Source: Macrostomum lignano
Taxonomy: Eukaryota
Assembly: GCA_002269645.1 (NCBI GenBank)
Contig: NIVC01001607.1
Span: forward strand, 124,001 to 188,000
Direction of reading: 5' to 3'
DNA length: 64,000 bases
Shown: positions 1 to 64,000 of the stretch, in pieces
How positions within the stretch are numbered: position 1 is the first letter of the stretch
Layout of the letters: each line of letters begins with the position of its first letter
Program-made: the position numbers and the translations under genes
The notes under the pieces: model-generated
Seen by the model: the letters and a program-made list of their open reading frames with translations, nothing else
The model's database searches: none
Told to the model about the DNA's origin: nothing

Positions 1-94
1 TTTGGTCCTCAATAATCTTATAGCTCGTACTCAATGTATAGTGACAACTTACCATTGTCATATATGACTTCCTCTGTTTTTTTGCTAAACAAAC

Positions 95-480
95 CGAGCA
101 GAGATCAACGGTGTCGAACTTCTTAGCATTTTTTCGTTCGGCGAAAGGGAACTCTACATTTGGAATCGGATATGCGTCTGATTTAATCTGCGCATTAAGG
201 TGAGCACTGTAGTCGGAGCAAATCCGTAGTGACCCGTCTTTCTTTTTAATCCAAACAACAAGTGAGGCTTTACTCACCGGACTGACAACGAGTTCGATTA
301 CTCCCAAGGCTTGCAACCGACCCAGCTCAGCGTTCACGGCGGCTTTCAGTGCTATGGGCACAGGGCACGCACGAAAAAACTTGGGAGTAGAGTCACAGCC
401 CTGTAAGTAGATAGAGGGTCCGGCAGTTAGGTTGGTGTTGGCCGTAACACTGAAAACTCGGTCGGCGTCTATGAGATTGC
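95..480 (-). pseudogene. Decayed Gypsy/Ty3 reverse transcriptase N-terminal fragment
   Basis: The minus strand translates as PKFFRACPVPIALKAAVNAELGRLQALGVIELVV...KKDGSLRICSDY...DAYPIPNVE...KKFDTVDL, the typical start of a Gypsy RT domain. Boundaries are approximate. Confidence 0.75.
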
Positions 481-509
481 GACCCAGCTGTCCAAAAGCG
501 CTTGTCCAA

Positions 510-1545
510 AAGTATGTTATCAATACAATCAACGAGAACAAAAGCGCCGAGGAGTGCAATGAGGTATCTTTACTTGGATTCCAAATCTCAGCTGCGGGTA
601 TCTGATCCGACGCCAGGCTTGTGGAAAAGATCACACGCATTGCTGCGTTGAAGAACATGAAGCAACTCGAACATTTCCTTGGTTTTGTAAACTTTCTTTT
701 GCCGATCGGTGCCCAGGCTGCTACATGAGCTTCGTCGGTAGGATGCACCATTCACGTGGCTTGCAGTCTATAACGATACGTTCTTACTTCTCAATGAGGG
801 AAATCTCATCATTTCCAGTCGTGCAGCCGTACTCGTTGGAGAAGGCAACTGACACACACCGCCGATGCTTCTCAAGGGGGGCTTGCTGCTGTTGTGACTC
901 AAGAAGGCCATCCCGTTATCTTTATCTCCCGCTGCTTATCCAGTGCAGAAAAAAATTACTCCAACATTGAGCGAAAGGCGTTTGCCATATTCAGGCAGCC
1001 CATCGTCTCAAGCACTATCTCATTAGTAGAGAGTTCCACTGATGACCAGCCATTGATACGCCTAGTTGACCAATCTTGCGGCCTCCCGACAAATACATCA
1101 TCTCAAATCTCTCGATGGGCGCTAAGCCTGATGCATTTCGACTACGACATTCAGTATGCTGGAGTTACATTTCTCATGCTGATTCTCCATCGCGCCTTCG
1201 ATTCACGGGTCCGTCCGCGGATTCAGGAAGCGTAGCGAGTGCTATCACAGTGTAAAATTTAAATGGCCAGTAATCCCGCAACATCTCATCCCTGCTGAGA
1301 CCAATTCGTTCAGCGCATCATGGAAATGGTTCAGTCTGGTAACTGGGAGTCGTGCTCTTCAGGCCGAGCAGCCTTCGCAAAGATCTCTTACAAGTTCACC
1401 ATCGAAAATGGTCTTCTTTACAACCAACGTTGCGTCTGTATTCCAATCCACTCCAATCCACTAAAAGCCGATTCCAACCCACTCTGGGTACAGTACATGG
1501 TTACCTACAACTACATGGCTGGGTGACCGTGAACGTGAGAACGTG
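510..1545 (+). pseudogene. Decayed Gypsy/Ty3 RT C-terminal, RNase H and pre-integrase fragment
   Basis: Broken frames give EVSLLGFQISAAGI*SD, FISRCLSSAEKNYSNIERKAFAI, TDDQPLIRL and SRWALSLMHFDYDIQY, with many stops and frameshifts. Confidence 0.8.
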
Positions 1546-1701
1546 ACCCTGCTGTGGAAAAGAAATATGCAGACAGTAATGCTGAGCTAGGGGAGGAAAG
1601 GTACAGGAGAGAGGCTGCACTGTTTAAGACTGAGGCTTACAGATTGAAGTTTACAGTTTGAGGCTTACAGTTCCCCTCCCAACTCAAAGTGAGCTGACCC
1701 C

Positions 1702-3166
<1,465 letters not shown>

Positions 3167-3515
3167 GAGCTGACCCCCTCCCAACCCAGAGTGAGCTGCT
3201 AATCCCTCTACCAAAGAATCAGCTGACCCTCTCCCACCCACGGTGAGCTGACCCCTCCCACCCACGGTGAGCTGACCCTCCCAGACACGGTGAGCTGACC
3301 CCTCCCACCCACGGTGAGCTGACCCCCTCCCACCCACGGTGAGCTGACCCCTCCCACCCACGGTGAGCTGACCCTCCCAGACACGGTGAGCTGACCCCTC
3401 CCACCCACGGAGAGCTGACCCCTCCCACCCACGGTGAGCTGACCCTCCCAGACACGGTGAGCTGACCCCTCCCACCCACGGTGAGCTGACCTTCCCACCC
3501 ACGGTGAGCTGACCC
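3167..3515. repeat. ~24-bp minisatellite (GTGAGCTGACCCCTCCCACCCACG)
   Basis: About 13 visible tandem copies with minor variants. Confidence 0.95.
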
Positions 3516-3887
3516 GACTTAAATGGAAAAGTGAAAGAAAGTAGATCCACAGAGACACCTGGGCAAGGAGATCGCTTTTCTCATTCATCATCACCGCCTC
3601 AGCCGGCAAAAGAGAGATATGAGATGCTAAGACAAAAATAAGATAAAGGCTAGCTTTGCTGTAATTCAGTCTAGTATTGTCGATACTAAAAATTGTGACG
3701 CAGCGGATTGCTTCTTATTTTGATGAGCAACGTGCAGCGGCTAATTTTTGCAAGTGTTGCGGGTTGAAGGAAAGCTTTGAGTTTGGCTGCAGTTTCCATA
3801 TGAACTGTCCGCTACATAGAAGTAGCCAGAGAGTAAATGCAATTGGTAAGATGTGACTTGAGTGGGAGGGAGTGAGGGAAAGGAATA

Positions 3888-4050
3888 GACAGAGACGAAG
3901 GGACAGAGACGAAGGGACAGAGACGAAGGGACAGAGACGAAGGGGACAGAGACGAAGGGACAGAGACGAAGGGACAGAGACGAAGGGACAGAGACGAAGG
4001 GACAGAGACGAAGGGGACAGAGACGAAGGGACAGAGACGAAGGGACAGAG
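3888..4050. repeat. 14-15-bp tandem repeat (GACAGAGACGAAGG)
   Basis: Tandem copies seen directly. Confidence 0.95.
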
Positions 4051-5615
4051 AGGGAGGGGGGGTTGTCGTCCGGTTCACTGCCATGAGGGCCAACCCTCAA
4101 GGCACAGAGATGCACATGCCTGACGATTGGAAAGTCAGGGCAACTGTACACCCTGTGCGAGCGTGTGTACTGGCGCGCTTGCACGTGCTCAGGAGTCAGC
4201 GGAATGGGCTGAATTGTGAAACGATGTCACCGAAGGTGTTGCGCCAAGGTGGCCGCAGCCCTCCTAAGAATACTTATATCCATTAAAAACGAGGGGAGAG
4301 AACGAAAAAAGAAGCAGAAAACAGAGAGAAAGCAGAAAATGCCATCAAGAGCTCGAATGGAAAGAAGACAAGGTCGCACTGTGTACGGAGCAGCTGTTCT
4401 GATGCGATTGAATAATTCAAAATCGAGGGGTGCAGCTGCGCAGTCAGCCTGGTGTCCATCTGTCAGGCTCGAAGCAGATTAGTGTCCAGCACAGAAGACG
4501 GTCTCCGGCCATAAAAGATTGACACGCGGACCGGCTTAGCTTGGGCTGAGGCCCAGCTACGAGTACTCCATTCCGCATGCTTCAGTAAAAGTAGACTAAG
4601 AAAGTGGAAACTTGCAGATCCGATTTCTACCGCTGCTAAATTTCTTAGGAGAACATCGCCTGCTGCAAGATTTCAGTTGAATTATTTATTTATGGGTTAA
4701 AAGGGAAATGCTGGAAAGTAGGCAGGCGGGAAGCTTCTAGAAGAAACTAAACTTAGCCCTCTCTCTCTCTCCTCTGTTTTCCACGGAGGCAGGTACACAG
4801 CTGAGGAGCTTAAGCTGATTTCGGACCAGCGAACCGGTTTGGCTGACACAACAGGTGCAAAAATGAATGAAAGATACTTCGTACATGACTGATAGACATG
4901 CCGCGCTTACCTCTGAGATGCTCTGCCCCTGTGCATGCCTCTTGTCTGAGGTGATTTTTCAAGTCTTTCGGCTTCGATGTGTCAGAAAAAGTACTAATTA
5001 GTGCCAACGAGTTCAAACAGTATTTTTAATTCTCACTTCATCTTTAAGATAAGTAGGACGTAAATTTAGGGCTCAGGGAATCAAAATCGCAAGGAATTTT
5101 GCATGCAAACTGGTGCTTACTAATAGTTAAACCATCATGATAAGTAGCGTTAAAATCATCCATGATTTGGAAATTTTTATTTCAGGGCTGAAATTTCAGC
5201 AAGAATCTCAAAGGCCCAGGTACAATTCATGAGGTCAAAACACGAAATACGGAGAGCACTCGTTGTAATCTTTGTACAATATTACACTTACAGCTCCTTC
5301 AGAATAAAGAATGAAGCCAAAGTTTTCTAAAAACTCAAAACACGTGAGAAACTATGGAATATACAGCTAAACTCAATGACAGCCTACATGACAGTTCTCA
5401 CATCTCATATCAACTCAAAATCTAATAAAAATAAGGGTACATTATTAAATTACGAACTAAAAAGGTTCTATGTACTTAATGGAGGTGCGACAATCGATAA
5501 AATATCTTACAGAAAGTATTAACGCCATTTTTGCAAATTTAGTCAATAAAATGTTACGACAGACTTTGGTAAAGGTACTGTCCCAAAAAAGAAATGTTGC
5601 AGAAGAAAAGCAAAC

Positions 5616-8600
5616 TTAAACCTTCTTCATATAGCGAAGCCACAGGTAGCCGGCCACACGGAAGAGGACGAGGAACAGCAGAAGGACGAGACAGTTGGCC
5701 CAGATTGGCAGCGGCTGGTCGGGCAAGTACTGGATGATCTCAGAGGACGGGAATGTGGTCTGGTTGTTCGCGTTCAGGTAGGTGCCGTTCAGGCAGCTGG
5801 GGTAGGCGCTCCTCAGGGTTGTGGCGCACCTGTAAATTCGTAGACAGAAATTCTCTGAGCTCCGCAATCTAGTTTTCAAGTAAAATACCCTAAAAGTCCT
5901 GAAAGTGCCGAAAAAGCTACTCCTCATCATCTGATTTTCTAAAAACTAAAAATAACTGCAACAAGAGGTAGCCAAATGCTAAACTGAAAATAACTGCAAC
6001 AAGAGGTAGCCAAATGCTAAACTGAAAATAACTGCAACAAGAGGTAGCCAAATGCTTAACTTACAAGAAGTTGGGCGAACTCAGCATAGACAGCAGCAAG
6101 CCGAGGTGGTAGCAGTACCGGATGAACGACAGATACTTGGCCCAAACCAGCCACGATGGGATGGCGGTTGTGAAGAAGCCACCTAAAGAAGACAGATTAA
6201 AAAATTATTTGCTACACAATTCTATTCAAAAATTTTTTCGGGCAGGTTAAAATATCGCTCAAAACATCAGATTTTCGCAATTTTGAACTCCCCTTCAAAA
6301 ATTTACGAGACTACAAATTCGAAAAATAGATAGGACGCGTGGCAGCAAAGTATCCGCGAAATATTGATGCAAAAAGTGCAACGCAATAAGGAGCAAAGAA
6401 GAAGTTCTTTATGATGAAAAACCGTCACGGCATCATTCTACTCACCTAGCAAAAATGAGAACATCATGAAAACGAAAGCGATGGTCATATTAGCCTTCGG
6501 TATGTCCGTCAGCAGACCGATAAAGATTCCGATGCCCTGAAACAATTTATTCAAAGCAAATGTGCCTCTTAGACTCACTCAATTGTAAGTTTTCAATTCA
6601 AGAGAGCTACAGTAAAGTCCCAAAAATTATTAAAAATATATTAATTTCAAAAAAATCACATAAGATGCACTTTGCGACACGCATGCATGTTTACCTGGCA
6701 CGCAATGCTGTTCACGAGAATTCCCAGCACGAATGGAACGTACTCGACCCCGGTTCCCAGACCGGCGATCCAGTACACCAGAGTCAGCGTGATGAACGGC
6801 ATCACAATGACCAGCGGCATCTCCGTGGCCATCTTAGCAACGTAGTAAGCGCCAATCTGGTACATGCCGGCACGACGCTCGTGCTTCACGATCATGATGT
6901 CCTCGTGAACTGCAAGCGGTTTCTCATGCGTTTAGTAAGATAAAACTCACATCGAAAGTTTATTAATCATGAGAAGTGCAGATTACTACATAAGTAACCA
7001 GCGCTATGGAACTCACAAGACATAATCGCTTCAAACAGAGGCGAAAAACTGAGATTCGCTGTCAGGAAGAAAATCTACAATAGAACCGAGCTATTCCGTC
7101 ATGAACTTTCAGCAGCTTTAGTGAATCTTTGAAAAAAAACCTATAGGTATCTCATGCATACAAAGGACCAATTATTTCGATTTGGACTCACGCATCCCAT
7201 AATGTCGCTGATGTGCTCCTCTGTGCGGGTAATCTGCCACCACAGCAAGCTGGAGATCAGACCCACAAACAGCGTTTGAATTATTGGAAACACGGATAGG
7301 AAACGGCTGCGAGCCAGGTAGAATCCCCGAATGGTGAGCGCGTTGAGCTGACGACACCACTTTACCCGAGTCACCTCCGACAGCTCGCGCTCGTCGCCAT
7401 CGTCGTCAACGTACTCGATCGGAACCGGACCGGACATCTCGAGGTGCGTGTCCGCCTTACCGTTCGCTTTGCCGTCCGCCTCCTCGTAGGCCGGGTTCAC
7501 GTGACCGAGACTCACCGATGAGCCGTTGCCCTGCTTTTCGAGGTAACCATTGACTTCGTCCGCATCTTCTCCATCGCCTCCGGCGCCTTGGTCTAGCAGA
7601 GCTCGAGAGCTGGCGGCAGTGATGAGCGACTTGAGCTGTCCGAGGTCCGAGAATCTGGCGCCCTGCTCGATGATGTGGTGCTTGTTTTCGGACGAGCCCT
7701 TCACGATCTCCACTGTAGATATGATGTAAACGTTATGATTATTGTAACGGATTGCGCAAGCAAGATGCGCTAACTAAACAGTCTTCCATAACTACATTAA
7801 TGTGCCTGCCTATCGTTATATGGTCACTCACGCATGAAGTCGGCGGGATTCCAGTGCTTGTGAAAGGGTACGTCGATGCTCTCGAAGTAATCGACCATCC
7901 CGCTGCGCTTTCCGCTGTACGAGATGTGACCGTCCGTCAGCAGCAGCAGGTCGTCGAACACGTGGAAAATCTGCGACGACGGCTGGTGGATGCTGGCGAT
8001 GACGATCTTGTTCTCCTTGATCGACCAGCGGCGCAGCAGGTCGATCAGCGTCATGGCCAGGCTGGAGTCGAGACCGGACGTCGGCTCGTCTAGCAGCAGC
8101 ACGTCCGGATTGCGGAGCAGCTCGCAGGCGATGTTGGCTCGCTTCTTCTCGCCTCCGGACAGGCCGGGCATCATGAAGTTCCCGATGACTGCATGATTTC
8201 ACAGTATTGAGACATGATGTCGCAGGAGTTTGTCAAATGTGTTCAATGTGCATATCAGTGTCTAGGCGGTGTTTTACGAGTCCCATAAATCCAGCATCGT
8301 CGTTGCTAATAAACTTTCTTAATCCTGATAACATTTACTTCCAATCTAAATTTCAAGCTAAATTTGAATTGCATCTTGCGAAAGTGCAGGATACTCACTT
8401 GTTTCCATGCACTTTTCTAGCTCCAGTGATCTGATCACACCGTCGATGCGAGCTCTTCGTTCCTTTTCCGTCATTGAGTCGGGAAGTTTCACTCGTGCGG
8501 CGAACTGAAAGTGCGTTCGAGATCGTTAATAACGAATTTTGCACATGTTAGCTGCAGTTATTGTAGAGGACATTCTGTCCGAGAGTCTCACCTCGACGGT

Positions 8601-9339
8601 CTGTCTCAGTGTGAGAATTGGGAAGAACACGTCCATCTGAGTGACGTAGCCGAATGACTTTCGCATTCTGGGCGACACCGGCTTGCCGCCCACCGTGATG
8701 CTGCCCGACGTCAGGGGCATCCGTCCGGAGACCGTGTTCATGAAGGTCGTCTTTCCGCTGCCTGCCAGCATGATTTGAAATCGGGATTGAACAATGCCTC
8801 ATTCTCTAGGAATACGAGCTTCGAGTGTTGCAACTGCTTATCTACCTGAATGATATGCATGTTATCTAGCTTTGTCCGTCAATGCAGTACTGGTACATAT
8901 TGTACTTTTGTTTCTAAAATGGTTTGCAACCTTTTCGATTCTTTAGTCGCCTTTTGTGTCCACGCATTACACGAAGACAAATATGAGCAGACAAATTTGC
9001 ACCACCAAGGGTACAAGTTAAAGCTAGAAATGCGTTATACTTCCTGTAGCCAAAATGAGATTGCGAGTAATTGCACCAGTGCCTCAACTAGCAGAGCACT
9101 GGTCAAGTAATGAGACTCAGAATTCGAGAGATATTATGCTCACCGCTGGGACCCATGACCGCCAGCAGACTTCCACTTTTGGCGATGACGCTCACATCGT
9201 GCAGAATCTGCTTCTCTCCGGCGAACACGCAGAACCGATCTGCAATCAGAGTCAGTCGCTTTCTGCTCCCCTCGCCATTGGCATTGAGTCCTGGATGAGC
9301 TGTCACATCCTGCTCAGCTTCCACTTCTTGAGATGCCAT
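5616..9339 (-). CDS. ABCG-family half transporter, paralogue A (10 exons, 681 aa)
   Basis: Exons 9339-9144, 8761-8592, 8504-8399, 8188-7832, 7712-7192, 7074-7017, 6909-6695, 6536-6446, 6182-6065, 5829-5616. All introns GT-AG and phase-consistent; 2046 nt. Walker A GPSGSGKT, signature LSGGEKKR, Walker B LLLDEPTSGLD, H-loop SIHQP, NBD before TMD. Confidence 0.93.
5949..6057. repeat. 38-bp tandem repeat (~3 copies) in ABCG-A intron 9
   Basis: AAAATAACTGCAACAAGAGGTAGCCAAATGCTAAACTG repeated. Confidence 0.9.
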
Positions 9340-10739
9340 TAAGAAGGCTTGTTACAAATCAAACACAGACGCGTCTGCGAGCTTGAAATCCAAGTCTAAT
9401 GACCTACAAATTTTGAGCTCTAAATAGGCCTGCAAGATAATTTCCAGCAGAGCAGTTCGTGATGAGTTACAGTTAGCTATTCTATAAGTTCTCTCTCACC
9501 CAGTATGTCACGCGCGCAACCAATCACTGTTCAAAGCTCTTTGCTGAAACTTCAAGCAAGGTTATTCATTCGTACGTCGTCTTTACGCTTTGAGATGTTG
9601 CAGCGCAAGCAATTGCTTTGAGTAGGGCGCAGAAGTGCTTCTGGGTTGCTGTACAAATGACAGTAGAATAGAATAGAGTTAGAGAGGAGAGAGAAGGTAG
9701 GGCATAGCTGACAAGATTGAGATATGAGCAGAAAAAGGAGACGCAATGGACTGAGTATAGGGCGCTCTTTGATATGCCAAAACGTTTATGATAGCCGATT
9801 GCTAATCGTCTTGATTAGTGAAGACAAATCGCATTAACTAGCTCGCAGTTAAAATTTCATACGAGCGTAATTGCTAATCTGCTCAACAAATTCTGAGTAG
9901 GCGGGTTTCCAGCAAGAACGCAGCATTGAGATTACGCAATTAGAGCAGTACGATCGAGTGCCAAATATGGCTGGTGTTTTCTTGCCAATGAGACCCAAGC
10001 CGATAAGAACAGTGGAAATAAAAAAATGATAATAATACGCTCGTAGTACGACACGCACTCATACACGCTCAAGCAGGGTACACATCGTCCCTGATTTCTA
10101 ATCGTCAGACATGTACAACTCTGTTTGTTGGGGACTGATGTGAATTGCATGTCATCCCCCTGACGAAATGAATGTAGCCGCTTTGAGTGGGAAATGTACT
10201 GAGGCATCGGTAAAAAATAAGGCGAGTTAACTACTCGAAGTTAAAAGTTGCACTCCGAGGAATCCGTTGTGGATTCTGTCTGAAACGAAATTTTCCGAGA
10301 GGGCATCCAAAACCTTTGATACTGAATACAGGTAAAAAGCTTATTGAAGACTATCTAAGTGCTTTATAAACACTAAAACAGTATTATTGCAGGCATCGAT
10401 AGAACTCTAAAAACCTTACTAAAGTTCACCTCGAACTCGAAAAAAGGTTTAGCATGAATCTTTAGCACTCGCTCAGGTTTGTCTGCCTCTCCGCTGGATG
10501 AAAACAAAAAGAAACGAAGGTTATTTCGCAAGTATTTAACTATATTAAGCTGACAGCGAAGTGCTTTCCATTGCTTCTAGGTGAATGCCTGTGTTGGCTG
10601 CCAAAGTCTGAGAAGAGTAAGGGTTGCTTTGTGTTTGCCTTCAAGAAGAATGAAAGAGTGATGCAGAGAACGAGCTTGAAGTTTGCTGCAGGAGTAGCAC
10701 TCGCAATATTTCATTTCAGATAGAAATAGATAAATAGAT

Positions 10740-10797
<58 letters not shown>

Positions 10798-13672
10798 TAA
10801 TGAGAGATGATTCACAGAATGTGTTATTTGACTTGTTTATTTTGTAGAATGGCTTAAATTCAGTCATGCCGACAAGCAGGCCACTCACATTAAATTTGAG
10901 TGATAACTTCATTTGAAACTCCAGTCCGACACAGATTTTACGCATCTTAATTATTTTCTCTCTGCATTGCAGAGCAGTAGCAGCAGTTATTAATAGCTCA
11001 TAGGACACAGAAGGTTGTCAATCTTCATAAATAGTCTTACAGAGTGCAAAACTCTTTCCTTCTCTTTCTCTGTCATTTTCATGAGCCATTAAACAGATGC
11101 GCAGAGAACAACTCTGGCGCTTTCCAAGCTGAAAGACGAAAGAACAATGTATAGGAAACATATAGTGTGCGTGTACTGCACAGTGCATTCCCATTATGCA
11201 ATGACCTCGCTTGAAATTGCGAGAAAGCGGCTTAACTAGCTGGTCGAGGGACAAGCGGAAGAGATAGATATGGAGGGCTACCGAATAGACGAGAGCAGAG
11301 AGCGGGAGGCGGCAGGTCAGCCAATGAGCACAGAGCAGGGGCCAAGTGTACACTTTATTGTGGAGGGTATGAAAGTGCGTTGCGGCCAGAAGATTTCCAG
11401 AGCAGTTTTGGGTAGGTGGTGAGTGACTGCGTTTATATAACTGGGTGCAGAGCAGAGAACACTAGTGCGTTTGAAATTATCTTAATTTCTCGTATTCGCT
11501 TTGTAACAAGCCTTCTTAATGGCATCTCAAGAAGTGGAAGCTGAGCAGGATGTGACAGCTCATCCAGGACTCAATGCCAATGGCGAGGGGAGCAGAAAGC
11601 GACTGACTCTGATTGCAGATCGGTTCTGCGTGTTCGCCGGAGAGAAGCAGATTCTGCACGATGTGAGCGTCATCGCCAAAAGTGGAAGTCTGCTGGCGGT
11701 CATGGGTCCCAGCGGTGAGCATAATATCTCTCGAATTCTGAGTCTCATTACTTGACCAGTGCTCTGCTAGTTGAGGCACTGGTGCAATTACTCGCAATCT
11801 CATTTTGGCTACAGGAAGTATAACGCATTTCTAGCTTTAACTTGTACCCTTGGTGGTGCAAATTTGTCTGCTCATATTTGTCTTCGTGTAATGCGTGGAC
11901 ACAAAAGGCGACTAAAGAATCGAAAAGGTTGCAAACCATTTTAGAAACAAAAGTACAATATGTACCAGTACTGCATTGACGGACAAAGCTAGATAACATG
12001 CATATCATTCAGGTAGATAAGCAGTTGCAACACTCGAAGCTCGTATTCCTAGAGAATGAGGCATTGTTCAATCCCGATTTCAAATCATGCTGGCAGGCAG
12101 CGGAAAGACGACCTTCATGAACACGGTCTCCGGACGGATGCCCCTGACGTCGGGCAGCATCACGGTGGGCGGCAAGCCGGTGTCGCCCAGAATGCGAAAG
12201 TCATTCGGCTACGTCACTCAGATGGACGTGTTCTTCCCAATTCTCACACTGAGACAGACCGTCGAGGTGAGACTCTCGGACAGAATGTCCTCTACAATAA
12301 CTGCAGCTAACATGTGCAAAATTCGTTATTAACGATCTCGAACGCACTTTCAGTTCGCCGCACGAGTGAAACTTCCCGACTCAATGACGGAAAAGGAACG
12401 AAGAGCTCGCATCGACGGTGTGATCAGATCACTGGAGCTAGAAAAGTGCATGGAAACAAGTGAGTATCCTGCACTTTCGCAAGATGCAATTCAAATTTAG
12501 CTTGAAATTTAGATTGGAAGTAAATGTTATCAGGATTAAGAAAGTTTATTAGCAACGACGATGCTGGATTTATGGGACTCGTAAAACACCGCCTAGACAC
12601 TGATATGCACATTGAACACATTTGACAAACTCCTGCGACATCATGTCTCAATACTGTGAAATCATGCAGTCATCGGGAACTTCATGATGCCCGGCCTGTC
12701 CGGAGGCGAGAAGAAGCGAGCCAACATCGCCTGCGAGCTGCTCCGCAATCCGGACGTGCTGCTGCTAGACGAGCCGACGTCCGGTCTCGACTCCAGCCTG
12801 GCCATGACGCTGATCGACCTGCTGCGCCGCTGGTCGATCAAGGAGAACAAGATCGTCATCGCCAGCATCCACCAGCCGTCGTCGCAGATTTTCCACGTGT
12901 TCGACGACCTGCTGCTGCTGACGGACGGTCACATCTCGTACAGCGGAAAGCGCAGCGGGATGGTCGATTACTTCGAGAGCATCGACGTACCCTTTCACAA
13001 GCACTGGAATCCCGCCGACTTCATGCGTGAGTGACCATATAACGATAGGCAGGCACATTAATGTAGTTATGGAAGACTGTTTAGTTAGCGCATCTTGTTT
13101 GCGCAATCCGTTACAATAATCACAACGTTTACATCACATCTACAGTGGAGATCGTGAAGGGCTCGTCCGAAAACAAGCACCACATCATCGAGCAGGGCGC
13201 CAGATTCTCGGACCTCGGACAGCTCAAGTCGCTCATAACTGCCGACAGCTCTCGAGCTCTGCTAGACCAAGGCGCCGGAGGCGATGGAGAAGATGCGGAC
13301 GAAGTCAATGGTTACCTCGAAAAGCAGGGCAACGGCTCATCGGTGAGTCTCGGTCACGTGAACCCGGCCTACGAGGAGGCGGACGGCAAAGCGAACGGTA
13401 AGGCGGACACGCACCTCGAGATGTCCGGTCCGGTTCCGATCGAGTACGTTGACGACGATGGCGACGAGCGCGAGCTGTCGGAGGTGACTCGGGTAAAGTG
13501 GTGTCGTCAGCTCAACGCGCTCACTATTCGGGGATTCTACCTGGCTCGCAGCCGTTTCCTATCCGTGTTTCCAATAATTCAAACGCTGTTTGTGGGTCTG
13601 ATCTGCAGCCTTCTGTGGTGGCAGATTACCCGCACAGAGGAGCACATCAGCGACATTATGGGATGCGTGAGT
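7186..13672. repeat. Large inverted repeat: arms 7186-9358 and 11500-13672 (2173 bp each), 2141-bp spacer
   Basis: Paired positions sum to 20858 at both ends. Exons 1-5 and introns 1-4 of ABCG-A and ABCG-B are near-identical apart from scattered substitutions. Confidence 0.95.
10718..10797. repeat. (GATA)n microsatellite in the spacer between ABCG-A and ABCG-B
   Basis: Seen directly. Confidence 0.95.
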
Positions 13673-15356
13673 TAAATTCGATTGGATTCATCACAAACGA
13701 TATGCTTATAAATAAATATCTAAGGCTACTGCAATATCATTCCGTGCTTACGCTAAAAAATATTTTAGATTTTCTTCCTGACAACGAACCTTAGCTTTGC
13801 GCCCCTGTTTGATGCCATCATGTCTTGTGAGTTTAATTACACAGGGTCCTAGTGAGGTTTTTAGCCCAACTACTACAAGTACATTTAATTAGTGAAAGTT
13901 CTTTAAATAAATGGATGAGAACCTGGTTGCAGTTCACGAGGACATCATGATCGTGAAGCACGAGCGTCGCGCCGGTATGTACCAGATTGGCGCTTACTAC
14001 GTTGCCAAGATGGCCACGGAGATGCCGCTGGTCATTGTGATGCCGTTCATCACGCTGACTCTGGTGTACTGGATAGCCGGTCTGGGAACCGGGGTCGAGT
14101 ACGTTCCATTCGTGCTGGGAATTCTCGTGAATGCCATGGCATGTCAGGTACGTGCTAAATGAAGCAGATAAGTTTGAATTTGAATATTCTTGCATTGATG
14201 TGAAATGGGAAACGTTTTAGGATATTCTGTGTCGCGTCTGGGCTTTTGGGCTCACTGTTTTAAATTAAGCGAACAAAGCAAGCTCTAACGAGCTATCCCT
14301 CACCATTTTGCAGGGCATCGGAATATTTGTTGGTTTGCTGACGGATATACCGAAAGCCAATTTGACTATTGCTTTCGTGTTTATGATGTTCTCACTTCTA
14401 CTTGGTGAGTAGTACGAATAGTTTTTATTCCTTTTGCAGTATATTTTTGGTATGTAACTGTACTGGAATCTTATTTTGAATGTCCAACAGGTGGCTTCTT
14501 TACAACTGCTATACCTGTGTGGTTGGTGTGGGCCAAGTACCTGTCGTTCATCCGGTACTGCTACCACTTTACCATGCTGCTGTCTATGCGAAGCTCGCCC
14601 AACTTCTTGTAAGTACAGTCCTAAAACCTACCTCTGTTTTTTAGTATTTGTTCAGTAGTTTTGGATGCTTCGAGCATAACAGTGTCCCGAAAGTGTTCTG
14701 AATTGCTTCAGTGATTGGAAGAGATGTGTGGCCAGGAAGCCCGGAAGGAACAATAAAGTTCAAGTCTAGAATAACGTTTTGACATTTTTATAGAGGATTA
14801 CTGGATGTGAGGTAATCCATTTCTAATGTTAAAAATATTTATAATTGAATTAATAAAAATAGAATAATTTGATAGCAACAGCAATGCAGCCCTTTTTCTG
14901 ACAATTTAAACAAAACCGATATGCAATTTAGACATCTCAGTATGCAGATTCGTCATTCCATTTTTAGAAAACAATTTCGTATTTCGATTTAGACAAGACA
15001 ACATTAAATTTAGCCACCGGCAGTACAAATCTAGTCAGTTCCTCGTCTCACTCTCGATGGTCTGATGCTAATAGCAAGGAACTGAGGCAAAACGCAAATT
15101 CAAAATAGACACATAGTCCTGCTTTTTATTACTCATCCACAGGTGCGCCACCACCCTGAGGAGCGCCTATCCCAGCTGCCTGAACGGCACCTACCTGAAC
15201 GCGAACAACCAGACCACATTCCCGTCCTCTGAGATCATCCAGTACTTGCCCGACCAGCCGCTGCCAATCTGGGCCAACTGTCTCGTCCTTCTGCTGTTCC
15301 TCGTCCTCTTCCGTGTGGCCGGCTACCTGTGGCTTCGCTACATGAAGAAAGTTTAA
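11519..15356 (+). CDS. ABCG-family half transporter, paralogue B (10 exons, 681 aa)
   Basis: Exons 11519-11714, 12097-12266, 12354-12459, 12670-13026, 13146-13666, 13769-13826, 13933-14147, 14314-14404, 14491-14608, 15143-15356. Same exon sizes and motifs as paralogue A; frame intact. Confidence 0.93.
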
Positions 15357-16499
15357 TTGTTTTCATTACTTTTCTCACAGTTGAGGTCATAGTACTGCAA
15401 GCTTGCATCAGCGTTCTATTAACTAATATTGACCCTTAACATAAATTGGGAAACGCTTCAGTGCTACATAAAACCAAATTTCCGGACTATATATTGTAGT
15501 AAGATGTTAACTTTTTGATACTGAAGCAATGACTACTCAATAACAAGTGGCGGGAAACTACAAAAGTTGGAGGCCGATCTATCAACAACTTAGTCCTCGA
15601 AAAGCATTACTCAGATCGGTTTTACCTTGTTGTCAGTGAGTTTGCGTCTGTGGTAAAAACTCTAGTAAAGTATCTAGTTATTGAGTAGTCCCTGTATTTG
15701 TATTTTTTTAGCTTCCATGAAGTCAGCAGGTTGAATTAAAGACGGGTATTTTCTTTGTTTTAATAATTTAATCTATTCTGTAATTTTTAAAAACATCACA
15801 TGTGTACTCGTACTTTAGGCCTACTTAGAGTAGTCTGGCCTTTTCTTTTTTACGCCATAAATTTTGCATCATATGCATACACTCCATTATTCAAAGATCG
15901 TTTGATATTTTAAGTGAAACCGATGAGATTATCCGCTCAAATTTACAGAAATTAAATACATGTATGTTTTATTTTAGAAATGTCAAAAGTTTGCCACTAC
16001 TTTTTTTCTTGTAAATGTCTTACTTAATAAATAAACAGATACAGAGTTTACAGAGTTTACGGTTGAATGGTTAATGCATCGCCATGCACAATTCATTGAA
16101 TTGCTTATTCTAGAATCCTGGAAAACTACAATAGAAGCAAGCTACACTCGAATTTCTTAGAAACGACCTGGAAGCCGGAAAGGAATGTACTCGTATATTT
16201 GTCGAATCGAAAGTGCATTCATTAGGCTCTCCAGAAATCGGATTTCTCTGGCGCGGATTTGTCTATGGCAAAACCTTAATCGACGCTATGCGTTCTCTTG
16301 TTTTGGAGACGTCAACACTTATTGACGCATTAATGCACGCTAATTGATCTTTTTGTCTATGGTAAATTTGAAGTCTTCTCCACAGTTGGCTCTACCAGTC
16401 GGCAATGTGATAGATGCACGGCTTGATCTTGCAATAATGCCATAGACACTCTATGACTAACGCGCACTCGTCGTCTAGACATTATTGCATTACTATCTA

Positions 16500-16855
16500 T
16501 CCATTCCGCTAAACCTTGGCGACCAGAGACAGTTGGTGCTGTGGTGTGCCCTCCGGAGAGTCCAGGAAGTCCTGCCCGCTTGCCCTTACGTAGCGGACGA
16601 GCTGGCAGAGATTCTCAGGCCTGAAAATGTCGGCGAGGTCCGGTTTTGTGCCGAGGTAGGTGCAGAGCCTGTCATGAGTAATGCGGATCATTCACAGATT
16701 AAGTGCTCCGCATTCTCGACACTGGAGAGCCAGAATGAGTATTTCTCATTACGGATTTTTCCTTGAGGTAGAGAAGCAGCGATGACGCAAGAGGACCATG
16801 GTCACCACCCTGCTGTCCCTGCCATTGAGTCTAAGCAGGGACGTGCACAGGAGAC
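16500..16855 (-). mobile_element. Degenerate 3' fragment of the LINE family at 1702-3166
   Basis: The reverse complement aligns by eye to ~2690-3100 ([18 protein letters not shown]). Confidence 0.85.
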
Positions 16856-17114
16856 ATCCGTACTCAAAGGTACGAATGAAAATTTTATAGCAATAATGCT
16901 TGTTTCTACTCGAAAATTTGCAATTTATTGCAATAGCTACCATAATCCTGTATAATCTATATAATCTATATCTATAGATTTCTAAATCTATATATAATCT
17001 ATATAATCTATATAATACGAGGCCAACTCCTCCGTTGGAGGAGAAAGGGGAAGAACTCCCATCATCGGAATCCATCAGCTGAATCCTATGACCCGAATCC
17101 CATCATCCAAGGTC

Positions 17115-17530
17115 TCTCTAAAATCCATCAAATTCCTCTCCATGAAACAGAAATCCATTAAAATCCTCTCTTTCAAACAGATTTTTATTCATAAAAACTC
17201 TCTCAGTCAAACAGATATTGATCAAAACTCTCCGTAAAACAGATATTCATCAAAATTCTCTCCGTGAAACAGAAATCCATTTAAATCCTCTCCGTGAAAC
17301 AGGAATCCATTAAAATCCTCTCCGTGAAACAGAACTCCATCAGAATCCTCTCCGTGAAACAGAACTCCATCAGAATCCTCTCCGTGAAACAGAACTCCAT
17401 CAAAATCCTCTCCGTGAAACTTAAATCCATCAAAATCCTCTCCATGAAACTTAAATCCATCAAAATCCTCTCCATGAAACTTAAATCCATCAAAATCCTC
17501 TCCGTGAAACCGATATTCATCAAAATTCAC
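17115..17530. repeat. 30-bp minisatellite (CCATCAAAATCCTCTCCGTGAAACAGAACT-like)
   Basis: About 12 copies that degenerate toward the ends; it produces the 10-aa periodic ORFs in the track. Confidence 0.9.
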
Positions 17531-19019
17531 TGTTGAACGAATATCTATCAATATTATCTCCTTCAAGCAAAAATCCATCAATTTAATCAACAGACTCTGT
17601 TAAATTGGAGTGTATTAAAAACGCTTTCTAATTGTCTGGCTTAAATATATGCAAAGAAAAGGATTCAGTGGTTAGGGTTAGGGTTAGAGCTGCACAGTGC
17701 TTCCTGTTGAAAGGCACCGATAATAAAAAAATTGAACCAATTGAACCAATTAATTGCGAAATCTATTTTTCAGTCAGTCAGTATCAGTCTTAGTTAAAGT
17801 TAACAAAATGATTGCGCAATCTAAATCAACCCTCCAATACACAGCGGCAGTTAGAAGTTGAAGCCCCAAATTTATCTATTGCGTCTCGAAAAAAGGAGTA
17901 CAATTCAATCTTTGCAGAAAGTTAAAAGTATGGAAATCGTTTTTTGAATGCTGTGCTTTTAGTTTTCATACTTTAAGCAAACAACTTATATCAGAATTTA
18001 AAGATCTTTCCAGCAATATAAGTCTTTTCTCTCAAAGTTCAAAACTTGAGGCACAGTTTGTTTGAAATTTCCCAGTTTAAAGCATTGAATTTTTGAGTGT
18101 ACATTCACTGCCTGCTACAGTGAGAGGCTTGAAAGTTCATGCATTGAATTTCACTGTCCGCCAGTTAGCAAGGGTCCAAGTGTACGCACGCAGCCACTTA
18201 GAACGCCCCAATCCCCCCACTGGAGAGAAAATGCACTGCCCAGATAGGAAAAAAGTTGTGGCGCAATCACTCAAAATTGATGCAAATTTTCACTTCAGAG
18301 CAGAAAAAGTGGCCAAAGAAGGTTAAGAAAACAGTTTTTTGCTTTTTTAACGGACTTGAATTTTAATTTTTCAACATTAAAATAGCCTATTTGTTGCGTA
18401 GGAAAATTCTGAATTGATATATATAAGTCTCGCATTTGAGTTGGCAGCCGTCTAGGAGGAGATACGCGTTAAACCCGGCCGGTCGATCGATCGACCCACT
18501 CAGCTTTAGATATAAGAGATATATAATCCTGTATAATCTGTAGCATCTAAACTATTCTCCGTAATCCTTCCTAATGACCATATGGACCATTTCGAAACTT
18601 AAAGGTTATAAAATAAGAAACAATTATTTAGTTCCTTTAGCTACAGCCTGTCTTTGACAGTTTTCGAAGATCTTCAGCAATAAACTATAGTTAATACTGG
18701 AATATACACCTCCGAATACTACATGCAGCTCCTCAGAAGAGAGCCGAATGGACAGTCATCAAACTAAAGGATGTAGATTCTGGCTTCTGCATTTGACAAT
18801 TATCGGTTCCATCATCATTTTTATGTCAGAAAACAAGGAACGAAAGAAAGAACGGACGTCAGGGCACAAGCTTTTTCGGCAAGCGTTGTGATCTGGCTGC
18901 TTCAACTTTTGTCTTGATTCACGTCAGCATACGAGCTACAATACAAGCCTTAGCTATTGGAATACAACTAACTGTTACTTATTAATGATAATTGAATTAA
19001 CTCAGTGACTCTACTTTAC

Positions 19020-19110
19020 CGCTCGTCGCCATCGTCGTCGACGTACTCGATCGGAACCGGACCGGACATCTCGAGGTGCATGTCCGCCCTACCGTTCGCT
19101 TTGCCGTCCG
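19020..19110 (-). pseudogene. Orphan 91-bp fragment of ABCG exon 5
   Basis: Matches the reverse complement of C ~26442-26532 (and A ~7390-7480) with about 2 substitutions. Confidence 0.9.
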
Positions 19111-19811
19111 TCGACGGCAAATGTTTTTATGCTTTTTCGACCCAGTGAGAAATCCAGTTACATTCTTTCATCCATGGCATGCTGTGACAAAGAGACATCT
19201 ATGGAAAAACTTAGAGAACCATAAAACTTCTAAAGAAGCAGAATATTTCCCACTGGGCTTCAGCTTCATTGCTCTTTGTTCCCTCTTTTAGCTACTACAA
19301 AAATCATGGATGTGCATTCAAGTGTTGTTCAGAGGAGTGTGGTTTGCATCCTTTGGATGGACGGAGCACAGTGCAGCCGAAATTCATTGCAAATTTTATC
19401 AGCTCATGGGTCGAGCGCAGTCAGCAAAATGACCATCTATCGCTGGATAGATCAGTTTCAAGATGGAAAGACGGATCTTGCGGATCAGCCCAGGACACAT
19501 GGATCAGCCCACATGTTCGTGACTCTGACGTCTTGACTGAAGCTATCCTCGATCTTCTGGATGAGGACTGTCGAATGACGATCCGAGAGATTGCCGACAG
19601 GCTCGATACTCCGCGATGGACAATTCACCAAAGCCTCACCAGCATGAAGTATGGATGGGCATTGATGCTGGCCATCACACTCCTTTGAGCAACACTTAAA
19701 TGCACATGCAATTTTTGAATGCAGGAAAAATCCATGATTTTTGGCACTGCAGAATGAGGGAACAAAAAGCAATACAGCTGAAGCCCTGTGGGAAATTTTC
19801 TGCTGCTTTAA

Positions 19812-22355
19812 CAGTAGAAAGACCACGCTATTTTTCCCCATGGGGAAAGACCATAGGGTGTATTACAAATACACGCGACCCATTTCACGATAGCTCGCAA
19901 ACCGAATTACCGAGTTTCGTAAAAGTCCACCATATGGATCAAACTTTTTCCCCCTTTCCGACGAACTAACTTTTAAAGTCATCCGACGTCAGCATCGTCG
20001 AAATATTCAACGATTCTTGTCGAAGACACTGGTGGCAAGGACAACCAACACTACACTGTATAAACCTTTATGGAAAATCCATATTGGCTCAATAATCTGG
20101 GTCCATCTGTCGTAGAGGCCTTTGTTCTCAGCGTCCCAGGCCCCAGGGTCCCCTTCATCTCCGTCTGGAGCATCGGCGGCGACCGTCGGGACCTACAACA
20201 AAAGCACCCGATCGGCATCTCAGAGACGGCTGCGTTCCCAAAAACTGAAATGGAAGAATCCTCTTCTGCATGCAGCATTCAGTCAGTAGACACAATCAGT
20301 AAATGAAATGGACGATGGCGACCCTCTAGGCTGACCTGTAGACAGACAAGCGACCTTCTGGACCTTCAACGGAGTGCCACCACGCGGCCCCGACAAGCTG
20401 GCCCCCCAACATCGTGATTTTTCTATCAAGGCACCAAACCAGGATACAATGATCCTGCACCATGTTCAGCATTCAGCTCTGTCTGGACGACCTTTAGGAC
20501 CTTCAACGGAGTGCCACCACGCGGCCCTGACGAGCTGACACCGCCAACATCGTGATTTTTCTATCAAGACACTAAACCAGGCATGTCTGCGTACTATACA
20601 ATGGTCCTGCACAATGTTAAATTCGAAACTGCCGAACATCGTCAGCGGACTGCCACAACGGACAAGCTCTACGGCATCCGACGCCTCTGGGACACCTTTG
20701 TCAGTCAGCTGCGCCATCCTGTCCTTTCCAGGCCGTACAACTCTGATTGTCTACTGGGGTGTGAACTGTGACTTCACAGTCTTTCTGAAGGAGAAGCCCG
20801 GTCTTCTTCTTCTTCCATTCGGGCGCGATCGGGCCAGGGCCCATGGAACCGGGCGTCAGATCGCGCCCGCCTTCCCGAAGAAGTTCAACACCGAAGTGCA
20901 GTTCTCGAAAACTGCCGCGGGATCCGGGCTTGGCCCCAACGGTCGCAATGGTGCCAAGCTGTTCCTGCTGATGTCAGCTGGAAATCCAGAGATTCAGGAT
21001 GACATGGAAATCCGCTATGAGTTTAATGCGGAAATCTGCATTGGCTGGCAAAGGAACACTGCTGTCCACTACTTTTGCATCACAGGAATCAGGAATCCGA
21101 TGCTCGGCTGGCCAAGGGCTCAGAGGTGTGGAGTGGTGGGCAAGTTGTTTGCCACTATGGCTGATCCATTCAGAGGACACTGGCACAGCACCACATGTGA
21201 CAGATTCTTCTCGAGTCTTGCGCTGGCCAATCACTTGTACCGGGAAATGGGATTCACGTTTCTTGGAACAGTGATGCGCACTCGTGGTGGCCTGCAAGCC
21301 GATCTCAAGAATTCAACTCAAAACATGGCTCCACACACGAGCAAATTCCGGTTTTCTGAGGAGCTCACGTGTGTGTCCTACTGCCTGTTCAGATCCTTCT
21401 GCTCTGAATTTGCTGCATGATCATTTTTGACATACCGTAGTATCATTTTGACATACTGTAATATCATCATTTTTGACATACCGTAGTATCATTTTGACAT
21501 ACTGTAATATCATCATTTTTGACATACTGTAATATCATTTTTAGGAAATTAAATATTTTTTTCAGTCGCCAGTTAAATGCATTGTATAATATGCAGAAAT
21601 GCCTGGTTTGGAGCCTTGATAGAAAAATCACGATGTTGGCGGTGTCAGCTCGTCAGGGCCGCGTGGTGGCACTCCGTTGAAGGTCCTAAAGGTCGTCCAG
21701 ACAGAGCTGAATGCTGAACATGGTGCAGGATCATTGTATCCTGGTTTGGTGCCTTGATAGAAAAATCACGATGTTGGGGGGCCAGCTTGTCGGGGCCGCG
21801 TGGTGGCACTCCGTTGAAGGTCCAGAAGGTCGCTTGTCTGTCTACAGGTCAGCCTAGAGGGTCGCCATCGTCCATTTCATTTACTGATTGTGTCTACTGA
21901 CTGAATGCTGCATGCAGAAGAGGATTCTTCCATTTCAGTTTTTGGGAACGCAGCCGTCTCTGAGATGCCGATCGGGTGCTTTTGTTGTAGGTCCCGACGG
22001 TCGCCGCCGATGCTCCAGACGGAGATGAAGGGGACCCTGGGGCCTGGGACGCTGAGAACAAAGGCCTCACGACCGATATACGTAGTTCGTTGAGCCGACG
22101 TGGTTTCATGATGAGATTTTGTGAGCAGAAAATTTTTGCCAATGTTGGTGGTTTTTGCCACCAGATACCCCGAGGAGAATCGTTAAATATCTCGACGATG
22201 CCATTTTTTCGTGATTTTCGAAGTTGCTTCATCAAATAGAGCGAAAAATTTTAGCCCATGTTCTGGATTTTCATGGCAATTGGTTGAATATTTTTGGAGA
22301 TACAGACAAACGAAAAATGTGTGTATTTGAAATACACCCCATGGTCTTTCTACTG
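19812..22355. mobile_element. Non-autonomous piggyBac element with internal inverted duplication
   Basis: Perfect 13-bp TIRs CAGTAGAAAGACC and GGTCTTTCTACTG, each flanked by TTAA (19808-19811, 22356-22359). Inner arms ~20107-20583 and ~21599-22069 are near-identical and inverted. Confidence 0.88.
20630..21400 (+). pseudogene. piggyBac-type DDD transposase fragment
   Basis: TDKLYGIRRLWDTF, GAKLFLLM...YEFNAEICIG and HSTTCDRFFSSLALANHL...FTFLGTVMRTR...FSEELTCVSY match piggyBac (DDE_Tnp_1_7-type) motifs; frameshifted and truncated. Confidence 0.8.
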
Positions 22356-22517
22356 TTAAAAGTTTTATGGTTCTCCAAGTTTTTCCATACATGTCTCTTT
22401 GTCACAGCATGCCCTGGATGAAAGAATATAACTGGATTGCTCACTAAGTCGAAAAAGCATAAAAGCATTTGCGCGCGCAGCAAGACACAAAGTCAGCTAG
22501 CCCGCAGGCAAAAAAAA

Positions 22518-22680
22518 CCTCCCGAGGGAGGGGGGTGGGCGCAAGCCGGGGGAGTAGGCGATGTACACAAACGCCGGTTAGTGCTGGCAGCACAAACCCT
22601 CCCGAGGGAGGGGGGGTGGGCGCAAGCCGGGGGGGGTAGGCGGTGTACACAAACGCCGGTTAGTGCTGGCAGCACAAACC
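22518..22680. repeat. Two ~80-bp G-rich direct repeats
   Basis: CCTCCCGAGGGAGGGGGGTGGGCGCAAGCCGGGGG...GCAGCACAAAC occurs twice in tandem. Confidence 0.85.
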
Positions 22681-22844
22681 AGCTCATAAATGGCTGGGCT
22701 GGCAGAATATTTCATCCATGGCTTTTATTTCAATGTAGATAATAGGCGTTTTATAACCTTATAACCTTAATTATTGCTTCCTAATCTAAATAACATCATT
22801 CTGCACAAAATTATAGCGGAAAATCTCTTTCATTATAGTCACTT

Positions 22845-23430
22845 TTAACATCTTCAGAAACAGACAATGGAAAAAAAGTTATGAACTCAAATGTAGCATA
22901 TGTTCGACCATAGCCTTACAGTAAGTCAACAAGTTAGCCAAATTTCGAAGTGGTAGCTGATAAACGGGTAACCGGCTGCAGTGAATGTGTAAAATGACTG
23001 CGGTAAATGACTGTATTAGACCAATGAGCCGTTTAAAGTTGCACATGAATCTCGGCTGCACTGTGCCATGTCCTCCAAGGGTACCTCTCATTTCGCCGAT
23101 TCTCGTTTCGCCGATTCTCGTTTCGCCGATTCTCGTTTCGCCGATTCTCGTTTCGCCGATTCTCGTTTCGCCGAATCTCATTTTGCCGATTCTCGTTTCG
23201 CTGCTTTAAAAGTTTTATGGTTCTCCAAACTTTCCATAGAAATTTTTTTTTAATCTCTTTGTCACAGCAGCCTAAACAAAGAAGTCTGAGTGCATTCAAT
23301 CAAAAGTACTTTCGCTACTTTCTGCTAGCTTGTTGACGTACTGTAATTCTATAGTCGAGTTCCTGCTAAATTTTTATTCATAACTTTTGTTCAGTTTTGT
23401 TTCCATTGTCTGTTTTAAGAGATGTTAAAA
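22845..23430. mobile_element. Second degenerate fold-back relic with mariner-related sequence and a 15-bp tandem array
   Basis: Diverged inverted arms ~22845-22940 and ~23325-23430. Minus-strand CACAGTGCAGCCGAGATTCAT resembles 19366-19386. (TTTCGCCGATTCTCG)n at 23090-23200; 23200-23270 resembles 22350-22410. Confidence 0.6.
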
Positions 23431-23967
23431 CCAACATTAGTTTTGAATCATCAGAACGAGAGATATAAACAAAAGTAACACTACTTTCGGGACAGCACTC
23501 GAATATAAGATATACATATTTGACTAGAGCTTGACTCCCCTTTAAAAAGCTGTAAAGTGAACAAATATCACAAGAATGACGAAAAGCGTCACTTAAGAAA
23601 TTAGCTCTTGCAATGTAAAAACATTATTAAGATGTTTCAATTAATAGCAAACTCGAAGCGCGCTGAGCGTGCGAGTGCAAACCTGTTCGTCTGTGCGGCC
23701 TTCCAACTGCGAACTAAACTTTTGCATCACAAGATTTTTGCTTAATTAAATATTAGCTTTCGATTTTACCTCGCATGGCTAATAGACTTTAGAGCCCGGG
23801 CTCATCTCAGCTCTGCTCCGTGCAGTGCTTTCATAAACCCTATGTTAAAGCAAATTTTATTTTTAAGAGTACCACAGTCTACTAGCTTGTATAGGACTTA
23901 TCTCCAAGATTAGTGCGAAATTTTATGCTCCTTGCCTTGACTTTGTGAAAGAGCAGATAGATCCATG

Positions 23968-24418
<451 letters not shown>

Positions 24419-24598
24419 TGCTGCTCTCGCAAAGAGAAGGTGGAAAGTTTGCGGCTGGGGTGTTGTCTGCGGTTTTCGGGTTGGTTAAGAAGACAATTTA
24501 TGTTTGCTGTGTTGGCTAGAACTGCATTTTTTAGTATCAACTGCCACTTAAAAACTGTAACTTAATGTGCTTTTACCAAACTCAGAAACGCACTCAGA

Positions 24599-27500
24599 AT
24601 GGCATCACAGGAATCCGAAATTGCACAAACGACTCAACCGATGCGTAATCCAGTTCTCAGTGGCGAAGGCGTGAGAAGGCGGACAACTCTGACTGCTGAT
24701 CGGCTGTGTGTGTTCGCCGGAGCGAAGCAGATTATGCACGGCGTGAGCGCCATCGCCAGGAGTGGAAGCCTGCTGTCGGTGATGGGTCCCAGCGGTGAGG
24801 CTAGCTTAAAAGTGCATTGAACTTAAGGAATGAAGGCACATTGCGAAAGACCACTAAAGATATCTCGCTATACGAGTATTGTACCAAAAGCGTAGAGCAA
24901 AGTCTTGAAACTGCGATGACTTTTCTGGACCTCGTAAATCTTTAACAAATTTAATGTAATATCACATTTACCAAGCTTTTTGTCTGAGACATTTCCTTTC
25001 AGTAACGCTCTATTTAGGCGTAGGTTTCTTTTATCTATGTTTCACGTTACCAGGGAGCGGCAAGACGACCTTCTTGAACGCTCTCTCCGGGCGGATGCCC
25101 CTGACGTCGGGCAGCATCACGGTGGGCGGCAAGCCGGTGTCGCCCAGGATGCGAAAGTCATTCGGCTACGTCACTCAGATGGACGTGTTCTTCCCCACAC
25201 TAACTCTACGAGAGACTGTTGAGGTGAGACTTTACGGCAGGCACGCATTTGTTTAGCTTTCCGACCTGAACATAAATAACAAATTGTACTTTATAATTCA
25301 GTTCGCCGCTCGAGTGAAGCTCCCCGACACGCTGACGGAGAAGGAGCGAAAAGCGCGCATCGACGAAGTGATAAAATCTTTGGAATTGGAGAATTGCATG
25401 GAGACAAGTGCGTGTGAACGTGATTTTTTGACAAAATATAAGTATGGAAAGAACTTTTACGCATGTTTCATTAAAACCGTGCCAAGAAACCATAAAACCA
25501 TAATTATGCGCTAGTAAATTTCTAGTGCCGATTTTTATTTAGTATTGCTCGTAAATCGATTAATTTTTTGGTAGAAACGGATTTGAACTGACCATAAATA
25601 TACCAAGATGTTAAAAACAGTTTAGGAAAAATTTCTCGTCGGGGAAATAAAAATGACGACGGCAACATGGCTATAACGGAGTAATACTCGTACGAGTACT
25701 AACATACCTTGAAATAACGGTTTCACAGTCATGGGAAACTTCATGATGCCCGGCCTGTCCGGAGGCGAGAAGAAGCGAGCCAACATCGCCTGCGAGCTGC
25801 TCCGAAATCCGGACGTGCTGCTGCTAGACGAGCCGACGTCCGGTCTCGACTCCAGCCTGGCCATGACGCTGATCGACCTGCTGCGCCGCTGGTCGATCAA
25901 GGAGAACAAGATCGTCATCGCCAGCATCCACCAGCCGTCGTCACAGATTTTCCACGTGTTCGACGACCTGCTGCTGCTGACGGACGGTCACATCTCGTAC
26001 AGCGGAAAGCGCAGCGGGATGGTCGACTACTTCGAGAGCATCGACGTACCCTTTCACAAGCACTGGAATCCCGCCGACTTCATGCGTGAGTGACCATATA
26101 ACGATAGGCAGGCACATTAATGTAGTTATGGAAGACCATTTAGTTAGCGCATCTTGTTTACGCCATCCGTTACAATAATCACAACGTTTACATCACATCT
26201 ACAGTGGAGATCGTGAAGGGCTCGTCCGAAAACAAGCACCACATCATCGAGCAGGGCGCCAGATTCTCGGACCTCGGACAGCTCAAGTCGCTCATCACTG
26301 CCGACAGCTCTCGAGCTCTGCTAGACCAAGGCGCTGGAGGCGATGGAGAAGATGCGGACGAAGTCAATGGTTACCTCGAAAAGCAGGGCAACGGCTCATC
26401 GGTGAGTCTCGGTCACGTGAACCCGGCCTACGAGGAGGCGGACGGCAAAGCGAACGGTAAGGCGGACACGCACCTCGAGATGTCCGGTCCGGTTCCGATC
26501 GAGTACGTCGACGACGATGGCGACGAGCGCGAGCTGTCGGAGGTGACTCGGGTAAAGTGGTGTCGTCAGCTCAACGCGCTCACCATTCGAGGCTTCTACC
26601 TGGCTCGCAGCCGTTTCCTATCCGTGTTTCCAATAATTCAAACGCTGTTTGTGGGTCTGATCTGCAGCTTGCTGTGGTGGCAGATTACCCGCACAGAGGA
26701 GCACGTCAAGGACATAATGGGTTGTGTAAGTCTTGATGGCATTTGCGGGGTTCTAACTAGAAGTAAATTTACGACCGTAATACGCGTAATTCTAAATAAA
26801 AGAGAAAATTTCTTTAACTTATACAGATTTTCTTCTTGGCAACGAATCTTAGCTTTGCACCCCTGCTCGAAGCCGTCGTGTCATGTGAGATCAATTTTTT
26901 ATGCATGTTATAAATACCGATAATGTGCCTGATAGAACTACTTGAAGTATCAACTAGTATGTAATGACACTGATGCGGAAAAACGTACGTTTGTTCCAGT
27001 TCAAGAGGACATCATGATCGTGAAGCACGAGCGTCGTGCTGGCATGTACCAGATTGGCGCTTACTACGTTGCCAAGATGGCCACGGAGATGCCGCTGGTT
27101 ATAGTAGCACCGTTTATCATGCTGACTCTGGTGTACTGGATCGCCGGTCTGGGAACTGGTGTCGAGTACGTGCCGTTTCTACTGGGATATCTTGCCAACA
27201 GCGTGGCTTGTCAGGTACTTTACTCAGCAGCGTATTGTTCAATTTGAATTGTTTAATTGTTTGAATGACGAGAGCTCGCCCCATCCTACTAAAATTCTTT
27301 CACACAACAGTCTTACTTTGCATGATTCTCCAGGGCATCGGGATATTTGTTGGCCTTCTGACGGACACTCCAAAAGCTAACGTGACCATTGCCTACATTT
27401 TCATGATGTTCTCGCTTTTGCTTGGTGAGTGTGGTGCGCAGCCTATGCGTGTACAATGCCCTTTCTCTTGCTCTCTAGCCAACGTGCTCAGTACCCCAAT

Positions 27501-30500
27501 TTATTGCGTAACTCATAGCTGCACGTCGGCAGCTGCGTGAATATATATCGCAAATATACGGCTCTTAGAGGCCAAGATTCTTACCCGCCAAGCGGACTAC
27601 GAGCACTACAATGGCGTCGCAGATAAACTTACCAAGCCCAGCGCGCTTGGACCTGCGAACAGACCCCAACACGGCCCAGACTAAATGGAAAAAGTGGTAC
27701 GCACAATTTGAACTTTTCGCTGTGGCTGCAAACATCGAAGACAAAAAGCGGCTTCGCCAGCTTCTGCTGTATACAGCCGGAGAGGACTTGCAGTCGATTG
27801 CGGCCGGTCTCGGCGACAAAGAGGCAGCAGGCAAAGACGTCGAAACACTTGTAGCCGCGCTTAACGACCACTTCGACAGCAAGCGGAATCTCCCGTTCAC
27901 CCGCTATCAGTTCAGGTTGTGCACACAGCGGTCCGGCGAGCCCATCGACGAATGGCTCCAGCGCCTCAAAGATGCTGCCGACTGCTGCGGCTTCGAGGGC
28001 CTCAGAGACTCCCTGATCCGTGACCAGGTGATCGCCGGCTGCAGTTCAGAGCAGCTTCGCCGCAAGCTGCTAGCGATCGACAATGTCGACCTGGAGCAGG
28101 CGCTTCGGGTGGCCAGAGCCATGGAGACAGCAGAGACTCAGGCAAGCCTCATGGAATCTAACGAGGCGGCGGTACAGCGACTTCGGCTTCGAGACACTGG
28201 TGCAGCGGCCTCATCAGCAGAGCGCCCAGTCAAGGGACCAGCCAAGCAGCAGCCAGGCAAGCAGACCACGTGCATCAGATGCGGAGTCCCGGGCCACCGC
28301 ACATGCAACGCAGCCAGAGGCAAGACGTGCGAGCGCTGCGGAAAGCGAAATCACTTGGCGAGGGCCTGCCTCTCCCGGCCGTTGGAAGCCGTCCGCGCCC
28401 TGCAGGCCGACAGCGACAGCTCAGAGCCTGAGGACAGCATCTTCTGTCTGACCGTGGCGGCCACCGGGACGGCTACAGCGGGCGCCCGCACAACAGTGCT
28501 CGTCGACTCAACGCAGCTGGAAGTCCTGGTCGACAACGGGGCCGACTGCAATATCTTGACAGAGAAAGCCTGGCGGAAACTGCCGCGACCCCCGCCGCTG
28601 CAGACAACTCGCACAAAGGTATTCGCTTTCCGCTCTTCAGAACCGCTCAGCATCCTGGGAGCCTGCAGCCTGCAGGTGACAACCGGCCAAGATAGCCAGG
28701 AGGTTCGCTTCATCGTCGTCCCCGGCGACGGCGTCAACATCCTGGGACGGGAGGCATCAACCTCACTCCGCCTTCTGAGCTTGGGGCCTCAGGTTCGCGC
28801 GATCGCAGCAGCCGAGACGGAGAACGCAGAGACCCTGGCGCTGGCCAAGCGATTTCCGGAGCTCTTCAAAGGCCTCGGAAAGGTCAAGGGTGTTTCGGTT
28901 CAGATTGGTATCAAGCCTGACGCCAGGCCCGTCTGCCATCCGCCCTCTCGGGTACCAGTGCATCTCAGAGAGGCGCTGGACCGCGAGCTGGACGAGCAAG
29001 AGCGCCTGCAGATCATCCAGCCAGTAGAAGGCCCCACGCCATGGGTCAGTCGCATCGTCGTGGTACCGAAAGAAGACGGGAAGACCGTGAGGATCACCCA
29101 GGATTTGCGAGACGTTAACAAGGCGGCCCTGAGGCAACGACATCAATCCCGACTTTTGAAGAAGCTACCAGCGACATGACGGGGTCGACAATCTTCACCA
29201 AGCTCGACATCTTCAAGGCGTTTCATCAAATTGAGATCAGTGAGGACAGCCGCAAGTACTTCGTCTTCTCAACGCCCCGAGGGATGCGTCAGCTGACACG
29301 CCTGAGCATGGGATTCGCCTCCGCCTCGGAGATCCTGCAGCGCGTCATGCAGCAAGTGCTGGAAGGCCTCACTGGTGTCAAGTGGATCCACGACGACATC
29401 ATCATCCACAGTCAGGGCCCTGAAGTTCACCAGGAACATGTGGCAGCCTGCCTGACCAGACTGCGTGACAATGGCATCACCCTGAATGCCAGCAAGTGCC
29501 GCTGGGGCATCGGCAAGGCCAAGTTCATGGCCATGACGCTCTCCAAGTTCGGCATTCAGCCATCAGAAGAGAAAATCGCAGAGCTGCAAGCATTCAGGGA
29601 TCCACAGTCTGCCAAGGAAGTCCGGTCGTTTCTCGGCCTGGCCAATCACCTCGAGAAGTTCATGCCGCACCTTGCCGACAAAGCGGAGCCGCTGAGGCGA
29701 CTAACACGGAAAGGCCAGGAATTCGTCTGGGACCGCGAGCAGCAGCAGTCCTTCCAGGCCGTCAAGGACTGCATCTCCGAGGGCTGCACGCTGGCCTTCT
29801 TCGACAAGCGGCTGCCGACCGAGCTGGTGGTCGATGCGTCACCCGTCGGCGTTGGTGCCATTCTGCAGCAGCGGCACCCAAGCGGGCAGACGCGGCCGGT
29901 GGCCTACGCGAGCCGCACGCTCAGTGACGTCGAACGGCGCTACAGCCAGATCGAGCGCGAGGCCCTGGGCGTCAAGTTCGGCTGCTTGAAGTTCGCGTTT
30001 TACCTGGAGGGCTGCCCGCACTTTGATATCTACACCGACCACAAGCCGCTGCTCGGGATCTACAGAGCAGACTCAAGGCCGCCGCCCCGGCTCGAGCGTA
30101 TCATGCTGCAGACCCAGCACTTCACGTTCACACTGCACTACCGCAAAGGCGAGGACAACCCGGCAGACCCGCTGAGCCGCAATCCGCTGACAAGCGCATC
30201 GTCACACAAAGACGAGGCTGAGGACACCAGACTGTGCAACGCCGTTGTCCAAGCGGCCACCCCAAAGGGCCTGACCGTCGACAGGATCCAGGCTGCGACC
30301 GAGAGAGACCCAGCTCTGGTGGTCGTCATGCGCGCCTTGGAAACAGGAAACTGGAGCTGCGGCGCGGCGAGCCCGGCGCACAGTTTTCGGTCCCTCAAAG
30401 ACGAACTGAGCGTTCACGCAGGCCTTCTGCTCCGGGGAAACAGAATCGTGATCCCGGCAGAGCTTCAGCAGCTTACGATCGGTTTAGCGCACCAGGGCCA

Positions 30501-33500
30501 CCTCGGACAGAAGAAGACGTGCGACCGACTGCAGCGTAAGGTCTGGTGGCCCGGCATGTCCAAACAGGTCGAGGCGGTCGTCACTAACTGCCTCCCGTGT
30601 CAAGCGGCCCGGACCGACGGCGCCGTGAAACACCCGCCGAAGCAGCCGACGCCGCTTCCGTCGGGGGCCTGGCAATCGCTCAGCGTCGACGTGTGCGGAC
30701 CATTCCCAACGGGCGAGAACGTAGTTGTCTTGGTGGACTACTTCAGCCGCTACCCGGACCTCTACGTGGTGCGCAGCCTCACCAGCGCCAGCGTCATCAA
30801 CTGCGTCATTGCCTCATTCAGCCGCTTCGGTGTGCCGCAGCAGATCACTACGGACAACGCCACCTACTTCACGAGCGAAGAATTCAACTTGTTTCTGGAC
30901 GGCCTCGGGGTTCGACAGCGCAGGGTCACCCCACTCTACCCGGCGGCGAACGGCGAGGTGGAGCGCTTCAACCGCAGCCTCAACAAGGCCATCAACGCCG
31001 CCACGGCCGAAGGCAACGACTGGCGGCGGGCGATCCACGAGTGGCTGCTCGGATACCGCAACTCTGTGCACCGAGGCACCGACCGCACGCCCAACGACCT
31101 CATGTTCAACCGAGAGACCGGCGACATCCTGCCATCTGGCCTGACAAAGCAAACCGGCAGCTCCGAACGGCAGCTGCAGCTCCTCGACCGCGGCTACAAG
31201 CAGGCGATGCGCAAGGCGGCCGACACGCGGCGTTCGGCTGCGCCACACGGCATCCTGGCAGGCGCCCGCGTGCTGCTCAGAAACCGCGGCAAGGCCAAGC
31301 TGCGCTGTCCGTTCGACCCGCGGCCTTGGCTTGTCAAGGCAGTCAGCGGCGGCGCCCTGACTCTGCAACGCGGCATGGCAGTCATTCGGCGGCATGTGAC
31401 CGAGACGAAGCCGCTTCGTGAGTGCCCCTGGGACCTTGACGAGATGGACGGCGATCAGCGGCCGGGGGCGCCTGTGACAGAGGCAAATTCGGCCAACGAC
31501 GGTCCGATTGCGCAGAGGCCTCATCCCAGGACAGCAAAGCAGCCCGTCTGCTACAAGCAGTGACTTGATTCGAACTGAGCCGGAACGCTGTCAAAGATCG
31601 GCATGCTTTAATTGTTTAAGTATTTAATCGTTCGAAATCAAAAAAATTTGAGACTGTTTTACTAATTAATTTTTTTAATCCTTCACGTCGTTTCTTGACC
31701 AATTTTTGCAATGAAATTTTAAACCCTCTCGTATTGGACTTTTCTTTTGCTTTGGGGGAGAGATGTGGTGCGCAGCCTATGCGTGTACAATGCCCTTTCT
31801 CTTGCTCTCTAGCCAACGTGCTCAGTACCCCAATTTATTGCGTAACTCATAGCTGCACGTCGGCAGCTGCGTGAATATATATCGCAAATATACGGCTCTT
31901 AGAGGCCAAGATTCTTACCCGCCAAGCGGACTACGAGCACTACAGTGAGTAATAAATATCCAAGTGTTTGTAGGACAGCCATGAGCACCCTGAAGCAATA
32001 TCTTCGTCGACAAAGTTTTATGGAAATTCTGCCTATTCCCTCCTGAGGACATGCAAGCGCGCCAATACTGTACGCAGGCAAGCACTCATACCCACGCTCA
32101 CACAGGGTGTAAAGCGGCCCTCCTGACTTTCTAATCATCAGACCTGTACACTCTGAGTCTTCGGGTTGAACCTCGTGGCTTTCATTGCATAACATCCTCG
32201 TGGCCTATATTTTGCACAAGCCCCAAGGTAATGTGACTGTGCACGGTATTGAACTAGAGCTTGTGGCGCGAGAGTCGGACGCATATGCCACTCAGCTGCT
32301 CTGGGAAGAATCGGCTAGCTTATTTAAATCAAAACTCGTATTAGACAATCACAATAATACTTTAACCTAAAACACGTAAGAAGCACGAAAGAAGTGTGAT
32401 GTGCTTCTTACCTTTAAAATTTGGTTTGTAAGTCTATGTACTCCCAATTACATGCTTATAAGTCCTGGAACTGTTGACCTGTTATTTTTCCATAATTTGA
32501 ATTATTTTTGTAGCTCATATTTTGAATGTGCATACGTCAGTGATTCTTTGAATCTTCCCACCCTTCATCGATGTGCCGTCATTTTCTGATTTTCTTGCAG
32601 GCGGCTTCTTCACAACCGCCATCCCTGACTGGCTGGTGTGGGCCAAGTACCTGTCGTTCATCCGGTACTGCTACCACTTCAGCATGCTGCTGACCATGCA
32701 AAACTCCTATAGTTTCGTGTAAGTACATAGCCGCTTGTTGCTACTTTCCTACTGCTCTAGTAGCATCGCTGAGTTTGTTGCAGTAAGAGATCCGGCCCGA
32801 ATGAAAGTGTACTTGGAGCGACGTAATTGGATGGATGCTTTTCAAGAGGATGATTACACAAGGCTGTTTTCTTTTCCCTCTCTACTCCCTCTCCCTCTCT
32901 ACTCCCTCTCCCTCTCTCTTACTCTAGGGTATCAAAATCAATCAAAATCAATAATCGTCTAAGAGTTTCGGAATCGGTCCAGTGGATCCTATTCAATCCC
33001 TCAGGAATAAGGGAGGCCTCAAATTCGATAACTCACCAGAAATAAACTGATCAATAACGGCCGGCAATGACTCAACTCTCAATTATCAAATAACAAAGTC
33101 TTCGAAAAAGGCTTACCAATTGGTATTCGTCTCTCGACATCTATAAGATGTATAAGATGTAGCTTCGTTTGGCTGCTCTAGCAAAACTCAAGATCTCTTT
33201 AGGCTGCTCCGAGTCTGAGATTTCGGCTCGGATTTTGGCTTGTATTTACAGGCAACATTTTTGCGAAATATAAATAGTACATGATTCATCCTTTTGTTAT
33301 AGATAGTAACATGATTCATAGATTAAGTTTTGCTTCGCATGTTTGCGTTACTCTACTTACAGTAGCATTTTATGAATGAATGAACCTCTACAGTTCAAAG
33401 TTTGAGATAAATCTTTATTCACACGAAAAGTGAGCGGTTGCTCAAACTCCGAGATACTTTTCATCTCAGAGCACTTGCACACCAACTTAGAGCAGGAGAC

Positions 33501-33903
33501 ATTTGTGCTCACCTTATTCATACGGCGTAATCTTTCCAAGAGTGCACAGAAGAGCTTTGTGGCGGGAAAACTTTTTTTATTATTCTTGATGCTGATTTCC
33601 ATAAATTGTTCTGCTTTCAAGAAAGGGCTTGCAAAAAATCCAGAAAAGCGTTTCACATTTTTTGTACTCATCTCAAAAACTTTCCGCAGGTGCGCCAGCA
33701 CCCTGAGGAGCGCCTACCCCAGCTGCCTGAACGGCACCTACCTGAACGCGAACAACCAGACCACATTCCCGTCCTCTGAGATCATCCAGTACTTGCCCGA
33801 CCAGCCGCTGCCAATCTGGGCCAACTGTCTCGTCACCCTGCTGTTCCTCATCCTCTTCCGTGTGGCCGGCTACCTGTGGCTTCGCTATATGAAGAAGGTT
33901 TGA
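24599..33903 (+). CDS. ABCG-family half transporter, paralogue C (10 exons, 681 aa; LTR element in intron 8)
   Basis: Exons 24599-24794, 25054-25223, 25302-25407, 25729-26085, 26205-26725, 26827-26884, 27000-27214, 27334-27424, 32601-32718, 33690-33903. Same exon sizes as A and B; frame intact. Confidence 0.9.
27430..31944 (+). mobile_element. Full-length Gypsy/Ty3 LTR retrotransposon (Mag-like), young
   Basis: LTRs 27430-27610 and 31764-31944 (181 bp, TG...CA, identical by eye). PBS TGGCG at 27612, polypurine tract GGGGGAGAGA at 31754-31763, 5-bp TSD GTGAG at 27425-27429 and 31945-31949. Confidence 0.97.
27611..31563 (+). CDS. Gag-Pol polyprotein (gag with zinc knuckles, protease, RT, RNase H, integrase), one frameshift near 29143
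   Basis: CERCGKRNHLARAC, VLVDNGAD, WIHDD, VDASPVGVGA, YSQIEREALG, TDHKPL, HQGH...CLPC, and DDE motifs SVDVCGP / TDNATYF / GEVERFNR. ORFs 27611-29179 and 29176-31563 join if one base is restored. Confidence 0.9.
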
Positions 33904-35719
33904 GAAGTTGAAGAGATCTGCATGGACTGAATTCGCAGAAGAGTCTATTCAGTGTAATTTATCTGATTTGGTAAAAATTTATAATTACCTTTTAGGCGTG
34001 TTTATATTTTTAGACGTTGTGAAATATTACTAGTTATTAAGCCGGGAATAATGAACAAGGTTTTGTCTGATCTAATTCTGACTAAGCTTCTAAAAACTTT
34101 TTAATAAGTGGTTACTGTCCAATCTAGGCGAAACACAATCCGATCGTGTCTTTTTCGATAGAGCCATCGGTTTTTCTCACCCCATGTCTGGCGTAAAATT
34201 GAAAATTCAACGTCAGCAATCCGGTATTTTCTCTTGTATTCTATTTTCAAGATTATACTACTGTGTACTATGCGTCAGATTTTCTTAAATGTTTAATAGA
34301 ATCTAAATGTTCGACGAGATAACATAAGTTTTTTGACATCCTGTCGAAAGGTATAAATAGGTTAAACCAACCGAAAACTAATTAAAAACTAACGATCATA
34401 AGTTGTAATGTATAAAGTTTTATATTTTCTGCGCAGGTACACATGCCAATATGGTCATAGTCAGTGAGTGACACGAGCATATGAAACCTCAGATTGTAGG
34501 GTCAAAGAACGATTGTGTCTTGTGAGGGAAGGACAGAACGTGAAGAGTGCTTTTGCAGCAAAACGCGATCGGCTGTTGGGACACACGAGAAGTAAGCATA
34601 ATTTCTTCCAGGATTTTATTTTTGTTGAATATGCAGGGCAGAAAATGATTCAAAATTATTTTTAGTTATGTTTGGTTACTAAAATGGGTGTCCTAAGAGT
34701 TTTGACACTTTTAATCCCGCAAGCACCGAAACAGCTTCAAACACAGCTTTGGTGTCATTTTAAAGCGTCACATTTTTCATTGGTCATAGCGTCATATTTT
34801 TATTACGAGCTGTAATTAAATGCACTGGCCGAGGGTGCTGACTTTTTTATTATATGATTTCATTTGAGTCGAACTACGAGTAATTGCGAGTATTAAAGCG
34901 AAAGAAAAAATAAATATAAAAAATTAGTGGATAAAATATTCTTAGTTTTTTGACGTAATGGGAATTGAAATGTCGTCCGCAAACATTCAAGTATTCAATC
35001 TTTTTTTTCACCATGTCTTTGATACATGTTATTAGAATTTTCATCATGTCTCTACTTATTGAGTCATCGAGTAAAATACTTTATCCTCTGCTGTAATAAG
35101 TTTTTCTAAATATGAAACTTTATCCGAGATTTCCTGTTCAAGTTTGTCACGCGGAGACACACTATAAAAGTTTCAACTACACTTGTGGCATGTACATGTA
35201 AGTGGATACTCACCATACTTCAGCGAAATGGGGTGAGGATCGGCTTTGTAACGCATCTTAGACAGCGATGCACACAAAACTAAACCAGAAATTTGGTCAT
35301 TTTGTCATCCACCAATCAAAAAGAATTCACTAACAAATAGACACCAAGTTTTTGAAGTATTAAAATTGATATAAAAGTGTAAACAATTTATGCAGGATTT
35401 AATAGCAACGCATTTTAAATTTTTACGCATACAATAAATGCTACTTTAAATCGCAAGGTTAGTAGTACAGTAAGATATGCAGTAAAATACCAAAAATGAA
35501 ACCGGATTCATGTTATTGTGACGAATAAAGGCGGGAAGACGTACGATTTGTGTAGCGGTTAAATTTGATAATCTAGAGCCAGTAGCCGACTTCCCTTAGC
35601 GTAAATTGCAGATTTCAGCACCAGGGCCACCTGGAGGCTGCTGAGGCGTTTCAGCGCGAAGCCCGCAGCGCCGAGGCTTTTCAGTTCATTTCAGTCCTCA
35701 CAGCCAGTCCATATTAGTG

Positions 35720-36754
35720 TTATGGGTAGGCTGAAGCGCGGACGCACAACGCGGTTTCACGTCCACAGAAACTGTCTATGGTTGAAAAAGCTTTAGCTAT
35801 ATGCTTCGTGGCGGTTTCGCAGTCCGCGGAGACTGTCTATGGTTGAAACCCAAATAGAGTTTGAAGCATTCTTCTCTTGGTGGGTGAGAGAGAAAATAAG
35901 ATTTAAACAGCTTTAAGGTTCGGAATTAGCCATGTTTCACAGGGAATCAATACTAGAGGAAGATAGTAGCGGTTTAGAAATGAATGAGATTGAGTTTCTG
36001 CAGCAACTTGGACATCGTGATCCTGGTGAAGAAGTTAGTCAGTGGACCGGTGTGACCGTAAGACAGCAGGAGTTGATTGACGCAGAATTGTCCAATCCAA
36101 GCATTCTGAATAATACCGAGCTTCTGCGGGAACTGACGGAAGAAGAGGAAGCTGCTGTGCAAGACGTCGAAGAGGCTGCCAAATGCAAATCGACCACGGA
36201 TCAAACCGCTCTCCCTGTGAAGCGCTTCAAAAAATATCTGGTGGACCAGAAACTGCCGGACAACATCGAAACAATGCCGATCCACTATCTTTGTGCCTAT
36301 ATGCGGCTGTGGTTTGTGTCACTGAGGACTCAGGAAGGCAAGCCATACGCTGTCCGAAGTCTGGTGTGCTTCAGGGCGTCTATTCATCGGTACGTGCTGG
36401 AGACAAGGAACGTGCGTATCTATTGGTGCCAATCAGGCGAGCGTTTTTGAGAACTGAAATTTGAGAATTGCACATTCAACATAACACCACGCTAACTGAC
36501 AGATGTAACTATTGAGGAGATGAACTCTCCAGCCACATATCATTTTGAGCTTCCAAGCGTTATTTACTGAATTATTTCGTTTACTTCGTGTTTCATTCCT
36601 GTTGTGTTTGGTCTTGTGTTTGTTGGCAGTGAAATATACAGTGGCTATAAGTGATGAATTGAATATTATTAAAATATGCTTCAACCATAGACAGTGACGG
36701 CGGACAAATGTAGAGCGTTTCAATCGCGTTTCAACCCAGGCAGCCTACCCATAA
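35720..36754 (+). mobile_element. Crypton-like non-autonomous element carrying the 5' part of a tyrosine-recombinase-family ORF (35932-36450)
   Basis: The peptide KSTTDQTALPVKRFKKYL...IETMP...LRLWFVSLRTQEGKPYAVRSLVCFRASIHRY-like resembles the N-terminal domain of Crypton/DUF3504 (ZMYM/QRICH1/KCTD1-related) proteins. Inverted ends TTATGGGTAGGCTG and CAGCCTACCCATAA; no TSD found. Confidence 0.65.
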
Positions 36755-37935
36755 TCTTTCAGCTAGTGTAGCCTTCTGTGCAGACGTGGACACTTTTCAA
36801 TGTTGCTGAGTGTACTAAATTTTCTAGATGCAGAATTGTGCTTAGAATGAATCTCATTGGACTCCTCCCAGCTTTTTCAAAGCATTCTGTTAATTTCGTT
36901 TGCTAACAATAATGAAGTCAATAATTTTTGCTCATCTTACAGAAATTTTACGTAAAACGTGTTGTAATCTTTCTATTGTCCTATTTTGTAGGATTGCATG
37001 CCTGCGTACAGTATTGGCGCGCCTGTTGTCAGCGGAATTATCTCAGCGTTGGTTGTTGGACGATGTTGACGAAGCGGCTGCGCTAGGATGGCCTACAGCT
37101 GTCCTGTAGTTATTGCTGCTAATTTTAGGGACATTACTCGTACCGCATTAACGCTAGTAGCTCCGAGGGTCGCATATTGCTCAAATCAGTGTGCAGTTGG
37201 CTCAGAGCCATTTCAAAATTGATTTGAGCAATCTTCGGCCTCCAACTTTTGTAGTCACCTGTCCCGAGTATTGAGTAGTCCCTGATTCAATGCTCTGCCT
37301 GTGCCGTTGCCATAGATCAGAGGCGGTGTTTTGACCATAGACCAAAGTAGAAACATTTGGTTGAACACGATTGGCAGTTTCTTAGGATAAGTCTAAAATT
37401 CTTGAGTAAGAATGAAAACTGCTATATTTTATTTTGCATACCGTGAAACGGGGTCTTACCATAGACACAAAGTCGAACAAATCCAACTTCATTTAACCAC
37501 GTTTCCATCCCAGATAGCTAATTTTCGTACTCCATGACATAGCGATCTTAGCCTATGGCAAAAAAATTGGCGAGCGCAGATGTGAGCATACGCGAGCTGG
37601 AGTAGAGATTAAGCAGCATCGGTTTGATGAGGCACGGGCGGATGATGGGGGAACAACGCCCATCTATTTAGGCCGCGCCCTCTCTCTGCCTGCCTCTCTT
37701 TCACTCCTGGCATGGCTTTTCTACAGATTGGCTTCCCCAAGACAGTTCTTTAAGAATCCAATGAGGGCCGCCCGCCCCGTGTCAGCTGCATACCATTTCT
37801 GTGTCCTTCCTCAGCGCTCCCTGCTGCAGTGAAATTCAGCTTCGATTCGAGTGATTTTTTCATGGCCAACTAAACCTGGAGAGCGGCAGTGAAAACAGAA
37901 GCATTCCTGCGGACCGTGAGTGAGCTGTCTGCATG

Positions 37936-38231
<296 letters not shown>

Positions 38232-38316
38232 CTGTGTCAGAATTAATTAGTTTTGTGAAGCAAATTCTGAGCAGGGCTCTCAAGCGGCAGCAGCAGGCAA
38301 GCACCGGACAGGGGAG

Positions 38317-41300
38317 ATGGGCGCCAGCGCAAGTAGCCGCTACCGCAGCTGCTGCCGCCGGCGCAGAAGCCGCAGCCAATCAACACCGGCGGGCGGTGGC
38401 TCCAATGGAGTTGAGAACCCGGCTTACTCCAGCTCTGTACCGGGGACAGGCGTAGCTGCTGCAGCGGCAGCGGCAGCGGCGGCAACTGTGGTGTCAACCA
38501 CCGTCACTACCGGGCAGTTCAACGAGGTGACACCAGCGACTCCGGCAAGAGCCGCCATGGAGCTGAAGGCAAGGCTGGCCGATCGTGAAAGCGACTGGCT
38601 CAGGGAGGAGGACGTCTACCGAGTGTTCGTGCAGACCTCCTGGCGGGTCGAGTCCTCCGTGCTCACTCTGGTAATCTTGAGAAGCTTCAGGCGCACTAGG
38701 GCAATAAATTTTGGCGTTAGAAGTTGAACTTATGATAAGAAAGCGCGCAGGGAGCGGTGGCGGCTCTGGGAAACCCGTGAGATAATCGTGGAAGCTGAGT
38801 TTGCCAGAGCCGCAGCGTTTAATCAGGCCAAAAAGATTTGATAAGATGTGTTCGTTAACCAGGGGCTGTGCAAGGACTTGTGCGAGCATGCTGTAGAGAA
38901 GGGCTCGGCACACTCCGGCCTGCGGGCCACACGCGGCCCGTAGTGTCTTTCCGGCCTTCGAGTCCTTCGAAACTTCACAATAGTAATCCGGCCCGCTCAA
39001 GGTTTGGGTCTCTTCTCTATTCACTCTCCTCTCTCCCCTCTCCTCTCTCCTCTCTCCTCTCTCCTTCCTCTCTCCCCTCCTTTAAGAGGAATGCGTACAG
39101 GACTGGACTTTTCTTTTTTAATAGACTTCCTATCTACCTCAACACTGCAACTGCCCTGCTATGCCATACTGACTCCATTCCTGCCCACTCTCCTCTCTCC
39201 CCTCTCCTTCCTCTCTCCCCTCCACTTTCCTCTTCTCTCCTCTCCTCTCCTCTCCTCTCCTCTCCTCTCCTCTCCTCTCCTCTCCTCTCCTCTCCTCTCC
39301 TCTCCTCTCCTCTCCTCTCCTCTCCTCTCCTCTCCTCTCCTCTCCTCTCCTCTCCTCTCCTCTCCTCTCCTCTCCTCTCCTCTCCTCTCCTCTCCTCTCC
39401 TCTCCTCTCCTCTCCTCTCCTCTCCTCTCCTCTCCTCTCCTCTCCTCTCTCTCTCCTCTCCTCTCCTCTCCTCTCCTCTCCTCTCCTCTCCTCTCCTCTC
39501 CTCTCCTCTCCTCTCCTCTCCTCTCCTCTCTTCTTTTCTTTCCCTTCTCTCACTTCTCTCTTCTCTGATCCCATCTCTCGTCTCTCCTCTCTCTTATCTC
39601 TTAGAATCTTCTATTCTCTCGCCTTTCCCTTTCTTATCTGGCCCACAGCCATGAGCTGAATTTTTTATCTGGCTCTTGAGGGAAAAAACGTTTGCCGACA
39701 CCTGCTGTAGAGGCTTAATACAGCTTCATGTTGAAATCCTTAAACAGAACTCTGATGGTTAGCTAGCTACCGCACAGCAACTCGCTGGGAGAGTTACGAT
39801 CGATATTGGAATAATTCGAGTTAAAACTGTGATGATGGAACTTCAGCTGTGTGCAGCTTGATAGCACACTTACTTTCTAGCCCAAGAAATGCCTTGGTCT
39901 GCCTGCAGTTGTGCACTTTAGAATCATGGGTGTGGTCAAAATATGAGTGAGAGGCTACAGATGATGGGGGAAGAGAATTAAGAGTTTATATTATATTATG
40001 GTGTACATGCAGCATGCAGGAACCGACAGAGACAGACCAGGACATTGACAGCTGTTGACAGGAGCAGTGACAGTAGACAGCAAAAGTGCAATGTACTATC
40101 AGAGTTTCAGTGTTGTTTTCATGTACATGTGTACTTGTACATTCGTTTTTTTAACATAGACTATTGAGAGCGCTTGTCAACTAAGCGACTGACAACTGCT
40201 GAAAGCTTGAGGTTTTTCAAGGCCACGATTCAACGATAAACAAATCAAAGATCAATTTGCAGCTCACAGCCGAGTTGGATACGAACAAGGCAGGCATGGA
40301 ACAGGGTCGCAAGAACGAGTTTGTGCAGTTGTCGGGCCACTCCGGTGAGTTGATATGCTCGTTGAGCTCAACTGATTGCACCTGCGTGACCATCGTTGTA
40401 ATCTGATTTTATGTACGGAAAAGTACTGTAAGAGTCAAGTTTTAGGCATCTCGTAACTTCCGCAAGGTTGTTTGTCAAAAGTGTCAATTAGAACTTGTCT
40501 TATAGCAACACTAGAATTTTTAGCATCACATTTCTTTTTGTTGCATTACGGGACGTTCTGTCACATATCATTCTTAGCATCACGTGAAGTTTTAAGCGTC
40601 CTGTGACCTTAATATAAGGAGTAAATGCAAAGCACTTTAAGCTTAGCCTATAGGTGGGGGTTGTAGCCTAAGGTTTAGAGCGTCAGACTCACGACTTGAA
40701 GGTCGGTGGTTCGATTCTCGACCCACTTGGAACAATTGTGTCCTTGAGCACTTCACTCTGCATTGCTTCAGTTCACCCAGCTGTAAAATGGGTGCCAGCA
40801 TTAGCTGGGGTAATTGAGGCTGTGTATAGCGACCCCCTCCCCCAGTCCTTGGACTGAACAGCCGTACGCAGCCTTCAGATGCGCCGCGCAATAGCTGCGG
40901 CTGAGCTGTCAGTTGCACATCTGCCCATTAGGGTCATTAGCATCATCCTTAGTAACACAAACTGATACTCGTAGATTTTATCCGCATATTTCAAGCAATA
41001 AAATTCTATTCGAACAAACTGCTAATCAGGCGCATTTGCGGTCTCCAGCCCGTGGACCATCCTGAAGCGTCGAGATGCCTCGGAGTCGCACGAGCTGTCA
41101 GCCTACAGGCAGCTGATGCTGCAGGACAGCGGGATGCAGCAGTTTGTGCCGAAATTCCATCGAGAAGTACAGCTCAGTGGCGAATGTGAGTTTTGCTTTG
41201 TTATCATACTTCTCATGCGGACTTGCTAACAGAAATAAGATCCAACCGCATATCATTTGCGTAGCACTTTCGATACGCTTGAGTATATGCAATATAATAC

Positions 41301-44241
41301 AGCTCACTCCCTACTAGTGGGGGAATTGGAAGCCGTTGGGCGGATTGAGAAGGCTTTAAGTATAATGGGGAAGGATTGGGATAGATAGGGAAGGATTGGG
41401 ATAGATGGGGAAGGATTGGGATAGATGGGGAAGGATTGTTACAGATGGGGAAGGATTGGGATACATGGGGAAGGATTGGGATAGATGGGGAAGGATTGGG
41501 ATAGATAGGAAAGGATTGGGATAGATGGGGAAGGATTGGGATAGATGGGGAAGGATTGGGACAGATGGGGAAGGATTGGGATACATGGGGAAGGATTGGG
41601 ATAGATGGGGAAGGATTGGGATAGATGGGGAAGGATTGGGATAGATGGGGAAGGATTGGGATAGATAGGAAAGGATTGGGATAGATGGGGAAGGATTGGG
41701 ATAGATGGGGAAGGATTGGGATAGATAGGAAAGGATTGGGATAGATGGGGAAGGATTGGGATAGATAAGGAAGGATTAGGATAGATAAGGAAGGATTAGG
41801 ATAGATAGGAAAGGATTGGGCTAGATAGGGAAGGATTGGGATGGATAGGGAAGGATTGGGCTAGATAGGGAAGGATTGGGATAGATGGGGAAGGATTGGG
41901 CTAGATAGGGAAGGATTGGGATGGATAGGGAAGGATTGGGCTAGATAGGGAAGGATTGGGATAGATGGGGAAGGATTGGGCTAGATAGGAAAGGATTGGG
42001 ATAGATGGGGAAGGATTGGGATAGATAAGGAAGGATTAGGATAGATAAGGAAGGATTAGGATAGATAGGAAAGGATTGGGCTAGATAGGGAAGGATTGGG
42101 ATGGATAGGGAAGGATTGGGCTAGATAGGGAAGGATTGGGATAGATGGGGAAGGATTGGGATAGATGGGGAAGGATTGGGATAGATAGGAAAGGATTGGG
42201 ATAGATGGGGAAGGATTGGGATAGATAAGGAAGGATTAGGATAGATAAGGAAGGATTAGGATAGATAGGAAAGGATTGGGCTAGATAGGGAAGGATTGGG
42301 ATGGATAGGGAAGGATTGGGCTAGATAGGGAAGGATTGGGATAGATGGGGAAGGATTGGGCTAGATAGGGAAGGATTGGGATGGATAGGGAAGGATTGGG
42401 CTAGATAGGGAAGGATTGGGATAGATGGGGAAGGATTGGGCTAGATAGGGAAGGATTGGGCTAGATAGGGAAGGATTGGGATAGATAGGGAAGGATTGGG
42501 CTAAATAGGGAAGGATTAGGATAGATAAGGAAGGATTGGGATAGATAGGGAAGGATTTGGCTAGATAGGGAAAGATGGGGAAGAATTGGTGTTGATGAGA
42601 AGGAATCTATTTTATCAGTTGTACACACGCACATGACTTTAAAGACTTGAGGCATGCATACTGTATCTGAAATGTTCCAATAGCTTACTTAGAACTGGAA
42701 GACCTGATGCAGCACTTCTCGAATCCGAGCATAATGGACGTGAAGATGGGCTGCCGCACGTTCCTGGAGTCGACACTGCCAACCCGAGTTGCGGCCCGAC
42801 CTGTACAAGAAAATGACGGCCGTGGACCCGAACCAGCCGACAGAGGAGGAGAGAAGAGCTGGAGCGATTACCAAGCTGAGATACATGCTGGTAAGCTGCA
42901 TAGAGCTTACAAATTCAATAATTCAGCATACGAGGTATTGTTTTTCGAATTGGAGGAAAAATAACTTATTAGGATAAATCAAACTTTTTAGTATATAAGA
43001 AATGAGTACAAAATAAACTTTAAATTATTTTTCACTGCAGTTTCGAGAACAGGAGAGTACTACAGTCTCTCTGGGCTTTCGTTTGGAAGCAATCAAGGTT
43101 ACAAATATTAACATTTACTGTCTTAAAGCGATAATATAATTATAATTTTTTCACTTTACTAATCCGTAGTCTCTATTAACTTTTCCAGACAAGAGATCCG
43201 GAATCGTGTTCAGCGCACAGTCGTCGCTTAAAAACTATAAAAACGGAGTCCGAGGTATGAAAAATGTATTTCTGTACTAAATAAATTGCATCGGCCGGGA
43301 TTCGAACCCTGGACCGTCCGGGTGGCAGGCGAGCATTCTACCACTGAACCACCGATGCTTGATGATGTGGGGCTGCATTGCTTGCGTTGAGCGCAAAATC
43401 TATTGGAAACAATGAGTAACATATAGATTTTTGATGAGAGTACTTGATCGGTTTCTCATGCTCAACTTGTTTACCAAATCTCGTAGGTTTTGCCCGTCAT
43501 TCACTACTTTTGCGCCTACAACGCCGCTGTGATGCGTTCGTTTGCTGCCAGACTGCGCGAACTCAAGTCAGCGCTAGAGAAATCAGACTTCTTTGCCAGG
43601 CATGAGGTGAGAAAACCGAAGTAGAAAATGTTTCGGAGGCTGGAGAGACTTTGAGACGCTAGAGAGAATTAGCCATTGAGTATCCACGATTAAGTTGTCA
43701 TGGCGACACAGCCATTAAATAAAGCCAAAGTTTTGCATGATTACTTAGCTCGTAGTTTGTATTTGATTTTAACTGCCTTGTTCATATACATCAACATATC
43801 AGTCATGTGATGTGGTGTCATTGTTAATGTGGTGTGAACAAGTTTTGCAATATTGGGTATTCTACGATGTATTGTTACATGTGAATGGTAAAGTTGTACA
43901 GTCAAAACCAATGCATACTTACAATAATGCTTGTTCATGAGTAAATGAATTGCATAGAGAGAGTCAATTCTGAATAATGTGAATAATCCTAACGGGACAA
44001 ATGGTACAACCTACACATTGAATTTCTGCAGTTCATCGGCTCTTCCTTGCTGTTCCTGCACGACGCGTCTCTACGTGCTGGCGTCTGGATGATCGACTTT
44101 GCTAAGACCCTCCCGAGGCCGGACGGCGAAAGACTGCAGCACACCGTACCTTGGACACCTGGCAGTCACGAGGACGGCTATCTGATTGGGCTAAATAATC
44201 TTATTCGACTTATGGAAAGCGCATCCGGCGAGTACGTTTGA
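38317..44241 (+). CDS. IP3K: Inositol-trisphosphate 3-kinase (IPK family), 8 exons, apparent frameshift in exon 4
   Basis: Exons 38317-38670, 40263-40344, 41030-41185, 42684-42890, 43041-43097, 43189-43254, 43487-43606, 44032-44241. Motifs [64 protein letters not shown]. Joining exon 1 is phase-consistent but is the least certain part. Confidence 0.88.
39232..39530. repeat. (TCTCC)n pentanucleotide microsatellite in IP3K intron 1
   Basis: Seen directly; embedded in a wider CT-rich tract (~39010-39640). Confidence 0.97.
40653..40935 (+). mobile_element. tRNA-derived CORE-type SINE, copy 1
   Basis: A-box and B-box (GGTTCGATTC) head; central GTGTCCTTGAG...CTTCAGTTCACCCAGCTGTAAAATGGG resembling the MIR CORE; tail ending CATCTGCCCATTAGGG shared with the other two copies. 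Confidence 0.85.
41365..42585. repeat. 20-bp G-rich minisatellite (GGGAAGGATTGGGATAGATR), ~1.2 kb, IP3K intron 3
   Basis: About 60 tandem copies with variant blocks. Confidence 0.97.
43287..43358 (-). tRNA. trnG-GCC: tRNA-Gly(GCC)-like gene, probably degenerate, antisense in IP3K intron 6
   Basis: GCATCGGTGGTTCAGTGGTAGAATGCTCGCCTGCCACCCGGACGGTCCAGGGTTCGAATCCCGGCCGATGCA. Acceptor and D stems pair; two mismatches in the anticodon stem and one in the T stem. Confidence 0.8.
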
Positions 44242-45412
44242 TGAAGGATATTATATGTGCTTTGAAAATGACCGATTTTTTTGCTGCGACAAAGGTTTAT
44301 CTGACCCGGTGACGTGTAGGCCGTTTTAATTTTCAAATTAACTATTACTTCTCTTCTCGCTACGGACATAACCAAAAGCTCATGCATTCATGGCGTGGCG
44401 TTTTTGTTTTAAATTTTAAGGTGGAATAAAAGCGTACGTAATTGTCTTATTGGCCGTTACATGTATATGCGTAGGTAATTTAAATTGGTAAAAACTGACC
44501 GCTAAAATTAAAAGCCATCTAAGACCTTTGAATGTTTTTCTGTCAATAAAATGTAATCTTTAATCGTTTTTCTCTAGATGCATACTGAATATTAAATTTC
44601 TATAAAACTATTGGTACTTAGAAATATCTTACATGTAGATGTAGCATAATGTAAATCAATTCATTTAGTGTATATACTATACCCGTTTGCATTGAGTTGT
44701 TACGTGCCAATGTTTCGTCACCTTCCAAGAAGAATCAATTTGCTCCTAATAAAATATAATGATGTATTATTCTATGTAAATTCAAGTAAAAGCAAAATAC
44801 ATTATCACTTACATATTGTCCTGTCAAATCCAAAAACGTCGTAACAATTTCATGAGAGCATATTGTAATGCTTTTTTGAAAAAAGTTTCTGATCATAGCC
44901 AATAAATATTGAGTAAAAACGTATAATTTTTTATTGAGGCCTAGTTTCAGAGATCCTTTTTTTAACTATGGAAAAAAACAATGGAGTGGGTTAGGACCAG
45001 TGCTGGGCAAGTTAATCAATTTTTTTAACTCGTTAAAAGTTAAAAAGTTAATTTAATTGCTCCAAAAAAATTAACTGTAACTAGTTAATTATTTAACTTT
45101 TGCCCAAAATTTAACTTCTGAAAAGTTAAAAGTTAAATTTAATAATTCTCTAACGGAAAAAGTGACATTTTCCCGGACATGCGTCCGGCGCGTTTTTTAA
45201 ATTTCAGGTCGGCGCGGCGCGGCTGTGGCCAGGTCGCGGTGCGGCGCGGCGCGCGGTGGCGCGACGCAGCGCAGAAAGTGTGCGGCGGCGCGGGAAGTCG
45301 CGCGGCGGCGCGACATGGCGCAGTATGGTGCAACGCGACAAGGAAATATCTATGCAGCGCGACGCGGAGCAGCGCAGCAGGGAAGGCAGAATTACAACTA
45401 CATGTATACAAC

Positions 45413-46502
45413 TAGGGATGTCGACCCCGGGGAGGGCTCCCCGGGGCCCCGGGGAGCTTGTCGGGGAATACTCCCCGGGGAATTAGACCGGGGACCCCGG
45501 GGAGAAAAAAAAGCATTTTTAACTAAATTTTTGCCATTTAAATAAGAAAATCATTCACAGAAAGCTGATTGAAACTCTGTCTATGCTTTTTTACCGCAAA
45601 ACTGCTTATTTCAATGTATTATTTCAAACACAACACACGTTTGAATGGGGGGGGGTTCATAAGACCGAAATTTCACAACGCCGAAACACCATACTTCACA
45701 AGACCGAAACTTCATAAGATCGAAATTTCACATCGTAGAAAACCTTACAATAAGGATTGTATTGCCACGGACTACGTATTGCGACGGAATTTTCGGCGTT
45801 GTGAAATTTCGGTCTTATGAAGTTTCGGTCTTGTGAAGGGTAGTGCTTTTCGGCGTTGTGAAATTTCGGTCTTATGAAAGCGACCCGTTTGAATGTTTTT
45901 TTCACTATGAGTCTTTCAATCAAGCAAATTGAACGTACGAGCGTAGAAAGCCGTCAGGAAAAAGAAGCCTTACTGACTATTGTGTTGGCCTGCGTTGACG
46001 GCTTGACGCATTTGACGCAGGCACAGCGCTATATCCTGCGTCAGTCACTGACGCATAGGGGGGTGTCATACTATAACAAAATACTCCCTATTAGACAGGA
46101 CAAAATGGTGATTTACATGTATCTGCAAGAAATTAAAATTCCGATTATAAAAACAGTCTCATTCATTAATTATCCTCCCTCGAGTGCAGCTGCTGAGTAT
46201 GCATTTTCCGCCTCCGGAGTCTGGACCCTTTCTGATAAAGGTGCGCGCACGATTTGGTGATGCCACGTTGTCAAATACAGTTTTAAACAAACATTGCCTT
46301 AAGTTTTTACCCTTGCGCCTTGAACATGTAGTCCATCCAAAGCTTTAATCAAAGTTTAAGAAATGCCACTTAGTGACTTAAGATCCAAGTTATCCGCCGT
46401 TTTTTACTTATTTTTTCCCCGGAGTCCCCGGGGTCCCCGGGGAATGACAGTAAATTACCCGGGTCCCCGATAAGAAAATTCCCCGGGGAATCGACATCCC
46501 TA
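45413..46502. mobile_element. hAT non-autonomous element (middle), TIR TAGGGATGTCGA, with a transposase dimerisation-domain relic
   Basis: 8-bp TSD TATACAAC / TGTACAAC (1 mismatch); CCCCGGGG subterminal motifs; PPSSAAAEYAFSASG followed by frameshifted FLIKVRARFGDATL at ~46185-46290. Confidence 0.85.
45648..45886. mobile_element. Mutator-like fold-back MITE (inner), 9-bp TSD GTTTGAATG
   Basis: Long inverted repeats TTCATAAGACCGAAATTTCACAACGCCGAAA; TSD at 45639-45647 and 45887-45895. Confidence 0.85.
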
Positions 46503-47522
46503 TGTACAACGATAACTTCTAGTAGTCCTTGAGTAGAATAATATCAATAGATAATAGTTGAAGATTCCAGAATCTTCCGGAATATTCTATACATTATAAC
46601 TTGTAACTGAAATAATATACATGTAATAGTTTGTGACGCGTTAAATAATGCTTAGAAAGGCGAAGTTATTTTATGTATGTATTAATTTTACTTTTTGATG
46701 GCATACAAGCTGTTGAAACCCGCGGATTTTGAACCCGGGGAACTTAATTTCCCGGAATTATTAACTTTTGTCATTTAACTTTAACTTACAGAAAAAAAAT
46801 AACGATTTTTGTTAACTAGTTAATACATAAAAAATTTAACGAAAATTTAACGATTTTAAAAAAAATTTAGCTAGTTAATTAACTAGTTAAACAATTAACT
46901 AGTTAACGCCCAGCACTGGTTAGGACTCTTCATAAAACAATGAGTCAACTAGCACGCACTACCTACAATAAGACTTGTAGTTTAGTATTTACCAAAATGT
47001 TAAAGGATGCTTTCTACTCTCTCTATATGCTTACATATACTATATGGAGAGATATATTACAGTCCAGATAAAACAAAAACTTAAAAAAATTTAGACACTT
47101 TTTGAATCATGCATCTCGTATGCCGGACATACCAAAATAATTACGCTTGTACGAGCATATTTGAATTACCGTTTTGCACCATTTTAAAAGCCACTGATAT
47201 TTCTAAGAAACTCAGTGAGCTCGTGGCCTCGTGCAGACAGTACGACTAATCATGGCACATGCATACGCATAGGACGGGTTTATACTTTAATATACACTTG
47301 CATACCGAGAATTTTTTATTTTATACAGAAAAAATCAGTTTCCATCAACAGCTAGAGCAACTTCTTATTGGTCTTTGATTCTATCTGAAGCCGAGGAATA
47401 TGTCGCTATGCCGCTTTATTGAGTATTTATTCAAACGCCAAAGTCCATCGAGTAGATTTGCATCTATAGTAGAATTTACATACTTTGTCTATGGCTATAT
47501 TTAATATGATTTAAGCCGCAAG

Positions 47523-47602
47523 GGGTTAGCGAAATGGGCGGCAACGCCTCCTCGCTGCATCTGGATGCACAGAGCCCCCTGCAGCTGAGTCAAGTCAAGT
47601 AA
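47523..47602 (+). mobile_element. Extreme 3' end of the LOA-like LINE family
   Basis: TTAGCGAAATGGGCGGCAACGCCTCCTCGCTG...CTGCAGCTGAGTCAAGTCAAG matches 3088-3166. Confidence 0.85.
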
Positions 47603-48177
47603 GAATTAATATAGCATTTAAAATTTACTTTATCAAAAGTCTTCAAATGTTCAAATACAGCATTAAAATAAAAAGTTTGAATGAATATGGTATATTATAT
47701 TAGAATAATATACATTATTACTTAGTCAAATTATATGTATTCATTAGATTTGAAAATTTCATAGTCTCACTATAGGGCATTTGTATTTTAAATATGTAAT
47801 ACTGTTAGATTGATTTATTTTGAGCCAGAATCTATAGTATAGATATATATTTTGTTTTGTAAATTATGATTTCAATACAGCTTCTTGTTACTTTTAAAGG
47901 TTAAACAAACTAGTTGAATTAGTTTTACAAAATTAAAGAAATCCATTGTTAAATTTTATAAATGCACACCTACTTGTTTAACATCAGTCAAATATAGCTA
48001 GAACATTAGATGCTTTCTACTATACCAGAATCAAATAAACTTTTGAGATATTATCATTGAACTTTTAGCACTGGTAAAATATTTTGAAAAGAAAAAGGAA
48101 AGTTTTAGAAATCTCTATCAATAAGTTTCATTGTAAAAAAAATATTTATAATTGTAAGTTAATATTAAACTTCACAG

Positions 48178-48606
48178 TCTACAGAACCAGACAGAAGTCG
48201 CATTGGCAGTGTCAGGGTTGCCTGGGAGAACAGGCTCAGTGACCTCATTGGTCACCGGGTTGACCTCTCGGGCCAGCGTCTCGCTACCACCCTGGTTGTG
48301 CACGAGGTTCTTGGCGCCAGTCTTCTATTTGGCGCCTGGACGCTGTGCTATCGCCTGCGGTTCACCTCGCGCCAACTGCTACCACTGCTGCCGGCTTCAG
48401 CTAGCGCGGCGCACGAGCGCGGCGCCACCGCAGCCCGGCGCGCTCTGGCCAGATGGCCGCGCCTTCGCCGCCGAGTGTCCGACCCGCAGCGCCTGGTGGT
48501 GAGCGCAGCTGAGAGCTTCCTGTTGAGAAAACTGTGCGGACCTGTGCTGGTGCCAGCAAAGCTGTTAGCGGCTTATTATCTGGCTGGCGCTGTGTGCTCT
48601 CACTGA
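48178..48606 (+). CDS. Probable terminal exon of an uncharacterised membrane protein
   Basis: Acceptor TTCACAG at 48171-48177, then 143 open codons in GC-rich sequence set in AT-rich flanks. Hydrophobic segments LVVHEVLGASLLFGAWTLCY and PVLVPAKLLAAYYLAGAV. Upstream exon not identified. Confidence 0.6.
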   Translation, partial: STEPDRSRIGSVRVAWENRLSDLIGHRVDLSGQRLATTLVVHEVLGASLLFGAWTLCYRLRFTSRQLLPLLPASASAAHERGATAARRALARWPRLRRRVSDPQRLVVSAAESFLLRKLCGPVLVPAKLLAAYYLAGAVCSH

Positions 48607-48639
48607 GCTGCTCAGCTTTTATTCATTTTTTTCTCCCCT

Positions 48640-49930
48640 TGTCCCCCCAAGAATTCTCCCCTTGTTCCCCCCGAATTCTCCCCTTGTTTCCCCAAATTAC
48701 CCCATTGTTCCCCGAATTCTCCCCTGCCCCCCCCACGAATTCTCCTCTTGTCCCCCAAGAATTCTCCCCTTGTTCCCCTCGAATTCTCCCCTTGTTCCCC
48801 CGAATTATCCCCTTGTTCCCCGAATTCTCCCCTTGTTCCCCTCGAATTCTCCCCTTGTTCTCCCCGAATTCTCCCCTTGCCCCCCGAATTCTCCCCTTGT
48901 TCTCCCCGAATTCTCCCCTTGTTCCCCATAATTCTGCCCTTGTCCCTCCAAGAGTTCTCCCTTGTTCCCCTCGAATTCTCCCCTTGTTCCTCCCGAATTC
49001 TCACCTTGTTCTCCGAGAATTCTCCCCTTATTCCCAAGAATTCTCCCCTTGTTCCCTCCGAATTCTCCCCTTGTTCCCCGAATTCTCCCCTTGTTCTCCG
49101 AGAATTCTCCCCTTATTCCCCAAGAATTCTCCCCTTGTTCCCCGAATTCTCCCCTTGTTCCCGAATTCTCCCCTTGCCCCCCCGAATTCTCCCCTTGTTC
49201 CCCCTGAATTGTCCCCTTGTCCACCCCGAATTCTCTCCTTGTCCCTCCAAGAGTTCCCCCCTTGTTCCCCCCGAATTCTCGCCTTGTTCTCCGAGAATTC
49301 TCCCCTCATTCCCCTCGAATTCTCCCCTTGTTCCCCCCGAATTCTCCCCTTGTTCCCCCCGAATTCTCACCTTGTTCTCCGAGAATTCTCCCCTTATTCC
49401 CAAGAATTCTCCCATTGTTCCCTCGAATTCTCCCTTGTTCCCCCCGAATTCTCCCCTTTTTCCCGAATTCTCACCTTGTTCTCCGAGATTTCTCCCTTAT
49501 TCCCAAGAATTCTCCCCTTGTTCCCTCCGAATTCTCCCATTGTTCCCCCGAATTCTCCCTTGTTCCTCGAATTCTCCCCTTGCGCCCCTCCACCGAATTC
49601 TCCCCTTGTCCCCCAAGAATTCTCCCTTGTTCTCCCCGAATTCTCCCCTTGTTCCCCCATAATTCTGCCCTTGTCCCTCCAAGAGTTCTCCCCTTGTTCC
49701 CCTCGAATTCTCCCCTTGTTCTCCGAGAATTCTCCCCTTATTCCCCAAGAATTCTCCCCTTGTTCCCCGAATTCTCCCCTTGCCCCCCCCGAATTCTCCC
49801 CTTGTTCCCCCTGAATTCTCGCCTTGTTCTCCGAGAATTCTCCCCTCATTCCCCAAGAATTCTCCCCTTGTTCCCCCTGAATTCTCCCCTTATCCCCCAG
49901 AATTTTTGTTTCCCCGAATTTTCCCCTTGT
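48640..49930. repeat. ~21-22-bp C-rich minisatellite (CCCCGAATTCTCCCCTTGTTC)
   Basis: About 1.3 kb of degenerate tandem copies, most containing GAATTC. Confidence 0.95.
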
Positions 49931-51756
49931 TCACCTGAATTATTCCCTGAATATCTGAATTCTATCCCTATTCGGCTGTATTTCTCCATGTTCTCCTAAA
50001 TTATCAATTCCAATTGTTCTCAAGAGTTCATTGTTTGTTCAGCATCATTTCTTAAACCCTGTTCACTCTTTATATATGATATATCCGCCTGGTCTTTTCA
50101 GACTCCTTGCTTCAATTTTTATGTTTTCAAAAGTTGTTCCTTTTGCCATTTTGTCCCCGAAAAGCAACGGCAAGCCAATGTTCTAATTCGAGTTCACAGT
50201 TACTACCGATTGTAAAATTTATTTTGGTATAATGTAATAAGTTTTTTTAATCAACTTGAGTTGTTTTTACCAGCTATAGTTTGTGCGAACTCGAAATGCA
50301 GAAGACTGGATTAACAATAAATATATTCAAAATGCTTTTAAGTATATATATATATATATATATAAGATACGCGTTACTCATTTTTGAAGAGATAGCAGCG
50401 CTGATCATACGAAAATGGGTGAAAAATGTCCTACTTATCTGCAATGGAATGCAGCGACTCGGTTTCAGCATTCTCTGTGATTACATCATCAGTCTCAGAA
50501 TCCGATGTATGCAAAATGTCCATGGTTGTAGCTGATTTACTTTTCAATAAAATGATGCACTACTCGTATTAAGGAGGTGCAGTGCTTTCTCTTTCAAAAA
50601 GGCCTGTTTGCAGATTTTAAAGTGAACTGCAGTGTCTATTGCTAGATATCGAGTAGCTAGTGTACACACTGCATAATCTATTCAGAGAGCATTAAGTGAA
50701 ATGCACTTTGAAGCTGTTTTTTTCGACCCAAGATTTGTCCAAGCCAAGTATAAAATGCTCCCTTCTCGGCTAGAAAGGCTTTGCACAGGGGCGCATTAAG
50801 ATTCTAGCTATAGTCTATGGCCAGCCCTGCTGACCATGTCGGCAGGAACGGAGCTTTTGTATTTCTAGTACTACTACTTCTAGTACTTTTGTATTTACAT
50901 ATGAGATCAAACTTTGATAGCTCAGATCCTACAAATCTAAGAAATAGTATCCTGTATGTGTTGCACTTTTTGAGCCTCAAAAAGTTGAAGCCTGTGTTTA
51001 AAAAAGATCCGCTTAATAGCTAAATCGGCGTATGGAATGGAGGGATTCTTCGTTGTCAAGATTATCTGGGTTTAGGTCAAAATAAGGCGAAGTCTTTACT
51101 TGATTTTAAAAGGAATTTATATAGGAATATTTTCTTACCTTGTACATGTACATTGTCGCTTCCTAATGGTTGAAGCAGGGGTCAGCTGTTACTTGCTGGA
51201 GCATTCTCATTGATTTTTAACATTCAGAATTCAGAATAGAAACTTTGGTGCCTAGAATGTATCACTTCACCTGTCCATTAGATCAAAAGACCTTAAATGA
51301 CGACTCGAGAGCTATTCTCAAGTTAGCAGGTACTCGAAAGGAAGTGATGTTTTATCTCTAGACAATTGTACTTAGTGGCAGCTTTGGGCGGTTTTTTTCT
51401 CTAGAAGCAAAATAGTTTTTTGTTTGTGCGAAGTAAACTTCTTTACCTCCATTTCCAAGAAATTAGCGGCGACAAAAACAAGCAAAATTGCACTCGCATT
51501 TTTAGACCGTCAGTCATATCTGAACGCATGCATACTAATAGTTATCTCAGCGCAACATGAACATCGTGAAAGGCAGATAAAACGTCAGTGATAAAAATAC
51601 ATCAGCTAGCCGTGGAATTTCCACGGATTTGCCAGGCTAGACTTATAGACGCAGCGTTTATAACAAGGGCCATAAAAAACTCTATTAGGGAATCTCAGGT
51701 GGCTATACTTGACTTTGAGGGCATTCTAAACCACTGACGTTCAGTTTGCCGGCATT

Positions 51757-52292
51757 ATGTGCATGCAGAAGGAATTGGTTTTCAAAGAAAAAGCCAAAGT
51801 CGACGAGGCTCTAGAAGTGCTCAAGCCAGGCTGGGCTGTGGCCTTTGACAGAGGCTGCTATCAGCACTTTGCTATCTACATCGGCAAAGGGTACCTGAGT
51901 AAATTGGAAACTGGAGAAATATCCATCCCAGGTGCGTCCAGCCCGTGCGTCACATCATTTGTCAACTATCCAACTCAAAGAAAGACGGTAAAGGCGTCAT
52001 TTCCGTTGAAGACTTCCATACTGTTGCCAAGGACTCAAAGATAATCGTGTTTGAGTGCAGCTGCTCCGACCTGCAATGTGAAGCTGTCATTGAGACGAGT
52101 CTCGGGTGTCTTGGCGAAACGCACTACAGCCTGCAAAAGAACAATTGCGAGCACTTTGTGAGGCGCATTCTGGAAAATGAAAGCGTGAGCTATCAGGTGA
52201 AGCGACTCGGTGAAAGTATCCGTGACCTCTCAGGCTTCTGGCGCAAGGCTAGCACGTCTAGCAAAGCATCACGCCTTAACCCCGACATGTAA
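51757..52292 (+). CDS. LRAT/PLAAT (HRASLS, permuted NlpC/P60) domain
   Basis: KPG...YQHFAIYIGKG and YSLQKNNCEHFV...SYQV align to the PLAAT consensus. The two frames join through a 41-bp GT-AG intron at 51891-51931. Strong donor GTAAGT at 52289, overlapping the stop codon. Confidence 0.82.
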
Positions 52293-52334
52293 GTGAGTTT
52301 TCATTTCCTCTATTGATGCATGGCTTATTGGCTA

Positions 52335-52613
52335 GGGGCCGTTGTAGCCTAGTAGTTAGAGCGTCGGACTCACGACTTAAAGATCGGAGGTTCGATTCTC
52401 GACCCAACTCGGAACAATTTGTATCCTTGAGCAAGACATTAACTCTGCATTGCTTCAGTTTACCCAGCAGTAAAATGGGTGCCAAGCATTAGCTTGGGTA
52501 ATTGAGCTAGGTGTGGCGACGTCTCAGTCCTTGGACTGAACAGCCGTACGCAGCCTTCAGATGCGCCGCACAATAGCTGCGGCTGAGCTGTCGATTGCAC
52601 ATCTGCCCATTAG
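52335..52613 (+). mobile_element. tRNA-derived CORE-type SINE, copy 2
   Basis: Same head, CORE and tail as copy 1; lies between the donor at 52289 and the acceptor at 52686. Confidence 0.85.
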
Positions 52614-53111
52614 AGCAGGTGTTATCAATTATTACTATTATTAATTATTCGCTAAGTAAATTTCTAGCTTTGCTTTCCAATCGCAGGTATGTGTTTCTAC
52701 TTCGAGAACCAGACAATCACGTCGCTGCAGAGACCAGAAGCAGAGTTCGCATCGGTCCTAAATTTGCCTACGCCAGACTATCGCCATTGAGTGACCAGAA
52801 GGTCCGCTCTCTTGAGCGATGGCCCACAAAGTCTCGCCAGACCGGTAAAGAAAAGCTGTTTTATTAGTAAGCATGAAATTCGTAAATCCTGGCTCTAAGA
52901 ATAAATCCCAAACATACATCTCAGGTGGTCGGTCCATCGAAGGCCTTAAAGGAATAGAGTACAAGGAGACTGTACCCCTAGCTGCAGACCGTACGTAAGT
53001 TACCACCGTTCTGCTTGTCTGCCTTGCATTTCCGTTGTAAATTGAGGCACGGGACCCTTTTATTTTTTTGCATGTGAACTTCAGAAACGAACAGGAAGAA
53101 CTGCTCTCAGC

Positions 53112-54019
53112 ATGGGAATTGCAGCAGCACGAAGACCAGAGTTTGATGGTGCCGGGGAACTTGAGCCCAACCGTCCAAACACGTCAGTATACACACAAGT
53201 CGCTGTTAATAATTTACTTGAACTTACCGTACTCTTAACTTCACTTGCAGCAGCGTTGGTGGCCTTGCTGGGACTCAGCCACGAGTGCCCCTGCTGTCAT
53301 ACACAATGACCTCCCCTCAGGGTGTCTGTCTGGTGATTAACATCAACAAATACTCCGCTTCCTCTGGGTTTAACTGCCGCCCTGGCTCAGAGCTGGATGT
53401 CACTCGCATCAAGGAGGTCTTTGGACGGTTGGACTTCGAATTGAGAGTTGCTGAGGATCTGCCAGCCTACGATATCGATAAATTGCTGCACGAAGTTGCC
53501 ATTGAGGAGGAAATTATGCACCACGGCTGCTTTGTCTGCTTTCTCATGGCTCACGGCAATGAAAAATCAATCTTTGGCAGCAACGGCAATGCACTGGAGC
53601 TGAACCGCATTCTAGAGACTTTCCAGTCGGACATCTGTCCGGGCCTACTCGGCAAGCCAAAGATATTCTTCGTACAGGCCTGTCGAGGCCAAACCATTGA
53701 AGTCTGCGAAGAATCGACTGACAGCGCTCCGATGGAAAGACGATTCAGTCCAAAGGGAAGCGACTTCCTGGTCTGCAGATCGAGCACCAAGGACTCACCG
53801 GCCTACAGAAACAGCACGACGGGCTCCTTCTTTGTTCAGACCGTGTGCAACGAGATCGAGAAGCATCACTCGGATGAAGACATCAAGGAAATAATGACCA
53901 GAGTGAATGCTCAGATGGAGCGAGCTCGTTTTCCGATCCATTCAACGATCGCGTGCACGATTTCAGAGTTCACCTGCACCCTAACGAAAAAGTGCCTCTT
54001 GAAACCGTTGTACCAGTAA
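53112..54019 (+). CDS. Caspase (peptidase C14A); minimal model exons 53112-53182 and 53251-54019, possibly extended upstream to the LRAT domain
   Basis: GVCLVININ, RPGSELD, FLMAHG, GKPKIFFVQACRG, ESTD/S linker, SDFLVCRSST...YRN...GSFFVQTVC. Catalytic His and Cys and the P1-Asp pocket Arg/Gln/Arg are present. Confidence 0.93.
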
Positions 54020-54599
54020 GGACTCAATTTAGTTACGACTTCATCTATATACCAGTATATATAAATCTAAGCTTCATTGTTCTACCTATAGCTAGAGTAC
54101 ACAATTTTACGTTAATACAGCTACAGGTATCGACGTAATTGTTGACAGGCCGAAGTCGTGTTTTCTGATTGCCATTTAAAATAGAAGACACAGTTTTCAT
54201 TTTTTATAGGTATAGATTATCATTCTGTACAATGTCAATTCATTTGTTAATATGAATTCATGTGAAAAAAATTCCATTTTCGAAATTAATTGTCTCTCAA
54301 ATTGCTTATCCTCATTTAATCTTCAAAGTTGGCCCTCACCTGTGTAATAAATAACACTCGAGGCATTCGATATTTACTTTCTCTTCTATTGAAGTCGGTT
54401 TTTTCTATTAGGCTTTTACGAGCTTCCAAAAAAATCTTACACTGTTCAAGATTTTATGCAGATCTTTCAATCCAATTGAATCTCCCGGAGGTTAACTTTG
54501 TCTGGTAAATGTCATCTCATCTCTCTCCTATTTTCCTTTCTCTTTAATTCTCTACCATCTCCCCACTTCACTGTCTTCTCTCTCTCTCTACTCCACAGT

Positions 54600-55475
54600 T
54601 CTCTCTCCCTCTACTCCACTTCTCTCTCCCTTTACTCCACTTCTCTCTCCCTTTACTCCACTTCTCTCTCCCTTTACTCCACTTCTCTCTCCCTTTACTC
54701 CACTTCTCTCTCCCTTTACTCCACTTCTCTCTCCCTTTACTCCACTTCTCTCTCCCTTTACTCCACTTCTCTCCCCTTTACTCCACTTCTCTCTCCCTTT
54801 ACTCCACTTCTCTCTCCCTTTACTCCACTTCTCTCTCCCTTTACTCCACTTCTCTCTCCCTTTACTTCACTTCTCTCTCCCTCTACTCCACTTCTCTCTC
54901 CCTTTACTCCACTTCTCTCTCCCTCTACTCCACTTCTCTCTCCCTTTACTCCACTTCTCTCTCCCTTTACTCCACTTCTCTCTCCCTTTACTCCACTTCT
55001 CTCTCCCTTTACTCCACTTCTCTCTCCCTTTACTCCACTTCTCTCTCCCTTTACTCCACTTCTCTCTCCCTTTACTCCACTTCTCTCTCCCTTTACTTCA
55101 CTTCTCTCTCTTTACTCCACTTCTCTCTCCCTTTACTTCACTTCTCTCTCCCTTTACTCCACTTCTCTCTCCATCTACTCCACTTCTCTCTCCCTCTACT
55201 CCACTTCTCTCTCCCTCTACTCCACTTCTCTCTCCCTTTACTCCACTTCTCTCTCCCTCTACTCCACTTCTCTCTCCCTTTACTCCACTTCTCTCTCCCT
55301 CTACTCCACTTCTCTCTCCCTTTACTCCACTTCTCTCTCCCTCTACTCCACTTCTCTCTCCCTTTACTCCACTTCTCTCTCCCTTTACTCCACTTCTCTC
55401 TCCCTCTACTCCACTTCTCTCTCCCTTTACTCCACTTCTCTCTCCCTCTACTCCACTTCTCTCTCCCTTTACTCC

Positions 55476-55530
<55 letters not shown>
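54600..55530. repeat. 21-bp CT-rich minisatellite (ACTCCACTTCTCTCTCCCTTT) followed by (CT)n
   Basis: Seen directly; it produces the 400-aa SLSLYST pseudo-ORF. Confidence 0.97.
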
Positions 55531-55532
<2 letters not shown>

Positions 55533-56585
55533 CCACAGTTCTCTCTCATCTCTGCTCCACTTCTCTGCCCTATCACCATTTCCTGTTTCCTTCTCCTCAC
55601 CCTCTCTAGTATCTATTCTCTTTCTGTATGGCATGCTCGTACATGTACTTGTCTGCGTCAAATATTCCGCTTGTTGTTGAGAATAGACTTATCTTCATGA
55701 ATACTATTTATATAATCAATAAATTTGTGAACAAATATTTCCATTATTATAAATGTCGTAATAGTTTATGATTCGGTTTATTAATTAGAAATTATAGATA
55801 ATTTTATTAAAATCACAAGTTAGGGTAAACTTAAAGTCAGATCTGAATGCAACTTTGTGTTAACTTTGCCAGCCTAAAGTGCTTCTCTGCAAAGGTCTTG
55901 AATATTTAGAGCTTTAATTGTTTACTTTAAAATATTCATTACTAATTTGTTTCGAATATGCAGATTTCATGTCTCGCTACAGTAACACGGAGCTGTACAA
56001 AAAAGAAATTGGAAAATCGACAGTAATTAAGGAAGTACATTGAAACAAAATAAAATAGTATCTTTCATATAGTACCGGAAAAACCTGAATGATTCTCCCT
56101 AATTTCAAGGCATTTACAGGTAGCAAAGTACGCTCGCTCGTATTATTCCAAATGTAAAAAGGTGCATAAAAGTTTTCCAGTTTTTAAACGTTTTCTCAGA
56201 AAAATGTACCTTTAAAGATGCACATAATACACGACAAAAAAATTCAATGAATATTACATTTTAAAGCAAAGTATAAATTGATGATCAATTTTTGGCCACA
56301 AAATTTAAAACACGCCCAATACCTTGGACTCATTCAAAAGTAAAAGGCAGCATCGACCGAGCTGTATGCCCTGACCTGTAGACCTGTATGCCCGGTAGAC
56401 CAAAGCTTCAATTTTAAGTTTCAGTCTCGATCGAGCTACTCTTAGTCATATATTAAGCGTGTAGCTAGTCACTGCCGAAATTAAGTCTGGTTTTCAAACT
56501 TTCGAAAAATGTGAATTTGAATTATTTAAATATGGAGGCGTACACTAACAGGGAAGATCTATGCTTCAATGTATTCATCTTTTGT

Positions 56586-57002
56586 CAGGAGCGTCGCCAT
56601 TGGTTTTATGGTGGGGGACAAAGTAAAGAATTCTACATGTACACTATTTTAAGAATCGGCGTTGTCAGCGCTCATTTGGCGCTGCAGGCACTTATTTTGG
56701 CGCCAGAGGCACTCATTTTGGCGCCGGAGGCACTCATTTTGGCGCCGGAGGCACTCATTTTGGCGCCAGAGGCACTCATTTTGGCGCCGGAGGCACTCAT
56801 TTTGGCGCCGGAGGCACTCTTGTTTTCGCTGCAGGCACTCATTTTGGTGTTTCAGGCATTCATTTTGACGCCACAGGCGCTATATTTTGTCGCCCTGAAT
56901 CAAAATTATTGATTTTCCATACCGGGTCACAAGGTGGGGTGGGGGGGGAGCATTGGCATATCCCCCAATAGCTTTTACTTGGGGGAAGTGGCGACTCCCC
57001 TG
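56586..57002. mobile_element. hAT-like MITE with an internal 21-bp tandem array
   Basis: Imperfect TIRs CAGGAGCGTCGCCA and TGGCGACTCCCCTG; 8-bp TSD TCTTTTGT / GCTTTTGT; (GGCACTCATTTTGGCGCCRGA)n at ~56685-56830. Confidence 0.7.
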
Positions 57003-57102
57003 GCTTTTGTTGCCATGGCACCTTCGTTGATGGGGCGTAGCCTGTCAGTTAGCAGCATAGAGCCCGTTCTATATCCATATTACGCGATAGGTTGCCAAAT
57101 CA

Positions 57103-60100
57103 TCAGGCCGCCACATTGTTTCTCGACCAGTCGGGATTGTAGGGCGGCGGTTTCTCGCCGTTGTCGCCGCCGCTGGCTCCAGCGGACGTCGCCGGCGCCG
57201 CAGCGTCATTGCCGCCAGCCTCGAAGCCTAGGTTGGAGTAGGTGGAGTAGGCTGGCGCGGTGGCTGTGTAGGGCGGAGCGGCGGGGGAGGCAGTGAACGG
57301 AGGGGGTGGCGGCGGCATCGGGTAGGACGGCGGCACTCCGGCGGCTTCGCCGATGACGAATGGTCCAGCGTTGACGTTGGAATTGGCGGCATTAAAGTTG
57401 CTCTGTCGTCGAGTTCGTCTAGCGGCAGCGTTCCGACGAATGCAGCAGACAAAGACGACGATGAGGCTGACCAGGATGACCAGAATGAAGCCGACAGTCA
57501 GCACGATGGCAATCATGCTTATGACGTTGCTGGCTGAATTTATCTGGCTTTTAAGGTTGTAGTAGGACTCGGTTCCGCCCTTGGGCATGTAGCACACGTA
57601 CTGCCGCCTGGTGTTGCAGTTGTCTTTGTAGAAGCGACCGCTCTGGTAAGTGATGCACTGGCAGTCGGAGCTGGTCTGACTGCACAGGCGGCCGGAAATG
57701 CTGCTGCAATATTGTAGACCAGTTAAGAATCAGAATCAGTTGAGGTCTAACGTGTTCATCGAAGTTGTGAAAAATTGTGTGAGAGTACATATTGTATTTT
57801 GTAAGGAAGACATTTAATCAGTCTGTAAGCATTCAGCGTTGAATCTTAAGGACGACTTAAGCATCAATTATCCAGTCGTTCAATTATACTCTGTAAACTC
57901 AATCTGATGGCAATGCGAAGAAATTTGGTAACACCTATTAACAATATCTGCAACTATGACCAAGGTATCAACTACAAAAATCTTTGATATGAACTGTTAA
58001 AATAGACTCACTCAAGCGAGTTGTACTTGTTGAGGAACTTCAGCTCGTCGTTCTTCTCGTACATGCCGACCCAGTATGTCAGTCGCGGGCTAACAACGCT
58101 CGAGGGCGCCGAGAACAGCTCCGCCGAGATCGAGTCGTAGTTGAAGTTGCCCATGACGAGGTTGGCCAGCAGCATGTTGCAGGCCTTAGCGGACTCATCG
58201 TAGGTCAAGTTCAGGGCCAGTCTAGGCACACCGTAGCAGTACCCAGCGGAGCTGGAGACTTTGTACCAACCAGTTGGGCAATCTGAGGTTTCCAGATGTT
58301 CAACGGTCATCCGGACGCCAGTTGCCTTACCGGCCGGCGTTGATTTGGTTTTCTGACGGACAGTGAAGCTGCCGCTGCTGATGCCTAACTGTCGGTAGAG
58401 AGTCCCGGCGCTGTTTAGAGAGATCAAGTTCTTTCCTCTGGTGCTGGTGCCTTCGTAGACATCGAACTCGGCCTGAGAAAGAGACGTAAACAGATTGTGA
58501 CGAATTGTTCCGGTTAGGGACTTGCTGGGCGAAGAAATATCGACATTTTCAGTCAACCTAGTTGTAGCCCAGTGGTCAGAGCGTCGGACTCACGACTGAA
58601 AGGTCGGATTTTCGATTCTCGACCCAACTCGGAAGAATTTGTGTCCTTGTGCTAGATACTTAACTCTGCATTGCTTCAGTTCACCAGCTGTAAAATGGGT
58701 GCCAGCATTAGTTGGGGTAATTGAGGCTGTGTGGCGACCCCCCCCCCAGTCCTTGGACTGAACAGCCGTACGCAGCCTTCAGATGCGCCGCGCAATAGCG
58801 GTTGCACATCTGCCCATTAGGGTAAGGTGTCATAAATTTTTTATTATTGTTATTATTATCAGTTGCCTAAAAACAGGAAAAACAGGAGTTAGCACCCCCC
58901 CAGGCGATTGACCTCTCGGAACGTTATCGGTACTTCCGTTCTCATGGCCGCACATGCATTAGAGAGGGCCGCAAATCAAGGTGATTGTTGATCTTAAGCC
59001 AGCAAGAAAGCTAGCAGTTATAATCAATTCTGCTGAACTCTGAGCACCGCACTTACATTCTTCGCAGGCACACACATTCGCACGGGGGCTGTACAGTGCG
59101 GCCCTGACTTTCTCAGCGTCAGATATATGCTAACTCTGTCTTTCTGTCTTTGGTGCTGGCCCTCTCGTGTGGGTTGGGATCGCTTGTCATGCCCGCCGCA
59201 GGTGAAGTTTCGTGCACCAGCCGCAAATTAATGTGACTTGGCACGGAAGCGAAGTCGGCTACTTGTTGCCCGTACATGTATACATGTAGCACTAGAGATA
59301 TAGTACCTTATAAATTCCATGGAATAATCAGACTTAGGCTTGGGACTCAAAACAAATTGCTTTTATTCTCACTTCGCAGTTGGAGTTTCACGAGCTATAC
59401 TCTGGTATTAGATTTTAAGAAACTTGGAGACCTCATACTATCTGCAAACTGACAAATCTAATGAAAGTACAACCTGGCGTCTTGCCTGATTGGGGTCTCA
59501 GTAATTTTATTCGAAAAATCAAATCAAAATAAATTTTATCAACGCTCATTCTTATCGAAGATGCTGCTTACTTGTCTGCACAAGTGATCGACCACTTCAT
59601 ACGTACTTTTTTCGTTTTGTTTTCTGGTGCATGCACTCAGCAACACGTTAAAGTAGTTTCCACCCCCGAAATCAATGGTCAACTTTGTTTAGATATCAGA
59701 CCCAAGTGACGCAACTCACGCCACGCATGCGGTTCTCGTCTCATCTTAAAAATGTACTTTATGAAAAAGATCCAGCCTTACCAGAAAAGAATTGAACTTC
59801 TATAACGGATCATCGACATTGAAAAGTCGCCACCCTTTGACCCAGTGAGCAGTGTTTTTCGACCAGCGTCTATCACCTGGCCAACCATTTTGATCTTAAA
59901 AATGCTTGAAAAAACCATGAAAACCGGGCGGCAGCGTCAATCCATCCAATCTTTGCCCTCCGCTCTTCCCAATCTCTCCTCACTCTGGCGCAAGTTGCGT
60001 CGCTCAAAAGACAATACTGAGCTAGAATTTACTGCGCACTCTCAAAGGTGGCGACTTTTTAATGCACATCGAAAAATCGCCATCACAGAAGATTCCATCT

Positions 60101-60733
60101 GTGGTCGCCACCTTTGAGAGTGCATGCGAAGTCTCTCAATCTTTGCGAGTGACGCATTCAGCTACGCCGCGGCAGACTTGAGTTGAGGAATAAAGTGGTG
60201 GAGCGGTGTGGCGGGTATTGGATGGATTAAAGTTACCCTGACCAGTTTTTTTCGTACCTTTTAGTTCAGAATAGTCCAAGAGAAATTGCTCACTGGCGCA
60301 TAGAGTGGCGACTTTTCAATGTTGCTGAGTATAGCTATCCCAAGTCCTAAGATAAAATTGATTCTTACTCCTGATCCTCTTCTATTATCTAAACCATGTA
60401 AAATCCACTACTTGTATAAGAATACATTATTTAAAAGGCCGATAGGCATTCGATCAGCTTTACCTGATAAGCGCTAAGGCTGATAGTATCCAAGGTGACT
60501 AGCCAACGGCTGGAACTGTACCCAATGATGGTGATGGTGCAGTCCATGTTTGGCTCCAGATAGCTGCTGTTCGGTGCCAAGGCGTGCAAGATGAACGTGT
60601 ATTTGCCATAGTTGGTCAGCCTCCGCTTTGAGAGGTCCGCTCCGGAGCAACCGTAGGTGTTCTGACTTACCACCGGGGTCAAGAGACCGCAACAGACGGC
60701 GGCTAAGATGAGCAAAATTTTTGCCTGCAGCAT
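57103..60733 (-). CDS. Type-I membrane receptor: signal peptide, CUB-like domain, C-type lectin domain, TM helix, Pro/Tyr-rich tail (443 aa)
   Basis: Exons 60733-60464, 58472-58012, 57703-57103 (GT-AG, phases 0 and 2, 1332 nt). YLEPNMDCTITI and FDVYEG (CUB); CPTGW...CY...AKAC...YWVGM...CNTRRQYVC (CTLD); TM IAIVLTVGFILVILVSLIVVFVCC. Confidence 0.85.
58561..58823 (+). mobile_element. tRNA-derived CORE-type SINE, copy 3
   Basis: A-box TAGCCCAGTGG, CORE segment and shared tail, followed by a (TTA)-rich stretch; lies in intron 1 of the receptor gene. Confidence 0.85.
59635..60330. mobile_element. MITE-like fold-back element in receptor intron 1
   Basis: Ends ACTCAGCAACA and TGTTGCTGAGT; inner inverted repeats ACATTGAAAAGTCGCCAC...CCAGTGAGCA at ~59816-59850 and ~60286-60322. 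The same end sequence recurs at ~36793-36812. Confidence 0.55.
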
Positions 60734-61899
60734 GACGTTGGTTGTGGTGCAGCAGGAGATATCTCAAATTTAAGTCTGCTTCTAAACTGAGAAGAGTTTT
60801 TTGTCTTCGTTTTTTGTTGAAAGGTTTTTTATACTCAAAGGAGCTGGTTTGCAGGGGTGCTGCTTGGGTGGGGCGAAGGTAGAAGAGAGAGGCAGCTGCA
60901 ATGTGCGGGGGTTGGCTGGACAATGCGTTAGCTGAATATATAGCTACTACTGAAATTTATTGTTAAGAGCTTGGCTATAGCAGATTCTATGCTCTTGCTT
61001 CACATTGCTCCCTCTTATTGTATGCGTAGACTTTAGCCCCTCTCCCCTGTTCCTCTCTCCTCTCAATATTTTTTATTCACTCCTGCCTGGCAACCCCTCA
61101 CCCCCTCTGGTGTGTTCAGCAATTCGTGCTAGAAATTGCGCGTGTTGAATGCTGTTGCGATGTGAGTACAATGATCGTTTACAAGCATATTGTGGGTTGA
61201 TTAAATGCATAGCGATTGGTTGAGATCCGATGGACGCCACACTACTGCATGCGTACGCCGGTCAGTGCACGCTAGCAATAGAAAAAGCAGATGACAATTT
61301 ATATCGCGACTGGCCAAGAACGATTTAATTTAATGATAAAAAAGCAAGGTATGCAAGTTCTTCACTGCGTTCCCTCTTGTTTTTCTATCTAACATTTAAG
61401 TTTTTCTGCAGTCCTACTAGAGCTGTCTCCATTTATTTGCTCTCCATTATGCGTCACGCTGCTTTTAATAGAAACTGTGAGATCTCTCATCGTACACAAA
61501 AATACTGCATACGGAGCGCACCCAGCGGCTGTAATAAGAACTTTGGAATCTGGGTGCGCTGCAAAAACTCTATTGAGCATATATAGCTATGATTCTAAAG
61601 TGGCAATGCAGCCTATATATCTGTGCTACGAGCAATATTTCTCTTCTTCATTGACGTCATATTCTTTTTTTATTGAATGCAAAAATACTGCAGGACATTG
61701 CCACTGGGGAGCTGGGTTATAAAATAATATTGCTTTAATCTTGTTTCGTCGCCGCCCCCCCCCCCAATAGCGCTCACGCTCACTTCACTTGCATCTCTTT
61801 TAACGTACATTATTAAGATTGAGTACATAACTAGCAATCTACGCCCCCCGTTGGGGAGCCAAAGAAATGCAACACACGTTTTTTTAATAAGCTACATGT

Positions 61900-63240
61900 A
61901 GCCTTGAAATCTTAAAAAATCTCCTGTCAAACTTCTAACACTAACCCTAACCCTAACCAAAACCGTAAATTCAATATTTTGTCCATGGGTTGTTGCATGA
62001 TGCTTCTATAATTTTTACATGACGCTTCCATTATTTTTGCATGATGCTTCCATGATAAACATTTTACATGAGCTACATGAGCTAAGTTATAAGCTACTCT
62101 AACCCTAACCCTAACACGAATCTTAACGCAATAACCCTGAACCTAACCCTAAACCTAAACCATAATACCAACCGAACACTAACCCTACAGCCTGACATCT
62201 GCATAAGTTTGTAAAGCGCTAGTAGTATTTTTTAGCTTAGTATCTTAGCGTCGGGGAGCCAAAAATGCAGTACAAGTTTTGTAATAAAGTACATGTAGAA
62301 TCTTTTTGCAATATATATCAGAAGTCCCTTGTAAGCCTTGACATGTCAGTAATTCCCCCCCCCACAAGCTTTAACATATCAACTTCCCCCTTGACATCTC
62401 AGCAATGCCCCCAATAAGCCTTGAAATCTAAAAAAAATCTGTCAACCTTCTAACCCTAACCTTACCCTAACCCTAACCCTAAAGCATTGACATTTCAGTA
62501 ATTCTCTCCAACAGTCATTATAGCACTACAGCATTATAGCGATTCCCTGCAAGCCTCGACATCGTAGGGATTCCCAAATGAATCTCTTAACTTCGACATG
62601 AAGCTTCTTATTTTTTTACATTACGCTTTTTCTATCAGCGATCCCTCCCGTGAGAAGCCAACAAATAATGAAAAAAAGTTTTCAATAGACTACATGTAGC
62701 TTCTGACTTTAGCCTTGACATCTCATTTATTCCCCCATGAGCCTTGACATCTCAGCTATTCCCCCCGTAAACCTTGATATCTGAAAAATCCCCTGTTAAC
62801 CTTGAAACCCGCTAAAATCTAACCCTCAACCCAAACCTGACCTAAACCTAACTTTAACCCAACCTATAAAAGCCTTGAAATCTCAGCAATTCTTCTCCCC
62901 TAAGCCTTGACAATTTAGTGATTCTTTCTTCAAGAATCACAGCACTATAGCGATTCCCTTCAAGCCTTGACATCGTAGCAATTCCCAAATGAATCTTTTA
63001 ACTTCGACATGACTCTTCTTTTATGTATACATAGTGCTTCTTTTCTTTTTTACATGACTCTTCTTCTATCAGCGCCCCCCGTGGCGAGCCAACAAAGAAT
63101 GTAATAAAAAATTTGAGTAAAGTACATGAACTTTGAATTAGCTTCTGACTTTTGCTTTGACATCTCAGAAACCCCCCCTCCGTAATCTCAGTTATTCTCC
63201 GTGAGCCTTGACATCTCAGTAAGTCTCCCCAGCACAGCAA
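61900..63240. repeat. Complex degenerate repeat with (CCCTAA)n telomere-like runs and a ~420-bp duplicated block
   Basis: CTAACC runs at ~61945, 62100, 62455 and 62820; recurring GCCTTGACATCTCAG; 62520-62700 resembles 62940-63150. Confidence 0.75.
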
Positions 63241-63289
63241 AATAGCTTCATTTAATTTTTACATTACACTTCTTTCATGTCTGACATGA

Positions 63290-64000
63290 CGCTTCTTTTG
63301 ATTTTTACATGACGCTCCTTTTATTCTTCCATGACGCTTCTATGATTTTTTACATGACGCTTCTATGATTTTTTACATGACGCTTCTATGATTGTTTACA
63401 TGACGCTTCTATGATTTTTTACATGACGCTTCTATGATTGTTTACATGACGCTTCTATGATTTTTTACATGACGATTCTATAACTTTTTACATGACGCTT
63501 CTATGATTTTTTACATGACGCTTTTACGATTTTTTACATAGTGCTTCTATGATTTTTTGCATGGTGCTTCTATGATTTTTTACATGACGCTTCTATGATT
63601 GTTTACATGACGCTTCTATGATTTTTTACATGGTGCTTCTATGATTTTTTACATGACGCTTCTATGATTTTTTACATGGTGCTTCTATGATTTTTTACAT
63701 GTCTATGATTGTTTACATGACGCTTCTATGATTGTTTACATGACACTTCTATGATTTTTACATGACGCTTCTATGATTGTTTACATGACGCTTCTATGAT
63801 TTTTTACATGACGCTTCTATGATATTTTCATGACGCTTCTATGATTTTTTACATGACGCTTCTATGATTGTTTACATGACGCTTCTATGATTTTTTACAT
63901 GGTGCTTCTATGATTTTTTACATGTCTATGATTGTTTACATGACGCTTCTATGATTGTTTACATGACACTTCTATGATTTTTACATGACGCTTCTATGAT
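63290..64000. repeat. 22-23-bp satellite (TTTTTTACATGACGCTTCTATGA), runs off the window end
   Basis: About 30 tandem copies. Confidence 0.97.

Follow-up and report, generated by a model that had tools for sequence, protein, structure and literature searches.

Caspase prodomains set where and how the protease switches on and, to our knowledge, nearly all of the well-studied ones are death-fold adaptor domains. Non-canonical prodomains have been described in lophotrochozoans: the survey of Krasovec et al. 2024 (PMC11463336) reports ANK-caspases in flatworms, a kinase-like prodomain in Macrostomum lignano, and PARP, Z-binding and ROC domains in brachiopod and annelid caspases. It singles out every one of these new prodomains as noteworthy and says that platyhelminths yielded no further unexpected ones.

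Here we describe a gene family of M. lignano in which an LRAT/PLAAT-like domain stands in front of a caspase. The window, by which we mean the whole 64,000-nt stretch of DNA analysed, covers positions 124,001 to 188,000 of contig NIVC01001607.1 in assembly Mlig_3_7; positions below are those of the window, and the exons, introns, domains, residues and candidate signals given for the gene lie on its + strand. Judged from sequence, sister copies and paralogues of the window gene do encode one protein in which an LRAT/PLAAT-like domain precedes a caspase. The window locus itself is best explained as one copy (Mlig004795.g1) of this family, with 5 exons and 542 aa, and we put the probability of this whole explanation, taken jointly, at roughly three in four.

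Domains and active-site residues

The LRAT/PLAAT-like domain (Pfam PF04970), of the thiol acyltransferase/phospholipase type, spans 51820..52172, corresponding to aa 22-139 of 542, and the caspase domain (Pfam PF00656) spans 53321..53992 (aa 311-534). Pfam thus agrees with the initial annotation, which had placed an LRAT domain with its His in YQH and its Cys in NCEHF on the same strand as a caspase and roughly 1 kb ahead of it. PF04970 scores 61.5 bits (E 1e-16) on the protein model of that annotation and 58.4 bits on the annotated protein P0001, against a gathering score of 24.3. Among PDB entries the domain matches PLAAT2, PLAAT3, PLAAT4 and an LRAT chimera (E 5e-8 to 2e-5), the PLAAT3 structure 4dot at E 5e-8. 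His37 (51865-67, in YQHFAIY) and Cys131 (52146-48, in NNCEHF) align to the catalytic residues of PLAAT3 and are invariant in 4/4 annotated paralogues. The second His of the PLAAT3 triad, His35, is aligned by phmmer to Lys49, a position that is Glu in paralogue P0003; 17 residues past Lys49, after an insertion, lies His66 (51951-53, in SSPVRH), which is invariant and shared by the adjacent LRAT-only gene.

A 19-residue Kyte–Doolittle scan of the protein found no hydrophobic anchor after the LRAT domain: the highest mean, 1.15, falls inside the caspase core, compared with 2.08 for the PLAAT3 tail, in keeping with the earlier remark that the C-terminal anchor is absent. Lacking the anchor that defines canonical PLAAT1-4, the product is therefore an LRAT-domain protein and not a canonical PLAAT, and membrane targeting is not evident from its sequence. 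An LRAT-only query returned zero matches even at E 10, and a query of LRAT plus linker returned a single M. lignano protein.

The caspase domain, of peptidase family C14A, holds by alignment every catalytic and Asp-pocket residue together with a caspase-3-like intersubunit site. PF00656 scores 151.5 bits on the caspase segment (E 4e-44) and 149.1 bits on P0001, with a gathering score of 21.4, and the closest solved structure is caspase-3 (E 1e-37). The catalytic dyad is kept, His388 (53552-54, in MAHG) and Cys431 (53681-83, in QACRG) corresponding to caspase-3 H121 and C163, as is the Asp-specific S1 pocket, in which Arg330 (53378-80), Gln429 and Arg473 (in AYRNS) align to caspase-3 R64, Q161 and R207; in caspase-1 numbering, the S1 pocket residues are Arg179, Gln283 and Arg341. 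A predicted intersubunit site, ESTD444/S, aligns with caspase-3 IETD175/S. Pfam found no CARD, DED or Death domain in the full protein or the linker at E up to 1, and no ankyrin repeats in P0001 or P0003. The nearest caspase domains carry Ank, Ras/Roc and kinase+Ank prodomains; the closest of them, in P0004, is 45% identical and belongs to a protein with Ank repeats. A 4-sequence alignment gave an unusable structure model for the 542-aa protein (pLDDT 32, pTM 0.28).

Exon structure from intact sister copies

Two sister copies, BOX15_Mlig004795g2 (PAA80090.1, UniProt A0A267G1Y2; record L001) and BOX15_Mlig031264g1 (PAA49434.1; record L004), are transcript-derived GenBank CDSs for hypothetical proteins, with an intact 542-aa ORF holding both domains, of which the window copy is short of two bases. 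They share 99.6% DNA identity with the window over 2265 nt, the same exon structure and the same flanking genes, an IPK gene upstream and a lectin-like gene downstream; by these measures all represent one gene, present on sister haplotypes or as homeologues. A 5-exon model yields exactly PAA80090.1 on L001 and exactly PAA49434.1 on L004.

On the window, exon 1 of this model (51757..52288) begins with the ATG at 51757, upstream of which stands an in-frame stop, and carries the LRAT domain and the end of the LRAT reading frame as one undivided exon. Intron 1 (52289..52686; phase 2, GTAAGT...CAG) contains a tRNA-like SINE at about 52341-52613, further copies of which were seen. Exon 2 (52687..52844) encodes the first part of the linker and is followed by intron 2 (52845..52924; phase 1), which, like intron 4 (53183-53250), matches the annotated sister gene. 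Exon 3 (52925..52994), 70 nt long, runs past 52990, its end in the initial annotation, to the strong GTAAGT donor at 52995, and exon 4 (53085..53182) is preceded by the strong acceptor TTCAG at 53084. Exon 5 (53251..54019) encodes the end of the linker and the caspase domain and closes with the stop TAA at 54017-54019. An AATAAA at 54346..54351, about 330 nt past the stop, is a tentative candidate poly(A) signal. Rfam and ARAGORN scans gave nothing but an unrelated tRNA-Gly.

The initial annotation had instead proposed six exons that are indeed all GT-AG, total 1572 nt and translate free of stops. Its domains and three of its introns (52289-52686, 52845-52924 and 53183-53250) stand, and two of its five junctions fall. 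The supposed 41-nt intron at 51891-51931 is coding (YLSKLETGEISIPG): it encodes YLSKLE(T/A)GEISIPG, kept in the paralogue, forms part of P0001, P0007, P0003 and P0011 as annotated, and aligns to PLAAT3 YVVHLAPPSEVAGAG; splicing it out breaks the frame in the intact copies. The junction 52991/53094 is likewise wrong, as the sister gene uses the strong pair 52995/53084. Each false junction unknowingly compensates for a single missing base. The suspicion that a base was missing near the second junction was correct in substance and misplaced in position: the G run at 53154-57, rather than the C run at 52972-75, is where the loss lies. A cleavage site proposed in the linker, PEFD/G, is a product of out-of-frame translation; read in frame, the linker is NEQEELLSAWELQQHEDQSLMVPGELEPNRPNT. 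A stop-free GT-AG path taken alone is weak evidence, given that the same approach absorbed two frameshifts here. Separately, ab initio models of the older ML2 assembly hold the same false 41-nt intron.

The linker, about 150 aa, is fast-evolving by sequence comparison and has no known domain: Pfam detected none in the true linker, substitutions between the sister copies are about neutral there, and the only conserved motifs are YVFLLRE and KFAYARLSP, both in exon 2. Asp sites occur in it at LAAD252 and HED271. Between the same copies, synonymous and non-synonymous substitutions number 5 and 2 in the LRAT domain (pN/pS 0.11), against 4 and 2 in that of the caspase (pN/pS 0.14); for the two domains jointly, the binomial P for mostly synonymous change is 3e-4.

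One protein in two lineages

Two paralogues, BOX15_Mlig027562g1 and Mlig017636g2 (PAA65113.1 and PAA73134.1; P0003 and P0011), encode 539 aa with the same LRAT-linker-caspase architecture and are 47% identical to P0001 over the whole length. They keep the linker motifs VFLLR and FxYAxLxP and the LRAT His and Cys. The paralogues have four exons, compared with five in the window gene, and lie within a tandem cluster of LRAT genes. Their caspase active site has diverged: QTSQK stands where QACRG would be, turning the Cys into Ser, and AYRNS is without its S1 Arg, so they are probably proteolytically inactive.

A third LRAT-caspase copy lies upstream of the paralogue in record L002, where the LRAT His and Cys are lost and QACRG is kept. 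This pair, at L002 2851-5228, has HIFLLE behind an AG acceptor in the phase of exon 2; its score is not significant, being reached by 12/500 shuffles, and the pair can serve only as a hint.

Could the LRAT and caspase parts be neighbouring genes, for instance trans-spliced operon cistrons or products of read-through, so that annotation alone created the fusion and two distinct mature proteins are made? M. lignano offers precedent, with multi-gene precursors making up about 7% of its assembled transcripts (PMC5730564), and LRAT-only genes adjoin the paralogue. Moreover, as the initial annotation had pointed out, the stop of the LRAT frame lies inside the donor (CGACAT/GTAAGT, 52289-52294), so that retention of intron 1 closes an LRAT-only ORF at once with the TAA at 52290-52292. 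Several lines of evidence nevertheless make this explanation very improbable.

First, a continuous ORF follows from 3-4 canonical GT-AG introns at four loci and in two lineages that are only 47% identical. Second, both lineages have intron 1 at the same position (before [YF]VFLLR), agree in phase at each of introns 1-3 and have an exon 3 of 70 nt in the same phase. Third, the linker ORF is open at all four loci, and open, frame-compatible linkers of 109 and 80 codons would arise by chance with P roughly 1e-5. Fourth, the M. lignano gene models were built from RNA-seq and de novo transcripts with StringTie/TACO, with ORFs called by TransDecoder, and TBONE cuts transcripts at trans-splice and poly(A) sites (PMC5730564); the fusion transcripts were left uncut. 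Transcript support for the fusion models comes through this published annotation pipeline. Fifth, the paralogue does not keep the stop in the donor, and read-through there enters a poly-Tyr tract; moreover, intron 1 contains neither AATAAA nor ATTAAA, and over 51701-54600 the sole such signal besides that at 54346 falls within intron 2, at 52900. The '.g1/.g2' suffixes were dropped as a sign of genes in a single transcription unit, because by the published methods a common prefix denotes transcripts clustered at 95% identity. The claim of one fused protein is accordingly borne out by the sister and paralogue models, and is not realized in the window copy as assembled.

Two missing bases in the window copy

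When the true splice sites are applied to the window as assembled, the ORF ends after 95 codons and no fusion is encoded. In exon 1 the window has one base fewer at the C run 51942-51944, CCC versus CCCC/CCCT in the intact copies (AGCCC-GTG in the window, AGCCCCGTG in L001 and AGCCCTGTG in L004), and in exon 4 one base fewer in the G run 53154-53157, GGGG versus GGGGG/GCGGG (CCGGGGAA, CCGGGGGAA and CCGCGGGAA, respectively). Because these two bases are missing, the sole GenBank CDS of the window copy, BOX15_Mlig004795g1 (PAA65912.1; 53112..54019, + strand, with the intron 53183-53250), is a caspase-only model of 279 aa, the longest ORF remaining past both frame breaks. This annotation was taken from GenBank record L003, which is identical to window 43112-64000.

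The two missing bases are exactly sites that differ between the two intact copies (C/T and G/C), a coincidence that suggests consensus errors. They are most likely, on comparison of the copies, errors of consensus or polishing in a PacBio assembly of several haplotypes about 99% identical to one another. The flanks of all three copies are 95-99% identical, a range that fits a natural recombinant as well as a chimeric consensus for the window haplotype, and indels between copies are about as common as mismatches (36 versus 38 in 8.1 kb). On the assembly-error reading, the true window locus probably encodes the full fusion, and two indels in the assembly probably account for the 279-aa GenBank model. 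None of three repaired forms of the protein had an exact match in a collection of 15 billion proteins, which thus offers no independent, transcript-derived copy in proof of the repair.

The window copy could instead be a genuine pseudogene whose deletions are real, with a dead LRAT part and at most a 279-aa caspase, leaving the fusion to the sister copies; we regard this as unlikely. Both frameshifts do stand in the assembled sequence even after Pilon polishing, for which Illumina and RNA-seq data were used, and the window copy has three more private substitutions, at 51514, 51654 and 51910. The loss of one copy would also be tolerable, given the redundant gene copies present in line DV1 (PMC5730564). 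Against this, with about 25 variable sites in 2265 nt, the chance of both deletions falling on such sites is about 1e-4, a coincidence expected of a mixed-haplotype consensus but not readily produced by independent mutations. In ML2, the older assembly, the gene models P0010 and P0002 of the same mosaic haplotype contain either deletion alone and never both. Survival through polishing weighs less than it might, as polishing tools do badly on reads that map to several places.

Possible roles of the LRAT domain

We propose that the protein would act as a caspase of the long-prodomain kind, its LRAT domain standing where others have a CARD or DED. The LRAT domain would bind membrane phospholipid, or form an acyl-thioester with it, and thereby concentrate zymogens on a membrane; their crowding would lead to proximity-induced dimerisation and self-cleavage at ESTD444. 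The domain may also be a second, membrane-damaging effector, in the manner of PLAATs, which relocate to organelle membranes and rupture them (PMC10760033). The Mlig027562/017636 pair would then be a candidate FLIP-like regulator, recruited through the common LRAT prodomain. On this scheme lipid sensing might be coupled to proteolysis, as the initial annotation had suggested. In its full form, an active LRAT domain would self-acylate on or remodel phospholipids, nucleate caspase activation on a target membrane, which might belong to a damaged organelle, to engulfed prey or a pathogen, or to a cell that is dying, and perhaps rupture that membrane, with the Cys-to-Ser paralogue as a FLIP-like brake. 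We offer this full version as a long shot; if true, it would be a route of caspase activation without a death-fold adaptor.

It is possible, if on the unlikely side, that the fusion is real and the LRAT domain is no lipid-directed recruiter, being instead an inert interaction or oligomerisation prodomain, or an independent effector or cargo freed or activated by caspase cleavage of the linker, for instance at LAAD252 or HED271. The absence of a membrane anchor, the Lys or Glu at the canonical third triad position and the location of the Asp sites in a freely evolving linker would all fit such a role. So would the L002 copy, which has lost the LRAT His and Cys and keeps QACRG, and P0003, which shows the opposite pattern; from these opposite losses, the LRAT and caspase activities are separable in evolution. 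However, His37, His66 and NCEHF are invariant in the annotated paralogues, which, together with the LRAT pN/pS of 0.11, points to retained catalysis over a mere scaffold.

RNAi by soaking works in M. lignano. Since transgenesis has also been published for this species (PMC5730564), the idea of an LRAT-caspase is testable.

Comparison with known systems

Protein searches found no LRAT-caspase protein outside M. lignano, and literature searches found neither a description of one nor papers citing the gene identifiers. The initial suggestion that the architecture was undescribed thus holds for the literature searched and not for the databases: GenBank and UniProt already list the fused proteins, both Pfam domains included. 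The LRAT-caspase is an addition to the caspases with unusual prodomains, and its proteins, though deposited, are unstudied. An LRAT/PLAAT-type enzyme prodomain is absent from the sections of the lophotrochozoan survey considered here (PMC11463336), even though M. lignano was sampled, and a PLAAT-type enzyme in this position would join lipid chemistry and proteolysis in a single polypeptide.

The design resembles that of other lophotrochozoan caspases, a canonical caspase behind a long recruited N-terminal domain that is not of the death fold. Compared with caspase-3 and caspase-7, the catalytic domain is alike, whereas the N-terminal region of about 300 aa is unlike that of effector caspases and contains no DED or CARD. 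With the vertebrate PLAAT/HRASLS enzymes and LRAT, the N-terminal domain has in common the signature of the permuted NlpC/P60 fold, YQHFAIY resembling the beta2 motif YxHWAIY and the Cys lying in NCEHF; it differs from PLAAT3 and LRAT in having no C-terminal anchor, in an insertion of 8-17 residues between the His positions and in being fused to a caspase. Finally, by analogy, the active proteins and their catalytically dead paralogues would parallel caspase-8 and cFLIP, an active member and a dead paralogue sharing one kind of prodomain, DEDs in that pair and LRAT in this one.

A five-exon LRAT–caspase gene

The LRAT (PF04970, 61.5 bits) and caspase (PF00656, 151.5 bits) domains that the initial annotation had joined into one 523-aa product are both well over their gathering scores, and the best protein matches to that product are Macrostomum lignano proteins. 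A 542-aa protein deposited in GenBank, PAA80090.1 (BOX15_Mlig004795g2), carries both Pfam domains and is located on a different contig (L001). It is exactly recovered from L001 by a five-exon model, which in window coordinates places the exons at 51757–52288, 52687–52844, 52925–52994, 53085–53182 and 53251–54019 on the + strand. Across the gene, the window and L001 are separated by eight substitutions and two 1-nt indels; the window's own locus, L003 (NIVC01001607.1 167112–188019, assembly Mlig_3_7, GCA_002269645.1), is the same at every base as window 43112–64000, which places the whole window at about 124001–188000 of that contig.

The six exons originally proposed are indeed all GT-AG and total 1572 nt with a stop-free translation, but only three of their introns match exactly, and two junctions are incorrect. 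The stretch 51891–51931, taken for a 41-nt intron, is coding (YLSKLE(T/A)GEISIPG), is kept in a paralogue with 47% identity and lines up with PLAAT3 YVVHLAPPSEVAGAG. The junction 52991/53094 is not used, the strong donor/acceptor pair 52995/53084 being used instead, and the proposed PEFD/G cleavage site is present in the shifted frame only. The two false junctions make up for single bases absent from the window copy. The same false 41-nt intron recurs in an ab initio gene model derived from ML2, an older assembly (UniProt A0A1I8GKZ5, P0010), indicating that stop-free GT-AG paths are easily found and are weak evidence alone.

Two missing bases in the window copy

The DV1 line of M. lignano, a free-living flatworm, is a hidden polyploid and carries extensive duplications that are nearly identical in sequence (PMC5730564). 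Relative to L001, the window reads CCC for CCCC at 51942–44 and GGGG for GGGGG at 53154–57; the third copy, L004 (PAA49434.1), is intact, as L001 is. Spliced at the correct sites, mRNA from the window copy reaches a stop after 95 codons, and the only GenBank CDS for this copy is PAA65912.1, a 279-aa caspase at 53112–54019 that is the longest ORF left, the one TransDecoder would be expected to choose when a transcript carries frameshifts.

Comparison of the copies suggests, with a probability of roughly 0.75, that the two missing bases are an assembly error. At both break points the intact copies differ mutually (AGCCC[C/T]GTG and CCG[G/C]GGGAA) and the window is without exactly that base, a double coincidence with P ~1e-4 given about 25 variable sites in 2265 nt; deletions at haplotype-variable sites are the pattern that a consensus of mixed haplotype reads would give. 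The ML2-derived models of the same mosaic haplotype, P0010 and P0002, each have one deletion, never both. We consider a true pseudogene unlikely. Also in line with assembly error, 36 gap openings versus 38 mismatches occur between near-identical copies over 8.1 kb (window 46920–55023 versus L001); indels as frequent as mismatches suggest substantial residual assembly indel error, so other window ORFs may be artificially broken.

The window copy is a mosaic, L001-like at nearly all variable sites to about 53200 and L004-like from 53267 (compared over 51757–53200 and 53267–54519). Since P0002 and P0010 have the same mosaic, it probably represents a genuine third haplotype, produced by recombination or gene conversion, and not a chimeric join. 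L004 has an insertion of ~250 nt in intron 1 (aligned at window 52631) that is not in the window or L001, and the L001 3′ flank has small deletions and one tandem insertion.

One gene or two

Transcript support for the fusion comes second-hand, via the published annotation pipeline, in which StringTie/TACO built the GenBank models from de novo transcripts and RNA-seq, TBONE split transcripts at trans-splice and poly(A) sites mapped by experiment, and ORFs were set by TransDecoder (PMC5730564). The diverged paralogues PAA65113.1 and PAA73134.1 (539 aa; loci L002 and L005) have the same LRAT–linker–caspase order as PAA80090.1. Their intron 1 lies at the same codon position and phase, directly before [YF]VFLLR, and both genes have a phase-1 intron 2 and a 70-nt exon 3. 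The linker ORF is open at four loci. Substitutions between the sister copies are mainly synonymous, with pN/pS of 0.11 in LRAT and 0.14 in caspase (binomial P = 3e-4 for both domains jointly) and an about neutral 1.3 in the linker.

As the initial annotation had observed, a TAA within CGACAT/GTAAGT closes the LRAT reading frame; this stop in the donor is not kept in the paralogue, giving no sign of a conserved LRAT-only isoform. On the combined evidence of annotated transcripts, shared paralogue structure, open linker, domain constraint and non-conserved donor stop, it is very improbable that LRAT and caspase are two separate genes. The interpretation of one LRAT–caspase protein, with the observation behind it, is partly borne out.

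Protein anatomy and paralogues

By alignment, His37 (YQHFAIY) and Cys131 (NNCEHF) of the 542-aa protein correspond to PLAAT3 catalytic residues. Which residue takes the third place in the triad is ambiguous: His35 of PLAAT3 is aligned with Lys49, and an invariant His66 (SSPVRH), with a counterpart in the neighbouring LRAT-only gene, comes after an insertion. The hydrophobic anchor after the LRAT domain is absent, as first noted (top 19-residue hydropathy 1.15 versus 2.08 in the PLAAT3 tail). The linker (about residues 160–300) is conserved chiefly at VFLLR and KFxYAxLxP and had no match in a Pfam search. The caspase part is closest, among solved structures, to caspase-3 (E 1e-37); in that alignment Arg330, His388, Gln429, Cys431 and Arg473 are all kept and ESTD444/S falls on IETD175/S.

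The paralogue keeps the LRAT His and Cys, has QTSQK in place of QACRG (Cys to Ser) and no longer has the S1 Arg; it is a candidate FLIP-like regulator. Directly upstream lies a third, unannotated LRAT–caspase pair (L002 2851–5228, NIVC01001680.1). The catalytic His and Cys are gone from its LRAT part (SWQTGVY, SAELFEHF); its caspase part keeps QACRG and is divided among three frames by assembly frameshifts. The pair is a pseudogene or else another case of indel errors. A 315-aa LRAT-only gene near the paralogue (L002 9828–11441, L005 10063–11860) has a hydrophobic stretch after NCEHF; within the gene's range there is also an ORF rich in Cys and His, whose zf-UBR match stays below threshold (22 bits, cut-off 25). 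With a further weak LRAT-like match at L002 12143–12583, this places the paralogue within a tandem LRAT gene cluster.

Repeats and neighbouring features

A repeat of ~270 nt whose 5′ end is tRNA-like (ggccgttgtagcctagtagttagagcg...ggttcgattctcgaccc) has three copies in the window at ~87% identity, at 52341–52613 (intron 1), 40660–40931 and 58561–58848. It is probably a tRNA-derived SINE, with no tRNA call by ARAGORN or Rfam. Mini- and microsatellite arrays at 54575–55566, 48631–49948, 41368–42581, 39188–39534 and 37925–38231 (units 21-nt x47, 22-nt x60, 20-nt x61, CTCTC x70 and CTGT x76, respectively) account for the extreme GC and AT skew in their bins; the first begins only ~550 nt 3′ of the LRAT–caspase gene. 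A tRNA-Gly(GCC) at 43287–43358 (− strand, Rfam 49 bits) lies within the range of an upstream inositol-polyphosphate-kinase (PF03770) gene call at 43112–43605 (+ strand).

Distribution, mechanism and related caspases

When 1.84 billion representative proteins were searched with a profile, full-length matches came from M. lignano only, the other top hits being to the caspase part alone; none of the 150 best hits has an LRAT domain, and a weakly scoring fusion below these is possible. Other recruited prodomains, or tandem caspase domains, accompany the nearest caspase domains: the closest in this search, P0013, P0022 and P0039, are preceded by Ras/Roc, kinase+ankyrin and ankyrin regions, and several others are tandems of two or three caspase domains. 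Judged from these architectures, caspases of this clade seem to undergo domain fusion unusually readily. Our literature search found no paper with the gene identifiers, with LRAT and Macrostomum, or with an LRAT/NlpC prodomain on a caspase. The architecture, initially thought undescribed, is thus absent from the literature searched, although fused proteins are already in sequence databases; the gene joins the caspases with unusual prodomains as publicly deposited and uncharacterised.

PLAATs form acyl-thioester intermediates with phospholipids. In the most economical model, the LRAT domain would gather zymogens on a lipid surface, where their proximity would bring about activation and cleavage at ESTD444. 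It might, in addition, act as a membrane-damaging effector; one study describes PLAATs relocating to organelle membranes and rupturing them (PMC10760033). The missing anchor and ambiguous triad count against the lipid-surface model, and the LRAT domain could instead be a scaffold only, or a released effector, which we hold to be possible if somewhat doubtful.

A survey of lophotrochozoan caspases including M. lignano reports only a kinase-like prodomain for that species and states that it detected no further unexpected prodomain in platyhelminths (PMC11463336). The same 2024 survey restricts ANK-caspases to parasitic flatworms (PMC11463336), whereas P0004 (BOX15_Mlig000705g2, 723 aa, partial), an ankyrin-repeat caspase that shares 45% identity with the LRAT–caspase in the protease domain, belongs to the free-living M. 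lignano. Compared with CARD and DED caspases, the long-prodomain design is alike, but here an LRAT/PLAAT-type thiol enzyme replaces the CARD or DED.
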